The position numbers were made by a program, and so were the translations under genes. From Candidatus Wolfebacteria bacterium GW2011_GWB1_47_1 (lineage in GTDB: Bacteria; Patescibacteriota; Minisyncoccia; UBA6257; UBA9933): 64,000 nucleotides of DNA. The notes below the pieces were generated by a model that was not told the origin of the DNA, ran no database searches, and saw only the letters and a program-made list of their open reading frames with translations. Of this stretch, positions 1-64,000 are shown piece after piece (within the stretch, counting starts at the first letter, position 1; every line of letters begins with the position of its first letter). The stretch covers positions 551,774 through 615,773 of the forward strand of contig CP011209.1 of assembly GCA_001029635.1 (NCBI GenBank). Reading direction: 5' to 3'.

Positions 1-712
1 TATCCTGATGCGATGTTATGAAGGACTTTTCCAAGTCGAAGCCGTTGAATTCGGTCGCATGGCGTGGTGTGGATGATGGCTCTGCGCGAAAGACCGGGCC
101 AATCTCGAACACCTTTTCAAATCCGCCCGCCATCGCCATTTGTTTGTAGAATTGTGGTGACTGTGCGAGATACGCCTTGCGCTCAAAGTATTGCACCTCA
201 AAGAGCTCTGCTCCGCCTTCGCTTGGCGTGGACATGAGCTTGGGCGAATGAATTTCAATGTACTCCTGTTCGGTGCAATATTCGATGAATGATCGTTCTA
301 GTTCCGTCCATACTTTAAAGAGCAGTGCTTTTTCGGGCTTGCGGATATCGAGGAAGCGCCAGTCGAGGCGGATCTGCTGATCGGTCGGCGCATCACTTTT
401 TTCGACGACCGGAATCGGAAGCTCTGGCTCTGCCATCGAGAGAATGGTTAATTCCGATACCTGTATTTCTACTCCGGAATGGGATTTTGTCTCTGTTGCA
501 ACTTGCCCCACTACCTCTATGACGCTTTCGAGTTGGATCGATCGCGCCGCCTCGAGCAGCTCGCCACTTATGACAAGCTGCGCGGTGCCGGTGATGTCCC
601 TAAGGACGATGAACATAATGCCCCCTTGGTCGCGAATGGCCTGTGCCCATCCGGCTAGTTTGACCGTCTGTCCGACACGGCCGCCGATCGCTGTACTATG
701 TATTCGTTCCAT
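1..712 (-). CDS. aspS: Aspartate--tRNA ligase, archaeal/eukaryal type (likely non-discriminating); 3' end runs off the window. Not in the ORF track because it is truncated at the edge
   Basis: Reverse-strand translation from ATG at 712 gives MERIHSTAIGGRVGQTVKLAGWAQAIRDQGGIMFIVLRDITGTAQLV..., an OB-fold anticodon-binding domain, then class II motif 2 FRAEPSSTPRHATEF (the FRAE..RH..EF form typical of type-2 AspRS); open to position 1. Confidence 0.8.
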   Translation of the reverse strand, partial: MERIHSTAIGGRVGQTVKLAGWAQAIRDQGGIMFIVLRDITGTAQLVISGELLEAARSIQLESVIEVVGQVATETKSHSGVEIQVSELTILSMAEPELPIPVVEKSDAPTDQQIRLDWRFLDIRKPEKALLFKVWTELERSFIEYCTEQEYIEIHSPKLMSTPSEGGAELFEVQYFERKAYLAQSPQFYKQMAMAGGFEKVFEIGPVFRAEPSSTPRHATEFNGFDLEKSFITSHQD

Positions 713-1177
713 ATATGTTTTATTGTATTGGTGAATATGTATTATTACGAGCGGGGCGTCCTTGTGCCTTCGTATATGCATCGCATGTATGCGTTCGACC
801 ATCGCATATTGTTTTTGGTTTTGTAAACAAAAACGCCCCCGCAAACAATCCACTAATGGATTATTTACAAGGGCGTGTTAAACGCGTTGCCACCTTGTAT
901 TCGTCCAACTGTTGCCAGTTGAACCTCGTAGACCGCTATCACGGTCATCTGCTATGACGGGCATACCCGAAGAGTTCTACTTGCCTGACGGCTTTCTTCT
1001 CTCAGCTCGGCTGTGTTTGCAGCGTCGACGCTTTACTGCAAGCGTACACCCCCTGTTTTATTTATGCAAGGGGCGGATGGGTGATTTTCGTTTGACTTTA
1101 TTGTCGATTTATTGCACAATCTTCCCAGATTGGGAACTGTGGTTTCTTTTAACAAATACACGTGGATGGGAGGGTGA

Positions 1178-1813
1178 ATGAAGACTAATAGGATCAATGC
1201 TGCATTGTATGCCGGATGTCTTCTGCATGCGATCATGCGAGCGAATGGAACGGTCGGTGTTTCGGTGCAGAAGGACGGGCAGATCCGTGGCTATGGAGAT
1301 GCTTCGTCTACGGCCGATGCGATGCTTAATGCCGACCGATATATCGAGACCGGCGGATGGTACAAGGAAGAAGGGTTGCGTCTACAGGGCGTAACGAGTG
1401 ACAATGCCGAAGATATCGCTGCGCGACTTGATGCATGGCAACCGCAACGTGCGCGCGCATTCATCGCGTGGCGCAACGGCGACAAGATCGCAGTTCGTTT
1501 GAGCGGCATGCATCGTGTCGTCGTACCTAATGATGTGCTCGAATCCGTCATGGACACGGGGTTCATGGCTACCTGGTCTTCGGATCGTGGGTATGTCTAC
1601 CGGACTGCTCCCGACCCGGAGCGGCCGATGGCTGGCTGCATCATGTCTGTGGTTTGTTCTAGCCCCAATAATTCGACCGGGGATGATGGGCTCGGGTGGC
1701 AATACCCGACCATGCAATTCGGAGTTGGCGCGGATTTTTGGGAAGCGTTGAGTGGCGCTTTGTCGAGCGAGGTGCACGAGGTGCCTTCTCCGCAGAGTGT
1801 TGTCGGCGCTTAG
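1178..1813 (+). CDS. hypothetical protein (211 aa), possible signal peptide
   Basis: ORF with GGGAGGGTGA SD 5 nt upstream; followed by tandem hairpin terminators; no recognizable motifs. Confidence 0.5.
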   Translation: MKTNRINAALYAGCLLHAIMRANGTVGVSVQKDGQIRGYGDASSTADAMLNADRYIETGGWYKEEGLRLQGVTSDNAEDIAARLDAWQPQRARAFIAWRNGDKIAVRLSGMHRVVVPNDVLESVMDTGFMATWSSDRGYVYRTAPDPERPMAGCIMSVVCSSPNNSTGDDGLGWQYPTMQFGVGADFWEALSGALSSEVHEVPSPQSVVGA

Positions 1814-1824
1814 CGTCGAAACGA

Positions 1825-1854
1825 GGCGCGCATGCCTAATGCGCGCCTTTTTTG
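1825..1854 (+). terminator. rho-independent terminator
   Basis: GGCGCGCATGCCTAATGCGCGCC hairpin followed by TTTTTTG. Confidence 0.7.
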
Positions 1855-1861
1855 TATATGC

Positions 1862-1890
1862 AAAATCCCGCCAGTGGCGGGATTTTTTGT
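1862..1890 (-). terminator. bidirectional hairpin terminator (serves 1917..2756 minus gene)
   Basis: AAATCCCGCCAGTGGCGGGATTTTTT palindrome with T-runs on both strands. Confidence 0.65.
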
Positions 1891-1916
1891 GCTATCCACG
1901 TAGCTATCCAATTCTA

Positions 1917-2756
1917 TTAGCGTAGGTTTTGCTGAAGGAATACTAGGGTCTTTTGCCAAGCATCCTTTGTTTCTTCTGGCGCGTAGCTTTGTCCGGATGG
2001 GTTTGCGAATGCATGACCCACTCCTGGGTAGATCGTGATCGAATTGCTGATGCCAAGTTCGTTGAGTATGGCTCGGAATTCGTTGACCGTCTTGGGTGAG
2101 ATACTTCGATCTTCTCCTGCAAAGATCCCGAGTACTGGCCATTTGATAGCGCGCAACGTTTCGATGTCGGTCACGACGTTGCCGTAATAGATGACGGTAG
2201 CATTGAGTTGCTCACCAGAAAGCGCAAGCTGGAGCGATTGTCCTCCACCAAAGCACCAGCCGAGCGAGGCCAGCTTTGTTGCGCCGTGGGCTCGCAGATA
2301 CGTTGCAGCGGCGCGCATGTTCTCTCGTCCTTTTGCCTGGTCGAATGCACTCGTTTGTTTGCGTGCCTCGTCTTGTGTGGTCGCTATGGTGCCAAAGAGA
2401 TCTACGGCCAGTACATGATACCCCTGTCCAGCAAGTTCTTGTGCGGTCGCGCGCATCGTGTCGTTGAGTCCCCACCATTCATGAATCATAATAATGCCTG
2501 GGTATATCCCGGGGGTTGCGGGGTGTGTATAGAATCCGCGAACTCCAGAGAAATACTCAACTGTTTCTGTTACGATGGGGAGTGCCTGATTGCCATGCAT
2601 CAGTGCTATATTTGCATCGCTTAATGATGTTGCCATAGGGGGTACATCGTGCACGTCTTGTGGGGCTTGTACGTTTCCGCGCCATAGGAGTAGGACAATG
2701 GCGATTACGAGGACGCCAAGGCCGATATGCATTGATAACTTGAAGTAATGCTTCAT
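1917..2756 (-). CDS. dienelactone hydrolase family alpha/beta hydrolase, N-terminal TM anchor
   Basis: 279 aa; HEWWGL, GWCFGG (nucleophile elbow) and GVGHAF motifs typical of the DLH family. Confidence 0.75.
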   Translation of the reverse strand: MKHYFKLSMHIGLGVLVIAIVLLLWRGNVQAPQDVHDVPPMATSLSDANIALMHGNQALPIVTETVEYFSGVRGFYTHPATPGIYPGIIMIHEWWGLNDTMRATAQELAGQGYHVLAVDLFGTIATTQDEARKQTSAFDQAKGRENMRAAATYLRAHGATKLASLGWCFGGGQSLQLALSGEQLNATVIYYGNVVTDIETLRAIKWPVLGIFAGEDRSISPKTVNEFRAILNELGISNSITIYPGVGHAFANPSGQSYAPEETKDAWQKTLVFLQQNLR

Positions 2757-2841
2757 TTTTTTGTTATATGAATAGGATAAAACTATCCGACTGTATTAAT
2801 GATACTCCTGTTGCTGTACATTATTCAACGTATATTGCGAA

Positions 2842-2864
2842 TAAAAAAAGCGCCCGATGGGCGC
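2842..2864 (-). terminator. rho-independent terminator of the transglycosylase gene
   Basis: minus strand reads GGCGCCCATCGGGCGC hairpin then TTTTTTT. Confidence 0.7.
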
Positions 2865-2874
2865 CTTTGGTGTG

Positions 2875-3942
2875 CTAGGTGTGGAGTACTTTCCATACTG
2901 CTTCGAACTCCTTCAGATAGGTTCGCGTTTCCGGCAGGACATGGGCTTCCCATGCGCCTGCGTGCTTGCGAATCGATCGGAGCGCTTTTGATGGGCCACC
3001 GTTGTATGCGGCGGCGAGATATTTGCCCATCGCCTCGGGATGCTTCTTGAGGAACTTCCGATGCGACTTGGGTAGATAGCTCAGGTCCGAGTCGAACAGC
3101 AGGAGAGTTGCCTTGGCGGCATTGATGTGGTTGTCCATACCGTCGCCGAAATTATCGATGAGCTCCGCTTGAGAATATCGGCGGTCTATTGCTGCGTACG
3201 TCCTGGGCATGAACTGGAACTGGCCACGCGCCCCCGCTTTCGAGATCGAATAGCGGTATGCGTTTTCGCGGTTCGTGGCCAGAATGACTAGTACCTCTCC
3301 GACAAGTTGTTCTACCGGGGTGCCGGCGTTGAAACGTGCGGGATCGATGTGTTCGATGATCGCGAGTGTCAGTGCTACGTCCTTGGGGATCGCGGAAGTG
3401 ACCTTCCCGCCGTAGGCGAGCGATCTGATCTTTTTGGCATCCAGATCGTGTTCCGCCTTTTCGAGCTTGTCTTTAAGGTAGATAAGACCTTCTTTCTGCA
3501 ACTTCGGCGAGTCGATACCCTTGGTGTATGGTGTATACGTTACCGCTTTGGTCTTGTTGTCTTGACGGACGACGCGCTTGAGTGCGAGCACCACATATCC
3601 CGAAGGGGACGTGATCTCGTAGTGCGTGTTGACCCCATTGAGCCTTGGGTATGTTACGTGGTAGCCCATAGGCGCTTGGGTGCCATTGGTGAGTGTGATG
3701 ATCTTGATCGCATCGTTATCTTTGCGAATCGCCAACAGAACGTCCTTTCCCGTGACACTTCTCGTCGAGAGAATTTCTCTTGCATCCATTGATCGGTTTT
3801 TCAGATATTGCTTGGCAAAGATGCCGAGAATACCCAAGAGAACGATCGTTGCAAGTACAGATACAGCCCTTCTGTTTCGCATTACATTACCTCCAAAAAA
3901 TTCGTAAAATGATGAACTGGTTATATAATGAACTAAAATCAT
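2875..3942 (-). CDS. membrane-anchored lytic transglycosylase (SLT domain)
   Basis: 355 aa; N-terminal TM; C-terminal GQFQFMPRTY...AAAYNGGP motif set characteristic of SLT/goose-lysozyme-like lytic transglycosylases. Confidence 0.6.
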   Translation of the reverse strand: MILVHYITSSSFYEFFGGNVMRNRRAVSVLATIVLLGILGIFAKQYLKNRSMDAREILSTRSVTGKDVLLAIRKDNDAIKIITLTNGTQAPMGYHVTYPRLNGVNTHYEITSPSGYVVLALKRVVRQDNKTKAVTYTPYTKGIDSPKLQKEGLIYLKDKLEKAEHDLDAKKIRSLAYGGKVTSAIPKDVALTLAIIEHIDPARFNAGTPVEQLVGEVLVILATNRENAYRYSISKAGARGQFQFMPRTYAAIDRRYSQAELIDNFGDGMDNHINAAKATLLLFDSDLSYLPKSHRKFLKKHPEAMGKYLAAAYNGGPSKALRSIRKHAGAWEAHVLPETRTYLKEFEAVWKVLHT

Positions 3943-4125
3943 TATTTTGTCAATTTTCCATCAAATGACGTAAAATTATTACTTACATGTATTGATTGTG
4001 TTTATGTTTCCAACGTGTAAATCCCCGGGCCAAACGTCCGGGGATAAAGTCATCTTTATCAACTTTTCTGTGCCGCGTAGCTTGTCTTGTGGTGCATTCT
4101 TGTGTCCGCGTGAACGATATTGTTC

Positions 4126-4587
4126 TTAGCGTGACGTATCAGTCCGTAGCTGTATTGATTGCGCCATAATGCTACCGTCAGCGTTGGCGGTTCCTATAGT
4201 GGTTACCTGTGTGCCGGTTGTCAGATCGGCGAGCGAGCCATCGATTGACTTCATGACCTTTGTCGCGTCCGACAAGAATACTATCCGTGATCCGCCGTCG
4301 CGAAGTTTTATCGTAATGCTTGCAGCGTCTTTAGAGAGAATTTCTCCTGCTATTAAACCGCCATTGTTCGTTCTCGTTGTTCCACTGGCGCGTTGTGTTC
4401 CCGCGAACCCTCCATTTACCATGCGCGCTTGGCGTTGTTCTTGCGTCATGTTGGCGAATGACTCATTTTGTTGAGGATTATTTGTGTTACTGCGCTCATA
4501 GCGCATACCTGCGTAGAACGATCCTGTTCCAACGATGATACTCGCCACAATAACTGGAATACATTTGCTAATCAATTGTTTTGTCAT
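4126..4587 (-). CDS. hypothetical membrane-anchored periplasmic protein (DUF5666-like), accessory to the adjacent ABC efflux genes
   Basis: 153 aa; N-terminal TM then Gly/Thr-rich beta-type domain; directly downstream of the FtsX permease on the same strand. Confidence 0.5.
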   Translation of the reverse strand: MTKQLISKCIPVIVASIIVGTGSFYAGMRYERSNTNNPQQNESFANMTQEQRQARMVNGGFAGTQRASGTTRTNNGGLIAGEILSKDAASITIKLRDGGSRIVFLSDATKVMKSIDGSLADLTTGTQVTTIGTANADGSIMAQSIQLRTDTSR

Positions 4588-4605
4588 ATTTTTTTGAGTT
4601 ACTTA

Positions 4606-5829
4606 TTATTCGTATCGTAATGCTTCGATCGGATTCAGACGTGCGGCGCGGCGTGCCGGATAATAGCCGAATACAATGCCGATCCCTGCTGACACGCCGA
4701 AGGCCAATGCCACGGAGGTGAACGTTACTTGTGTTTGCAGGAGGTTAAAGTAGGTAACTCCAAAGGAAACCATCCATCCTAGTAGTACCCCCACAAATCC
4801 TCCTATAAACGTAAGGATAATTGCTTCAATGAGAAATTGAAGGCTGATATCTCTTTTCTTTGCACCAATCGCTTTGCGCAGTCCAATTTCGCGCGTGCGT
4901 TCCGTTACTGTGGTTAGCATCATATTCATGATGCCAATACCACCGACGACGAGCGATATGCCCGCGATCGCTGCGAGCAGGATTGTGAATGTTTGGGTTA
5001 TGGTAGACGCAGTCGCGATGATATCCGCCTGGTTCATAATATTGAAATCTGCCAGAGTCATATCGCTTATATGGTGGCGTTCCATCAGAAGAACAGATAT
5101 CTGTTGTTGTATATCGGTCATCGACTCGGCGCTTTCTGCCTGCACGCTGATTGTGGTTACATACGTATCTCCTGCCAAAAATCGCTGCGCACTGGAAAGG
5201 GGAATGAAGATCGTGTCATCTGGGTTGCTGAATCCACTCCCTCCCTTTGTTTTTGCGATGCCGATCACCTTGAACTCGATGTTCTTAATACGTATCGTCT
5301 GTCCAACGGCATCGACTCCTTCGCCGAATAGATCATCCCTTGTTGTCGGGCCTAGTACAGCAACCTTAGAAAGACTGCGTACGTTTTGATCCGTGATAAA
5401 TGAACCAAAGTCGATTTCTATGTTTCGTATCGATAGGTATGCGGCGGTAGTACCGATGACCGATGTGTTCGTGTTCTTACCCTTGCTTGTGATCTGATAC
5501 CTCCCTGATATTTCCGGTGCAACTGCTTTCGCGAGGCTTACCTCCTTTATAATCGCATCGGCATCGCCCTGTGTAAGTGAGCGGGCCGATCCTCGCCCTG
5601 CACTTATCTGTGTTCCTGCTCCGCGTTGTTGTCCCGGCATGACGAGTACAAGATTCGAACCGATTGACTGAATACTTGATTGAATTGATCCTTGTGCTCC
5701 TTGTCCGATCGCCACCATGGCAATGACCGAACTGATGCCGATTATGATACCAAGCATTGTGAGTCCCGATCGTACCTTGTTTCCCGAGAGCGCAGAGTAG
5801 GTTTCTTCTATAATGTCAACTATGGTCAT
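4606..5829 (-). CDS. ABC transporter permease, MacB/FtsX family
   Basis: 407 aa; N-terminal TM, large periplasmic domain, C-terminal FtsX 3-TM bundle; overlaps the upstream ATPase gene by 14 nt. Confidence 0.85.
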
Positions 5830-6532
5830 GGGAGTGGATAATCCTTCTTTTATGTGTTTTGGTGTCTTCGACCAGTTGCCCGTCTTTTATGAACAGAATG
5901 CGCTCTGCGTGTTCTGCGAGTTCCCGTTCGTGCGTAATGAGGATAATTGTATGCCCGTGCTCCCTGTTCATTTTTTGGAATGTATCAATGACAATTTCTC
6001 CTGTTTTTGAATCAAGATTTCCCGTTGGTTCATCCGCCAAAATGAGCGACGGCTTATTGACCAATGCCCGGGCAATCGCAACGCGTTGAATCTGCCCACC
6101 TGAGAGCTGGTTCGACAAATGATTGTAGTGCTCTTCGGTGAGCCCTGCTGATTTCAGTGCCGCGCGCGCGCGTTTTTCACGTTCTTCGCGGTCGACGCCC
6201 GCGTACATGAGTGGAAGCATGACATTGCGCAGTACGGTCGCACGGGGGAGTAGGTTGAATGATTGAAATACGAATCCGATGCGATCCATGCGGATGTCTG
6301 CTAGTTCGTCGTCGGATAGCATGGATACATCCTTACCGTCTAAAATGTACTGGCCAGTTGTCGGAGTATCGAGTGCCCCTAGGATATGCATTAGGGTTGA
6401 TTTGCCCGACCCCGACGGACCCATGATTGCCACGAATTCCCCGTCCTGTATTTCAAAGCTTACGCCCTTCAACGCCTGAAAGGGGACTGCTCCCGATGTA
6501 TATGTTTTTGTGACGTTTTCGATCTTGATCAT
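5816..6532 (-). CDS. ABC transporter ATP-binding protein (MacB/LolD-type)
   Basis: Walker [10 protein letters not shown], signature [15 protein letters not shown], Walker [13 protein letters not shown]. Confidence 0.95.
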
Positions 6533-6539
6533 AATTGCA

Positions 6540-8318
6540 TTATCGGCTCATGCGCCCGCTCCCTGTCGGGAAGAGACTTGGAGCTGTTTGTGTGGTCGCG
6601 CTTGTTGTTGTGATTGTGCGCGTAATAATCTGGTCTCCTTCTTTGAGTCCGGAAACTATTTCCGTTGTTGTGTCATTTGCAATGCCGATCGTTACCGGCC
6701 TTCTTATTGGCGTTGCCGAAGCAATGACTCCCTGTGTTCCCGTTGCGTTTTCTAGTGGAACTTCGAATATCTCCACATAACTCAACTCTCCTTGTGTTTT
6801 TATGGCGCTATTGGGCACTGTGAGCACATCTTGCTTCATATCGATAATGATCGAAGCACTTACGCTCATACCCGGTTTAATGCGATCATCTTGCGTATCA
6901 AAACCAATCTTTACCGTATAGGTGACCACCCCTTGCGAAACCGTTCCTACGGTGTCGATCTCTGCGACCGAGCCACTGATACTCAGTTCTTCGACTGCGT
7001 CGAAATTTAGCGTAGTCTTTTGTCCAACTTTCACTTTTGCCACATCCACTTCGTTGAGTGAAATCTCGGCAATTTTCTGCTTTGTGATTAATGTCGCGAT
7101 CGATGTACCAGATGACAGTGTATCTGATCGTTTGACTGTTAGGGTCGCTATGGTTCCGGCAAATGGCGCGCGGATATAATAGTCGGCGAGCTTTTCGCGC
7201 GCATCCAACAATGCGTTCTCCCTTTGGCGAACGATCAGCTCCTGGGCTTGCAAATCAAGCTGATCGGTACCTGCCTTGAGATCGGCGATATATTCGGTCT
7301 TTTCCGCTATCGTGCGATCTGCGTTCGTGATCGCATCCTTGCTGTTCTTAATTGTGTTCTTTGTTGCGAGCAGATTCAGCAGATGGGTATTTGTCGTTCC
7401 CGTGTATGTATTGAGAGTTGACTTGTGAGCATCCACCGTAGCGGGGATGGTTGCATTTACGTTGTTTTTCGTTAGGGAGTCTTTTACGAAGTCAATGAGG
7501 TTGTTGCCGGTTTTTACCGCATCAGCGATTGTTCGTGTGGTCGTATATGTTTCGTCGACGAGTGTCTCCATTATTTGGGTGCTTGATGTTCTTGAAGCCG
7601 CCTTGTAGTTATCGAAATTCTTCGCGTATGTCGTTCGCGATGCATTATATCCCGCATAGAAATCGTTCTGATATTGGTTCGCTTTTTCGCGTTCGCCTAC
7701 TATTTGTAGTGATGTTTGGTTAATATACCAGTTGATGTTTGGCATTCCCTGGTCGATCGTCGCGTCGAAAAATATATCATCCAATCCGGTCATGATTGTT
7801 GGGAGATCGAGGAATGTGTTTGCGATCCCATTAAAACCGTCGTCGTATGCCTTCTTGAGGTCGTCTTCGGCGTTTTGTTTTGTCTGTTGTGCTTGAGCGA
7901 GCGCATTCTCCGCTTGGATCACCGAGAGATTATTAGCAGGTTTCTTGAGCTTTTCGAGGGACAGTTTTGCACTTTGGAGATTTACCTCCGCATCGCGCAC
8001 CACTTTTTGCGCTTCGCGTGCATCGAGCTGGGCGATGAGGGCACCTGTGCCAACTTCCTGCCCATTGACTACATTAATCGCGACAATATCGCCTGATGCG
8101 CGTGATTTGAGCTCTACCTGATTGGAAGCCGATACCTGTCCTGTTCCGCTGATCGACGTAATAATAGATCCCGTTTCTGTAAGCGCGGTTACATAGCGTG
8201 GTTCCGTACTGGTATCGGTTAGTTTGCCATACCCCCAATAGGCAAATAGCGCTAGTACGATAATACTTGTGACTGAGATTATTTTATGGGCTGAAATATA
8301 TTTTTTTATGTGTTGCAT
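6540..8318 (-). CDS. HlyD/MacA-family periplasmic adaptor with very long coiled-coil hairpin
   Basis: 592 aa; N-terminal TM, beta-barrel/lipoyl segments flanking a ~250 aa coiled coil; first gene of the adaptor-ATPase-permease operon. Confidence 0.7.
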   Translation of the reverse strand: MQHIKKYISAHKIISVTSIIVLALFAYWGYGKLTDTSTEPRYVTALTETGSIITSISGTGQVSASNQVELKSRASGDIVAINVVNGQEVGTGALIAQLDAREAQKVVRDAEVNLQSAKLSLEKLKKPANNLSVIQAENALAQAQQTKQNAEDDLKKAYDDGFNGIANTFLDLPTIMTGLDDIFFDATIDQGMPNINWYINQTSLQIVGEREKANQYQNDFYAGYNASRTTYAKNFDNYKAASRTSSTQIMETLVDETYTTTRTIADAVKTGNNLIDFVKDSLTKNNVNATIPATVDAHKSTLNTYTGTTNTHLLNLLATKNTIKNSKDAITNADRTIAEKTEYIADLKAGTDQLDLQAQELIVRQRENALLDAREKLADYYIRAPFAGTIATLTVKRSDTLSSGTSIATLITKQKIAEISLNEVDVAKVKVGQKTTLNFDAVEELSISGSVAEIDTVGTVSQGVVTYTVKIGFDTQDDRIKPGMSVSASIIIDMKQDVLTVPNSAIKTQGELSYVEIFEVPLENATGTQGVIASATPIRRPVTIGIANDTTTEIVSGLKEGDQIITRTITTTSATTQTAPSLFPTGSGRMSR

Positions 8319-8441
8319 ATACTACGATTGTTCTGTTGCTAGGTTGACGGCCTATATATGTTACTACGTACATGCAAGTATACTTCTTTCGTGGTCTGTA
8401 ACTGACATATGTCTGTAGTCGGTATATAATAGAAATATCTT

Positions 8442-9215
8442 ATGAACCATCAGCGAAACACTCTTGTTGAGTCCGCGGTCAAAGTCCTTGCATTTAGTTG
8501 GATCGCATGGTTTTTGTTTCCGGTTCTTTTCTTGATCGGATCGTTTATGTTTAAATTTTCTGCCATGCAGCCGATTCTTACGGATGACCGCTTTTGGTGG
8601 GCGTTTGGTATCAGCTTGATTTCCGCGTTCGTTGTCGTTGCGTTGACGGCTTTGTTTGTTGTCCCTATGGCATATTTTCTCGCGTACGGGGACTTTCGTG
8701 GGAAGAAGTTTTTAGAAACGCTTCTTATAGATATCCCTCAGACATTGCCACCGGTTGCGGTGGGTGTTATCTATGTATTTGCGTTCGGCGTTAATTCGCC
8801 GATCCATCTTGCGTTCACGTTCCTCGCCGTTGTCATTGCGAAGCTGATTGTATCGGCTCCGTTCGCACTTGGATATGTGTTGCGCAGGTTTCGTGAAATT
8901 CGCACATTGAAGATCGATCTGGTTGCGCGGTCATTGGGTGCGAATACGTATACCGTGATCTTCCGCGTATTGGTACCGATGGCGCGACAGGATATTATTG
9001 CGGGGTTGACGTTGGTATGGGCTCGGGCGATGGGTGAGTTTGGTGGCTCATTGATCTTTGCCGGGGTGGTTGCCTACAAAACCGAGATACTTCCGACGTA
9101 TGCGAATCGCGTTGTGCATGTGGATCCACTGCTTGCGTTGGGTGCAACCGCGATTATGGTCCTTTTTGCACTGGTCGCATTGACCGTAACCAGGACCGTG
9201 TTGATGAAAAAATGA
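8442..9215 (+). CDS. ABC importer permease (ModB/CysTW-like, molybdate/tungstate/sulfate class)
   Basis: 257 aa multi-TM; EAA-type loop ...ARSLGANTYTVIFRVLVPMARQDIIAG... Confidence 0.65.
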   Translation: MNHQRNTLVESAVKVLAFSWIAWFLFPVLFLIGSFMFKFSAMQPILTDDRFWWAFGISLISAFVVVALTALFVVPMAYFLAYGDFRGKKFLETLLIDIPQTLPPVAVGVIYVFAFGVNSPIHLAFTFLAVVIAKLIVSAPFALGYVLRRFREIRTLKIDLVARSLGANTYTVIFRVLVPMARQDIIAGLTLVWARAMGEFGGSLIFAGVVAYKTEILPTYANRVVHVDPLLALGATAIMVLFALVALTVTRTVLMKK

Positions 9216-9227
9216 ATTAAAACAACC

Positions 9228-9878
9228 ATGGCATTCTTGGAAATTAATAATCTGACAAAATCATACGGTGGACATCCTGTTTTGAAGCGACTTTCGCTAT
9301 CGATCGAGGAGGGCGAGATTGTTGCAATCATGGGCAAATCGGGCGTCGGCAAGACAACATTGTTGTCGTGCATTCTTGGATTCGAACAGGCGGATGCCGG
9401 CACGATCATATTGGACGGTAGTAATATCGTGGAGTACTCCATTGAGGACCGGCAATTGGCATATGTCCCTCAGGATTATGGGTTATTTCCTCACTTGTCG
9501 GTGCACGATAATATCGCTTTTGGCTTGATGGCACGCAAAGCATCTTTAGATGTGATCGATCGGCGCGTGCATGAACTATTACAGGTCGTTGATTTGCCAC
9601 AATCGATCGCGAAGCGGGATGTGCATACACTTTCTGGCGGAGAGCGGCAACGGGTTGCTTTGGCGAGGGCATTGGCGATTAAGCCACAGTTATTTTTATT
9701 TGATGAACCACTTTCTGCGGTCGATCAAGAGACTCGTAGGGATGTGGGGAATAGTCTGCGCGATCTTATTAAGCGACTTGGGATCTCTGCAGTCGTTATT
9801 ACGCACGATCCGAGTGATGCAGGAGTACTTGCCGATACGATCTATCGGTTAGAGGAGGGAATAGTGCGTAAAATATAA
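9228..9878 (+). CDS. ABC transporter ATP-binding protein (short, no C-terminal regulatory domain)
   Basis: Walker A GKSGVGKTT, signature LSGGERQRVALARAL, Walker B LFLFDEP. Confidence 0.85.
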   Translation: MAFLEINNLTKSYGGHPVLKRLSLSIEEGEIVAIMGKSGVGKTTLLSCILGFEQADAGTIILDGSNIVEYSIEDRQLAYVPQDYGLFPHLSVHDNIAFGLMARKASLDVIDRRVHELLQVVDLPQSIAKRDVHTLSGGERQRVALARALAIKPQLFLFDEPLSAVDQETRRDVGNSLRDLIKRLGISAVVITHDPSDAGVLADTIYRLEEGIVRKI

Positions 9879-10005
9879 GACCACACTTGACTATATTTGG
9901 CAATGGGTTTATGCTCTAGGCAGAACCAATTACATGTGAGGAGGTGAGTCGTTCGGCGGTTGTCATTAGGTTACATTCCTTAACCTCGAAAACCTGGAGG
10001 AAGTT

Positions 10006-10284
10006 ATGAAAGGGTATCATACTTGGAAGCCGATGCATGCGTATGTGGGCACTTGGACTGAACCGGGGACGAGTAAGTCCTATATGACTAACGTGCACGA
10101 TGTGCAGTGCACCGAATGTCATCGGATTGTTACGCTCCCGGTCATTCTCATGCCGGATGAGCTTGAGGGGTGCCTTGGGACTGCCGCGCGGCCGGTCAAA
10201 AAACGGGAGGAGGATCCTGTCGGATTTGACAAGGATGCGGATTACGGGGAGGGGGCTCGGAAGGTTCAACACCTACGGGTGTAA
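10006..10284 (+). CDS. small hypothetical protein (92 aa)
   Basis: TGGAGGAAGTT SD before ATG; own terminator downstream. Confidence 0.45.
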   Translation: MKGYHTWKPMHAYVGTWTEPGTSKSYMTNVHDVQCTECHRIVTLPVILMPDELEGCLGTAARPVKKREEDPVGFDKDADYGEGARKVQHLRV

Positions 10285-10307
10285 GGTGCTTCCTTCGCAC
10301 TATAGTA

Positions 10308-10337
10308 AGGCATGCTTCGCGGCATGCCTTTTTTTGT
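10308..10337 (+). terminator. rho-independent terminator
   Basis: AAGGCATGCTTCGCGGCATGCCTT hairpin + TTTTTTT. Confidence 0.75.
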
Positions 10338-10376
10338 TTGCCGATATAAGTGCGGTATACTGGCTGCATACTATTT

Positions 10377-10937
10377 ATGAACCAAGTACGGCGAACAATC
10401 ATATTATGCGATCGGCCAATAGACTATGATCTGAAAAAAAACAAGCGCGTAAAGCGCATGCGTTTTTCGGTTGGACCTGGGGGTTCGCTTGTCGTCACAA
10501 TCCCATATCGATTTCCTGAGCAACTAGTTGAACGATTTATGCATGAACATGCGCAGTGGATCATCACTCAAATCGAGCGGTTCCGACAACAAGGCGGGCG
10601 ATTAAGTCGATATGGGCGTGATCACTATCTCGAACATAAGGAAGCGGCTCGGCAATTGGCGCATGAACGACTTGCACATTTTAACCAGTTTTATGACTTT
10701 GATTATGGAGATATCAGTATTCGCGATCAAAAGACGCGTTGGGGGAGTTGTTCGCGTGCGGGCAATCTCAACTTCAATTATAAATTAGCGGTCGTGCCCG
10801 AACATATTGCTGACTATGTTATTGTACACGAATTATGTCACTGTAAAGAATTCAATCACTCCCCGCGATTTTGGAAATTAGTCGAGCAGACCATCCCTAA
10901 TCATAAAGAAATACGAAAACAGCTCCGATCATTTTGA
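10377..10937 (+). CDS. YgjP-like (DUF45/SprT-like) zinc metallopeptidase; start may be 10350
   Basis: HExxH in VIVHELCHCKEFNHSPRFWKLV, plus the family-typical N-terminus ...IDYDLKKNKRVKRMRFSV. Confidence 0.6.
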   Translation: MNQVRRTIILCDRPIDYDLKKNKRVKRMRFSVGPGGSLVVTIPYRFPEQLVERFMHEHAQWIITQIERFRQQGGRLSRYGRDHYLEHKEAARQLAHERLAHFNQFYDFDYGDISIRDQKTRWGSCSRAGNLNFNYKLAVVPEHIADYVIVHELCHCKEFNHSPRFWKLVEQTIPNHKEIRKQLRSF

Positions 10938-12083
10938 CCGGGGTTGTTTTTTGTCACGCATGACGTTCTTCGTGTGCTGTGCAAGTAGACTAAGCGCACC
11001 CTTGATCATTGCCGTGATAAACTCGATATTCGAATAGCGTGACCGGTAGCCTACCAGCTCCATAAATCCATGACCGGACACTTTTTTCTTCCCAACAGTC
11101 CCGGTTATCTGCGTTGGACCCTCCCAATAGTGCATGCCGGCAAAGAGCATTTCTTGGTTCTTTACTTGTGGTGTAATGAGAAGCGATATGTGCTCGTCCG
11201 GCAGTTCAATCTTCCACTCTAAAGGATACCTTGTCTTTGTCGTGCGGCTTGTCCAGTGAGCTATAGGCGTTAGTATTATGCGCTGTGCTTTTGTTTGTAT
11301 CCCGTCTGGACGTGAAATATGTCCATAGTCCGTTTCACCCGCTTCTGACATATGTTTAAAGCAGACGATATCCGTCTTATCGCTGAGCTGGATCGAGAAC
11401 CAGGACCAGCCATCTTTGGAGAAATGGGGATTCATCCATTGGTGGTCCATCCATGCAGTTCCTTTGATGGGAACCCATTTTTTGCCCGATCGGATCGATC
11501 CTTCGAGCGTAAGGCGGGGAATTGAATAATAATAGGTCGTATCATTACGCAGCGTCATGTAGCCGTTTTCTCCTAGCGATATAGGCGGTTTTGTCGCGAC
11601 CATGCGAATATCGAGTTGCTCGGCCTGTATCTCGTATGAGAAGGGTTCCGGTTCTGTGATTGTGGATTCGCGATCGCTTGCCGTCGGGATCGGGTTACTG
11701 TAATGCACATGCAGGAGTTTACGTTCGAAGCTGTCGTGCGTGACCAGTGCGGCGTAGTTGATATGGGGATATGCCTTTTTGCGGCTTACATCGGTGATGA
11801 CCGAATGTGAAAAATAAAATGGCATATGCGGTCCGATACCGCTGAGCGGTAGCTTGAATTTTTTGATGTCGGTGCGAAATAGACAATGCATAAATGCATA
11901 TTCGTTACCTTCCTTGTCTTTGCCGTTGCCATTCCAATACCACCACTCAACGCCGTGGTCGTGCTTCAGCTCATCTTTCGGGAATCGGAGCGGTTTATGC
12001 TTGGTGGTCATAATGTCTTTAGTATACCTGATTTGAGAGGAGTTTGGATATCCACTTGAAAGTCCTTTTTTAGAGGTATACAA
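10929..12083 (-). CDS. AttH/CrtC-like lipocalin-fold protein (hydroxyneurosporene synthase family)
   Basis: 384 aa; N-terminal FPKDELKHDHGVEWWYWNG...FRTD block matches the AttH/CrtC signature; AAGGACGAGGA SD; 9-nt convergent overlap with the previous gene. Confidence 0.5.
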   Translation of the reverse strand: MYTSKKGLSSGYPNSSQIRYTKDIMTTKHKPLRFPKDELKHDHGVEWWYWNGNGKDKEGNEYAFMHCLFRTDIKKFKLPLSGIGPHMPFYFSHSVITDVSRKKAYPHINYAALVTHDSFERKLLHVHYSNPIPTASDRESTITEPEPFSYEIQAEQLDIRMVATKPPISLGENGYMTLRNDTTYYYSIPRLTLEGSIRSGKKWVPIKGTAWMDHQWMNPHFSKDGWSWFSIQLSDKTDIVCFKHMSEAGETDYGHISRPDGIQTKAQRIILTPIAHWTSRTTKTRYPLEWKIELPDEHISLLITPQVKNQEMLFAGMHYWEGPTQITGTVGKKKVSGHGFMELVGYRSRYSNIEFITAMIKGALSLLAQHTKNVMRDKKQPRSK

Positions 12084-12134
12084 TTTAATTTCCTCGTCCT
12101 TAAAAAAGATGAATTCACTTAATTAACTATTTTT

Positions 12135-13769
12135 ATGAGCAAACCCCTCTTTTTTTCGACACTCAAGCTGAACTGGAAGTCAGGATTGACTGTTGCGTTG
12201 GTCGCATTACCGTTATCGCTTTCGCTCGGCGTTGCCGCCGGTGCAACACCATTGATGGGTGTCATCACCGCCATCTGGGCTGGACTTGTCGCCGCATTAT
12301 TTGGTGGTAGTAATTACAATGTTGTCGGTCCGACAGGAGCCTTGTCAGGTCTGTTAGCCACCTATGCGCTTATTCATGGTGCGGCTAGCCTGCCGTTTTT
12401 GGCAATCCTGAGCGGTTTCATCATTTTGCTTTTTTATGTGTTGCGATGGGAACGCTATATCGTGTTCATTCCTGCGAGCGTTGTGCATGGCTTTACGCTA
12501 GGTGTAGCGTTCATCATCGGATTGAATCAGCTTAATTTTGCGTTGGGATTAAAGGGGCTCCCAACTCACGAACGTTTCTTTGATAATGTACTTGAGTCCT
12601 TTGCGCATATTGGACAGACGAGCGGGGTCGCCGTTGTTTTGTTTGCCATCGCGCTCGCTGTGATTATTGCGTTGCGCATGTACGTACCACGCATTCCTGG
12701 CGCCATCGCCATTGCCCCGTTTGGTATTTTGATCGGATGGCTCGCCGAGCGTGGCATTGTTTCGTGGAATGTTCAGACGATCGCGTCAAAGTTTGGATCG
12801 ATTCCCAACCATATTGCCAGTATGCCGCATTTCTCATTGGATATGATCGGGCGACAGGCCGTTATTGCTGCACTTACGATTGCCGTTGTCGCTATCCTAG
12901 AGACCTTGATCTCCGCCAAGATTGCCGATGGGATGACCAAGACCAAATCAGATCAGCGCAAGGAAATGTTTGGACTTGGATTGGCAAATGTCGCCTCCGG
13001 ATTGTTTGGCGGGATTCCTGCGACCGCCGCACTTGCGCGCACGTCTCTTAATATCAAGAGCGGGGCGACGCATAAGATGTCCGCTGCTATTGCGGCGATT
13101 GGCGTTGTTATTATTGCGCTGGTCTTACTGAGTGGATTCCAATATCTACCACTCGCGTTCGTTGCCGCCATTCTTGTTTCGGTTGCATTGTTTATGGTGG
13201 AACGCGAGCAGTTTGTGCATCTGTATCATTTTGACAAGCGCGTGTTTGGACTTTCGTTCGTTGTGGCTGCCATCACGATCATCGAAGATCCGATCATGGG
13301 AATTCTTTTTGGATCGGTTATTGCATTGCTTATGTTTGTAAATACGCTTTCGTGGGCGCAGGGCGAGATCACCGTCAATAAGGGCGGAAAGATCGTTGGG
13401 CGGTATCGTTCTGACGAGTTGGAAACGCTCGAAGAGCATGGTGATGTTCTGGTCTATCGATTTGCTGGTCAGTTGACCTATATCAATGCGCAGGGACATC
13501 TTGAAGCATTGGCACAGATCAGTGATGAGACAAAGCAGGTGGTCCTTAGCTTCCGTAACCTGTTTTATATTGATATCGATGGTGTCGACGCTGTCGCAGA
13601 GATGATCGAGTTGCTCGAACAAAACGGCAAGACCGTGTATCTTTCCGGGGTGAATCGATTGGTCGGTGCAATGGTGAAGCGATCGGGATGGTATGGACAT
13701 CTCAAGGAGTCTGGGCGGATCTTTGAGTCTGCGTCTCAGGCGCTCAAGCAGCTTTCGGTTGACGCATAA
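12135..13769 (+). CDS. SulP-family anion transporter with C-terminal STAS domain
   Basis: 544 aa; multi-TM core plus C-terminal STAS-like segment (VLVYRFAGQLTYINAQ...). Confidence 0.85.
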   Translation: MSKPLFFSTLKLNWKSGLTVALVALPLSLSLGVAAGATPLMGVITAIWAGLVAALFGGSNYNVVGPTGALSGLLATYALIHGAASLPFLAILSGFIILLFYVLRWERYIVFIPASVVHGFTLGVAFIIGLNQLNFALGLKGLPTHERFFDNVLESFAHIGQTSGVAVVLFAIALAVIIALRMYVPRIPGAIAIAPFGILIGWLAERGIVSWNVQTIASKFGSIPNHIASMPHFSLDMIGRQAVIAALTIAVVAILETLISAKIADGMTKTKSDQRKEMFGLGLANVASGLFGGIPATAALARTSLNIKSGATHKMSAAIAAIGVVIIALVLLSGFQYLPLAFVAAILVSVALFMVEREQFVHLYHFDKRVFGLSFVVAAITIIEDPIMGILFGSVIALLMFVNTLSWAQGEITVNKGGKIVGRYRSDELETLEEHGDVLVYRFAGQLTYINAQGHLEALAQISDETKQVVLSFRNLFYIDIDGVDAVAEMIELLEQNGKTVYLSGVNRLVGAMVKRSGWYGHLKESGRIFESASQALKQLSVDA

Positions 13770-13776
13770 TGGAGTG

Positions 13777-13805
13777 AAAAAGGAGCATTCATGCTCCCTT
13801 TTTCG
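13777..13805 (+). terminator. rho-independent terminator
   Basis: AAAAAGGAGCATTCATGCTCCCTTTTTCG. Confidence 0.7.
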
Positions 13806-13843
13806 TTGCGAACCGAGGGGCGAGGTGGTATACTGAATCCACT

Positions 13844-14854
13844 ATGTTGGACAAACTAAAGACCATTAAAACGTCTTTCCAGCAAGATATCGCAGCCGCT
13901 GCAGATCTTGAACAATGGGAAGCCATGCGCGTGAAATACCTCGGCCGCAAGAGTCAGCTGAGCGAGGTCATGAGCATGATGAAGACCTTGTCTGCGGAAC
14001 AAAAGCGTGATATCGGAAAGCAGGCAAACGAAGTTCGCCTCTATTTGGAGGCAGTGTTAGAGGATATGCGCAATGCACTTGAAGCAAAGGGCGCGCATGC
14101 GAATCAGATCGATGTAACTCGACCAGGCGTTAAGACCACGGCGGGGCATTTGCATCCGTTGACTCGTGTCGAAGACGAGATCAAGCGGATCTTTTTGTCC
14201 ATGAATTTCTCCGTCGTCGAGGGTCCCGAGGTGGAGACCGAGCACTATAACTTTGACGCACTGAACATTCCTGCGAATCATCCGGCGCGCGAAATGTGGG
14301 ATACGTTTTGGGTAAAGCCTGGAAGCAAGACTGCCGGTGCGCCGCGTAATCTTTTGCGCACCCACACGAGCCCGATGCAGATCCGCTATATGGAAAAGCA
14401 CACTCCGCCGTTCCAGATCATTGTGCCGGGGCGTGTGTTTCGCTATGAAGCTACCGATGCTTCGCATGAGATAAACTTTTATCAGATGGAAGGTCTTATG
14501 GTCGGCCCCGATGTTTCGTTGGCAAATTTTAAATATATTATCGAGGAGTTCTTTAAGGAATTCTTTAATGATCCCGATATGCAGTTTCGATTTCGGCCGA
14601 GTTATTTCCCCTTCGTTGAGCCGGGGGTCGAGGTTGATATCAAGCGCAAAGGTGATTCAAAGTGGCTCGAGGTTATGGGGGCTGGTATGGTGCATCGCAA
14701 CGTGCTCAAGGCTGTAGGGTATGATCCAAACATTGTACAAGGATTTGCCTTTGGTATGGGTACGGATCGGCTTGCAATGCTTAAATATAAAATACCGGAT
14801 ATTAGATTCTTCTATAATGGGGATTTGCGGTTTATTAAACAATTCAAGAAATGA
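13844..14854 (+). CDS. pheS: phenylalanine--tRNA ligase alpha subunit
   Basis: 336 aa; class II motifs (FRYEATDASHEINFYQMEG, GAGMVHRNVL). Confidence 0.95.
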   Translation: MLDKLKTIKTSFQQDIAAAADLEQWEAMRVKYLGRKSQLSEVMSMMKTLSAEQKRDIGKQANEVRLYLEAVLEDMRNALEAKGAHANQIDVTRPGVKTTAGHLHPLTRVEDEIKRIFLSMNFSVVEGPEVETEHYNFDALNIPANHPAREMWDTFWVKPGSKTAGAPRNLLRTHTSPMQIRYMEKHTPPFQIIVPGRVFRYEATDASHEINFYQMEGLMVGPDVSLANFKYIIEEFFKEFFNDPDMQFRFRPSYFPFVEPGVEVDIKRKGDSKWLEVMGAGMVHRNVLKAVGYDPNIVQGFAFGMGTDRLAMLKYKIPDIRFFYNGDLRFIKQFKK

Positions 14855-14966
14855 CGATGCATATGCTTGACGGATCGCTAGCAACGACCCTAGTCACAAC
14901 ACCAAGTCTCGCCTTACATTTCATTTAATCGAGCGCGTCGGCATTAAATGTCATTATTTATCTCGT

Positions 14967-17000
14967 ATGAAATTCTCTTATACACTATTAAAACGATTAG
15001 TTCCTGAAATAAAAAATTCCAAGGCGCTTGAGCAGCAGCTTTCGTTGTATGCATTCGAAGTCGACAGTATCGAAGAAAAGACCTTCGACATCAAGCTGCC
15101 GGCGAACCGGTATGGGGATGCCGCATCACATTGGGGTATGGCTCAAGAAATCGCCGCGACTATGGGGGTGAAGTTTAGCGAGCAACGCACCATTGCAACG
15201 CTCCTTGCTAAATCCGTCGCAACGGGTGTTAAGATTCCGCTTTCTGTTTCTGTGCAGGATTCGGATCTTTGTCCGCGCTATGTCAGTGCGTATTGCGAGG
15301 ATGTGCGGATTACCGAATCGCCGAAGTGGATCAAAGACGTGTTGATCGAATGTGGTATGCGACCGATCAATGTCGTCGTCGATATTATGAACTATGTCAT
15401 GCTTGAAACGGGGCAGCCGTTGCACGCATTCGATTACGACAAGCTCGAAGGGCAGAAAATCGTCGTGCGTCGCGCCGAGAAGGGGGAGACCATTACGACA
15501 CTGGATGATCAGCATGTTTCGTTGACCCCCGATATACTGGTGATCGCCGACGCGAAGCGCCCCCTGGCTATCGCTGGTATTAAAGGTGGCAAACTTGCAG
15601 AAGTAGACAAACATACTAAGCGCATTGTAATTGAAGCGGCGAATTTTGACGCGGTCAGTATTTATAAAACTTCTCGCGCCACGGGAATCTTAACCGATGC
15701 ATCGTCGCGTTTTTCGCGCACCTTGAGTCCGGAGCTTGCAACGCTTGGTGTTATCCGTGCAAAAATGTTGTTGCAGGAGATTATGGGTATGACCCAGAAG
15801 GGGGCTATAGATATCTATCCCAAGAAGCAGTCGAAGACTATGCTCAAATTTGATCTTGTTGCCTGTAATCGATTTCTTGGTACGCGATTTGATGCAAAGA
15901 CCGTACGTACTTATTTTGAACTGCTTGGATTTGTTATTTCGACAATTGATAAAAAAACCCCGGTCGCCTCGGGAACTTTCTTTGTTACCGTTCCACCGCT
16001 GCGTACCGATATCGAGCATCCGCATGACCTCTACGAGGAAGTGGTTCGATTGCATGGTCTTGGAAACTTGCAGTCTGCTGCGCCACATATCCGATTGGTT
16101 CCTTCCGGATCTGAAGACGACATCACCCTGAAGGACACCGTTCGAAAGGTTCTTGTGTCTCTCGGTTTGGATGAGGTATATAATCATGCTTTTGTGAGCG
16201 AGCAGTTTGGTGGGCATGATTCGGATATTCGTGCGGAATTAATTGCATTGGAAAATCCGATTAGCAGAGAGTATACCTTTATGCGTCCTACGCTTGCCGC
16301 CGGGTTGTACAGTAATGTGGCTTCCAATAGTCGCTATTTCGACGCAGTGGGTATGTTCGAGATCGGGCGCGTATTTGCCCGGCACAAGAAGAATGTGCAA
16401 GAAAATAACATGCTTGGTATTGTGTTAGCCGCAAAAAATAAGGAGCAGTTCTTTGTGCTGAAGGGGTTGTTGCGCGAGGTGTTTAATCGTATTGGATTGC
16501 CCGATGTTGTCATGCGCGAGGATAGAGAACAGGAGCCTCGTTTTGCCGGCGCTTATAGTAACGATCGTGAAATGTTGTGCATTGAGTCTTCCGGTGAACA
16601 TATCGGGTATATGGCAAAGATGAAAGGACTTCCTGCAAAATGGCAGGGAGCTATCGTTGAACTGGATATGACAATATTGACGAAGCTGGTTGTTGCTGAG
16701 CATGAGTATCTGCCGTTACCCAAATATCCTTCCATTGTTCGTGATATTTCCGTTCTCGTTAGTGTTGATAAGAAAGTGGGGGATATTATGCAGACGATCT
16801 CGCAGGCAGATGTCCATATCATCGAAGATGTTGATCTGATTGATGAGTATGAAAACCCTGCATTGGATCGCAAACGTAGTTTGACGTTCCGCATTGTATT
16901 CCAGGCAGGCGATCGCACATTAACGGACACTGAAGTGAGTAAGGAAATGGAGGCTATAACGGCAATAGTAAAAAAATCATTTAGCGCAGAAATTCGATAA
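14967..17000 (+). CDS. pheT: phenylalanine--tRNA ligase beta subunit (compact form, 677 aa)
   Basis: B3/B4, B5 and FDX-ACB-like blocks; follows pheS; shorter than the canonical ~800 aa. Confidence 0.9.
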   Translation: MKFSYTLLKRLVPEIKNSKALEQQLSLYAFEVDSIEEKTFDIKLPANRYGDAASHWGMAQEIAATMGVKFSEQRTIATLLAKSVATGVKIPLSVSVQDSDLCPRYVSAYCEDVRITESPKWIKDVLIECGMRPINVVVDIMNYVMLETGQPLHAFDYDKLEGQKIVVRRAEKGETITTLDDQHVSLTPDILVIADAKRPLAIAGIKGGKLAEVDKHTKRIVIEAANFDAVSIYKTSRATGILTDASSRFSRTLSPELATLGVIRAKMLLQEIMGMTQKGAIDIYPKKQSKTMLKFDLVACNRFLGTRFDAKTVRTYFELLGFVISTIDKKTPVASGTFFVTVPPLRTDIEHPHDLYEEVVRLHGLGNLQSAAPHIRLVPSGSEDDITLKDTVRKVLVSLGLDEVYNHAFVSEQFGGHDSDIRAELIALENPISREYTFMRPTLAAGLYSNVASNSRYFDAVGMFEIGRVFARHKKNVQENNMLGIVLAAKNKEQFFVLKGLLREVFNRIGLPDVVMREDREQEPRFAGAYSNDREMLCIESSGEHIGYMAKMKGLPAKWQGAIVELDMTILTKLVVAEHEYLPLPKYPSIVRDISVLVSVDKKVGDIMQTISQADVHIIEDVDLIDEYENPALDRKRSLTFRIVFQAGDRTLTDTEVSKEMEAITAIVKKSFSAEIR

Positions 17001-17006
17001 GCATCT

Positions 17007-17423
17007 ATGGAACACATACCAAGCGGTTATAATTGGGATGCGCGCAGCCCTGAGCAGATAAAAAAGGAATTAGCAACCGAGGAACATATTCTTGTGTTTG
17101 ATCGGGAAGGGGCAACTTTCGAGGATCATTCATACATATTTGAGCCGATCATAGGCTATAAAGAGGATCTTGATCTTATCGAGGCTATGATTATGCGACG
17201 CGCGAGCCGACTTGCTGAGCTGCAACAAAAAGAGGTTTCTCATGATGGATCCTTTGGGGAAGTTATGGCTGGACTTGATCAGCAAATCCTATTCGTACAG
17301 CAGCAACTGGAATTTTGGAAGCATGCAAAGACACAGACGTCCTGGCTCTTTACCGAAGCCGTGCGTCGAAATGCAACGGAAAACGCCATACTTGGAGAAC
17401 TGACCGACGACATTGAACATTAA
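17007..17423 (+). CDS. hypothetical protein (138 aa)
   Basis: ORF only; co-directional between pheT and the Nudix gene. Confidence 0.4.
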   Translation: MEHIPSGYNWDARSPEQIKKELATEEHILVFDREGATFEDHSYIFEPIIGYKEDLDLIEAMIMRRASRLAELQQKEVSHDGSFGEVMAGLDQQILFVQQQLEFWKHAKTQTSWLFTEAVRRNATENAILGELTDDIEH

Positions 17424-17428
17424 TCGCT

Positions 17429-17839
17429 ATGCATTATAGTAAAACCGCCGGAGGGGTTGTCGTTAATCAACGAGATGAGGTGCTCGTGGTCAATCAAGGA
17501 GGTGTGCATTGGTCCCTGCCTAAAGGGCATATCGAGCCCGGCGAGGATGCTATTGTTGCTGCCCGCCGGGAGATCGGCGAGGAGTCGGGGATTGATGACT
17601 TGATTTTTATTAAAGAACTTGGCGCCTATGCGCGTTTTCGGATGAATTGGGACGGTAGTGACAATCTTGCGGAGCATAAGGAGATCGTAGTATTTTTGTT
17701 TCGTACGACACAAGTCGATCTTAATCCGCGAGACCCGGACAATCCGTCTGCAAAGTGGGTTGCCGTGCAGGAAGTTGCGAATATTTTGACACACCCTAGC
17801 GATAAAGAATTTTTTCTATCCATTATTGATCAACTATAA
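17429..17839 (+). CDS. NUDIX hydrolase
   Basis: Nudix box GHIEPGEDAIVAARREIGEESGI. Confidence 0.9.
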   Translation: MHYSKTAGGVVVNQRDEVLVVNQGGVHWSLPKGHIEPGEDAIVAARREIGEESGIDDLIFIKELGAYARFRMNWDGSDNLAEHKEIVVFLFRTTQVDLNPRDPDNPSAKWVAVQEVANILTHPSDKEFFLSIIDQL

Positions 17840-17868
17840 AAAAGAAGCCCCCGGGAGGGGGCTTTTGC
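17839..17868. terminator. bidirectional terminator between convergent genes
   Basis: AAGCCCCCGGGAGGGGGCTT hairpin with U-runs on both strands. Confidence 0.7.
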
Positions 17869-17884
17869 CGTGATGAAGCGGCAT

Positions 17885-18238
17885 CTAGTTGTTCCAGATG
17901 GTGTTGGCTATCTGTTGTACGATGAAGGGGTGTTCCTCGAGAAGAAATTGGTTTTCCAGGGGCTGATAGCCATCCCGAAAGAAACGCATCCTGCCGGTCT
18001 CCTTGTCGATCTCCAGGCGGGCGAGATACACGTCCTTTGCGCTGCTATGCGGGGGCGCCGGGGCATCCACGTCGATCCTCAGGATGGCGGGGTTTTTGGG
18101 GTCGTTAACCTGGTAAGAGACCCCGATCTTTCCGCACACATCGTGCGCGCGGGTGATCAAATCGTGACGGGCTGCTATGACCCGCTGCAATGTTGCCACT
18201 ATTCCTTCCGCTACATCTTCAGGAAACAGCTTCATCAT
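17885..18238 (-). CDS. hypothetical protein (117 aa)
   Basis: GGAGGTG SD; upstream promoter TTGACA-17-TATAAA at 18281..18309. Confidence 0.5.
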   Translation of the reverse strand: MMKLFPEDVAEGIVATLQRVIAARHDLITRAHDVCGKIGVSYQVNDPKNPAILRIDVDAPAPPHSSAKDVYLARLEIDKETGRMRFFRDGYQPLENQFLLEEHPFIVQQIANTIWNN

Positions 18239-18280
18239 GATGCACCTCCAGAGCGTGAGAGTGGGTTGTGTTCTATTTCT

Positions 18281-18309
18281 TTTATACTATGAATTATATC
18301 GGTTGTCAA
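18281..18309 (-). promoter_or_regulatory. sigma70-type promoter (TTGACA-N17-TATAAA)
   Basis: minus-strand TTGACAACCGATATAATTCATAGTATAAA. Confidence 0.6.
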
Positions 18310-18351
18310 AAAAACGGGACTTGCAGCCTTTTTGATTGTTGAGGGTATTAT

Positions 18352-18386
18352 AAAGACCATACGCATCATGCGTATGGTCTTTATGT
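18352..18386 (-). terminator. long palindromic hairpin terminator downstream of tRNA-Leu (bidirectional)
   Basis: AAAGACCATACGCATCATGCGTATGGTCTTT, 14-bp stem. Confidence 0.65.
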
Positions 18387-18389
18387 TTG

Positions 18390-18473
18390 TGCCCAGAGCC
18401 GGACTCGAACCGGCACGACTGTTGAGGTCAGGGGATTTTAAGTCCCCCGTGTCTACCATTCCACCATCCGGGC
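18390..18473 (-). tRNA. tRNA-Leu (anticodon TAA), type II with long variable arm; CCA not encoded
   Basis: GCCCGGATGGTGGAATGGTAGACACGGGGGACTTAAAATCCCC...GGTTCGAGTCCGGCTCTGGGCA; near-identical to E. coli tRNA-Leu(UAA) in acceptor, D and anticodon arms. Confidence 0.9.
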
Positions 18474-18496
18474 AGGATGAATCGGATATTTATTTG

Positions 18497-18568
18497 AGGC
18501 TCGGGCGGGAATCGAACCCGCGTATAAGAGTTTTGCAGACTCATGCCTTACCACTTGGCCACCGAGCC
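18497..18568 (-). tRNA. tRNA-Cys (anticodon GCA); CCA not encoded
   Basis: GGCTCGGTGGCCAAGTGGTAAGGCATGAGTCTGCAAAACTCT...GCGGGTTCGATTCCCGCCCGAGCCT; cloverleaf with anticodon loop CTGCAAA. Confidence 0.85.
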
Positions 18569-18613
18569 GTGACGCTCACTAGTATATCGCATAATGAGCG
18601 TTTACAGAAGGGA

Positions 18614-18970
18614 TCACTCGTCATCCGGTAAGCCTCCTTTTTCGATTTCCTCCATGAGGATCTTTTCTACCTTTTGTGCCTTATCCAATCCTGGATCATA
18701 TTCGAACCGGATGTAAGGAATGCTGCGCATGGAAAGCTTTCTGATCAAGATGTGTTGCAAGTGCCCCGCGTTCTTCTTGAATATATCCGAGACTTCCTTT
18801 GCCTTGGTCGACGGAAGCACACTGAACTTAACGTCTGCGAAATCGGAATCTTCGGATAGCTCAACGCCGGTGATGGTTACCAATGCCCCGTCGAATTCCA
18901 GTTCGCGCACAATAATATTGGACAGTTCTTCCTCTATTAAATTACTGAGCCGTTCTTTTCTGTACTTCAT
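18614..18970 (-). CDS. rbfA: ribosome-binding factor A
   Basis: MKYRKERLSNLIEEELSNIIVRELEFDGALVTITGVELSEDSDFADVKF... matches the RbfA KH-like fold pattern; immediately downstream of infB (29-nt overlap if this start is used). Confidence 0.8.
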   Translation of the reverse strand: MKYRKERLSNLIEEELSNIIVRELEFDGALVTITGVELSEDSDFADVKFSVLPSTKAKEVSDIFKKNAGHLQHILIRKLSMRSIPYIRFEYDPGLDKAQKVEKILMEEIEKGGLPDDE

Positions 18971-20420
18971 GTGATAATAGATCGCCAATCTGAATGTCGA
19001 CCGTTGATTCGAATACCATACCGAATTCCATCGGGAATTCAACCTGGGTTACATCGCGCTTGGATGTTTGGAGATTTGTCAGCTTGCCTGTTCCTAGGAC
19101 TTCACCTGCTCGCGTTACCGTTAACAGCGTATTGTTTTTTATGACACCATTGGCTATCTTTCCGCCGATGACCTGTTTCTTACCCTTCTGACTGTAGGTT
19201 GCCATGATCTCGGCGATACCGAGCGGCGCCGGTTCTTCAATCGCTTTGATCTCTTCTTCTATCGATTCCACGAGTTTATAGATAATGTTTCCCGTAATAA
19301 TGCGCACTTTTTTGATCTGTGCCATTTGTTCCGCTGATTTGGAAACCTTTGCGTTGAACCCGACGATAATCGCAGCTCCTGATTCGGCCGCTTTAATATC
19401 GGTGTCTGATATTTCTCCAACCGATTCTCCCATGACGCGGATATTCACCGTCGTTTGATTGAGACTCTTTACGATCGCGGCAAATGCTTCGAGTGATCCG
19501 CTTACGTCTGCCTTTAGAATGAGACGCAATTCAGGGTTACCTGTCTCCTTGATGAGCGACTTCTGCATCGTTGAAGGAATGATGAGCGCTCCCGCATTCT
19601 TGTCGCGCTGGACCAGTTCTATATCGCCGCTGACGAATTTTTCACCCACCTTCGGTAATGCTTCAAATCCCATGATGACGACCGGTGCCGATGGTTCCAG
19701 TTTATCCGCACGCTTGCCAAGGAAATCCTCAAGCATCTTTATCTTTCCGCATGCACTGTCGGTTTCAATGTTCTTGCCGAGTTTGAGCGTACCATTTTTC
19801 ACAATACCGGTCGCCATGATACCGCGTTGCTTATCGAGCTTCGCTTCCAGGATAATTCCTTCTGCGTTTGCATTTGGGTCATAGGTAAAGTTTTCAAGTT
19901 CTGCAGCAAGGAGCAATAGGTCAAGAAGCTCATCTACCCCCATGCCTTGCTTCGCAGAGATTTTCTGCCAGCTGATGTTCCCACCTGCCCCTTCCAAATA
20001 TACGCCATGCTGCATGAGACTTGCTTTGGTTTTTTCAATATCTGCGTTTGCCTTGTCGATCTTGTTGATTGCCACGACAAACGGGGTATTGCTGCTCATA
20101 AGCGTTTCAATTGATTCCTTCGTCTGTGGCTGTACACCATCGTCGGCGGCAACAATAAGAATCGCAAGATCTGCGACGTTTGCACCGCGAGTACGCATAT
20201 GGGAGAACGCTTCGTGCCCCGGCGTATCGATGAAGGTCATTTTTTTGCCGGCATGAACAATCTCGTATGCGCCAATGGCTTGGGTGATGCCCCCGGCCTC
20301 ACGGGCGGCAATCTGTGTTTTTTTGATGGTGTCGAGTAGGGTTGTTTTGCCGTGGTCTACGTGACCCATAACGACGACGATCGGAGGACGGGGAAGAACT
20401 TTGTTTTTGGAATTTGGCAT
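18942..20420 (-). CDS. infB: translation initiation factor IF-2 (compact 492 aa form: G domain to C2, no N-terminal extension)
   Basis: GHVDHGKTTLLD, DTPGHEAF, NKID G-motifs; in-frame stop immediately upstream excludes a longer N-terminus. Confidence 0.95.
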   Translation of the reverse strand: MPNSKNKVLPRPPIVVVMGHVDHGKTTLLDTIKKTQIAAREAGGITQAIGAYEIVHAGKKMTFIDTPGHEAFSHMRTRGANVADLAILIVAADDGVQPQTKESIETLMSSNTPFVVAINKIDKANADIEKTKASLMQHGVYLEGAGGNISWQKISAKQGMGVDELLDLLLLAAELENFTYDPNANAEGIILEAKLDKQRGIMATGIVKNGTLKLGKNIETDSACGKIKMLEDFLGKRADKLEPSAPVVIMGFEALPKVGEKFVSGDIELVQRDKNAGALIIPSTMQKSLIKETGNPELRLILKADVSGSLEAFAAIVKSLNQTTVNIRVMGESVGEISDTDIKAAESGAAIIVGFNAKVSKSAEQMAQIKKVRIITGNIIYKLVESIEEEIKAIEEPAPLGIAEIMATYSQKGKKQVIGGKIANGVIKNNTLLTVTRAGEVLGTGKLTNLQTSKRDVTQVEFPMEFGMVFESTVDIQIGDLLSHEVQKRTAQ

Positions 20421-20640
20421 AGGGATGAAATATTTAACGATAGGGAAATATGTGGGCGACTACTCCAGATGGACTAAAAGAGAGTAAAGGAGGTGTAAAT
20501 GCACTGTATTTTTACACCCAGTTTTCATACCATACCAAAAAAAGCCTTATAACGCAAGGGGAATTGCGATTGACTATTTTATCGAGATGGGGTATTGTAT
20601 TGCCAGTATCATTTCAACGTATGTATACAAGGAGGCGTTT

Positions 20641-21198
20641 GTGATCAAACCATTTACCCAAACTTTTGATCTCAATGAGTTGTTAAAAATTTATCCCGAG
20701 CTTACTCCGCATGCTACCGAAGAAGCCGTGTTGGTTCCCATCTTCCATGTGGTTGCTTGGCAGATCCGACTGCAACTTCTGCATCCGAGTTCTATTTTCC
20801 GGATCGGCACGAAGACAACGTATCTTTCCGAGACCGGCGAGTACGTCGTTGTAATGGATGGGAATGTCGTGTCTGTCGTCATGCGATGGATGAATGTGAA
20901 TAAGAGCAGCTTCGCCGATCTGACTAACGACGAGCGAGCTGAACTTCCTTGTCGGGGCGTCTTCCCGCCTTCTGCCATGCTTATGCTCAGGGAGCTGTCT
21001 ATTACCGGGCGCGATGAAGCAGCGGTTCGATGCGTTGCACATTTGTTTTGTCACTTTTTTGTTCGCCAGGTACTTTGCCAGTGTCAATTGCTCCCTGTCA
21101 TGAAAAATTTTGCACGAGAACTATTGAATGACCAGCCGTATCCGTGGTTCGCGCTTAAGCCGAGCGTTGCCGAGTTCTACGCCATAGTCGCTCCCTAA
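20641..21198 (+). CDS. hypothetical protein (~186 aa from GTG; ORF extends to 20587)
   Basis: AAGGAGG SD 5 nt before GTG 20641; own terminator at 21224. Confidence 0.45.
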   Translation: MIKPFTQTFDLNELLKIYPELTPHATEEAVLVPIFHVVAWQIRLQLLHPSSIFRIGTKTTYLSETGEYVVVMDGNVVSVVMRWMNVNKSSFADLTNDERAELPCRGVFPPSAMLMLRELSITGRDEAAVRCVAHLFCHFFVRQVLCQCQLLPVMKNFARELLNDQPYPWFALKPSVAEFYAIVAP

Positions 21199-21223
21199 TG
21201 CCGGGTGCGGTGACTGTGAGCGC

Positions 21224-21248
21224 AGGCGCCCTTCGAGGCGCCTTTTTT
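21224..21248 (+). terminator. rho-independent terminator (GGCGCC-type hairpin)
   Basis: AGGCGCCCTTCGAGGCGCCTTTTTT. Confidence 0.75.
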
Positions 21249-21448
21249 GCACCTGCTTAATCCATGCACTGAATTCTAGTTTGAACCGTGTGTCATTCCG
21301 AGCGAATTCGCCAGTAGGCGGAGTAGTCGAGGAATCCGTATTTGCATCACTACAGATCCCTCGGCAAGCTCGGGATGACATGTAACGATGGTATCTACGG
21401 TAATGTTAGAACCGTTGCAATTCAGAGTTGAATTCAAGGGTACAGTTA

Positions 21449-21477
21449 TTGACATCTATTTTAAAAATCATTATATT
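21449..21477 (+). promoter_or_regulatory. sigma70-type promoter TTGACA-N17-TATATT
   Basis: TTGACATCTATTTTAAAAATCATTATATT, 45 nt upstream of ATG 21522. Confidence 0.6.
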
Positions 21478-21521
21478 ATATTTAGTACTAATTATTCTAA
21501 AACGTAGTAAGGAGGTGGCTT

Positions 21522-22001
21522 ATGGGGGCAGAACTGTTTGAGCGTATGTCCGTCCGGGTCATTGCTGGAATCGATCCTGAAACGGGTAAGTTGATCCGCG
21601 CTAAAGGCTTGATCGCCGAGATCAAGACATCGGGAATCTGTACCTGTAAATACACTGTCAGCAAGCGCGAGATGTTCGGGTTCTATTATACCGAGACACT
21701 TGTATCCATCAGGGGGCCGGAGCTGGGTGGGTGGCTTGAGCGTATCGAGGTGATGCGCCCGCAGATTGCCGGTCGCGATATGGTCGAGCGGGCATTGCAT
21801 GCCGCAGGGAAGGCTTATCGCGCCGACGACAAGGATGTGATCGTGAAACTGGCCCGTGATCTTTGTCCCTGTGACGATACGTGTGGATCGCGTCAGCGGA
21901 TGCGTTTCGTCCGGGAGGCGCTTTGCGCGTATGCCGCAAGCCGGCGGGAATCAACGCTCCCCGAGATGATCCTCATGATCGAGGACTACCTTGCCCCGTA
22001 A
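21522..22001 (+). CDS. hypothetical Cys-containing protein (159 aa)
   Basis: perfect AAGGAGG SD; CTCK...CPCDDTC cysteine pairs; own promoter and terminator. Confidence 0.55.
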   Translation: MGAELFERMSVRVIAGIDPETGKLIRAKGLIAEIKTSGICTCKYTVSKREMFGFYYTETLVSIRGPELGGWLERIEVMRPQIAGRDMVERALHAAGKAYRADDKDVIVKLARDLCPCDDTCGSRQRMRFVREALCAYAASRRESTLPEMILMIEDYLAP

Positions 22002-22006
22002 CGAGA

Positions 22007-22036
22007 TGGGGCGCCTATAGGCGCCCCTTTTTTTGT
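22007..22036 (+). terminator. rho-independent terminator (GGCGCC-type hairpin)
   Basis: GGGGCGCCTATAGGCGCCCCTTTTTTT. Confidence 0.8.
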
Positions 22037-22106
22037 TGACACGCATTGCAGGAGCATTTATCGTAGAGGGTAGAACATGGTTGTATTAACGCATAGAGGG
22101 GGTTCT

Positions 22107-22586
22107 ATGAAAAAGTCTTACTTGGTGCGGGATTTTAGGGAAGAGAGTGGCCGATTGAGAGTTGCAGAAATCGCGTTTATACCTGTCTTTCATCTTGTAT
22201 GGCAGATGGCAGAAGATACCCTGTCTACCGATCAGTTTTCGAGCTTATCGGATCCGATATTCAGGGGTCACGAGGGGCACTTTAAAAAGGGTCGCTGGAA
22301 ATGCTTTTCCGATAGCTCGGAAGTCTTCATTACTCCGTATTACACAGACCTCAATATTAATATCGCTTCCGAGAGTATTATTCATATGGCTCATCGGATA
22401 GAGGTCGAGGGGATGGTTTCGGGTGCGGTGGAGAAGGCATTTTCTGCGATTGCGTTCTTTTTCAGGAAGCATGCGGCAGACAAGGCATTGTTTCATTTGT
22501 TGCACAAAAACGGGACGCAGGCGTTGGCACAGTACTGCTCCGATGTTTTACCGAGCGATGTCTGTCGGTTTTACAACCTCGGATAA
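22107..22586 (+). CDS. hypothetical protein (159 aa; ORF extends to 22077)
   Basis: GAGGGGG SD before ATG 22107; putative TTGACA-17-TATCGT promoter at 22037; own terminator. Confidence 0.5.
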   Translation: MKKSYLVRDFREESGRLRVAEIAFIPVFHLVWQMAEDTLSTDQFSSLSDPIFRGHEGHFKKGRWKCFSDSSEVFITPYYTDLNINIASESIIHMAHRIEVEGMVSGAVEKAFSAIAFFFRKHAADKALFHLLHKNGTQALAQYCSDVLPSDVCRFYNLG

Positions 22587-22593
22587 TACGCAC

Positions 22594-22622
22594 AAGGCGC
22601 CCTTGCGGGCGCCTTTTTTTAA
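22594..22622 (+). terminator. rho-independent terminator (GGCGCC-type hairpin)
   Basis: AAGGCGCCCTTGCGGGCGCCTTTTTTT. Confidence 0.8.
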
Positions 22623-22643
22623 AAAATACGATATACTCATCGC

Positions 22644-23144
22644 ATGAACGATATTATCGTGGACCCTTCGGGTATCATCTTGTTCGCCAATGGGCAATAT
22701 CGCTGCGCCATTGGGAAGGGTGGCTATACGCATGACAAAGAGGAGGGAGATGGAGCCACGCCGTTCGGGAGATTTTTATTGCGGGAAGTTTATTTTCGCG
22801 CTGATCGAGTGGCTCGACCCGAGACTCAACTTCCTGTGTTTTCACTCTGCCCTGATGATGGGTGGTGTGACGATATATCACACCCCCAATACAATACAAA
22901 AATTTCGCTCGCATTTGATGGGGGTCACGAGCATCTTTGGAAAGACGATCATATTTATGACGTTATTGTGGTCATCGGATACAACGACGATCCAATTATT
23001 GTCGGCAAGGGGAGTGCTATCTTTATGCATATTGCCCGACCCGACTATTCGCCAACCGAGGGCTGTGTTGCATTGGTACAGCAGGATCTTCTCAGCGTGT
23101 TGCGTGACTGTGTTCCCGGAACCGCAATTAGAATAGGTCTGTAA
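22644..23144 (+). CDS. L,D-transpeptidase-like catalytic domain protein (YkuD/YafK-like), no signal peptide evident
   Basis: C-terminal ...IFMHIARPDYSPTEGCVAL resembles the His...Ser-x-Gly-Cys catalytic block of the YkuD fold. Confidence 0.5.
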   Translation: MNDIIVDPSGIILFANGQYRCAIGKGGYTHDKEEGDGATPFGRFLLREVYFRADRVARPETQLPVFSLCPDDGWCDDISHPQYNTKISLAFDGGHEHLWKDDHIYDVIVVIGYNDDPIIVGKGSAIFMHIARPDYSPTEGCVALVQQDLLSVLRDCVPGTAIRIGL

Positions 23145-23155
23145 TAGGCCTATTG

Positions 23156-23626
23156 TTAGTAGTAATTACCAATAAAGGTTACCTGATATGCTCGTGGGTT
23201 TCGCGTTTGCAGGTCGACGAGCTTTTCTTTAATAACACCCATCTTTGATTGCGCGTGGATCACTTCTCCTGTTTCTTGAATATAGATACCAACATGGCCG
23301 ATATAGATATCCCTTTGATTATCGAACAGGCTCTCGTTGTAATGACCTTGGTCTCCTTTGAAGAAGAGGAGATCTCCAGTTTTTGCGTCGGATAGATTCT
23401 GTACCTCTGTATTATTGCGAAACGCGACCGAAGCTTGTGCTAGCGAAGAAAGGGGCAACTCTAGTGCTAGTGCCTTCTTGTAGACCCAGTATGTAAAAAA
23501 CGAACAATCAAAACCTTCTGGCTCCGTCTTGATATGCGCGTCTCGATATGCGCCATATTTATAAGGGAGTCCCAAATATTGCTCTGCTTTTTTTATTATT
23601 AATGCGCTTTTAATATGACGTTCCAT
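23156..23626 (-). CDS. NlpC/P60 (C40) family peptidoglycan endopeptidase
   Basis: GFDCSFFTYWVY (catalytic Cys) and IGHVGIY (His) motifs. Confidence 0.8.
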   Translation of the reverse strand: MERHIKSALIIKKAEQYLGLPYKYGAYRDAHIKTEPEGFDCSFFTYWVYKKALALELPLSSLAQASVAFRNNTEVQNLSDAKTGDLLFFKGDQGHYNESLFDNQRDIYIGHVGIYIQETGEVIHAQSKMGVIKEKLVDLQTRNPRAYQVTFIGNYY

Positions 23627-23743
23627 GACTTTTATTGTAGTTTGCTTTTGTTCATAAATGCAACAGCTCGCTTAGTTGCTTTATTGTCGCTCGGGTATTA
23701 TTCTCAATTCAGATATTATTATATATACATATAGGAGGTTATC

Positions 23744-24286
23744 GTGGAGGATATCGAGGAATATATCACGTACTCATTTCCGCTGTCTCGATCGCCCTCT
23801 TTTTGGGAGAGGGTAGCGTTTCGCATGTTGGTCTGTAAGGCTCATAATGAGAGTTTGTACCGAATCGGTCCCTTTTGGGCGTGCGAAAGCCCCGAATCGC
23901 ATATCGGGGCTTCTTGTTGGGCCGTCGATTTTCTGGCGCCGAATGGAGTTCCCGTGTTTGCGTCGGCTAACGGGGTCGTTGTTGCGGTAAAATTGGACTC
24001 TCGAGAAGGGGGGCGCGATGAACGCTTTGCCGATATGGCGAACTTCGTTGTTATCGATCACGGAGGAGAGTTTTCGCAGTACTGTCATCTCGCTCCCGCG
24101 GTACGGGGTATTTTTCGGAAAGGGCCTGTTCCGTTCGTGGGGAAGATGGTGCGCAGGGGAGAGTGTATTGGCCACGTTGGAAGAACCGGATGGACAACCA
24201 TCGATCACCTGCACTTCATGGTGTTTCGATGCGACGGAAGTCCTAAGGGATTTAACAGTGTGCGAGTACGCTTCTCTCGCTATTGA
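23744..24286 (+). CDS. M23/LytM family metallopeptidase (GTG start)
   Basis: AVDFLAPNGVPVFASANGVV ... GHVGRTGWTTIDHLHF (HxxxD and HxH zinc ligands); GGAGG SD. Confidence 0.8.
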   Translation: MEDIEEYITYSFPLSRSPSFWERVAFRMLVCKAHNESLYRIGPFWACESPESHIGASCWAVDFLAPNGVPVFASANGVVVAVKLDSREGGRDERFADMANFVVIDHGGEFSQYCHLAPAVRGIFRKGPVPFVGKMVRRGECIGHVGRTGWTTIDHLHFMVFRCDGSPKGFNSVRVRFSRY

Positions 24287-24358
24287 CATTTCTTATATAA
24301 TGTTGTATATAAGTATTAAGTATCATATACTTCTATATTTGTACGAAGGAGAAAAGTT

Positions 24359-24556
24359 ATGTTAATTGTTTCCCTGGTAGTGTTTTCCATTCTTTCATTG
24401 GTGCTCGCTAAGGTAACTGCTGCCCGCGCTAAGGAATATTCGACGAGTAATGAGATCGAGGTCCGACGGACCGCAATGAGCCTTAAGCTCGGAGTCTTCA
24501 TTCTGGTCGTATTGTCTTGCTGTGGCATAGGCCTCGCGTTTTCTCTGGTCTTTTAG
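24359..24556 (+). CDS. small 2-TM membrane protein (65 aa)
   Basis: AAGGAG SD, two hydrophobic helices, followed by a strong terminator. Confidence 0.45.
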   Translation: MLIVSLVVFSILSLVLAKVTAARAKEYSTSNEIEVRRTAMSLKLGVFILVVLSCCGIGLAFSLVF

Positions 24557-24587
24557 CCGAGAGCAAAAAGATCTTGTTTGAATCGCA

Positions 24588-24616
24588 TGGGCGCACACTT
24601 CGTGTGCGCTTTTTTA
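24588..24616 (+). terminator. rho-independent terminator
   Basis: GGGCGCACACTTCGTGTGCGCTTTTTT. Confidence 0.8.
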
Positions 24617-24699
24617 TATGAAGCATGCCCAGTCATCGCTCCCTTTACAAAATCCATCATTCTTTGTTATACTATCTAAACTGTGTTAACAGCATTCAT

Positions 24700-24771
24700 C
24701 GCGGGTTAGAGGAACGGTTACCTCGTAAGGCTCATAACCTTGAGAACCGGGTTCGACTCCCGGACCCGCAA
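24700..24771 (+). tRNA. tRNA-Met (CAT), initiator-like: C1:A72 mismatch, discriminator A; CCA not encoded
   Basis: CGCGGGTTAGAGGAACGGTTACCTCGTAAGGCTCATAACCTTGAGAACCGGGTTCGACTCCCGGACCCGCAA; acceptor end CGCGGG.../...CCCGCAA as in bacterial tRNA-fMet. Confidence 0.7.
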
Positions 24772-24795
24772 CAAGCGATCGGAACAGAAGAATAT

Positions 24796-24872
24796 GGCTG
24801 GGTAGCTCAGTTGGTTAGAGCGTAGCACTCATAACGCTAAGGTCGTGGGTCCGATCCCCACCCCAGCCACCA
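24796..24872 (+). tRNA. tRNA-Met (CAT), elongator; CCA encoded
   Basis: GGCTGGGTAGCTCAGTTGGTTAGAGCGTAGCACTCATAACGCTAAGGTCGTGGGTCCGATCCCCACCCCAGCCACCA; 5' half nearly identical to E. coli elongator tRNA-Met. Confidence 0.9.
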
Positions 24873-24875
24873 GTC

Positions 24876-24910
24876 ACACAAACACCGCCTTGAGGCGGTG
24901 TTTGTGTATA
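24876..24910 (+). terminator. 14-bp hairpin after the tRNA pair (terminator/processing stem)
   Basis: ACACAAACACCGCCTTGAGGCGGTGTTTGTGT; no long U-run. Confidence 0.5.
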
Positions 24911-24927
24911 TGCTATCGTATAGGTAT

Positions 24928-25779
24928 ATGGAGATATTGTTGTATATATTCGCATCGATTGCCGGCATCGCGCTTGTCGGATTTTTATATACTCAAAACA
25001 AGGACTTGGTGGTGTCCAGGCATCGATTAAGTTTCGAGTATCTGCCAAAGGAATTTGATGAATTCAAAATCGTGCATTTGTCGGATCTCCATAACAAGCG
25101 ATTTGGTGCGAGGCAAGCCCGACTAATCGAAGCGGTTCGTAAAGTAAAGCCGGATATTATCGTGATCACCGGTGATATCGTCGACTATCTTTTGTATCGA
25201 CCGGAACCTACGCTTAAGCTTGTTCGCGGATTGCGTGATGTTGCACCCATCTATTATGTATCAGGTAATCACGAATGGGCGCGACCGGAGTATCCTGCGT
25301 TTAAGGAGCAACTGATCGAGTCGGGTGTACACGTGTTGGATAATCGTGTTGCCGTGATTGATCGAGGCGGCAAAATGCTCGCGATCGCCGGCATTGATGA
25401 TTATGCGCGATATGGCAACCAACCCGATATTAAAAAGATCCTGCACCGCACGCTGACCGAGGTTCGTGATCAAGTGGACGAACGTGCGTTTAAGATTCTC
25501 CTCGTACACCGCCCCGAACTCTTGCGGGAGTATGTCGAGCATCACTTTAATTTGATCTTTGCCGGGCACGCACATGGCGGTCAGTGGAACCTACCAGGTC
25601 TTGGGCCGATCTACGCACCGGGGCAGGGACTCTTTCCTCGGCTCGTTTCGGGAATTCATCGGCGACACAACGTGCGCATCGTGATCAGCCGCGGCATCGG
25701 GAATAGTGGCATCCTTGCGTTCCAGCGTCTGTTCAATAAGCCCGAAGTGATCGTTGTTATATTGAATAAACCTTTGTAA
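24928..25779 (+). CDS. calcineurin-like metallophosphoesterase (YkuE-like) with N-terminal TM
   Basis: motifs VHLSDLHN, ITGDIV, GNHE, GHAHGGQ. Confidence 0.8.
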   Translation: MEILLYIFASIAGIALVGFLYTQNKDLVVSRHRLSFEYLPKEFDEFKIVHLSDLHNKRFGARQARLIEAVRKVKPDIIVITGDIVDYLLYRPEPTLKLVRGLRDVAPIYYVSGNHEWARPEYPAFKEQLIESGVHVLDNRVAVIDRGGKMLAIAGIDDYARYGNQPDIKKILHRTLTEVRDQVDERAFKILLVHRPELLREYVEHHFNLIFAGHAHGGQWNLPGLGPIYAPGQGLFPRLVSGIHRRHNVRIVISRGIGNSGILAFQRLFNKPEVIVVILNKPL

Positions 25780-25799
25780 CTGTGCTATACATAAACCAT

Positions 25800-27050
25800 A
25801 TGCGCCAATCACAACTGTTCACTAAAACACGAAAAGAAGCACCAAAAGACGAAGAATCAAAGAATGCCCAGCTGCTGATCCGCGCGGGGTATGTTGATAA
25901 ATTAATGGCAGGAGCCTATACCTTTTTGCCGCTTGGATTTCGCGTATTTAAAAACATCGAGAATATTATTCGCGAAGAAATGCAGGCTTTGGGCGCTCAG
26001 GAAATCCTCATGCCGTCATTGCAGCCGAAGGAAAATTGGGTAGCAACTGGACGATGGGATGCATTGGACAACTTATTCCGCTTCACAAGCCACTACTCAA
26101 AAAATGAGTACGCATTAGGAGCGACGCATGAGGAGATTATCTCTCCGTTGATGAAGGATTTTCTCTTTTCCTATAAAGATATGCCGGTTGGCGTGTTTCA
26201 GATTCAGAACAAGTTTCGTGACGAGAAACGCGCGAAGTCGGGATTGTTGCGCGGACGAGAATTTTTTATGAAGGACCTCTATTCGTTTCATGCGAACGAG
26301 GAGGATATGGATGCTTATTATCTCAAAGTGAAGGATGCCTATATCCGCATCTTCGAGCGAGCGGGGCTTGGTGATATCACCTATTTCACCTATGCGTCGG
26401 GAGGAACGTTTTCGAAATATTCACACGAGTTCCAGACATTAACCGATGCGGGTGAGGATATCATTTACATCTGCGATCATTGCAAAGTTGCCATCAATGA
26501 CGAGATTATCACGGAGCAATCGACTTGTCCCGAGTGCGGTAATGCCGATCTACGCAAGGAGAAGGCGGTCGAAGTTGGTAACATCTTCAAACTGAAAACA
26601 AAATACTCTTCTGTGTTTGGATTGAACTATAAGGATATGGAGAATGCCGAGTGTGCGGTTATCATGGGGTGTTATGGGATCGGATTGAATCGTCTTATGG
26701 GCACCATCGTCGAGGCGTATCATGATGAGTATGGTATCATCTGGCCAGAGAGTGTTGCGCCGTATCGCGTGCATTTGGTCAATCTGCATGTGCACAATGA
26801 GGAGACTTCCGCTTTTGCCGAAGAAATCTACGCTGCTTTACAGGGAGCGGGGGTTGCGGTATTATATGATGACCGTAGAGAAGCGGGTATCGGAGAAAAA
26901 CTGAAGGACAGTGACCTCATCGGAATTCCGTTGCGGGCCATTGTCAGTGAAAAGAACGGGGCACAGATCGAAGTAAAGAAGCGAAAGGAATCTGCAGCGC
27001 ACATGGTTACGAAGGAACAATTGCTTGGGTTGTTGGCGGCTAATAATTGA
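25800..27050 (+). CDS. proS: proline--tRNA ligase (compact, lacking the bacterial INS editing insertion)
   Basis: MRQSQLFTKTRKE... N-terminus parallels the E. coli MRTSQY start; class II motifs FRDE..R..GL.RGREF, GCYGIG; 417 aa. Confidence 0.9.
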   Translation: MRQSQLFTKTRKEAPKDEESKNAQLLIRAGYVDKLMAGAYTFLPLGFRVFKNIENIIREEMQALGAQEILMPSLQPKENWVATGRWDALDNLFRFTSHYSKNEYALGATHEEIISPLMKDFLFSYKDMPVGVFQIQNKFRDEKRAKSGLLRGREFFMKDLYSFHANEEDMDAYYLKVKDAYIRIFERAGLGDITYFTYASGGTFSKYSHEFQTLTDAGEDIIYICDHCKVAINDEIITEQSTCPECGNADLRKEKAVEVGNIFKLKTKYSSVFGLNYKDMENAECAVIMGCYGIGLNRLMGTIVEAYHDEYGIIWPESVAPYRVHLVNLHVHNEETSAFAEEIYAALQGAGVAVLYDDRREAGIGEKLKDSDLIGIPLRAIVSEKNGAQIEVKKRKESAAHMVTKEQLLGLLAANN

Positions 27051-27150
27051 TAGCGGGCCGTGAACCAATAACCGTGAGTGCGATATAGCCACTGTGGTTT
27101 ATTTTGAAAAATGACAGACGGAAATCATAATCAGTCAGTGAAATAAAGAA

Positions 27151-28194
27151 ATGGGATTGTTCAATTATTTTGTAAAGGATATCGGAATCGATCTGGGAAC
27201 TGCCAATTCGCTTGTATATATCAAGGAGCGTGGCATTATCATTAATGAGCCTTCGATCGCGGCGATGAATAACAAGACCGGGCAGGTGCTTGCTATCGGC
27301 GAAGAGGCTAAAAAAATGTTAGGGCGTACGCCCGCGCATATTACCGTCGTAAAGCCGCTCGTCAATGGAGTTATTTCTGACTTTGAAATGGCACAGGAGA
27401 TGTTGCGTTATTTTTTGAAGCGCGTAAACAACAATCGGATGTTCAGCTATCATCGTGCTGTCATCGGCATTCCGCCCAATTTGACCGAGGTGGAACGTAA
27501 GTCTGTTGAGGATGCCGCTATCAATGCGGGCGCGGCAAAGGCATTCCTTGTGGAGGAGCCGATCGCAGCGGCGCTGGGTGCGCGATTGCCGATTCAAGAA
27601 GCCATGGCCACCATGATTGTTGATATTGGAGGAGGTACGACTGACATTGCCATTATTTCGATGGGGAGTAGTGTCATCAGTCGCAGTTTGAAGGTTGCCG
27701 GCGATAAGTTGAACGATGATATTATCAAATTCGTTCGGGAAGAGTTCAAACTTATGATCGGCGAGCCAACCGCAGAAGAACTGAAAAAAACCATTGGCTC
27801 GGCCATTCCAATGGAAGAGCGCATGGAGCTTGCGATCCGCGGTCGTGATATGGGGACGGGATTGCCACGCGAGGTCATCGTAAAAAATACCCAGATCCGC
27901 GCCGCCATTGGTCGTTCATTGCGACAGATTGTCGAATGCGTTAAAGAGACTATTGAAAAGACTCCGCCCGAGCTGGTGGGTGATATCTATGAGCGCGGTA
28001 TCTATTTGTGTGGAGGCGGGAGTCTCTTGCGCGGCATCGATCAGCTCATTGAAAAAGAAGTGACAGTGCCGGTAACGGTTATCGACGACCCACTTACGGC
28101 GGTCGTGAGAGGAACCGGCGTTATCGCCGAGGATATCGATGCGTATGCACAGCTGTTTGTTACGTCGTTGAAGCCATTGGACATCAACATTTAA
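27151..28194 (+). CDS. mreB: rod shape-determining protein MreB
   Basis: GIDLGTANSLVYIKERG..., actin-fold phosphate motifs. Confidence 0.95.
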   Translation: MGLFNYFVKDIGIDLGTANSLVYIKERGIIINEPSIAAMNNKTGQVLAIGEEAKKMLGRTPAHITVVKPLVNGVISDFEMAQEMLRYFLKRVNNNRMFSYHRAVIGIPPNLTEVERKSVEDAAINAGAAKAFLVEEPIAAALGARLPIQEAMATMIVDIGGGTTDIAIISMGSSVISRSLKVAGDKLNDDIIKFVREEFKLMIGEPTAEELKKTIGSAIPMEERMELAIRGRDMGTGLPREVIVKNTQIRAAIGRSLRQIVECVKETIEKTPPELVGDIYERGIYLCGGGSLLRGIDQLIEKEVTVPVTVIDDPLTAVVRGTGVIAEDIDAYAQLFVTSLKPLDINI

Positions 28195-28195
28195 T

Positions 28196-28318
28196 AAAAT
28201 TCATTCTATTGGCCAATTACTTTGTTGCGGGCCCCTGTCGTCTCGGTCGGAGTACTATTCGTACACCTTCCTCGATAACTTTCCCGCGTCGCGTACTTTG
28301 CTCAATAGAATGAATTTT
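28196..28318 (+). ncRNA. copy A of a 3-member conserved structured intergenic element (candidate novel RNA motif)
   Basis: 16-bp outer stem AAAATTCATTCTATTGG/CAATAGAATGAATTTT enclosing the core TTGTTGCGGGCCCC..TCTCGGTCGG-[hairpin]-CCTTCCTCGATAACTTTCCCGCG; paralogous to 32546..32672 and 63373..63498. Confidence 0.55.
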
Positions 28319-28355
28319 AACTCTAAAAATAAGTTTTGTTATGTAGTTAAACGCC

Positions 28356-29042
28356 ATGAAAAGAATCGTTCTTATAAGTTTCACCGCAATTATTCTTATC
28401 GTAACATTCTTCTCGGGGATCTTTATTCCTAAGCGTGCATTTGTTGTCTCGGTTAATTTTGCGAAGCAATACTTGCGAACCGATTTCTACCAGGAAAACG
28501 TCCTCCTGAAGTTGCAAAACGAAAATCTGAAGGCGCAATTGCAGCGCGTGCAGGATGTTCCTGATGGTGGGGTAATATTCGATGAACATCGGTCTGATCG
28601 TATCGCGGCGAACGTCTTCTCTACATATCCGTTCAATATGAAGGATACAATCTCCGTCGATCGGGGATCGAGTGATGGTGTTGCCAATGCGATGGTTGCG
28701 ACGGTCGCGGATTCCATTCTGCTCGGGCAGGTGACCGGAGTACGTGAACATTCGTCGGTTGTGCGGACTATCTTTGATTCTCATTGGCAATTGCCGGTGC
28801 GGATCGGCCCAGATAATATTAATGGTCTTTTTGAAGGAGGGAATGATCCAAAGGTTGTCTTAGTCGAAAAGCAGATCAAGGTGGGTGATGGCGTCTTCTC
28901 TGCCGCGAAAGAATTTCCCATGGGGATCAAGATCGGGGAGATAAAGGAAATAAAGGAGGAAGCCGGAGGGATTTTTAAGGAGGCAACCATTCGAACTCCC
29001 TATAGTATCGGAGAAGTGCGGGCCATTTTTTTAGAACAATAA
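28356..29042 (+). CDS. mreC: rod shape-determining protein MreC
   Basis: N-terminal TM, coiled coil, beta-barrel domains; downstream of mreB. Confidence 0.75.
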   Translation: MKRIVLISFTAIILIVTFFSGIFIPKRAFVVSVNFAKQYLRTDFYQENVLLKLQNENLKAQLQRVQDVPDGGVIFDEHRSDRIAANVFSTYPFNMKDTISVDRGSSDGVANAMVATVADSILLGQVTGVREHSSVVRTIFDSHWQLPVRIGPDNINGLFEGGNDPKVVLVEKQIKVGDGVFSAAKEFPMGIKIGEIKEIKEEAGGIFKEATIRTPYSIGEVRAIFLEQ

Positions 29043-29068
29043 GGATGCTATTGTTCTGTAATGTTGCA

Positions 29069-29096
29069 TTGACAAGTATCCGTGTATTTTTATAAT
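29069..29096 (+). promoter_or_regulatory. sigma70-type promoter for grpE-dnaK (TTGACA-N16-TATAAT)
   Basis: TTGACAAGTATCCGTGTATTTTTATAAT. Confidence 0.6.
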
Positions 29097-29128
29097 CAAA
29101 ACAAAACTCTAGAAATAGTCACATTTGC

Positions 29129-29626
29129 ATGGAAGACACAACACAATATACAAACGGATCGGAGGATTCGAATAACCCTGTGGATAGTTCTCATACCGAC
29201 CAGCTTACTAAGGAGCGGGATGAATACCTCGATGGGTGGCAGCGTTCTCGTGCTGAATTGGTGAACTATAAAAAGGATGAAGCCAAGCGACTTGATGATA
29301 TGATGAAGCTCGCCAATGGTGCTCTTATCAGGGATCTGATTATGGTTATTGATAATTTCGAACTTGCCATCATGGCTATGGAGAAGCAGGGCAGCGTTGA
29401 AAAGGGAATTTATCTTATTAAGGCGCAGCTCGAAGATATCCTCAAGCAGTATGGACTCGAGAAGATGCCGATTACGGTTGGTGAACAATTTGATCCGACC
29501 AAACATGAAGCAGTCGCATCGATCGAATCGGAACTTTCCCCTGATTCCGTCGTTGAGGAAGTTGAGCGCGGCTATTATCTGCATGGCAAGCTTATCCGCC
29601 CCTCGCGCGTAAAGGTTGCGCGATGA
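29129..29626 (+). CDS. grpE: nucleotide exchange factor GrpE
   Basis: coiled-coil N-term + LIRDLIMVIDNFELA, four-helix bundle and beta-domain. Confidence 0.9.
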   Translation: MEDTTQYTNGSEDSNNPVDSSHTDQLTKERDEYLDGWQRSRAELVNYKKDEAKRLDDMMKLANGALIRDLIMVIDNFELAIMAMEKQGSVEKGIYLIKAQLEDILKQYGLEKMPITVGEQFDPTKHEAVASIESELSPDSVVEEVERGYYLHGKLIRPSRVKVAR

Positions 29627-29691
29627 TCGACGATCAACAACTTACGATAAAAATTCAAATAATTTTTCTAAAAAATATTTAATTAGTAATT

Positions 29692-31569
29692 ATGGCTAAA
29701 ATTCTTGGTATAGATTTAGGAACGACAAACTCCGCGATGGCCATCATTGAGGGTGGCGAACCGCGAGTATTGGAAAATCATGAAGGAAATAGAACAACTC
29801 CGTCGATCGTAGCGATCAGTAAGGCGAATGAACGGCTTGTTGGTTTATTGGCGAAGCGTCAAGGTGTTGTTAACCCGAAAAACACCATCTTTTCGGTAAA
29901 GCGTCTCATTGGGCGTAAGTTTACCGATCCGGAAGTGCAGCATGATAAGGCATGGTTGCCGTTTGAGATGCGCGCGTCGGAATCAGGTGGTGTCGAAGTA
30001 CAGATGGGGGATCGCTGGTACAAACCGGAAGAGATTTCCGCAATGATTCTCGCAAAATTAAAGGCTGACGCGGAAGCGAAGGTTGGAGAAACGATTAATG
30101 AAGTGGTCATTACCGTGCCTGCGTATTTTGACGATTCGCAGCGCCAGGCTACTAAAAACGCCGGTGAAATCGCGGGATTTACCGTGAAGCGTATTATTAA
30201 TGAACCGACGGCAGCAGCGCTCGCCTATGGCTTGAACAAGCAGAAAGCAGAAAAGATTGTAGTATATGATTTTGGTGGTGGAACGTTCGATGTGTCCGTG
30301 CTTGAGATCGGCGATGATGTTGTCGAAGTGTTGGCGACCGGCGGTGATACGCATTTGGGTGGCGATGACTTTGATAAGACGATCATCGAATATCTGGTAC
30401 AGGAATACAAAAAGCAGGATGGTATTGATCTTTCCGGAGATGCACTCGCATTGCAGCGCTTGAAGGAGGTTGCCGAGCGTGCAAAACATGAATTATCTAC
30501 CGCGTTCGAGACGGAAATCAATATTCCGTATATCACATCGGATGCATCGGGACCACGGCATTTTCTCATGAAGATGACCCGTGCAAAGCTCGAAGAACTC
30601 GTTGGTCCGCATATCGAGAAGTCTATCTCGATCGTACAAAAGATCGTCAAGGATGCTGGATTGCAGATCGGGGACATTAATGAAGTAGTCCTTGTCGGAG
30701 GGCAGATTCGAATGCCGAAGATCCATGAAGCGGTAAAGAACCTGTTTGGGAAAGAACCTCATAAGGGTATTAATCCGGATGAAGTTGTTGCGATCGGTGC
30801 CGCCGTGCAGGCGGGCATCTTCCAAGGCGATGTTAAGGACGTACTTTTGCTTGACGTCACGCCACTTTCGTTCGGAATCGAAACGATGGGCGGCGTGTTT
30901 ACTCCGTTGATCGAAAAGAACACGACTATCCCGACGCAGAAATCTCAGGTTTTTTCGACCGCTGCGGATAATCAGACTTCCGTTGAAATCCATATCCTGC
31001 AGGGTGAGCGCCCTATGGCATCTGATAACAAGACACTCGGCAAATTTATGCTTGATGGTATCCCGCCGGCACCGCGCGGCATTCCGCAGGTTGAGGTTTC
31101 TCTTGATATTGATGCGAATGGCATCCTGAACGTATCGGCCAAGGATAAGGCGACCGGCAAGGTGCAGTCCGTCCGCATCGAGGCGTCAACACAGCTATCC
31201 AAAGAAGAGATAGAAACGTTAAAGCAGGAGGCGGCCGTGCATGCTGAAGAAGATGCAAAAAAACGTCTTTTGATCGAAGCGCGTAACCATGCCGAACAAC
31301 TTGTTTATACTGCGGAAAAATCCCTCAAGGATGCGGGCGATAAGATCGGTGATGATATCAAAAGGTCAGTACAGGAGGCGATTGATGCGTTAAAGACTGT
31401 TAACAATAGCGATGACGCGGAAGCCATTGCGGCGAAAACTGAAGTGCTTTCGACCGAACTTCAAAAAATAGGTTCTGCGATGTATAATCAAGGAGATGCA
31501 TCATCACAGCCGAACGCGGCTGATGATACTCCTAACGAAGGAGAACCAACCACCAATGAATCCAATTGA
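29692..31569 (+). CDS. dnaK: molecular chaperone DnaK (Hsp70)
   Basis: [34 protein letters not shown] signatures. Confidence 0.98.
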
Positions 31570-32542
31570 TGTAAACAGGAATGTCGATATGATCGGCATA
31601 AAGGGATTGATAAAGATCGGGGCGCTTACATTTGTAGGCGTCCTTTTCGCACTTGGCTTTAGCTGGTTCTTTCGCTCTTTTTTGTTAGGGAGCGAATGGG
31701 GGCAACTCATCTGGAGCATGGCCTGCGCGATCGGCTATTTGGTTGTCTTCACCCTGCAAACATTCTTTATTCGCGCAAACACGCATTTTGCAGTCGCGTT
31801 TCTTTTGCAATGCATTGCCTTACTCGGATTCTTCATTACAATCACTACGCCCGTTATGATACTGTTTGCCGTGGTTTATGCATTACTTCTGAGTGCAAGC
31901 TTTGGCGGAAGGAAGATTTTGGAGAACACGCTTAAAATAGATTTTTGGAACATCAGCAAATTGATCGTACCTAAGGGGATCATCGCGTTGACACTTTTAA
32001 TCAGCGTATTTATTCCATTACATTTACAGGCGAACAAGGATGTGCTTCCGCTTTCAATAGCCACGTTCGACAAAGTCCTTGTCTCGAGTAATGTTTTTGT
32101 TAAGCGATTCTATCAGGATTATGATCCATCGAAGAGTGTCGAAGAAATCGCTCGAACTACGACGGAGCAGCAACTTGCCGCAATCCCACAGGCACAAAAT
32201 CTCAAACCGGTAGAGCGTGAGATTTTGATCAAGCGGGCCATGAACGATTTCTACGAGCAGATCTTCAGCTATACGGGCGTTACGATTAATCCTAAAGACC
32301 CATTTTCCAAAGCGGCCTATGGCATCCTAGAGGAGAAGTTTAACGGATTGAAGGACGAGGCAAAGCTATGGATCTATATCATATTTGGGAGTATCATCTT
32401 TATTTCGATCGCCAGTATCATGCTCCCGATCCGGATACTTGTCGGATTGCTTGCCTTCTTCTTTTATGAAACACTGCTTGCACTTGGGTTCGCGCATGTT
32501 ACGATAGAGAGTAGGCCTAAGGAGACAATTATATTAGACTGA
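31556..32542 (+). CDS. hypothetical polytopic membrane protein (328 aa) inserted between dnaK and dnaJ
   Basis: GAAGGAG SD; ATG 31556 overlaps the dnaK stop by 14 nt; multiple TM helices. Confidence 0.5.
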
Positions 32543-32545
32543 GTC

Positions 32546-32672
32546 AAAAAAACGAATAGGGACGGCGATTTACTGTATTGTGGGGTCCTATCAGCTTGGT
32601 CGGCGTATACGTAATACGACTCCCTCGCTGATTTTCCCACGCCTTGCAACTCATCCGTCCCCATTCGTTTTT
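32546..32672 (+). ncRNA. copy B of the conserved structured intergenic element
   Basis: outer stem AAAAACGAATAGGGACGG/CCGTCCCCATTCGTTTTT (one A:C mismatch); core GTATTGTGGGGTCC..GCTTGGTCGG-[hairpin]-CTCCCTCGCTGATTTTCCCACG. Confidence 0.55.
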
Positions 32673-32691
32673 ATTAGTAACGTATTATATT

Positions 32692-33801
32692 ATGAGTAAC
32701 GATTATTACAAAATTTTGGGCGTTGAAAAGGGCGCTTCCGATGACGATATCAAGAAGGCATATCGAAAACTCGCCCATCAATTTCATCCCGACAAAAAGG
32801 GCGGAGATGAGCAAAAGTTCAAGGAAATCAACGAGGCGTATCAGACCTTATCCAATAAAGATAAGCGTGCGCAGTATGATCGTTTCGGCAAGTCGTTTGA
32901 TGGGGGTGCGGGAGGGTCTGGTGGCTTTGGTGGCTTTAACCAGGGAGGTTTTGGGTTTGATTTTCAGGGTGGTGATTTTGGCGACCTGGGTGATATCTTC
33001 GAGGCTTTTTTTGAAGGCATGGGCGGACAGCAAAAGCGCCGTACGTATGCGCATGGGGCTGACATGGAGATGACGCAGGAGATTACACTTGAAGAGGCAT
33101 ACAAGGGGATCGAAAAAACGATCACTTACGCGCTTAATGTGCAGTGCGCTACTTGTAGCGGCCTTGGACATGATGCAAAGGCAACTTTTTCGCAGTGTAA
33201 GAAGTGTGACGGACGTGGCGAGGTCCGCGAGACACGCAGTACTTTTTTTGGTAATTTTGCCCAGGTGCGAACCTGCGCCGACTGTCATGGTGTTGGACAG
33301 ATACCCGACAAACGCTGTGTGTCCTGTGGCGGCACGGGTGTAACCAAGGGTAAAAAATCGATTACCGTCAAGATATTGCCGGGAGTTGGCGATGGTCAGA
33401 TTATTAAAATGACCGGCGGTGGGGAGGCTGGACAGCGAGGTTCCCAGGAGGGCGATCTTTATTTACATATTCGGGTCAAGCCGCACGCAACCTTTGTGCG
33501 TCAGGATGATCATCTCATCCTTGAGAAAGAAGTTACCCTAGTGGGGCTTCTTGCCTATTTTGCCGATGCCGATGCGCATCCGATATTCGCTCCGACCATT
33601 GCGGGCAAGCAGCAGAATCTTGCCATCCCGCGCGATTTCATGTTCAATAAGCCGCTAAAGATCGCAGGCGAGGGTATGCCGCATTTTAACCGTATGGGGA
33701 GAGGCGATCTGTATGTGCATTTTAAAATCGCCACGCCGCATAAGCTGAGTAAGGAGGCAAAGCGTCTGGTTAAGGAACTTATGCAGGATCTCGAGGCATA
33801 A
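32692..33801 (+). CDS. dnaJ: molecular chaperone DnaJ
   Basis: J-domain YYKILGV...HPDK, G/F-rich region, four CxxCxGxG zinc-finger repeats. Confidence 0.95.
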
Positions 33802-33827
33802 CGTATTCGAATCGCACTGACCTTCGT

Positions 33828-34286
33828 ATGAGAAAGGAAACACTCAGATTTATCGTCTTTATCGCAATTCTTTTTATTGCAAGCACTTTGCAGTTTTTGA
33901 GTGTATCTATTTTTGGGATCATTCCCAATTTTGTACTGGCTACGATCGTTGCCGCAACCTTGTTTCTGGGAGATGTTTGGCATGAACTTTTTTTAATCTC
34001 CGTTGCCCTATTTCTTTTGAAGTTTTCTCCTGTCATCGAGCGTGAAATGCTTGCGCTGTTTGCCGTGATGCTTCTCGTGATTGTTCTTGAGCGACGACTG
34101 CCATGGCATATGTTTATCAATGGGATTTTTTTGACGGTCTTTTCCGTCGCATCACTCTATATACTCATAGATGTTCGCTCGATTACCTCACTTATGTTCG
34201 CGCAGGAATTGGTGTATACTTTAGTATTAGTGTCAGTCATATATTATGGGCTCACTTCATTGCGCCTGTTTCGCAATACACGCTGA
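33828..34286 (+). CDS. hypothetical 4-5 TM membrane protein (152 aa)
   Basis: hydrophobic ORF immediately after dnaJ. Confidence 0.4.
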   Translation: MRKETLRFIVFIAILFIASTLQFLSVSIFGIIPNFVLATIVAATLFLGDVWHELFLISVALFLLKFSPVIEREMLALFAVMLLVIVLERRLPWHMFINGIFLTVFSVASLYILIDVRSITSLMFAQELVYTLVLVSVIYYGLTSLRLFRNTR

Positions 34287-34299
34287 CTTATCATCTGAT

Positions 34300-34965
34300 A
34301 TGGAAACCCAATATCACGAACTTACCGATGCATTGATTCAGGACGGCTACCTCAAGACAGGCGAGATTATTGAGGCATTTGAGCAGATCGATCGCGCTGA
34401 TTTTGTCCCCGAGGATCAGCGGGAATACGCATACGCCAATACACCATTGTCTATTGGTTTTAATCAAACCATTTCGCAGCCACTTTCCGTGGCTTTTATG
34501 CTTGAATTACTGGAAGTAAAACCGGGAGAGCGAGTTCTTGATATCGGTTCGGGTACCGGATGGCAGGCTGCCATTCTTGCTCAGATTGTCGGTAAAAAAA
34601 CGTCTGAAGGAGACGATGGAGAAGCATCGCGTGGTTCGGTTGTTGCCGTGGAACGGATTCCTGAACTGAAGACTGCATCCGAAGCAAGCCTTGATCGATA
34701 TGGATTCATCGGGCAGGGAGTTGTGACTGTTGTATTGGGTGATGGGACTAAAGGATATAAAAAATCTGCCCCTTACGATAAGATCATTGCCGCTGCGAGT
34801 TCCGAGGGCGATGTTCCAGTCGCATGGAAGCGTCAGCTTAAGATCGGTGGACGCATCGTTGCCCCTGTTGGCAGTAGTATCGTCGTCATCGATAAGATCT
34901 CAAAAACAAAATATACAAAGAAAGAACATTTTGGATTCAGCTTCTCACCGCTAACCGTTTCCTGA
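34300..34965 (+). CDS. pcm: protein-L-isoaspartate O-methyltransferase
   Basis: TISQPLSVAFMLELLEV..GERVLDIGSGTGWQAAILA SAM-binding motif. Confidence 0.85.
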   Translation: METQYHELTDALIQDGYLKTGEIIEAFEQIDRADFVPEDQREYAYANTPLSIGFNQTISQPLSVAFMLELLEVKPGERVLDIGSGTGWQAAILAQIVGKKTSEGDDGEASRGSVVAVERIPELKTASEASLDRYGFIGQGVVTVVLGDGTKGYKKSAPYDKIIAAASSEGDVPVAWKRQLKIGGRIVAPVGSSIVVIDKISKTKYTKKEHFGFSFSPLTVS

Positions 34966-34989
34966 TTATATTTACACTCGTCAATCGCC

Positions 34990-37900
34990 ATGGAAAAAAA
35001 GAACCTCTCACCAAAATCACATCTTGAATTATTGATTCCCGATAAGAAGCATAAAAAGCAGAAGGAAGATGCTGTTCCGCATGGATTCACCGAGGAAGAT
35101 ATTATCCGCAATGAAGCATGGCATGGCAAAAATCCTGCAACTCAGGGAGCCGAGCTACCAAAGCATCGCGCAACGGTGTATTCGTTTGAAGAGACCCGTA
35201 TCCGAAAGACGGCAAATGAATCGCACAATTCTCAAGGGACTGAAGGAGGTGAGCAACGACTACTACAAGAAGAACGGACGATGACCACAGTCGAGCTTCG
35301 CGAGGCGCGTGAAGGCGAGGAGCAACAGATCAAAGAGATTGCTCAACGTGTTTTTGAAGGACGCATGCGGGGTGATGCCACGGAAACGATCGATGCGATG
35401 TTGGCCGAAAAGGGTATCAAGCCGTGGTCTCCCGAGGCTGAGGAGTTCATGCGTAAATGGGATTGGGAGCAGGCCGAAAAGGCGTTTGCCGAACTTGCCC
35501 GTAATCGAGAAGAAGCCGTGCTTGCAGTCAATGAGCCTGAACCCAAAAAGCATATCGAGTTACAGGAATACCAGGAAAAATATGTTGACGGGAAATTTGA
35601 AGCATTCAATATCAACCTGAAAAAGCTTCCGCAGGAGCTTAAGGATGAATTCGAAACGTTGACGTATGGACAGCGGCTATTGTTGGCGGAGAATCTCCAG
35701 CAGCTAACACTTGGACGTATTCAAGAGGAAGCGCAGGATCGGTATCAGAAAGCGATTTTGGAAGCGACATTGTTAACGTCAAAATTATTGGGAAGGGTTT
35801 GGCAGGGTGTCAGTAAGAAGTACCAGATCGCGAAGCATGAGCAGTCGACTGCCCTTGATATCAAACAAGGAGGATTAGCATATCATGGTGAATTACTTAA
35901 ACAGCTTATCGACGGAACAAAGCGTACCGGGCTCGATGCGGTTGAAGGGAAGGGTGGCATGTTGGAGCTTCAATACGTTGAGCCACATCCGTTGATGACC
36001 GAGCGTCAAAAGGAGGAGACGAAGGAATTTAATCGGGTTGCGACTCTGTACGGTAAGATTCCCTATGAATGGTCCCTTGCAACGGCAACTTCTTTGCAGA
36101 AGCAAGAATATGAACGGGTTGCCGGGCAGTTTGAAAAGGCAAAAGAACATATTCTAAGAACTGAGCAGGGAATCATTGGCGATGAGCAGACACTTTTGTT
36201 TGTTGCCGACATGGAACATAAAATTCGTTTGAATCAGTTTTTAAACACGCATCCTGACGCGGAGAAGCAGATTGCATCGATCGAATCGGATACGCTATGG
36301 AAGAAGGTGATTGGGAATGTTGCTACCGAGCGAGGAATTTATTTTGGTGCCGGTGTTGCGGCCCGAACATCTGCGATCGGATTGTTTGGCGCGGTTGGTC
36401 TTCCGCTTGCGGCCGTTGGTATGGGGGGCTGGATGGCGCGAAAGCGTGCGGCTGAAATGTTGCGCGACCGCGAACAGGCGGCACGCAAAGGGAAAAGGGA
36501 TATTTCGCGAGACACCAGGACGGTTATGGGAACTGCCAGTACTATGGCGGACAAGATCGATACATTGTTAAAAAAGATCGAGAGCGAAAGTAATGAAGAA
36601 AAACGTGCACAGCTTGTTGCGCTGCTTGATGTCCGATTAATGCATACGGAAGGCAAGGTACGAAAAGGAGCGGTCGACTTTGGTGGACGGGATCATCGTA
36701 TCATCAACCAATATCATTTGAGTGATGCGCTTACCCGAGCGAGTGCGTTTTTGTCTGTCCGCGATGCCGAACTTGGTACTACTCCGGAAACATTTAAGAA
36801 AGATATCGAGCAAGCATTACGCGTCATTGCTCAATCAAAAAATGAAAAGATCTCCCAGGCACAGAAGGATTATTTACGCAAGCAAATGATCTATGGTGCG
36901 GGGTTGGGTATTGGATTCTTTTCTGCCGGCCGGTATGCGCAAGAAATTGTCCATGCCGCCGGTGATCTGGTCAGCCCGTCTGAGGCTCACGCCAGTGCGG
37001 GCGCAGGAGCTTCGCAGTGGGAAGTTCTCGCGCATCAGAAAAATACCCCAGCTGTTTTCGGTGGTCAGGATGCGTTACGTACTACTGCACTTAAAAATAT
37101 CAATGAGATTGCCATCGCAGGGGTACACGAGCGTGGTCCTATCGTATTGGATATTGGTACGCGCGGGCCCGAAGGTGCGTTTATTGATGAGCTGAAGAAA
37201 CATCCGGAAATTGTCGAGCGATTGGGAATTAAAGATATTGGCGGTGAGGCTCATGATGCGTGGACGGAATTCGCAAAGCAGCAATTAAGCAATCCAGATA
37301 CACTCGAACAATTAAAGAAGTTGGGTTATTCGGCGGACGAAAAAGGATACGCCGACATGATGCATCGGATCGCAAAGGGCAAGATTCTCCTCGAAGAGCG
37401 CGATGGAAAACTGCTTATGCATATGGATGAGCATACGGAATATCTCAAGTCACGGCCCAAAGGGACGATGCTTAAAGAAGTTATTGCTCCTCGAGAAGCA
37501 GTGCCGGCTGATATCCCGAACGAGCCACAGATCCTTGACGAGCTTCTTTCTGCCAGTACGCAGACGATCCCGATGTCCGAAGAACATATTGCCTCCGAGA
37601 ACATTGTGGAAGAAATTCCTAATCCACAGGAGGATGCGGCTGAAACGATCCGGAGGCAGCCGAGCGAGGGGATTCTTTCATTGTTAGGCAGTACCCCGCG
37701 TCCATCTGTCGAGGTGTTTGTCGATGGACAATTCGGTTTAGATGGTGCGGAATATGGCGCGATCAAGAGAGTAAAAGTAGAGACGTTACTAAAGCAAATC
37801 CCTTCGCGTGACGAAGCGTGGGCGATCTGGAGGGGCGATGTTCCGGGTAAAGAGATAACGCTTCCGCATGATGGGATCTATGGCGCGGTTGAGTTCAAAA

Positions 37901-38526
37901 AGCATATTGATCTTGCAGAGCATATTCGGGGGTTGCATCCCGACGATGCCGAAATGCAAGGGGATGTAGATGCATTTATGAAGGCTGCAATTCGCAATAC
38001 ATCACCTAATGAACCCGAACAAGTACTTGAAGCGCGCGAAGTTATCGGGGATACGCTTCCGGTATCCGAAGTGACTAAAGAAGGAGGCATACTGCCTGAT
38101 TCATCATATGTGGATGTTATGCCTGAAGCGATCTCTGTAGCTAAGCCGATTGGTGTGGAGGATATACCGACCGTACCTCAGGTACTGGAAGATGTTTCGA
38201 CCGAACCACAGCCTATGGACGCCATTCCGGGTGTTGAAAAAATGATCGATTCGAATCGATTGGCATTACTCGAAGACGATATTTATAACAGCAAGATGCC
38301 GGTGCAAAAGATTATTACGCATTACAAGGTGGGGAATATTACTGCGGAAGACCTGCAAAATTTCTATAGTCAAAAAGTTGCGGGTGGGGCAAAGTCATCC
38401 CCGGAACTTATCGATGGTATGCGAACCACAATGCGGCATGCCGCAGGAGAGGGAACTCCTCAACAGCAGCTTATGGCAAAACGCACGCTTGAATTAATTA
38501 TTAGGCGCTTACAAGGTATTACATAA
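34990..38526 (+). CDS. giant acidic hypothetical protein (1178 aa) with central TM segments, no recognizable domains
   Basis: single uninterrupted ORF; E/K-rich coiled-coil-like N-terminal third; hydrophobic segments near aa 470-500 and 640-660. Confidence 0.7.
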   Translation: MEKKNLSPKSHLELLIPDKKHKKQKEDAVPHGFTEEDIIRNEAWHGKNPATQGAELPKHRATVYSFEETRIRKTANESHNSQGTEGGEQRLLQEERTMTTVELREAREGEEQQIKEIAQRVFEGRMRGDATETIDAMLAEKGIKPWSPEAEEFMRKWDWEQAEKAFAELARNREEAVLAVNEPEPKKHIELQEYQEKYVDGKFEAFNINLKKLPQELKDEFETLTYGQRLLLAENLQQLTLGRIQEEAQDRYQKAILEATLLTSKLLGRVWQGVSKKYQIAKHEQSTALDIKQGGLAYHGELLKQLIDGTKRTGLDAVEGKGGMLELQYVEPHPLMTERQKEETKEFNRVATLYGKIPYEWSLATATSLQKQEYERVAGQFEKAKEHILRTEQGIIGDEQTLLFVADMEHKIRLNQFLNTHPDAEKQIASIESDTLWKKVIGNVATERGIYFGAGVAARTSAIGLFGAVGLPLAAVGMGGWMARKRAAEMLRDREQAARKGKRDISRDTRTVMGTASTMADKIDTLLKKIESESNEEKRAQLVALLDVRLMHTEGKVRKGAVDFGGRDHRIINQYHLSDALTRASAFLSVRDAELGTTPETFKKDIEQALRVIAQSKNEKISQAQKDYLRKQMIYGAGLGIGFFSAGRYAQEIVHAAGDLVSPSEAHASAGAGASQWEVLAHQKNTPAVFGGQDALRTTALKNINEIAIAGVHERGPIVLDIGTRGPEGAFIDELKKHPEIVERLGIKDIGGEAHDAWTEFAKQQLSNPDTLEQLKKLGYSADEKGYADMMHRIAKGKILLEERDGKLLMHMDEHTEYLKSRPKGTMLKEVIAPREAVPADIPNEPQILDELLSASTQTIPMSEEHIASENIVEEIPNPQEDAAETIRRQPSEGILSLLGSTPRPSVEVFVDGQFGLDGAEYGAIKRVKVETLLKQIPSRDEAWAIWRGDVPGKEITLPHDGIYGAVEFKKHIDLAEHIRGLHPDDAEMQGDVDAFMKAAIRNTSPNEPEQVLEAREVIGDTLPVSEVTKEGGILPDSSYVDVMPEAISVAKPIGVEDIPTVPQVLEDVSTEPQPMDAIPGVEKMIDSNRLALLEDDIYNSKMPVQKIITHYKVGNITAEDLQNFYSQKVAGGAKSSPELIDGMRTTMRHAAGEGTPQQQLMAKRTLELIIRRLQGIT

Positions 38527-38534
38527 ACCTTAAA

Positions 38535-38572
38535 AAGGAGTCCGTCTGGTTGACGAGCTCCTTTTTATTTTT
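38535..38572 (+). terminator. hairpin + T-run terminator
   Basis: GGAGTCCGTCTGGTTGACGAGCTCC then TTTTTATTTTT. Confidence 0.5.
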
Positions 38573-38662
38573 CTTGACATATTTATAAAAATATGTTAAA
38601 TAATACGAGGTACTTCACAAGAATTATTCAACCAATTAACTAACGGAATATAGGGGGCTCAG

Positions 38663-39697
38663 ATGAAGCGATGGATGTTGCTCGTGGTATTGGCTGCCGT
38701 TTGTGGGGGATGTGCAAGCGTTCCCAAAACGGTCTCGTACACGGACTATGTATGGACGGAGGTGGAAGAACAACAGCCTCCGATCCAGACTATCGTTCCA
38801 AACGATGACTTCGTACCCGTAGAGGCTGAAGTCGTCCAACCGGTAAAAGAAACCGTGACGCAGGCTATTATGCCTACCGAATTTCCCGAGCCGAAAAAGG
38901 ACCGAAAGTATCACCGGATTGGAGGCCCGAATGCCTTCAATACAAACCGGGCGCCCAAGCCGGATGAGATCCGAATTGTGCTTTCCAAAGATGCGTTCGC
39001 GATCATCGACGATCGTAACAACAAGCTTTGGCAGGCATGGCTTCGCGCGGGGACGTGGACATACGCCGCACCGACCAGTGACCCTAATTTTTATCGGGTT
39101 ACCTGGGTCGAGGAGTGTGGTAATAGTGTCCTCAACCCCGACCACATCGCGATCTATGTCCGAGTACGGCGTGAACGCGCTGTACAGCAACCGGTGGAAA
39201 AGAAGGTGGCTGTTGCGCCATTCAAGCTGGTGCAGGTCCCTCAACCGCCGAAGAAGCGGTGGGTTTCGACGCCGGTCACGCGTACGCGTGAACTGACCTG
39301 TCGTGAACGCAAGTCCGGCTGGGGATCTGTGATCGGCGGAGCTCTGGGAGTGGGTGTAGGTATTCTAACCCGCAATAAGGGAATCGCCGCCGTGGCTGGC
39401 GCCGGGGGTACGCTCATCGGCAGCTGGATCGATGGGGGATGTGTAGATTCTGGCGAAGCGGCCCAGGCCATCGGCTTTGGGGCTCTTGGCTACGGACTTA
39501 CCAAGGAGAAAGTTCGACATCACCAGCCGGCGTCGCCATCCTCAGGTGGCCCCGCGCCTCCACCTCCGAATGGACCTTCCATTCCGCCTTCATCGGGCGG
39601 TGGCGGTCCCGCTCCGCTTCCGGCAAACGGCCCGGCCTACTTCAACGGGGGCGCGCCTATCGCTCCTGCCGGACCCACCTTTCTTCCGTTTAATTGA
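38663..39697 (+). CDS. putative lipoprotein with glycine-zipper 2TM domain and Pro/Gly-rich C-terminal tail
   Basis: signal peptide ...LAAVCGGCAS; GSVIGGALGVGVGILTRNKGIAAVAGAGGTLIGSWIDGG glycine zipper; low-complexity PAPPPPNGPSIPPSSGGGGPAP tail. Confidence 0.6.
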   Translation: MKRWMLLVVLAAVCGGCASVPKTVSYTDYVWTEVEEQQPPIQTIVPNDDFVPVEAEVVQPVKETVTQAIMPTEFPEPKKDRKYHRIGGPNAFNTNRAPKPDEIRIVLSKDAFAIIDDRNNKLWQAWLRAGTWTYAAPTSDPNFYRVTWVEECGNSVLNPDHIAIYVRVRRERAVQQPVEKKVAVAPFKLVQVPQPPKKRWVSTPVTRTRELTCRERKSGWGSVIGGALGVGVGILTRNKGIAAVAGAGGTLIGSWIDGGCVDSGEAAQAIGFGALGYGLTKEKVRHHQPASPSSGGPAPPPPNGPSIPPSSGGGGPAPLPANGPAYFNGGAPIAPAGPTFLPFN

Positions 39698-39709
39698 TTT
39701 ATTCTATCG

Positions 39710-39748
39710 TGAGGCGAGTCTTGCGCTTGCCTCACGCTTCTTTTTAAG
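39710..39748 (+). terminator. hairpin terminator
   Basis: GTGAGGC-N13-GCCTCAC then GCTTCTTTTT. Confidence 0.5.
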
Positions 39749-39863
39749 GACCGTATCATTAGATAGGGACTTTCAAAAGGGGTGTTATCGTCATCCGCAT
39801 GCATGTGTATATACTTGCATGAATCATATTCATATATTATTTTATCAGCTTAGTATCATTCAT

Positions 39864-41357
39864 ATGACCACCATCATAAAAAAAATAACGGTCGTATTCC
39901 TTGCATTGTTTATGGTTGCCGGAATGGCCGCTCCGTCTGCGACCGCACTTGCGGCGACATTTAACAATGACAGCCGCGATTATGCAACGTTGCAGGTTTC
40001 AAACTACACCCGTAACCCGGGCAGCAATAGTAATTGGTCTAACTCCGTATCCGCAAGCGCAGGCGAAGTCGTCAGCTTCCTGGTGTATTACCACAACACT
40101 GCATCCGACACGGCAAGCAACACCCGTATCCGCGTGCAACTTCCGTCGGGAGCATTTACGAACCGTACGGTTACTGGAGAGGTTTTTTCCTTAACTACTT
40201 CTACCGTAAATGGTTCCGCATCAATCAATCTGTCGTCAAATCAGACGCTGACTTTTATTCCAGGAAGCGTGAGTTGGTATCCGAACCAGTCAACCGTTTC
40301 TCAAACATTGCCGAACGGACAGAACGGCAGTGAAATCGTCTCCTCCAATGGTGTTCTTATTGGAGATATTGCAGGAGGATGGGGTGCGCAAGGATATATT
40401 GTATTTCGCGCGCAGGTGAGTTCCGGTAGTCAGTCGATAGTAGTCAATTCCTCGACTAATGCGCGTAGTCCGTATGTCACCACACGCGCAGCTTCTTCTG
40501 TGTCCCGTTCAAGCGTATTATTGCGTGGGGCAATAAACCCTAACGGGACACTTACTACTGGATGGTTTGAATATGGTGTGACTCCTTCTCTTGGTAGAAC
40601 GACAATCGTTCAGCCTATGGGGCAATCTCAGTACTCGAACGCGTATTCTTCCGTTTTGAGCGGCTTGCAGGCAGGTACGACCTATTATTATCGGGCTGCT
40701 GCTCAGAATTCCTATGGCACGGCGCGCGGGCATATCCTTAGCTTTACGACATCGGGAGGTGTAGTTGCGCAGATTGCTCCGCGCACAATCGTTCAACGTA
40801 CTGCAACCGTTCGTTCGGAAGCGGTCACTATAGGGGATGATGCATTGATCATACTTGATCCATCTATTGATGTCGTTCGGCCTAATGCTGGAGACACGAT
40901 CACCTATACGATCATCTATAAAAACAAAACTAATACGGCATTGCGCGATGCACAATTGAGTATCGTTCTTCCGGAAGATATTGTGTATAGAGAAGCTTCC
41001 GTCGATCCAACCTCGGTTACTGATGGGCAAATCGCATTTAATCTCGGCACTATTGCTGCCCGAGAATCCGGATCCATTGATATTACTTTAATGATAAGCG
41101 AGGCGGTGCGTGCGAATGATTCTTTTTCGATCAATGCATTATTGGATTACGCCAATGGACGTGGCGATATGCAAACGGTAAGCGCCTATCTTGTATTCTT
41201 GGTAAATGATGGAACTGCCGGGTTAGCATCACTTTCGAGCGTTTTCGGGGGGTTGCTTGATAACTGGTTCATTGATCTGGTCCTCGGATTGATCATCGGA
41301 TTTGGTATCTATCATTTCTTCGTTCGACAGAAAGATGAAGTGCTATTGGTAAAATAA
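39864..41357 (+). CDS. secreted cell-surface repeat protein, paralog A (signal peptide, DUF11/CARDB-like N-domain, two ~104-aa repeats, DUF11-like domain, C-terminal TM anchor)
   Basis: MTTIIKKITVVFLALFMVAGMAAPSATALA signal; the ORF-track start 39477 is rejected because paralog alignment fixes ATG 39864; C-terminal WFIDLVLGLIIGFGIYHFFVRQK. Confidence 0.8.
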   Translation: MTTIIKKITVVFLALFMVAGMAAPSATALAATFNNDSRDYATLQVSNYTRNPGSNSNWSNSVSASAGEVVSFLVYYHNTASDTASNTRIRVQLPSGAFTNRTVTGEVFSLTTSTVNGSASINLSSNQTLTFIPGSVSWYPNQSTVSQTLPNGQNGSEIVSSNGVLIGDIAGGWGAQGYIVFRAQVSSGSQSIVVNSSTNARSPYVTTRAASSVSRSSVLLRGAINPNGTLTTGWFEYGVTPSLGRTTIVQPMGQSQYSNAYSSVLSGLQAGTTYYYRAAAQNSYGTARGHILSFTTSGGVVAQIAPRTIVQRTATVRSEAVTIGDDALIILDPSIDVVRPNAGDTITYTIIYKNKTNTALRDAQLSIVLPEDIVYREASVDPTSVTDGQIAFNLGTIAARESGSIDITLMISEAVRANDSFSINALLDYANGRGDMQTVSAYLVFLVNDGTAGLASLSSVFGGLLDNWFIDLVLGLIIGFGIYHFFVRQKDEVLLVK

Positions 41358-41368
41358 TATGTTTCCCA

Positions 41369-41402
41369 TAAAACAGCTCCTCTCGGGTGAGCTGTTTTAG
41401 CT
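41369..41402 (+). terminator. rho-independent terminator
   Basis: AAAACAGCTCCTCTCGGGTGAGCTGTTTTA. Confidence 0.65.
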
Positions 41403-41464
41403 AAAAGGGGGTCGATTATTGTTTTAATAACATCCTCGCAAGCTAATCAATAAAAATCATCATC

Positions 41465-42688
41465 ATGACATTTATCATCAAAAAAATATCCAGCGCATTT
41501 CTTGTTTTACTGGTAATCGTAGGAGTGGTCGCTCCGTCCGCGACCGCACTTGCCGCGACCTTCAACAATGACAGCCGCGATTATGCAACGTTGCAGGTTT
41601 CAAACTACACCCGCAATCCGGGCAGCAGCGCCAATTGGTCCAACTCCGTATCCGCAAACGAAGGCGAAGTAGTCAGCTTCCTCGTGTATTACCACAACAC
41701 CGCATCCGATACGGCAAACAATACCCGCATCCGCGTGAAACTTCCGTCGGGAATGTTTACGAATTCGTCCATCCAGGGAGATGTTTGGGCAAATAACGAA
41801 TCTGCTGTTGCCGGCACTGCATCGGTCAGTCTGTCGTCAAATCAGACACTAACTTTCATCCCGGGAAGTGTTGTATGGTATCCGAACCAGTCAACCGTTT
41901 CGCAGACATTACCAAACGGACAGAATGGCAGTGAAATTGTTTCTTCCAATGGCCTTATCATCGGTGATATCGCTAGTGGATGGGATGCACAGGGATATAT
42001 CGTATTTCGCGCGCAGGTGAGCTCGACTCCTACTGGATCGTTGGCAACCGTTACAACACAGAGTGCAAGTTCGCTTGCACAGCGATCCGCTACCATATCC
42101 GCACTTATTGATGCAAATGGGGCAAACACGTCGACTTGGTTCGAATATGGTACCGCACCATCATTCGGCTCTATAACTGCTGAGCAGACGATTGGATCAA
42201 GTGCTTCCGGTTCTAATATTACCGCATATCTTACTAATCTTTCCCCTAATACTACATATCATTATCGTGCCGTTGCTCGCAATGCCCATGGGATAGCCCA
42301 TGGAGTTACGTTACAATTTTCTACGCTAGTAGCCGGTGCACAGGCGACTGCCGTCACTAATGGAACAAATGATATTACCGGATCATCTGCTACGATAACG
42401 GGGGCTGTTAATCCGAACAATGCAAATACCGCCGTTTGGTTTGAATATGGGACTAGTGCATTGTTCGGTCGTGTTGACGGTAGTCGATCGATCGGCTCTG
42501 GAAGTGCCTCGGTCGAGCTCACTTTTTTGCTTACCGGACTAACTCCGCGAACCTTGTATTATTATAGAGTTGTTGCCCAGAATTCTTACGGAACGACGTA
42601 TGGTTCTACTATATATTTCACAACAAAGGCGGATGGACCTGTTCCTCCTGTTGTGAATGGACCGAGCATTATGCCAAGTTCATACTAA
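41465..42688 (+). CDS. secreted repeat protein, paralog B (same N-domain, three repeats, no C-terminal DUF11/TM anchor)
   Basis: N-terminal ~190 aa almost identical to A/C at DNA level; ends ...KADGPVPPVVNGPSIMPSSY without the anchor module. Confidence 0.75.
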   Translation: MTFIIKKISSAFLVLLVIVGVVAPSATALAATFNNDSRDYATLQVSNYTRNPGSSANWSNSVSANEGEVVSFLVYYHNTASDTANNTRIRVKLPSGMFTNSSIQGDVWANNESAVAGTASVSLSSNQTLTFIPGSVVWYPNQSTVSQTLPNGQNGSEIVSSNGLIIGDIASGWDAQGYIVFRAQVSSTPTGSLATVTTQSASSLAQRSATISALIDANGANTSTWFEYGTAPSFGSITAEQTIGSSASGSNITAYLTNLSPNTTYHYRAVARNAHGIAHGVTLQFSTLVAGAQATAVTNGTNDITGSSATITGAVNPNNANTAVWFEYGTSALFGRVDGSRSIGSGSASVELTFLLTGLTPRTLYYYRVVAQNSYGTTYGSTIYFTTKADGPVPPVVNGPSIMPSSY

Positions 42689-42699
42689 TCAAACGCAAA

Positions 42700-42735
42700 A
42701 AAGAGCATATCAGTGCTCTTTTTTGCGCTTGCGTG
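42700..42735 (+). terminator. rho-independent terminator
   Basis: AAAAAGAGCATATCAGTGCTCTTTTTT. Confidence 0.7.
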
Positions 42736-42772
42736 AAGAGGGGATTTTAGAGATGCGTTTTAGGACACTAAT

Positions 42773-42801
42773 TGACAAAACAGTACGATTTAGTATATAA
42801 T
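42773..42801 (+). promoter_or_regulatory. consensus sigma70 promoter TTGACA-N17-TATAAT with ~100-nt leader
   Basis: TTGACAAAACAGTACGATTTAGTATATAAT. Confidence 0.65.
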
Positions 42802-42899
42802 ACTTATAAGTGATCAATATTCAGATTTTGATCAGGGACGGTAACGATGAATGGATTTAGTTATCCATTTTGAAATAGTAATATTAGTATCATATCCAT

Positions 42900-45332
42900 A
42901 TGACCACCATCATCAAAAAAATAACCATCGCATTCCTTGCCTTACTGGTAATCGTAGGAGTGGTCGCTCCATTTGCTAACGTTTTTGCCGCGACCTTCAA
43001 CAATGACAGCCGCGATTATGCAACGTTGCAGGTTTCAAACTACACCCGCAATCCGGGCAGCAGCGCCAATTGGTCCAACTCCGTATCCGCAAACGAAGGC
43101 GAAGTAGTCAGCTTCCTCGTGTATTACCACAACACCGCATCCGATACGGCAAGCAACACCCGTATCCGCGTGCAACTTCCGTCGGGAGCATTTACCAATG
43201 TGTCCATTCAGGGAGATGTTTGGGCACATAACGGATCTGCTGTTGCCGGCACTGCATCGGTCAGTCTGTCGTCAAATCAGACACTAACTTTCATCCCGGG
43301 AAGTGTTGCATGGTATCCGAACCAGTCAACCGTTTCTCAAACATTGCCGAACGGACAGAACGGCAGTGAAATTGTTTCTTCCAATGGCCTTATCATCGGT
43401 GATATCGCTAGTGGATGGGATGCACAGGGATACATCGTATTCCGTGCGCAGGTGAGCTCGAATACCGTTAATCCGCCGCAACAGAACGGATCAGCTCCGT
43501 TTGTTTCGACTAATACCGCATCAGCTATTCAGCAGGATCGCGCGACTGTTCAAGGAACCGTCAATCCAAATAATGCAAATACGAATGCTTGGTTCGAATA
43601 TGGAACGACGCAGTCTTTTGGAAACACGACCGGATATCAGGTTATCGGCCTAGGCAATTCCAGTACGAATGCCGTGGGGTACTTCTACAATCTGAATCAG
43701 AATACAACCTATTATTATCGTATTGTCGCCCAAAATGCTTATGGGACGACGTATGGAAACATATTAAGCTTCACAACGCAGGGTTCCACGACTGGCACCG
43801 GCAGCGCACCGTATGCCACAACGCATTCGGCGTATTCTGTCGCACAGAATTCCGCGACGTTACAGGGTGCTGCTAATCCGAATGGGCTTGCCACTACGGC
43901 TTGGTTCGAATATGGAACGACGCAGTCTTTTGGAAACACGACCGGATATCAGACTATTGGTTTAGCGAATTCAGCCTCCACTATTTCCGGATATCTTTCG
44001 AATCTGTCTTCCAATACAACGTATTACTATCGCATTGTCGCACAAAATGCCTATGGGACGACGTATGGGAATACATTGAATGTTATGACACAGCAGTCCT
44101 ACGGAGGAGGCAATAATGGCTCTGTTCCTACTGCCTATACTAATACGGTTTCGGCTTCAGGGGTAAACTCAGCAACATTTAGCGGTTCAGTCAATCCAAA
44201 TGGTAACTATACCAATGCATGGTTTGAATATGGTCTAAGCCAGTCATTGGGGTATACGATTGGGTATCAGGCGCTTGGGTCAAGTAGTTACGCTTCTGCT
44301 ATTACGGCGAATGTGTATAATCTTGCACCGAACACAGCCTACTATTATCGAGCCGTTGCGCAAAATTCTTACGGGACAAACTATGGGACCATTCTAACCT
44401 TTACTACAAGCGGTTCTTCGATCAATAATGCAAGCAAGGCTCCTTATGTTACGAGCCGGGCCGTGCAATCTGTTTTTCGTAATTCCGCATTGATCAACGG
44501 TAATGTTAATCCTAATGGATCACTTACTACCGCATGGTTTGAGTGGGGTGTTACTGCTTCGTTGGGTAGCCGGACCATGATCCAGCCTGTCGGTATGGCA
44601 AACTATTCAGATAGTTATTCCGCTGTGTTGAGTGGATTGTTGCCTGGGACCGATTACTATTATCGGGCTGTTGCACAGAATGCCTATGGGACGACGTACG
44701 GAACTATTCTTACATTTACAACCTCGGCGCAAACTATCGTTCCGGTCGTCGTGAATAATAAGACTACCGAGCCGCGCGTGGTCGTCCAACAGATTACGGG
44801 ATCATCTGCGGTTGAACAGACCGTCATTTTAACTCCCTCGATTGACAAGAGCGATCCGCGAGCAGGGGATGCTGTTAAGTATTCTATTCAATATCGCAAT
44901 GAAGGAGCAAGTGCGATCACTGGAGCAACCGTGAAGATTCTTCTTCCTAGTGAGGTGGAATATGACAGCGCTACGATGAAGCCGAGTTTTGTTGAAGATA
45001 ATGAACTCACCTTCGACTTGGGTACAATCAAGGGTCATAGCCAGGGGGTCATCACGATTAAAGCAACTATCGATACTGCTGTCGATGCGGATAGCGCATT
45101 GATGTTCAGTGCGACATTAAACTATACCGATGCAAAGAAGCAGTTCCAATCTACGAGTGCCTATTTGACCGTCATGGTCGAAGTAGGTTCTGCGGGATTA
45201 GCTTCGCTCTTTGGCGTATTCGGTACGTTATTAAATAATTGGTTTGTTGATCTCGTACTCGGTCTCTTGATCGGATTCGGTATTTACCACTTCTTTGTCC
45301 GACAAAAGGAGGAAGAAGCTCTGATCAAATAA
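42900..45332 (+). CDS. secreted cell-surface repeat protein, paralog C (six ~104-aa repeats, DUF11-like domain, C-terminal TM anchor)
   Basis: 810 aa; repeats each contain NPNG..T.AWFEYG...TTYYYR.VAQN.YGTTYG; C-term WFVDLVLGLLIGFGIYHFFVRQKEEEALIK. Confidence 0.85.
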   Translation: MTTIIKKITIAFLALLVIVGVVAPFANVFAATFNNDSRDYATLQVSNYTRNPGSSANWSNSVSANEGEVVSFLVYYHNTASDTASNTRIRVQLPSGAFTNVSIQGDVWAHNGSAVAGTASVSLSSNQTLTFIPGSVAWYPNQSTVSQTLPNGQNGSEIVSSNGLIIGDIASGWDAQGYIVFRAQVSSNTVNPPQQNGSAPFVSTNTASAIQQDRATVQGTVNPNNANTNAWFEYGTTQSFGNTTGYQVIGLGNSSTNAVGYFYNLNQNTTYYYRIVAQNAYGTTYGNILSFTTQGSTTGTGSAPYATTHSAYSVAQNSATLQGAANPNGLATTAWFEYGTTQSFGNTTGYQTIGLANSASTISGYLSNLSSNTTYYYRIVAQNAYGTTYGNTLNVMTQQSYGGGNNGSVPTAYTNTVSASGVNSATFSGSVNPNGNYTNAWFEYGLSQSLGYTIGYQALGSSSYASAITANVYNLAPNTAYYYRAVAQNSYGTNYGTILTFTTSGSSINNASKAPYVTSRAVQSVFRNSALINGNVNPNGSLTTAWFEWGVTASLGSRTMIQPVGMANYSDSYSAVLSGLLPGTDYYYRAVAQNAYGTTYGTILTFTTSAQTIVPVVVNNKTTEPRVVVQQITGSSAVEQTVILTPSIDKSDPRAGDAVKYSIQYRNEGASAITGATVKILLPSEVEYDSATMKPSFVEDNELTFDLGTIKGHSQGVITIKATIDTAVDADSALMFSATLNYTDAKKQFQSTSAYLTVMVEVGSAGLASLFGVFGTLLNNWFVDLVLGLLIGFGIYHFFVRQKEEEALIK
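43589..44212 (+). repeat. two adjacent 312-nt intragenic tandem repeat units (two protein repeats) with long identical stretches
   Basis: TTGGTTCGAATATGGAACGACGCAGTCTTTTGGAAACACGACCGGATATCAG occurs at 43589 and again at 43901. Confidence 0.8.
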
Positions 45333-45356
45333 ACGATTTGCACAACCATTACAATC

Positions 45357-45385
45357 CCCGCTAAAGCGGGGATTTTCGGACGCAA
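45357..45385 (+). terminator. hairpin terminator
   Basis: AATCCCCGCTAAAGCGGGGATTTTC. Confidence 0.6.
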
Positions 45386-45456
45386 TTTCTTGACTTATGC
45401 CTCATCTTATTGTTAAATATCTTTAGTACAAATTCATTCCAAAAGGGGGTGGGAGT

Positions 45457-46053
45457 ATGGTGATTCGAATTGCAATTGTTGTTTTGGCGCTGTTCTGGAT
45501 GATGCTCATCGCGACTTCATCGCAGGCGGGATCGGTCGCTAGCAAGCAGCCGACGTACGAGATTGTGGTTTCATTCTCCGATTTCACGTTGCATGTTTTT
45601 GATCGCAATGGCGACGAGGTTTTCATGGCTCCGGTCGCACTACCGCAGCGCACACCGGCACTGCCTGTTGAAGGCAATGTGATTGCCATCGACCGCAATC
45701 CATGGTGGTTTCCACCTCCGGGAGTAAAGGCTCATGTGCTCAAGACTCAGAAGAAGGTTTTGCCTGCACGAGTGCCTCCTGGACCCCACAATCCTATGGG
45801 GCTTGCCAAGTTTTCCTTCCGGTTTTTTACGCCAGGAGCCGAGCAGCTCAGTAAGGTGCATGGCACCAACAAGCCCGATTCCATTGGGACACGAGCGAGC
45901 ATGGGATGTATCCGCATGCACAATACGGACGTTGTTGCGCTGTGCGACCTCATTGAACCGAAGTTCAAGGCTGGTGAGAGGATTGCCATTAGCTACGTCA
46001 GGGATCTTGAGGATGTAGTCGGCGATCATAGCACGGTTGTCGACAGTCGATGA
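45457..46053 (+). CDS. L,D-transpeptidase (YkuD domain) with N-terminal signal/TM
   Basis: catalytic block HGTNKPDSIGTRASMGCIRMHNTDV; GGGTGGGAG SD. Confidence 0.8.
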   Translation: MVIRIAIVVLALFWMMLIATSSQAGSVASKQPTYEIVVSFSDFTLHVFDRNGDEVFMAPVALPQRTPALPVEGNVIAIDRNPWWFPPPGVKAHVLKTQKKVLPARVPPGPHNPMGLAKFSFRFFTPGAEQLSKVHGTNKPDSIGTRASMGCIRMHNTDVVALCDLIEPKFKAGERIAISYVRDLEDVVGDHSTVVDSR

Positions 46054-46072
46054 TCCGGCGCATGCACGATGA

Positions 46073-46107
46073 TGATAGGCGGGAGAGTATCCCGCCTATT
46101 TTTTTTT
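46073..46107 (+). terminator. rho-independent terminator
   Basis: ATAGGCGGGAGAGTATCCCGCCTAT + TTTTTTTTT. Confidence 0.8.
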
Positions 46108-46143
46108 GAAAGCATTCATTATTTGTAGTATAGTGACTTTATT

Positions 46144-46845
46144 ATGCGATTACATCGATTTATCGGCGATTTTGATTGCGCCCAATCATCCCTATTACTC
46201 GTTGATCCTGATGTCGTCAATCAGATCTTGCGTGTACTGCGTCTTGGCGTTGGTGATCGGCTCATATTGGGCGACGGGAATGGCAATGAATGCATCGTTG
46301 AGATAACCGATCGACAAAAGAACGCACTTGCTGTGGCGGTCATTGAGCGGCTCGTTAACACGAATGACCCTGTTGTTACAGGTGTCTTGTATTGCGCCAT
46401 TTTTAAGCGCGAGAATTTTGAACTGGTCGTGCAAAAAGCGACCGAGATCGGGATAGCAGAGATCGTTCCGGTACTCACTCAACGTACAATCAAGCTAGAC
46501 ATCAAAGAAGAACGTCTTCGTAAGATTATTGCGGAAGCTGTCGAGCAGTCTGGTCGCGCTCGCGTCCCAGTACTGCATACCCCTATGACCCTGGAGTTCG
46601 CGTTGGCCGATGCAAAGCGGAATGACATTAATCTCTTTTTTGATCTAAGCGATACTCCTGTTACAGATGTTTCATTGCATGGGTATATGCGTCGTGGCAT
46701 GTTCGTCGGACCTGAGGGTGGGTGGACGGAGGATGAGACGGAAAAGGCGCGTGTGGCGGGTTGTTCTATTGTTTCTTTTGGCGCGTTGACGTTCCGTGGA
46801 GAAACTGCAGCCATCATTGCTTCATATGTAGGCACCCGTGATTGA
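46144..46845 (+). CDS. rsmE: 16S rRNA (uracil1498-N3)-methyltransferase RsmE
   Basis: PUA-like N-term and SPOUT C-term with FVGPEGGWTEDE motif. Confidence 0.8.
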   Translation: MRLHRFIGDFDCAQSSLLLVDPDVVNQILRVLRLGVGDRLILGDGNGNECIVEITDRQKNALAVAVIERLVNTNDPVVTGVLYCAIFKRENFELVVQKATEIGIAEIVPVLTQRTIKLDIKEERLRKIIAEAVEQSGRARVPVLHTPMTLEFALADAKRNDINLFFDLSDTPVTDVSLHGYMRRGMFVGPEGGWTEDETEKARVAGCSIVSFGALTFRGETAAIIASYVGTRD

Positions 46846-46909
46846 CCCTGTTTTGCGTATCCCGTATACTACCGATAGTATCTTTATGATAAGCGTCTAT
46901 GGAGGTGTT

Positions 46910-47110
46910 ATGCTACTATTGCGATTTGATCTAACAGACGAGGAGATTGCTGAGCAACGCGATGTATGGGGATATTCATATCATTTGAATCCTGCGGCCC
47001 AATCCCATCGCCGCGAAGGACTCGCATTCATTCGGCGCTGCTACTATGCGCTCATTGCTACTTTTTTGCTTTCGATCGGCATGATCGTGTGGCTTACACT
47101 GGCTTTTTGA
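46910..47110 (+). CDS. small hypothetical protein with C-terminal TM (start uncertain; ORF extends to 46838)
   Basis: GGAGGTG SD 4 nt before ATG 46910. Confidence 0.35.
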   Translation: MLLLRFDLTDEEIAEQRDVWGYSYHLNPAAQSHRREGLAFIRRCYYALIATFLLSIGMIVWLTLAF

Positions 47111-47193
47111 ATGGCTCACCTGTAAAGGGGCCATTTTTTTGTATACTCCACTACCTTGCGTTTCATGGTAGAATGTTCTATATATAGTGCGCT

Positions 47194-49038
47194 ATGGGAA
47201 TCTTTAAACTCACATCTGAATATAAGCCGTCAGGGGACCAACCGGAAGCGATCAAGCAATTGATCGCCGGTTTGGATCGGGGTGATCGGTATCAGACCCT
47301 TTTGGGGGTTACCGGTTCAGGGAAGACCTTCACGGTCGCTAATCTGATTCAACATTACAACAAGCCGGTTCTTGTGATTGCGCCAAATAAGGCCCTCGCT
47401 GCCCAGCTCTATCGTGAGTACAAGAATTTTTTCCCCAATCATTCGGTTAATTATTTTGTTTCGTACTATGATTACTATCAGCCCGAGGCATATATGCCAG
47501 GTACCGATACCTATATCGAGAAGGAGGCAATGATCAATCAGGAAATCGATCGATTGCGTCATCAGGCTACTTCGGCACTGTTGACCCGCAAAGATGTTAT
47601 CGTGGTAGCATCTATCTCATGTATTTACGGACTCGGCGTTCCCTTGAATTATTTTGCGTCTGCCATTCATTTATCTGTTGGGCAGTCTATTACTCGCAGC
47701 GATCTGATCGGGCAGTTGATCAAGATTCAATTTACCCGTACGCCAGGAGTGCTGAAACGCGGAGAATTCCGTGTGCGTGGAGATGTATTTGAGATCTTGC
47801 CCGCATCTGAGACGATGTCCTATTCTATCGAATTGGGGGCGGACCAGACCATTAAGGATATTGCAATCATCGACCCAATGACGCGGACCATGATCGATCA
47901 TCCACAGGATATCGCGCTTTTTCCTCCGAAACACTTTATTTCCAGTGCGCCTGAGATTGCCCGCGCTGTACAGGATATTCGCGTCGAGTTAGAGGATCGA
48001 TTGGAATATTTCAACAAGAATAAGCTGTATCTCGAGGCTGAGCGGCTTGAGCGCCGCGTGCGTTACGATATGGAAATGCTTAAGAGTCTTGGTTTTTGTC
48101 ATGGTGTTGAGAACTATTCGCGCCACCTGAGTGGCAAGCTTGCGGGAGAAGCACCCGATACCTTGCTTGATTATTTTCCGAAGAAGGATGGCAAGCCTGA
48201 TTATTTACTTGTCATGGATGAATCGCATATTGGCGTACCGCAAGCGCGGGGCATGTATGCGGGAGATCGAAGTCGTAAAGACACATTGGTAAAGTATGGA
48301 TGGCGTTTGCCGTCCGCCATGGATAATCGACCACTCAAATTTGATGAATTTGAAAAACGTATCGGGCAGACGGTTTTTGTATCTGCCACGCCGGGTGATT
48401 GGGAATTAGAGCATTCAAAAATCGTCGCCGAGCAGGTCATCCGCCCGACCGGATTGATCGATCCACCGATTGAAGTACGGCCTGTGTTCGACAAGGAAAA
48501 GAATCGTAGTCAGATCACCGATGTCATCGAGGAGCTGTATGGCGTTGTAAATAGAGGCGAACGCGGCCTTGTGATTACGCTCACTAAAAAGCAAGCGGAA
48601 GATCTTAATGATCATTTAACAAATGAAGGGTTTAAATCACGCTATATCCACTCCGAGGTTAAGACATTGGAGCGAACCGAGATATTGATGGATTTTCGAA
48701 GAGGAGAATTTGATGTATTGATCGGCGTGAATCTGTTGCGTGAAGGATTAGATCTTCCCGAGGTTACCTTAGTCGCCATCCTTGATGCAGATCGTGAAGG
48801 ATTTCTGCGTAGTGAAACATCACTTATCCAGACAATGGGACGCGCCGCGCGCAATGTGAGCGGTACGGTTATTCTGTATGCAGACAAGGTTACCGGCTCG
48901 ATGCAACGAGCTATGGACATTGTCAATAAACGAAGGAAATTGCAGGAGGCATACAACAAGAAGCATGGCATTACGCCAAAAACGATCATCAAGACGATTG
49001 AGCGTATGCTGGATTTTAGCGGCTCTGTGGATGGTTGA
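47194..49038 (+). CDS. uvrB: excinuclease ABC subunit B
   Basis: GVTGSGKTF Walker A, helicase motifs, beta-hairpin region; 614 aa. Confidence 0.95.
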   Translation: MGIFKLTSEYKPSGDQPEAIKQLIAGLDRGDRYQTLLGVTGSGKTFTVANLIQHYNKPVLVIAPNKALAAQLYREYKNFFPNHSVNYFVSYYDYYQPEAYMPGTDTYIEKEAMINQEIDRLRHQATSALLTRKDVIVVASISCIYGLGVPLNYFASAIHLSVGQSITRSDLIGQLIKIQFTRTPGVLKRGEFRVRGDVFEILPASETMSYSIELGADQTIKDIAIIDPMTRTMIDHPQDIALFPPKHFISSAPEIARAVQDIRVELEDRLEYFNKNKLYLEAERLERRVRYDMEMLKSLGFCHGVENYSRHLSGKLAGEAPDTLLDYFPKKDGKPDYLLVMDESHIGVPQARGMYAGDRSRKDTLVKYGWRLPSAMDNRPLKFDEFEKRIGQTVFVSATPGDWELEHSKIVAEQVIRPTGLIDPPIEVRPVFDKEKNRSQITDVIEELYGVVNRGERGLVITLTKKQAEDLNDHLTNEGFKSRYIHSEVKTLERTEILMDFRRGEFDVLIGVNLLREGLDLPEVTLVAILDADREGFLRSETSLIQTMGRAARNVSGTVILYADKVTGSMQRAMDIVNKRRKLQEAYNKKHGITPKTIIKTIERMLDFSGSVDG

Positions 49039-49079
49039 CAAACCGTATCTCTAGTGTCATAACTAATCACTTACCTACC

Positions 49080-51584
49080 ATGGAAGATAAAATCAGTATA
49101 AAAGGAGCTCGGGTGCATAACCTGAAAAATATCGATCTGGAAATACCCAAGAATAAACTTGTGGTATTTACCGGTGTTTCGGGAAGCGGCAAATCGTCGC
49201 TTGCTTTTGACACCATCTTTGCCGAAGGGCAACGCCGATATATTGAGTCATTGTCTCCGTATGCGCGACAATTTTTAGGACAGATGGAGCGCGCCGATGT
49301 TGACGAGATCGTCGGTCTTTCTCCGGCCATTGCCATCGATCAGCGAGCACTTTCGCATAATCCGCGATCTACCGTAGGAACGTTGACCGAGATCTATGAC
49401 TATTTGCGCATTTTATTTGCGCGTTTAGGGGATGTGCATTGTCCGCATGACGATACCAAAATTGAAAAATTGTCCGTCGATGAAATGATCGATATCATTG
49501 TTGGTCGCGCCAAGAAGGCGAAGCAGAGCGTGGTCACAGTTATGTCTCCTGTGGTGCGTGGACGCAAAGGGGAGTACTATCAGCAGCTGTATGATTATCT
49601 CGGGCTTGGTTATGCACAGGTGCGCGTTGACGGCGTCATGCACTCGTTGCATGATAAGATTGAACTTTCCCGCTATAAGGAACATTCTATCGATCTGGTC
49701 ATCGACAAGATTCTTATAACCGATATATCCCGTTTGCATGAAGCGGTCGAGGGCGCGCTCGATCAGAGTAAGGGATTAGTGACGGTGTTGATGGGCGAGC
49801 AGTCCGATACTCCCGATGAGTTTATGCTTTCTTCAAAATGGACCTGCCCAGTCGATAATTTTGTCTTTCCGGATATTGAGCCTCGATTATTTTCGTTCAA
49901 TAGCCCGCATGGTATGTGCGAAACCTGCTCGGGTCTAGGGAAGACTGATCTTTTTTTGAAGACCGTTTGCCCTGACTGTAAAGGTAAACGGTTGCGGCCG
50001 GAGGCACTATCTATTCGCATCAATGGAAAGAACATCTACGAAGTTGCTTCGATGACTAACGCGGATTCACATGCGTTTTTTGCGGAGTATGAAAAAAAGA
50101 TGACCGAGCGCGAGATCACCATCGCGGCAAACGTGGTTAAGGAGGTAAAGGATCGGCTGCAATTCTTGCTCGAAGTGGGACTTGATTATTTGACTATGAC
50201 TCGTGAAGCGGAAACACTTTCCGGTGGTGAGGCTCAGCGTATCAGGCTTTCTTCCCAGATCGGTTCCCAACTTTCCAATACATTGTATGTCCTTGATGAG
50301 CCTACAATCGGTTTACATGAACGTGATACCGATCGATTAGTGGGTATTTTAAAAAAGCTCAAGGCGCAAAACAATACCGTGATCATCGTGGAGCACGATG
50401 AACTAACTATTCTGGAGTCGGACTATCTTGTCGACTTCGGGCCGTTTGCTGGAAAGCACGGCGGGGAGATCGTTGCACAAGGAGAGACGGCAACACTACT
50501 TAAAAATCCGGGGGACATGAATTCGATGACCGTACAGTATCTGCGTGAGGAGCGGAAGATTGCAGTACCACAGCGCCGGGACAAGACGACCGAGAAGCTT
50601 TCTATTATTGGCGCAACTGCGCATAACCTCAAGAACGTGAACGTGGATATTCCGCTTCGTAAATTTGTTTGCGTGACCGGTGTTTCGGGAAGCGGGAAGT
50701 CAACGCTTATTCAGGATGCGTTGTATGAAAATCTTAATCTGTTGAAGGCGCGTATGGATGAGCCGCTTACCGGCGTTGCCGACATCACCGGCTCTGATTA
50801 TATTGATCGGGTTGTTGCCGTTGACCAAGCGCCAATCGGACGCACGCCCCGTTCGAATCCTGCGACGTATACCGGCATCCTGACTCCAATTCGTGAATTC
50901 TATGCGCAGCTGCCCGAAGCGCGCGAACGGGCATATACGGCTTCACGTTTTTCATTCAATGTTGCCGGAGGGCGATGTGAATCATGCCAGGGTGCCGGGC
51001 ATAATCTTATCGAGATGCACTTTTTGCCGCCTGTCTTGGTTGAGTGCGAGGTTTGTCATGGCAAGCGATACAATCGGGAAACGTTGCAGGTGAAGCACAA
51101 TAAAAAGAACATCAGCGATGTGCTTGCCATGACGATCGACGAAGGTGTGGAATTTTTTGACGGCATTTGGCAGATTACCGATAAGTTGAAGATTCTTCAG
51201 TCTGTTGGACTTGGGTATCTGCAACTTGGTCAGAGCGCGACAACTCTTTCGGGAGGGGAAGCGCAGCGCATTAAGCTGGCTCGTGAGTTGACCCATCCGC
51301 TCGGCAAGCGCGTACTGTATCTTTTGGATGAACCAACCGTCGGATTGCATTATTACGATGTTGAATTATTATTGACCGTCTTGAATAAGTTGGTTGATAA
51401 GGGGCATTCTGTCGTAGTCATCGAGCATAATATGCACCTCATCAAGTCGGCAGATTATGTCATAGATCTCGGCCCCGAGGGTGGTGCGCGTGGTGGAGCT
51501 ATCGTTGCAAAGGGAACCCCGGAGGAGGTTGCGGACAATACACATAGTATTACGGGGAGTTATCTCAAACATTTTCTGAAATAA
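49080..51584 (+). CDS. uvrA: excinuclease ABC subunit A (compact, ~835 aa)
   Basis: two ABC modules ([14 protein letters not shown]; [11 protein letters not shown]), zinc-finger cysteines, LSGGEAQRI signatures. Confidence 0.95.
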
Positions 51585-51588
51585 GGCC

Positions 51589-52815
51589 GTGATATGCTAT
51601 CATAACCCTATGATCGCATCACTCAAGAAACGGTATCTCGAAAGCAATGTGACGCAAGGATTTGTCGCGCTTTATACCGGCAAGACCATTTCGAACATCG
51701 CCATTAGTTTATTCGGCATGTTTCTGCCGATATTCCTCTATAAGCTCTATGGAGGGGATTTTAATTTTGTCGCACTTTATTTTTTAGTAGGATATTTATT
51801 GTACGGATTTTCCATTCCGTTCGGCGCATTCTTTTTGAACCATCACGGATTTAATCGGTCATTGCGTTTGAGTACGTTCTTCGGTGCCAGCACCTTTGTG
51901 CTGCTCTATTTTGTCACTCCCGCAAATGCCTGGTATTTGATACCCGTCCAAATCCTGGCGACGACAATCTATCGTTTGTTGTTCTGGCTTCCGTATCATG
52001 TTGATTTTGCGGAATTTTCAGATGCGAACAAACGTGGCTCCGAGATTGGCGTATTCGAGGCAACGCTCAATATTATTGGCGTTGTGACTCCGTTACTTGC
52101 GGGATTTATTATTACGCAATATGGCTTTGGCGTCCTGTTTATTATTGCGACAATGATCTTCTTGTTGTCGCTGATCCCATATCATTTTATCCCTGAGATA
52201 AGGGAGAAATTCACTTGGACGTACCGGCAAACCGTGCGCCAGCTTTTCGCCAAAAAGCATCGGGGAATTACGCTGGCATTTATGGCTGACGGAGCTGAAG
52301 AAGTTGTTGGGTTTATTGTGTGGCCGATTGTTATCTACGAGCTGCTTAAGGGGAATATTTTGCAGATCGGTATTATCTCGACCATCGTGGTTGGCAGCAC
52401 AATCGTACTGCAATTGTTTGTTGGGCGACATTCAAACGAACGAGCGACGCAGGAGCGCATCTTGCGGTATGGTAGTTTCTTTGCATCGCTTGCCTGGTTG
52501 TTGAAAATCTTTGTCATTACGGCACTTCAGATATTCGTCGTCGATGCCTATCATAAGTTGACTAAGATCATGATGCGCATACCATTTGCGGCGATGACAT
52601 ATGAGCTGGTTGCTGATCGTGGACATTATATTGATGAACATACGGTATTATATGAAATGGCCATCAATATGGGGCGTGTTGCCATGATTAGCATTATTCT
52701 CGTAATGACGTTATTCATGCCTCTGCAATGGACGTTCATTTTTGGAGCGATCGCTTCCATTCTGCTCAATTTTCTTCGGGTGCGTCATTCCAAATTTACC
52801 CCGCATCGACGCTAA
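51589..52815 (+). CDS. MFS-type transporter (12 TM predicted)
   Basis: 408 aa hydrophobic protein with two six-helix halves; start may be 51608. Confidence 0.6.
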   Translation: MICYHNPMIASLKKRYLESNVTQGFVALYTGKTISNIAISLFGMFLPIFLYKLYGGDFNFVALYFLVGYLLYGFSIPFGAFFLNHHGFNRSLRLSTFFGASTFVLLYFVTPANAWYLIPVQILATTIYRLLFWLPYHVDFAEFSDANKRGSEIGVFEATLNIIGVVTPLLAGFIITQYGFGVLFIIATMIFLLSLIPYHFIPEIREKFTWTYRQTVRQLFAKKHRGITLAFMADGAEEVVGFIVWPIVIYELLKGNILQIGIISTIVVGSTIVLQLFVGRHSNERATQERILRYGSFFASLAWLLKIFVITALQIFVVDAYHKLTKIMMRIPFAAMTYELVADRGHYIDEHTVLYEMAINMGRVAMISIILVMTLFMPLQWTFIFGAIASILLNFLRVRHSKFTPHRR

Positions 52816-52840
52816 ACGTAATATACTATCCACATTCACG

Positions 52841-52867
52841 CATGTACGTCTTGCGATGACGTACATG
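52841..52867. repeat. perfect 10-bp inverted repeat (REP-like variant) at the island boundary
   Basis: CATGTACGTC-TTGCGAT-GACGTACATG. Confidence 0.5.
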
Positions 52868-52963
52868 TAAAAAAAGCCGGGCATAATGCCCGGCTTTACG
52901 ATCATTTAAGGATGTCTTGCGTCGGCGCATAGCGACATCGCTGTCCAAAACGCGACATTTATT

Positions 52964-52988
52964 TTTCCGTCATCGAATGACGGAAAAT
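52964..52988. repeat. REP-like palindrome, 5' flank of the RAYT gene
   Basis: TTTTCCGTCATCGAATGACGGAAAA. Confidence 0.75.
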
Positions 52989-53007
52989 CCATGCTATACT
53001 GTAATAT

Positions 53008-53694
53008 ATGGCTGATTTATATCATGTATTAAATAGGGGGGTTGATAAGAAGAAAATTTTTATAGATGATCAGGACCATTTTCGATTCGTCCATGATCTC
53101 TACGAATTTAATGACGTCGAATCCGCTGATTACATAAGAAATAGCAGGAAGCTTTTTATTAAAGCTAATTTTCCGTCATTCGATGACGGAAAATTAGAAG
53201 AGAGGCAGTCATTAGTGCATGTTCATGCATTTTGTTTAATGCCCAATCACTACCATTTACTACTTAGTCCTGTGGTTGAGGGAGGGATTCCAAAGTTTAT
53301 GAAGAAGTTGAACATGGGGTACTCGCGGTATTTCAATGAGCGGTATGAGCGGAAGGGGACATTGTTTGAAGGAAGATATAAATCAGTTCCAGTGGCGGCG
53401 CAAGCACACTTTATTCATCTGCCATACTATATTCACTTGAATCCATTAGACATGTTCGACTATGGATGGCGGGATCACGCAGTACATAACCATGCCGATG
53501 CAATGCACTATCTTGAGCAGTATCGTTGGTCGAGTCATCTGGATTATCTTGGCAAGAAAAATTTCCCTTCGGTCACACAGCGGGATTTCCTGCTTGAGTT
53601 TTTTGGAGGGCATGAGGGGTATGCGCGGGCACTTGATCGATGGGTGAGGGATATTAGTGTCGGGGATATCCAAGATGTTTTGTTGGAAATATAA
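53008..53694 (+). mobile_element. IS200-like HUH (Y1) tyrosine transposase of the REP-associated (RAYT) type, 228 aa
   Basis: YHVLNRG N-terminus, HUH motif LMPNHYHLLL, catalytic Tyr in EGRYKSV; flanked by inverted REP palindromes. Confidence 0.75.
53168..53192. repeat. REP-like palindrome copy inside the RAYT ORF (in-frame, encodes NFPSFDDGK)
   Basis: TTTTCCGTCATTCGATGACGGAAAA, same orientation as the 3' flank copy. Confidence 0.7.
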
Positions 53695-53720
53695 TATTCC
53701 GTCATTCGATGACGGAATAT
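53694..53720. repeat. REP-like palindrome, 3' flank of RAYT, inverted relative to the 5' copy
   Basis: ATATTCCGTCATTCGATGACGGAATAT immediately after the stop codon. Confidence 0.75.
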
Positions 53721-53734
53721 TGGTATTGGGAATA

Positions 53735-53762
53735 AAAAAGCCGGGCTTGGAGCTCGGCTTTG
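53735..53762 (-). terminator. terminator hairpin (variant of the island terminator)
   Basis: AAAAAGCCGGGCTTGGAGCTCGGCTTT. Confidence 0.6.
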
Positions 53763-53766
53763 TGTT

Positions 53767-54156
53767 TTAGTGCGTGTCGGTTGGTAGTTCGTTTTTGTGT
53801 GGAGTGGGAATATCCTTGTAAATGCCGATCGCCATCACTGCCCATATGAGTGCATTGAGCAGGTGCGCGTATTCGAACAAGAGAGGGATCCCGATCGCCG
53901 CATATACGAGTGATACACAGCAGGCCGCTGTTATCATGAGTGCGAAATCCAGCTTGTATTCGTTTTTGGCAAATCCTTTCCAGACAAAGGCCATGAGCGT
54001 CAGCCAATACGCAATGCTCAGCCATCCGACAATTAATAGCGTGCGTGTCTCGCTATTTACTACTTCGAGCATGATCCCTAATTCTGCGAATGTCATCGCT
54101 ATACTGATGAAGAGTGCAGCAATGCTGATCTTACCCGTTGTTCCTTTGCCTGCCAT
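53767..54156 (-). CDS. small 4-TM membrane protein (129 aa), paralog of 54285..54644
   Basis: AAGGAGG SD; own TTGACA-17-TATAAA promoter and terminator. Confidence 0.55.
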   Translation of the reverse strand: MAGKGTTGKISIAALFISIAMTFAELGIMLEVVNSETRTLLIVGWLSIAYWLTLMAFVWKGFAKNEYKLDFALMITAACCVSLVYAAIGIPLLFEYAHLLNALIWAVMAIGIYKDIPTPHKNELPTDTH

Positions 54157-54197
54157 ATGGGCCTCCTTGCATTGCGCGCTATATAGTTACTTTTATT

Positions 54198-54226
54198 TTT
54201 ATATTGTTTTTTTATAAAAATGTCAA
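54198..54226 (-). promoter_or_regulatory. sigma70 promoter TTGACA-N17-TATAAA
   Basis: minus strand TTGACATTTTTATAAAAAAACAATATAAA. Confidence 0.65.
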
Positions 54227-54232
54227 TTTATG

Positions 54233-54263
54233 CGTAAAAAAGCCGGGCATAATGCCCGGCTTT
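54233..54263 (-). terminator. island terminator copy (GCCGGGCATAATGCCCGGC)
   Basis: hairpin then T-run on minus strand. Confidence 0.75.
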
Positions 54264-54284
54264 GCGATGGGTGGATGATCCTCT

Positions 54285-54644
54285 TCATATCGCGAGGATC
54301 TTCCTGTAGACAACGTGGAGTATCGCGTACCACAGGAAGCCATTTGCCATGTTGCCGATCTCCCAGAGAATCGGGATGTGTACGAGCGCGCAGAGAATCG
54401 GCATTGCACCAATCAGCGTGACGATAACCACCGGCGCGATATTCGCGATATTCTCGGCAAGTGCGAACCATCCGTAGATGAGAAAGATCATCCAGAGGAC
54501 TGCGCTGGACCACAGTGAATATTGTGCAGGCACATCTTTCAACGTGAGTACCCCCGAGATAAGGCCCATACTAAATAGTACTTGTATAACGCCCATCATC
54601 AGTACGCCCGTGCAAAACATCGCTTGCTTCATTTCCCACTTCAT
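54285..54644 (-). CDS. small 4-TM membrane protein (119 aa)
   Basis: GGAGGACA SD; own TTGACA-17-TATAAA promoter at 54687..54715. Confidence 0.55.
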   Translation of the reverse strand: MKWEMKQAMFCTGVLMMGVIQVLFSMGLISGVLTLKDVPAQYSLWSSAVLWMIFLIYGWFALAENIANIAPVVIVTLIGAMPILCALVHIPILWEIGNMANGFLWYAILHVVYRKILAI

Positions 54645-54686
54645 CTGTGTCCTCCGTTATGCGATATAGTAGAATAGCTGATTTTT

Positions 54687-54715
54687 TTTATATCACATAC
54701 CATTTCTTGTGTCAA
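54687..54715 (-). promoter_or_regulatory. sigma70 promoter TTGACA-N17-TATAAA
   Basis: minus strand TTGACACAAGAAATGGTATGTGATATAAA. Confidence 0.6.
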
Positions 54716-54726
54716 CTTTATTTCTT

Positions 54727-54755
54727 AAAAAAAGCCGGGCATAATTGCCCGGCTT
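54727..54755 (-). terminator. island terminator copy (GCCGGGCATAATTGCCCGGC)
   Basis: hairpin then T-run on minus strand. Confidence 0.75.
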
Positions 54756-54781
54756 GGATAGCTTGCGAGTGTAGGAGTGAA

Positions 54782-55099
54782 TTACCGCGACGTTTCGAAG
54801 ATGGAGAGGAACTCCTCGGTATGTTCGATGAGACCCTCTAGGTTTTCGCGTATGATGCGGGATCCTCCTTGAATCCCGTCCAGGTCATGCGGCTGGAAGC
54901 TGGTCTGCTTGCTGAGATAGGAGATGACGCTTGCCGCCATGTCGGTGACGCAGGCATGGTGACCATCGTCAGGGCTTTCCCACACCCGGTTGCTCGCGCT
55001 GAGCCCCTTCAGTTTCTGTAGGAGCGCCGCAGTGAATGCGTAGTTGAATCCCGTGATGGTTTCTTCCGGACTAATGCATAGTTGCATTTTTTGTTTCAT
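54782..55099 (-). CDS. hypothetical cytoplasmic protein (105 aa)
   Basis: CAGGAGGCAAAA SD; own promoter at 55137..55165. Confidence 0.5.
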   Translation of the reverse strand: MKQKMQLCISPEETITGFNYAFTAALLQKLKGLSASNRVWESPDDGHHACVTDMAASVISYLSKQTSFQPHDLDGIQGGSRIIRENLEGLIEHTEEFLSIFETSR

Positions 55100-55136
55100 T
55101 TTTGCCTCCTGAGTAAGTTGTATTTGATCTAAATGT

Positions 55137-55165
55137 ATAATATACTATTTTCATAAAAATGTCAA
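55137..55165 (-). promoter_or_regulatory. sigma70 promoter TTGACA-N17-TATTAT; its -35 overlaps the uvrC start codon
   Basis: minus strand TTGACATTTTTATGAAAATAGTATATTAT; on the + strand TGTATAAT (extended -10) lies 18 nt before the uvrC ATG. Confidence 0.6.
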
Positions 55166-56325
55166 TTTTATCCGATCACGTAAAATCGTTCCCCGATAGT
55201 TCTGGGGTATACCGATTCCTTGATGCACAAGGGGGGATTTTATATATCGGCAGGGCTACATCGCTGCGGAAACGGGTGAGTAATTATTTTACCAATCGGA
55301 TCGATGCGCGCATCGCAGAGATGGTGTCGCTTGCCGCTGATATCCGCTATGAACAGACCGATACGGTACTTGAGGCGATCATTCTTGAGGCTAATCTCAT
55401 CAAGAAGTATTGGCCTAAATATAACGTCAAAGACAAGGACAATCGTTCGTTTTTGTACATCGTTATTCCAAAAACGGATTATCCGAAGCCGCTTGTCGTG
55501 CGCCATCGCGAATTGGAAAAGTTTTCCGCGATCAAGGCAGATATCTTTGGTCCGTATCAGAGCATAACATTGATCAAAAATGCTCTGAAGATTATCCGTC
55601 GCATCTTCCCGTATAGTACGTGCGTGCCTAATGTTGGCAAGCCTTGCTTCGACCATCAAATCGGATTGTGCCCGGGTATTTGTGTTGGCGCCATTACAAA
55701 GAAGGATTATCAGAAGAACATCAAGAGCGTTATACTGCTCTTGAGCGGGAAGAAAGAATTACTCCTCAAACGACTTGCCAAGGAGTACCCAGAAAAGGCT
55801 GTAAGTCTGCGACATATTCAAGATGTTTCATTAATCACGCGGGATGAGCTGGTACAGGAAGTGCCTGGAGCGCATCGTATTGAAGGATATGACATCTCCC
55901 ATCTTACAGGCAAAGAAACCTACGGATCTATGGTTGTGTTTACCGATGGAGAAGCGGATAAAGAGCAGTATCGCTTGTTTGCCGTCAGGGATGCGGCGGC
56001 GAGCGATGACCTGCATGCATTGGAGGAAGTGGTAACCCGACGATTTCGTCATGATGAATGGGATCTGCCCGATCTAATCATGATTGACGGGGGGCGACCT
56101 CAGGTGGACCATATCGCGGGCGTTTTCCGCACATATAATATTACAGTGCCTATGGTGGGTATTTCGAAATACAGTGGAGATGCTCTGGTGTTTCCGCTTG
56201 GCACCAAGCAGTCTGTACGGGCCCTTGCGGAGACCTTGAAGCCAGTCCTATTGCGTGTTCGGGACGAAGCGCATCGATTTGCGCTGCGCTCGAGTCGACG
56301 CAAACGGGACAGCCGTATGCGATGA
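55159..56325 (+). CDS. uvrC: excinuclease ABC subunit C, compact form (GIY-YIG + Cys motif + RNase H-like endonuclease domain; no C-terminal HhH)
   Basis: GVYRFLDAQGGILYIGRA (GIY-YIG), CFDHQIGLCPGIC, IEGYDISHLTG...IDGGRPQV...DEAHRFA. Confidence 0.8.
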   Translation: MSILSDHVKSFPDSSGVYRFLDAQGGILYIGRATSLRKRVSNYFTNRIDARIAEMVSLAADIRYEQTDTVLEAIILEANLIKKYWPKYNVKDKDNRSFLYIVIPKTDYPKPLVVRHRELEKFSAIKADIFGPYQSITLIKNALKIIRRIFPYSTCVPNVGKPCFDHQIGLCPGICVGAITKKDYQKNIKSVILLLSGKKELLLKRLAKEYPEKAVSLRHIQDVSLITRDELVQEVPGAHRIEGYDISHLTGKETYGSMVVFTDGEADKEQYRLFAVRDAAASDDLHALEEVVTRRFRHDEWDLPDLIMIDGGRPQVDHIAGVFRTYNITVPMVGISKYSGDALVFPLGTKQSVRALAETLKPVLLRVRDEAHRFALRSSRRKRDSRMR

Positions 56326-56356
56326 GCACAGGGTTGTTTTGTGATATACTATAACC

Positions 56357-56809
56357 ATGCATACATCAATGGAATATTCACAGATCACAGACCAGATCTA
56401 TATTGGAACGAATTTTTGTTGCGAAACTCATTTTGACCCGGAGTTACTCAAGAAGGGGGTTACGTATGATCTTAGCCTTGAAGTCGAGCGAGTCGATGCG
56501 CCAACCGGTGGTGCGGCATACTTATGGCTACCCGTGCCTGATATGCATGCTCCGACTCCGCAGCAATTTTCGATGGGTGTGTCATTTATCAAAACTGCCG
56601 TTCAGTCGGGCCGTAAGATTTATGTTCACTGCAAGAACGGACACGGAAGATCTCCAGTCATGGTTGCCGCATATCTCGTCACGACCGGGTTATCTGCCGA
56701 TGATGCAGTTGCATTAATCAAGCAAAAGCGTCCAGAAATCCATCTGCAAGATGTACAAATGGAGGGGCTTAGGCAATTTGAACAAACCTATCGCTCACAA
56801 AACGCATAA
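56357..56809 (+). CDS. dual-specificity/tyrosine protein phosphatase
   Basis: CX5R P-loop VHCKNGHGRS. Confidence 0.8.
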   Translation: MHTSMEYSQITDQIYIGTNFCCETHFDPELLKKGVTYDLSLEVERVDAPTGGAAYLWLPVPDMHAPTPQQFSMGVSFIKTAVQSGRKIYVHCKNGHGRSPVMVAAYLVTTGLSADDAVALIKQKRPEIHLQDVQMEGLRQFEQTYRSQNA

Positions 56810-56817
56810 TCAATTTT

Positions 56818-57639
56818 ATGAAACTGTTTTTACAAAAAAAGAAACCTACAATCGGTCTCGCATTGGGGAGTGGCGGGGCGCATGGGCTTGTTCATATCGG
56901 TATCATCAAGACGCTGCTTGAAAATGATATTCCCATTGATTATATTGCAGGTTCAAGTATCGGGGCGGTCGTTGGTGGTCTCTATGCCGTACACAAAGAC
57001 ATCGATGCCGTTGAGCGTTTCGCATTGACGAGTGATCTCGCTCGTATTTCCCATTTTATCCTCGATCTTTCTGCCAAAGGGGGTATTTTGAGTGGGGATG
57101 CCATAGAGCGTCTTTTACGCCAGGAGCTTGATGGTGCCAGGTTCGAAGACTTACATATTCCGTTTGCCGCTGTTGCGACTGATATTCGTACCGGAAAAGC
57201 CGTTGTTATGCAAAGCGGGGATGTTACAATTGCGCTTCGCGCGAGTATGTCCGTCCCACTTGTTTTTGAGCCGGTCATTCAGGGCTCCCGTACGCTTGTC
57301 GATGGGGGATTGGTCATGCCTGTTCCGGTTGAATTAGTGCGTTCCATGGGTGCGGACATCGTTATTGCCGTTAATCTGGATACGCCGTGTCTGCATGGCG
57401 ATCATACTGATAATCCGAATCTTATGATGATTGCAGATATGACTATGGAGATCCTACGCAACAATCTCGGCGCAACCCAGGCGCAGGCGGCTGACATTGT
57501 TGTTTCTCCTCAATTTGATAAAAAGGTGCTTGTCGGATGGGAAGAATTCCTTCATGCGAAGGATCTGATTGCTCGAGGACAGGATGCCATGGAAGCAGCG
57601 TTGCCACAGGTTCGTACCATGTTATCAAAGATTAAATAA
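56818..57639 (+). CDS. patatin-like phospholipase
   Basis: GSGGAHG oxyanion motif, GSSIG (GxSxG), DGG catalytic Asp. Confidence 0.85.
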   Translation: MKLFLQKKKPTIGLALGSGGAHGLVHIGIIKTLLENDIPIDYIAGSSIGAVVGGLYAVHKDIDAVERFALTSDLARISHFILDLSAKGGILSGDAIERLLRQELDGARFEDLHIPFAAVATDIRTGKAVVMQSGDVTIALRASMSVPLVFEPVIQGSRTLVDGGLVMPVPVELVRSMGADIVIAVNLDTPCLHGDHTDNPNLMMIADMTMEILRNNLGATQAQAADIVVSPQFDKKVLVGWEEFLHAKDLIARGQDAMEAALPQVRTMLSKIK

Positions 57640-57682
57640 CCTGATACAATAGAACCAATTAATAATCATATATAATTTATCT

Positions 57683-58240
57683 ATGTTTACCACCACTAAT
57701 GTTATCCTGTTTCTCGTCGCCCTGCTTGCTATTTGGGTGATCACCATATTTAACGGCCTTATTCGTAGCCGATTTCGTGTACGAGAGGCATGGTCGGATA
57801 TTGAAGTGCAGTTGAAGCGTCGGTATGACCTTATTCCTAACCTTGTTGATACCGTAAAAGGGTATATGACTCATGAAAAGGATGTGTTTGAGAAGGTTAC
57901 CCAGGCGCGTGCGCAGTCGTTGTCCGCGCAAGGACATACCGAGAAGGGAGCCGCCGAAGGGGAATTGACTTCAACGCTAAAGACATTGTTTGCTGTTTCG
58001 GAAAACTATCCTGAGTTGAAGGCCAATACGAATTTCATGGAGTTGCAGCGTGAATTGTCCGATACGGAAAATAAGATTCAAGCTGCGCGTCGATTCTATA
58101 ATGGAAACGTCCTGGACTACAATACTCGAATCCATGTGTTCCCGACTAACCTTATCGCCGGGCTGTTTCATTTTATTAAGGAAGAATTCTTCCAGCTTGA
58201 TAGTGAGGCAGCAAGAGAACCTGTCGCAGTTAAGTTTTAA
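57683..58240 (+). CDS. LemA family membrane protein
   Basis: N-terminal TM + conserved LemA core (VQLKRRYDLIPNLV...ENYPELKANTNF...ARRFYNGNV). Confidence 0.9.
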   Translation: MFTTTNVILFLVALLAIWVITIFNGLIRSRFRVREAWSDIEVQLKRRYDLIPNLVDTVKGYMTHEKDVFEKVTQARAQSLSAQGHTEKGAAEGELTSTLKTLFAVSENYPELKANTNFMELQRELSDTENKIQAARRFYNGNVLDYNTRIHVFPTNLIAGLFHFIKEEFFQLDSEAAREPVAVKF

Positions 58241-58374
58241 TATAAAATATAAAAATATAACATTGTTTTGTTTATGAAAATCTCAAAGAATTTCCAGAAG
58301 GCAGTTGTCATTATTGTCGGTATTATTACCATTGTCGGCATGACGGGTATGTTTTAACGGATAACCCATCATTT

Positions 58375-59049
58375 ATGGAATTATTGCATCTCACTACTTC
58401 CGATGTCGTAAAACTCACCGCGAATTATTTTCCGGTCGATCGTAAAAAATATCCCAACCCAAAAGGTTGGGTTGTTTTCTTGCATATGATGCCCGCGACC
58501 AAGGAATCGTGGAACGTGTTAGCCGATCAGTTGCAGCAGTATGGGTATGCGGGGATTGCGATCGATTTGCGCGGTCACGGGTCTTCGGACGGAGGCCCTC
58601 AAGGATTTATGGAATTTAGCGATGCCGAGCATCAGGATAGTGTTCGCGATATTGATGCGGCCATCGACTTACTTACTGCGATCGGTGCCCGACGTGAGCG
58701 AATTATCCTTATCGGAGCATCGATCGGCGCAAACCTGGCCTTACAATATGTTGTACGCCATCGCGATCTCAAAAAATGCGTGTTGCTTTCTCCCGGGCTT
58801 GATTACCATGGCATCTTGGCGAAGCCGCTTATCGAAGCACTAACCGAAGATAAACAGCTCCTCATCATTGGATCGCATGATGATGATCGCGTCATCGATA
58901 ATGCTGCCGATATTACAACGCTATGGGGTTCTATTCCGCATGGCGTAATCGCACAAAAGGAGTTAGTTGAAACCGGAGGACATGGTAGCACAATACTAAC
59001 CCATCATCCTGAACTCATTGAAACAATCATTACATTTATTACATCATGA
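58375..59049 (+). CDS. alpha/beta hydrolase
   Basis: HGSSDG region, nucleophile elbow GASIGAN, C-terminal His in GGHGS. Confidence 0.75.
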   Translation: MELLHLTTSDVVKLTANYFPVDRKKYPNPKGWVVFLHMMPATKESWNVLADQLQQYGYAGIAIDLRGHGSSDGGPQGFMEFSDAEHQDSVRDIDAAIDLLTAIGARRERIILIGASIGANLALQYVVRHRDLKKCVLLSPGLDYHGILAKPLIEALTEDKQLLIIGSHDDDRVIDNAADITTLWGSIPHGVIAQKELVETGGHGSTILTHHPELIETIITFITS

Positions 59050-59696
59050 CAAAGAAAGATTATTTGCTTGGCGTTGTGGCAGGATTACTTATCGGATTGC
59101 TCGCTATGCCTGCCCTGTCTGCCGGGCTGACCGTATCGCTGTATAATTCCATTCGTATATTCATTATCCCTTTCTTTTTACTGGGTACTCCGTTGGGATT
59201 ATACGTGGCAGCTTTGCTTGGTAAGAAGATCCCTGCCGTATGGCAGATCGGCAAGTTTGGTGTTATTGGTATATTAAACACACTTGTCGATCTTGGTGTC
59301 CTTGCGGCAATCGCTTCCTTTGTCAATTCGCGCTATGGGGTTGAGTCGGATTATATCATTGGAATGATCGGCACGTGGACGGTTACGATCTATACTATGT
59401 ATAAGGCAATCTCCTTTGTGGTTGCGAATATCAATAGCTATCTATGGAACAAGTATTGGACGTTTGCCGTCGGTGTCGCACAGAAGACAAAGGCTGAATA
59501 TCTTCAGTTCTTCATTATTAGTATCGTTGGGTTCGTTATCAATGTTGCCGTATCTTCCGTTGCATTTGTATTTGCCTTGGGCTTAGAAGGTTTGACTTCT
59601 GGGCAAGCGGGATCGATTGGCGCATTAACAGGAACAGTACTAGGCCTCCTATGGAATTTCGTGGGATATAAATTTATCGTATTTAAAAATAAATAA
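59046..59696 (+). CDS. GtrA-like membrane protein with N-terminal extension
   Basis: KFGVIGILNTLVDLGVL ... NSYLWNKYWTF pattern of the GtrA family; 4-nt overlap with the upstream gene. Confidence 0.55.
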   Translation: MTKKDYLLGVVAGLLIGLLAMPALSAGLTVSLYNSIRIFIIPFFLLGTPLGLYVAALLGKKIPAVWQIGKFGVIGILNTLVDLGVLAAIASFVNSRYGVESDYIIGMIGTWTVTIYTMYKAISFVVANINSYLWNKYWTFAVGVAQKTKAEYLQFFIISIVGFVINVAVSSVAFVFALGLEGLTSGQAGSIGALTGTVLGLLWNFVGYKFIVFKNK

Positions 59697-59699
59697 CGA

Positions 59700-59735
59700 A
59701 AAAAATTCATGCGTTGCATGAATTTTTTTATTTTT
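59700..59735 (+). terminator. rho-independent terminator
   Basis: AAAAAAATTCATGCGTTGCATGAATTTTTTT. Confidence 0.75.
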
Positions 59736-60010
59736 TTAAAAAAAATAATTAAAAATAAAATATAAAAATAATTTTTTGAAAAATTTGAGTTATCCACATT
59801 GTAAAAATATTTTTTTTATTACAAAATTAAAGTATAAGAAAAATAAATAAACAAAAGTAAAAAATATTTTTATCTTTTATTTATTTTTTTTATTGCTTGG
59901 TCATCGATTTAAAATATATTTGATTGGTCGACAAATTTATTTTGAATATAAAAACAAATAATATTTTTCATTTATGCATCTCGATGCATTCATGAAATTA
60001 CAACATCACT
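59736..60010. promoter_or_regulatory. ~275-bp extremely AT-rich tract with one perfect DnaA box (TTATCCACA at ~59789) upstream of the KA-repeat micro-protein gene
   Basis: base composition far below window average, A/T homopolymer runs, consensus DnaA box. Confidence 0.5.
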
Positions 60011-60166
60011 ATGGCAGTAAAGAAAGCCGCCAAAAAGGCAGTGAAGAAGGCCGTTAAGAAGGTAGCCAAAAAGGCAGTGAAGAAGGCCGTTAAGAAGGTA
60101 GTGAAGAAGGCCGTTAAGAAGGTAGCTAAAAAGAAAGTTGCCAAGAAAGTTGCAAAGAAGAAATAA
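60011..60166 (+). CDS. 51-aa Lys/Ala-repeat basic protein (histone H1-like / HC-like nucleoid-type protein); absent from the ORF track (<60 aa)
   Basis: translation MAVKKAAKKAVKKAVKKVAKKAVKKAVKKVVKKAVKKVAKKKVAKKVAKKK; 27-nt tandem DNA repeats; strong terminator immediately downstream. Confidence 0.6.
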   Translation: MAVKKAAKKAVKKAVKKVAKKAVKKAVKKVVKKAVKKVAKKKVAKKVAKKK

Positions 60167-60171
60167 ATCTT

Positions 60172-60210
60172 TTTAAAGATCGCCCTGGAGTCTTTCCAGG
60201 GCGGTTTTTT
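60172..60210 (+). terminator. rho-independent terminator
   Basis: CGCCCTGGAGTCTTTCCAGGGCG + GTTTTTTT. Confidence 0.8.
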
Positions 60211-60338
60211 TATGGTAGTATTCTGATATATAGGAAAGGGGAATTAACCATCAAAACCTTCGTATTTTGGGAGTCATGTGGCGATGCTAGTCGGCATGCG
60301 CATGTACTTCGTCCTAATTCGATCGTTTTGTCAATTGC

Positions 60339-60689
60339 ATGCAAATCATTATAAAAACAACGCAGGTCGAGCTTACTGAGGCATTGACTCAGTATGTCGA
60401 GGAGCGTATCGGGGGATTGGAAAAATACATTGGACGTTTTGAGGAGGAGGGTTCTGCTGTCGCGCGTGTCGAGCTTGCGCGCACTACACAGCACCATCGT
60501 CACGGGGATGTCTTTAGTGTTGAAGTCAATTTGCAGATCGCAGGGGAAGTGATTCGCGCATCGCGTGATGGGGAAGAGATGTATGCGACGATCGATGAAG
60601 TGAAGGATATTCTCAAAGCAGAGATCCAAAAATTTAAAGATCTGCATGTCGAAAAGCCCATCTCCGACGCCCAGCGAGGGGAAGTGTAA
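60339..60689 (+). CDS. hpf: ribosome hibernation promoting factor / RaiA (short form)
   Basis: MQIIIKTTQVELTEALTQYVEERIGGLEKY... matches the HPF/YfiA beta-alpha-beta-beta-beta-alpha pattern. Confidence 0.85.
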   Translation: MQIIIKTTQVELTEALTQYVEERIGGLEKYIGRFEEEGSAVARVELARTTQHHRHGDVFSVEVNLQIAGEVIRASRDGEEMYATIDEVKDILKAEIQKFKDLHVEKPISDAQRGEV

Positions 60690-60816
60690 GTAATATAGCT
60701 CGTAGGCGAAATGCGGGGAGCAGTTAATGCTTCCTGTATTCATTTCCGCATAAGAAAGATACGCATGTATAGATTCCTCCGTCAATCGGTGGACGAGAAT
60801 AATAGTAAACGCATTT

Positions 60817-63369
60817 ATGTTCGACTTTTTGAAAACAATTTTTGGAAAATACGACTTCGACCCTATAGTCGCCGAGGTCGCCGAATGGGAGGGAGACGTA
60901 AAACAGCTTTCTGTGGATGCATTGCGGGAGCGTAGTAGTGCATTGCGTACCCGGATCATTGAAGGGGGTGTTACGGTTGATGGAGCGCTTCCTGAAGCGT
61001 TTGCTTTGATTCGTGAGGCTGCCCGTCGCACGCTTACTATGCGTCACTTTGACGTACAATTGATCGGTGGCATGGTGCTTCATCAGGGAAAGATTGCCGA
61101 GATGCGAACCGGAGAAGGGAAGACCCTTATGGCAACCGCCCCGGTTTACCTCAATGCATTGACTGGAAAGGGTGTGCATGTTGTTACTGTGAACGATTAT
61201 TTGGCACGTCGTGATGCCGTGTGGATGGGGCAAATTTATCAGGCATTAGGCATGACCGTTGGTTGCCTTACGCATGATGCCGCTTTCGTATATGATCCAT
61301 CGTTTGTTGCGCCGAAGGAAGATTTGGCAGAAGCGGCAGCGGAGGCCGATGAAACGCGTGACACCTTGGGAAGCTTTAAGGTGGTTCAGGAATTTTTGCG
61401 GCCCATTTCTCGTAAAGAGGCGTATCAGCTTGATATTCTCTATGGTACAAATCATGAATTTGGATTTGATTATTTGCGCGACAACCTGGCTTATCGGGCT
61501 GAAGACCAGGTACAACGCGGACATCATTACGCAATCATCGACGAAGTTGATAGCATTTTGATCGATGAAGCACGGACGCCGCTGATCATTGCCGCACCCG
61601 ACACCGAATCGAGTGAATACTATAAGATTTTTGCGCGTATTGCGACGATGCTTTCCAAGGAAGACTACGAGATTGATGAAAAGGCCCGTAGCGTTTCCAT
61701 TAATGATAGTGGCATCTCTAAGGTTGAAAATGCGCTTAGTATTAAGAATATTTATAATCCGGAAAATTTCCAGCTCGTCCATTATTTGGAGGAGTCATTG
61801 AAGGCGCAGACCTTATTTCATAAGGATAAGCAGTATGTGATCAAGGGAGGTGAAGTTATTATCGTTGATGAGTTTACCGGGCGCATGATGCCAGGACGCC
61901 GTTATTCGGGCGGATTACATCAGGCAATCGAAGCAAAGGAAGGAGTACAGATTCAGCAGGAGTCAAAGACGTATGCGCAGATTACGTTGCAGAATTATTT
62001 CCGTCTCTATGAGCGCATCGGAGGTATGACCGGAACGGCCCAGACATCGGCTGAGGAATTCCATAAAGTATATGATCTTGAGGTCGTGAGCATTCCGACG
62101 AACAAGCCGCCTATGCGCAAGGACATGAGTGATGTTATCTTTAAGACGAAGGTGGAGAAGTATCATGCGGTTGTTGCCGATATTAAGCAGCGGTATGCCG
62201 AAGGACAGCCGGTTCTCGTTGGTACTGCTTCCATTGAGAATAATGAGTTGGTTTCACATTTACTCGCTCAGGCACATGTGCCTCATCAGTTACTTAATGC
62301 AAAGAACCATGAGCGCGAAGGAGAGATTATTGCCCAGGCGGGGCGTTTGAAGGCTGTTACAGTCGCCACCAACATGGCAGGACGTGGCGTTGATATTATC
62401 TTGGGAGGTAATCCGCCAACCGTTGAAGAAGGGGAGCAGGTACGTGCATTGGGAGGTTTGCATGTAATCGGTACCGAGCGGCATGAAGCACGTCGTATTG
62501 ACAACCAGCTTCAGGGGCGCTCAGGGCGTCAAGGCGATCCAGGCTCTTCTCATTTTTATCTTTCATTGGAAGATGATTTGCTTCGCATCTTTGGAGGGGA
62601 TCGGGTAAAAGGATTTATGGAGACGTTGAAATTTCCCGAGGGGGAGCCGATCGAATCCAAGATCATTTCTCGCGTCGTCAACGAGGCACAAAAAAAGGTT
62701 GAAGGATTAAATTTCGATGCGCGCAAGCATTTGCTCGAATACGATGACGTACTCAACAAGCAGCGTTCATTACTGTACAGACAACGTCAGGAGGTGCTTG
62801 GTGGTACTGCAAAGCAGGCTGCTATTGATACGGTTAGCAAGGTCTATGATCTACTTGCGGCACAGGCGATAGAACGCCCTGCATTGGAAGAGATTTTGAC
62901 CAATGCCGAGATTGTCACCACTGACGAGATTAAGGATATTGATAATCTAAAGGAATATTTAAACGCTAAGATTGAGCGCCTGATTGAACCGGCGGGGGAA
63001 ATGGATGTGCGTATGCGGTTACTTTCGATTATTGATCGATTATGGATGGGTCACCTTGAAAATCTTGAGGATCTTCGCGAATCCGTCCGCATGCGCGCCT
63101 ATGCGCAGCATGATCCGTTGGTCGAATATCGACGCGAGAGCTATCACTTGTTTCAAGATCTGATCCGTAATTACGATGATTGGATCTTCTATAACATTTG
63201 GAAGATATTGCCACAGCTTGCAACAACTACGGAGTCTCCGGTAATCGCATTGGATACTTCCGTTGTCGAGGATATGTCGGGCAAGATTGGCCGCAACGAT
63301 CTATGCTATTGCGGATCGGGAAAGAAATTCAAGAAGTGTCATGGTGGGAAGGAGTTACATACTGCATAA
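60817..63369 (+). CDS. secA: preprotein translocase ATPase SecA with C-terminal zinc-binding motif
   Basis: MRTGEGKTLMAT Walker A, DEVDSILIDEARTPLII, C-terminal CYCGSGKKFKKCHG. Confidence 0.97.
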   Translation: MFDFLKTIFGKYDFDPIVAEVAEWEGDVKQLSVDALRERSSALRTRIIEGGVTVDGALPEAFALIREAARRTLTMRHFDVQLIGGMVLHQGKIAEMRTGEGKTLMATAPVYLNALTGKGVHVVTVNDYLARRDAVWMGQIYQALGMTVGCLTHDAAFVYDPSFVAPKEDLAEAAAEADETRDTLGSFKVVQEFLRPISRKEAYQLDILYGTNHEFGFDYLRDNLAYRAEDQVQRGHHYAIIDEVDSILIDEARTPLIIAAPDTESSEYYKIFARIATMLSKEDYEIDEKARSVSINDSGISKVENALSIKNIYNPENFQLVHYLEESLKAQTLFHKDKQYVIKGGEVIIVDEFTGRMMPGRRYSGGLHQAIEAKEGVQIQQESKTYAQITLQNYFRLYERIGGMTGTAQTSAEEFHKVYDLEVVSIPTNKPPMRKDMSDVIFKTKVEKYHAVVADIKQRYAEGQPVLVGTASIENNELVSHLLAQAHVPHQLLNAKNHEREGEIIAQAGRLKAVTVATNMAGRGVDIILGGNPPTVEEGEQVRALGGLHVIGTERHEARRIDNQLQGRSGRQGDPGSSHFYLSLEDDLLRIFGGDRVKGFMETLKFPEGEPIESKIISRVVNEAQKKVEGLNFDARKHLLEYDDVLNKQRSLLYRQRQEVLGGTAKQAAIDTVSKVYDLLAAQAIERPALEEILTNAEIVTTDEIKDIDNLKEYLNAKIERLIEPAGEMDVRMRLLSIIDRLWMGHLENLEDLRESVRMRAYAQHDPLVEYRRESYHLFQDLIRNYDDWIFYNIWKILPQLATTTESPVIALDTSVVEDMSGKIGRNDLCYCGSGKKFKKCHGGKELHTA

Positions 63370-63372
63370 TTT

Positions 63373-63498
63373 AATAATCTTTCAATTTGGCGAATTGCTT
63401 TGTTGCGGGCCCCGATTGTCTCGGTCGTCGTACGCGTAAGTACGACTTCCTCGACAATCTTCCCGCACCTCGCACCTCATCCAAATTGAAAGATTATT
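63373..63498 (+). ncRNA. copy C of the conserved structured intergenic element
   Basis: perfect 18-bp outer stem AATAATCTTTCAATTTGG/CCAAATTGAAAGATTATT; core TTGTTGCGGGCCCCGATTGTCTCGGTCG-[TCGTAC..GTACGA]-CTTCCTCGACAATCTTCCCGCAC. Confidence 0.55.
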
Positions 63499-63514
63499 TT
63501 CATTCGATACTATT

Positions 63515-63964
63515 ATGACAATCAATAAAGATCTTTATTTTGTTGCGGTAAAAGTATTTTTACAGGATCAAGAGGGGAGGTTATTAATTACCAAAGATCG
63601 CTTCGATGCTTGGGATATACCCGGCGGGAGGTTGCGGGAAATGGATTTTGTAACGCCCCTTGAAGCTGTTATTGAGCGAAAGATGCTTGAGGAGCTTGGT
63701 GAATCGGTTCGATATGATCTAGGTGATCCTGTGATTTTTATGCGCCATGAGCGGGATGAATTACTACCTTCCGGAGAGCGGGAAAAGCGAAGGATCTTCG
63801 CTGTTGGGTATCGTGCAACGTATCGTGGCGGGGAGATCGTTTTGGGAGGAAATCATGAGCAATACGAATGGGTATCTCTGGACACATTTGTTCCCGAACG
63901 TTATTTTACCGGAGGCTGGTTGCGGGGAATAAAGGAATTTATTGAGAAGGTTAAAATTAGTTAA
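63515..63964 (+). CDS. Nudix-fold protein with degenerate Nudix box
   Basis: PGGRLREMDFVTPLEAVIERKMLEELGE approximates GX5EX7REUXEEXGU. Confidence 0.45.
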   Translation: MTINKDLYFVAVKVFLQDQEGRLLITKDRFDAWDIPGGRLREMDFVTPLEAVIERKMLEELGESVRYDLGDPVIFMRHERDELLPSGEREKRRIFAVGYRATYRGGEIVLGGNHEQYEWVSLDTFVPERYFTGGWLRGIKEFIEKVKIS

Positions 63965-63967
63965 CAT

Positions 63968-64000
63968 GATGATCGCCGAAAGGCGATCATTATGTTAATG
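63968..64000 (+). terminator. hairpin terminator
   Basis: ATGATCGCCGAAAGGCGATCAT. Confidence 0.55.

Follow-up and report, generated by a model that had tools for sequence, protein, structure and literature searches.

We find that a gene of Candidatus Wolfebacteria is probably a domesticated, vertically inherited gene for a class-2 Y1/HUH single-stranded DNA (ssDNA) nuclease/strand-transferase that comes with its own cognate hairpins, a minimal form of the REPtron/TIRtron. As far as the sequence was seen, the hairpins are confined to the gene itself, with two located upstream, one in frame within the coding sequence and one at the stop codon. These observations come from a 64-kb window (the whole stretch of DNA that was analysed, corresponding to ~6.5% of a genome of ~1 Mb) and from homologous loci, genomes and contigs with which it was compared.

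The gene (positions 53008-53694 of the window, + strand) is an ORF of 228 aa containing the stretches YHVLNRG, NHYHLLL and EGRYKSV. It had been assigned to the Y1/HUH enzymes in a first-pass annotation of the window, and this assignment is borne out by profile, motifs and fold. The protein matched Pfam Y1_Tnp (PF01797), the profile that the first-pass annotation had proposed for checking the assignment, with 39.4 bits (E 7.6e-10; cut-off 23), and it has both the HUH motif, within NHYH, and the tyrosine, within YIHLNP. The Y1 fold was recovered in an AlphaFold (AF2) model (pLDDT 86.5, pTM 0.83), in which residues 150-216 form a helical tail and a linker at residues 43-60 has pLDDT below 50. When this model was compared with the PDB using Foldseek, the best matches were ISDra2 TnpA, E. 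coli TnpA_REP (4er8), IS608 TnpA and IS200, and the top 30 matches were all Y1 transposases. A sequence search of the PDB gave weak matches to ISDra2 TnpA around the HUH motif only; 4er8 was out of its reach, and the fold search was therefore needed. No HTH-like C-terminal domain (Bac_DnaA_C, HTH_23, HTH_28) was found in a Pfam scan at E <= 1, which gave Y1_Tnp alone.

In alignments with 24 and 109 homologues, H81 and H83 of NHYH and Y141, H143 and N145 of YIHLNP were invariant, P146 of YIHLNP was invariant or nearly so, and a WSS tail motif was seen. The alignment of 109 homologues has 35 invariant columns. The codons for H81-Y82-H83 lie at 53248-53256 and those for YIHLNP at 53428-53445, both on the + strand. 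Y141 is predicted to be the catalytic tyrosine because YIHLNP has the Y---NP motif of class 2 and because Y141 and N145 are the equivalents of the catalytic Y115 of E. coli TnpA_REP and of N119, four residues further on; N145 is predicted to be a metal ligand. The catalytic tyrosine had earlier been placed in EGRYKSV, but this stretch turned out to be the 'W/FQ' motif. The Y---NP motif defines class 2 (RAYT-like) of the Y1 enzymes, and Y---Q defines class 1 (IS200) (Quentin et al., 2018). Within class 2, subclass 2.1 has NH[YF]H, FQ or W[EQ], Y[IV]HLNP and an SS tail at a median length of ~238 aa (Quentin et al., 2018). It is the same as Bertels group 1 and consists largely of the TIRYT or 'TIRtron' genes (Di Nocera et al., 2013). 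Quentin et al. (2018) detected no REPs belonging to this subclass. The motif set of our protein is NHYH, LFEGRY, YIHLNP and WSS (in YRWSSH), which agrees in motifs and length with subclass 2.1/TIRYT except that FE is one residue off, a comparison made at the level of motifs and not of a subclass HMM or phylogeny. Judged by these motifs, the protein is a class-2 RAYT-like Y1 enzyme for which subclass 2.1/TIRYT is the best fit.

Four hairpins accompany the gene, and the strands given here for each are those of the loop orientation. The distal upstream hairpin U2 (52841-52867, + strand, CATGTACGTC-TTGCGAT-GACGTACATG) has a 10-bp stem and a 7-nt loop. The proximal upstream hairpin U1 (52963-52987, - strand, TTTTCCGTCAT-CGA-ATGACGGAAAA) has a perfect stem and lies 20 nt before the ATG. 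The intragenic hairpin I (53165-53197, + strand, CTAATTTTCCGTCAT-TCG-ATGACGGAAAATTAG) has a perfect 15-bp stem and is in frame, and the downstream hairpin D (53693-53721, + strand, AATATTCCGTCAT-TCG-ATGACGGAATATT) has a 13-bp stem that extends over the final two bases of the stop codon, TAA. The palindrome 20 nt upstream of the gene and its reverse complement right after the stop had both been recognised in the first-pass annotation, and we located them as the 21-mer TTCCGTCATCGAATGACGGAA at 52965-52985 and TTCCGTCATTCGATGACGGAA at 53697-53717, two bases past TAA. Two further copies had escaped it: a third, exact copy of the 21-mer inside the gene (53171-53191), in frame and encoding NFPSFDDGK, and the fourth, variant copy upstream, U2. 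Three occurrences of the 17-nt core were counted in the 64 kb, where 0.03 would be expected, and none of 100 shuffles gave as many. U2 has a CGTC...GATGACG core in common with the other copies and a stem unlike that of the other three; its loop TTGCGAT is the one typical of the family and is also present in loci L083, L092, L093, L094 and L095.

All four hairpins stood out in ssDNA folding, with energies in kcal/mol (z versus shuffles) of -9.8 (-3.4) for U2, -10.4 (-5.0) for U1, -14.6 (-8.5) for I and -11.9 (-6.3) for D. They were also detected by R1, a covariance model (CM) of the hairpin, with scores of 38.7 bits for U2 (E 2.9e-8), 35.7 for U1 (on the - strand), 40.4 for I and 39.5 for D. 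Hairpin I corresponds to aa 53-63 (..ANFPSFDDGKL..), which belong to a variable, disordered linker N-terminal of the HUH motif, and this location shows that the protein tolerates the intragenic copy. We also noted that U1 sits between a terminator and the ATG and is adjoined by the -10-like hexamer TATACT; a sigma-70 scan of the region upstream of the gene gave no convincing promoter.

The same layout recurs across the family. In all of the 12 homologous loci that we compared (56-100% protein identity), locus-specific, near-perfect hairpins were found both upstream (10-35 nt before the ATG) and downstream (0-20 nt after the stop codon, or overlapping it). An intragenic hairpin was detected in 8/12 loci, at a nucleotide offset of ~145-180 and in the same variable linker. 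The gene is intact in the four loci that are missing this copy (L083, L092, L080 and L098), and the intragenic copy is therefore dispensable. As for decayed intragenic hairpins in these four, the best matches in L083 and L080 fell at the expected offsets and were not significant (p ~0.13 and ~0.07, respectively). The linker peptide is the translated hairpin, as seen for ATGGACGTCGGACGTCCATA, which gives MDVGRPY. Of the 109 family proteins, at least 56 have one of two linker signatures of this kind, xI[AV][SR][RP] for the ATCGCAA loop or DVxR[RP] for GACGTCnGACGTC.

For an alignment of the hairpins, we used the loop to orient 30 sites, taken from nine loci. The aligned sites have a conserved loop (TTGCGAT), inner stem ([CG]G[TA]C) and foot ((C)AATAT), and the middle is variable. 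Compensatory changes on both sides were observed in 10/12 stem pairs, covariation counts that are inflated because some of the hairpin sites were picked by pairing, and 86% of alignment cells were paired compared with 28-50% in slid controls. Copies are near-identical within a locus, with stems that differ between genomes. In the lineage of the window, the derived 21-mer is found at U1, I and D, and U2 keeps the older TTGCGAT type of the syntenic relatives. This pattern amounts to concerted change of the hairpin copies at fixed positions.

The relative orientation of the copies varies. In the window, L093, L090 and L104 the upstream hairpin points the opposite way to I and D, the loop orientations in L094 are +, - and +, and all copies are direct in L095 and L098, the upstream and downstream elements of L098 being 36-nt direct repeats. 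The inverted flank arrangement is common, not universal, among the homologous loci. Since the loop orientation of the upstream, intragenic and downstream hairpins is not conserved, a strand-specific mechanism like that of IS608 LE/RE is not obviously served.

The family itself is large, with >7,800 matches among 90% clusters and 689 clusters at 50% identity with E <= 1e-30. Named members come from several Parcubacteria lineages, and there are thousands of close homologues in Parcubacteria. The gene had been called unusual for such a genome; the family is in fact common in Parcubacteria. A scan of viral contigs with the family profile revealed no relatives.

Among the alternatives, the one that survives best, at a low probability, is a classical RAYT/REP system, in which the hairpins would be REPs disseminated by the enzyme and many copies would be expected outside the window. 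The first-pass annotation had described the locus as a RAYT between inverted REPs. One half of this description holds, in that the enzyme is of class 2 (Y---NP), cognate palindromes flank the gene (U1, U2 and D in the window, upstream and downstream hairpins in 12/12 loci) and U1 is inverted relative to D. The gene is also present in low copy number, vertically inherited and off mobile elements in the window and its syntenic relatives, as are RAYTs. RAYT/TnpA_REP REPtrons (we compared E. coli YafM (PDB 4er8), Pseudomonas group 3, and subclasses 2.2 and 2.5) further resemble our gene in being single-copy, in a fold that matches 4er8 and in flanking palindromes that co-evolve with the gene and are often inverted. 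The other half of the description did not hold. The hairpins are not adjoined by GTAG or GTGG, the 5´ GT[AG]G tag of REPs, the foot being (C)AATAT / ATATT(G), and the match to the NCBIfam equivalog for REP_Tyr_transpos (NF047646), at 33.7 bits (E 3e-8), is below its cut-off of 80 and covers residues 65-147 only. The protein is in addition ~60 aa longer than the REPtron enzymes, the stems are perfect, without the bulge needed by E. coli TnpA_REP, and the motifs fit the subclass that lacks REPs in the survey of Quentin et al. (2018). CGTC-tagged REPs (Di Nocera et al.) were considered separately and rejected: the tag is an unpaired 5´ end there, CGTC is part of the paired inner stem here, and relatives have CGAC or GGTC in its place.

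The distribution of the hairpins also weighs against a classical RAYT/REP system. When CM R1 was run with filters off over the whole 64-kb window, only the four sites at the gene were found (E <= 3.5e-3; the next had E = 1.1), leaving the other ~63 kb without a copy. A search of 198 kb, drawn from nine genomes, gave no loop heptamer with a stem of >=4 bp away from the gene, and the only copy with <=4 mismatches elsewhere in the nine loci was in L095, where it sits 560 nt downstream of the gene. Across 176 kb of relatives, all but two of the significant CM matches (E <= 0.02) were at the gene, both exceptions being in L080. One of these hairpins is intergenic; the other is read in frame as part of an LTD-domain gene and is similar to the hairpin type of another family member. 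The pair therefore indicates low-copy dispersal in at least one relative and, like a BIME-like cluster of four hairpins in L104, is in keeping with REPs. A 17-mer scan of a genome contig collection from which the source genome is absent returned 79 single chance matches, unrelated and mostly in high-GC genomes, and a 19-mer scan of metagenome contigs, a collection without the source locus, returned four unrelated matches. A compact genome of ~1 Mb also offers little extragenic space. As far as seen, no REP-like population is visible, and the term 'REP' in the sense of a dispersed repeat is not supported by the ~6.5% of the source genome covered.

Synteny and fixed context show that the gene has stayed in place over the time scale observed. 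L083 and L092, whose proteins have 77% aa identity, carry the gene at the same place in the order uvrB-uvrA-MFS-[Y1]-small membrane ORF-uvrC-patatin, and ~75% nt identity extends across 15 kb between these loci and the window. The identical protein was found in one context in all 24 contigs read, from different samples, two of which are identical to the window over 6.7 kb, and the family member P0074 has a single context on 21 contigs. The more distant homologues have unrelated housekeeping genes for neighbours. There is no second Y1 gene in the 64-kb window, and no tnpB-like ORF; the neighbours encode MFS, small membrane proteins, uvrA and uvrC. An accompanying TnpB, which the first-pass annotation had counted against its own reading, is thus absent among the ORFs of the window. 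The gene is a long-resident one, single-copy within the window, and not an active IS200. One of the hairpins was also tried as the rearrangement point between L080 and L082; similarity between these loci runs ~540 bp past the gene, and the hairpin is therefore not the breakpoint.

Very unlikely, given this residence, is an autonomous IS200-type insertion sequence, in which the upstream and downstream hairpins would be left-end and right-end subterminal hairpins of a ~760-bp unit that moves via a single-stranded circle. The gene with the hairpins just outside it does form a compact unit of about IS200 size with a Y1/HUH fold, its structure resembles ISDra2 and IS608 TnpA no less closely than TnpA_REP, and, by analogy, recognition of hairpins in ssDNA would be the expected chemistry for both. 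The unrelated contexts of the distant homologues, the 36-nt direct repeats of L098 and the single orientation of all L095 copies are likewise compatible with an insertion sequence. However, IS200 elements (class 1.1, IS200/IS605) have Y---Q, are ~150 aa, occur in multiple near-identical copies, often with tnpB, and have LE and RE on the same strand, none of which applies here. The motif is Y---NP, the gene is present once in 64 kb, tnpB is absent, U1 and D are inverted, synteny is kept at ~75% nt identity, and the context is identical in 24 and 21 independent contigs; neither multiple copies nor mobility was found in the window and the contigs read. High protein conservation in a phylum-level group argues for purifying selection on a host gene.

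Least of all do we credit the view that the palindromes are not enzyme substrates and serve instead as double-stranded operators for a dimeric regulator or as RNA hairpins acting on transcription, translation or mRNA stability, with the intragenic copy as a neutral passenger, for which one could cite the place of U1 before the ATG and beside TATACT, the position of D at the 3´ end of the message and the intragenic copy in a disordered loop, dispensable in 4/12 loci, but against which stand the perfect 9-15 bp of intrastrand pairing kept by compensatory changes, which points to a hairpin and not to two half-sites, the varying loop orientation on the coding strand, by which RNA loops would differ between loci, the lack of a T-run after D together with separate canonical terminators at 52873-52897 and 53737-53761, an Rfam search in which no family reached its gathering score (sub-threshold matches being the neighbouring terminators), and the use by every characterised Y1 enzyme of hairpins flanking its own gene.

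We therefore return to a domesticated enzyme with hairpins of its own, for which we propose the following mechanism. By analogy with IS608 and ISDra2 TnpA and E. coli TnpA_REP, the protein would recognise the perfect hairpins in single-stranded DNA during replication or transcription. The intact invariant motifs suggest that it could cut and rejoin the DNA near the foot of the hairpin via HUH (H81, H83) and Y141, and both binding and cleavage of the hairpins would be expected from homology. Activity of the enzyme, or short-tract conversion promoted by it, may then keep the copies of one locus alike while genomes diverge. This step of copy homogenisation is included because copies are identical within loci and change in a compensatory way between them. 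The intragenic hairpin is probably an additional binding or autoregulatory site, a speculative assignment, and the suggestion that upstream and intragenic copies give autoregulation is speculative as well.

The closest likeness among described enzymes is to subclass 2.1/TIRYT, with which the protein has in common NH[YF]H, Y[IV]HLNP, the 'SS' tail (YRWSSH here), a similar length (228 aa compared with ~238), a low copy number and, in the sequence covered, the lack of a dispersed REP family. Some of the flanking repeats of TIRYT genes are wholly self-complementary, and many are found only at the gene (Di Nocera et al., 2013). There are also clear differences. The 'W' motif is FE here rather than FQ or W[EQ], and no HTH-like tail is recognised by Pfam. 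TIRYT genes have long terminal inverted repeats, often with GGGGWSAS, which were not found in the flanks of our gene; in their place are perfect hairpins of 21-33 nt with a TTGCGAT loop and a (C)AATAT foot, and one copy is intragenic and in frame. The hosts are Parcubacteria (CPR), which are unmentioned in the subclass literature compared. Subclass 2.4 RAYTs of Cyanobacteria and Bacteroidetes also have cognate palindromes in frame within the enzyme gene, in a peripheral variable region. Our protein falls outside that subclass by both hairpin position and motifs: the REPs there lie between HuH and Y, whereas the intragenic hairpin here precedes HuH (H81), at aa 53-63, and that subclass has the motifs NH[IFV]H, WQ and YIxNNP. 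The REPs of subclass 2.4 are, in addition, long and dispersed, with a GTAG 'double-foot'. In-frame palindromes in subclass 2.4 RAYT genes and self-complementary, gene-local repeats in some TIRYTs are thus already known; no earlier account of either this CPR family or its hairpin layout turned up in a literature search.

A further, tentative reading, to which we give a minor share of our confidence, is that the three-site layout forms a functional and self-contained module, belonging to a domesticated HUH enzyme that occurs throughout Parcubacteria. This enzyme would act on the ssDNA or RNA of its own gene, serving autoregulation or programmed local DNA processing and actively rewriting all its sites in concert, and the intragenic hairpin, rather than being a passenger, would be a cis-element under selection that sets part of the protein sequence. 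If true, this would represent a REPtron cut to its minimal form in ultra-small genomes.

For annotation, these data correct the label 'transposase' in CPR genomes for genes that behave as fixed host genes. In the tiny genomes of CPR, a large and conserved family seems to retain local hairpins only, and one hairpin copy determines ~10 codons for the disordered linker of the enzyme itself, changing in step with the flanks. The relation between enzyme and hairpin is harder to study where REP populations are dispersed; this family provides hundreds of natural variants of the stem, a minimal system in which recognition rules, concerted hairpin replacement and self-regulation could be approached by comparison.

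Between the Y1 gene, which encodes the RAYT-like Y1/HUH protein, and uvrC, the window is ~0.9 kb longer than its syntenic relative L083 (window 53744-55117 compared with L083 9627-10071). Elsewhere in the 15 kb, the two sequences are collinear, with identities of ~67-78%. In the window, we detected two identical copies of a 25-nt terminator hairpin, AAAGCCGGGCATAATGCCCGGCTTT, less than 1.4 kb apart (52873-52897 and 54239-54263), as well as close variants at 53737-53761 and 54732-54755. Terminators of this type bracket three small ORFs on the minus strand, of 129, 119 and 105 aa; the 129-aa and 119-aa products are paralogues with 22% identity. Given that only a single ORF of this kind is present in L083, the set in the window looks like a local expansion of a gene-plus-terminator unit. 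Further long perfect hairpins in the window (18350-18384, 24876-24907, 42694-42727 and 59699-59729), with 14-16-bp stems, show no sequence relationship to the hairpin family of the Y1 gene and are probably also terminators.

Hairpins associated with other Y1 homologues varied in sequence and arrangement. On L104, a contig labelled KSB1, a cluster of four hairpins 3´ of the Y1 homologue (936-1133) is a BIME-like array, in which the core GACGTC(C/G)GACGTC is common to all four and the outer stems differ. The hairpin of the Y1 family protein P0074 (L100), AATCTCACGCA-GTCAGAG-TGCGTGAGATT, is quite unlike the others and occurs at the same three positions (8220-8270, 8446-8474 and 8974-9002), with an inverted dimer at the upstream site. 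In L098, a 36-nt element with an imperfect hairpin, TTTTCAATATTTACGTCTTGCGGTTACGTAAATTTT, is found on both sides of the gene as direct repeats, upstream at 9958-9996 and downstream at 10704-10742; the Y1 gene lacks an intragenic copy, and the linker, the variable stretch upstream of HUH, is lysine-rich instead.

Finally, the Wolfebacteria relative L080 carries two Y1-family hairpins apart from its Y1 gene (13483-13509 and 1302-1330). One of the two, ATATATCGACGTCGGACGTCGATATAT, scoring 36 bits with the covariance model R1, is part of the coding sequence of an LTD-domain gene (1428 aa), where it is read in frame as the peptide NISTSDVDIS. This in-frame hairpin matches the type found in L088, another Y1 homologue locus, and not L080's own type, which hints at a second Y1 paralogue with a hairpin set of its own and at dispersal of hairpins into coding regions at low copy number.
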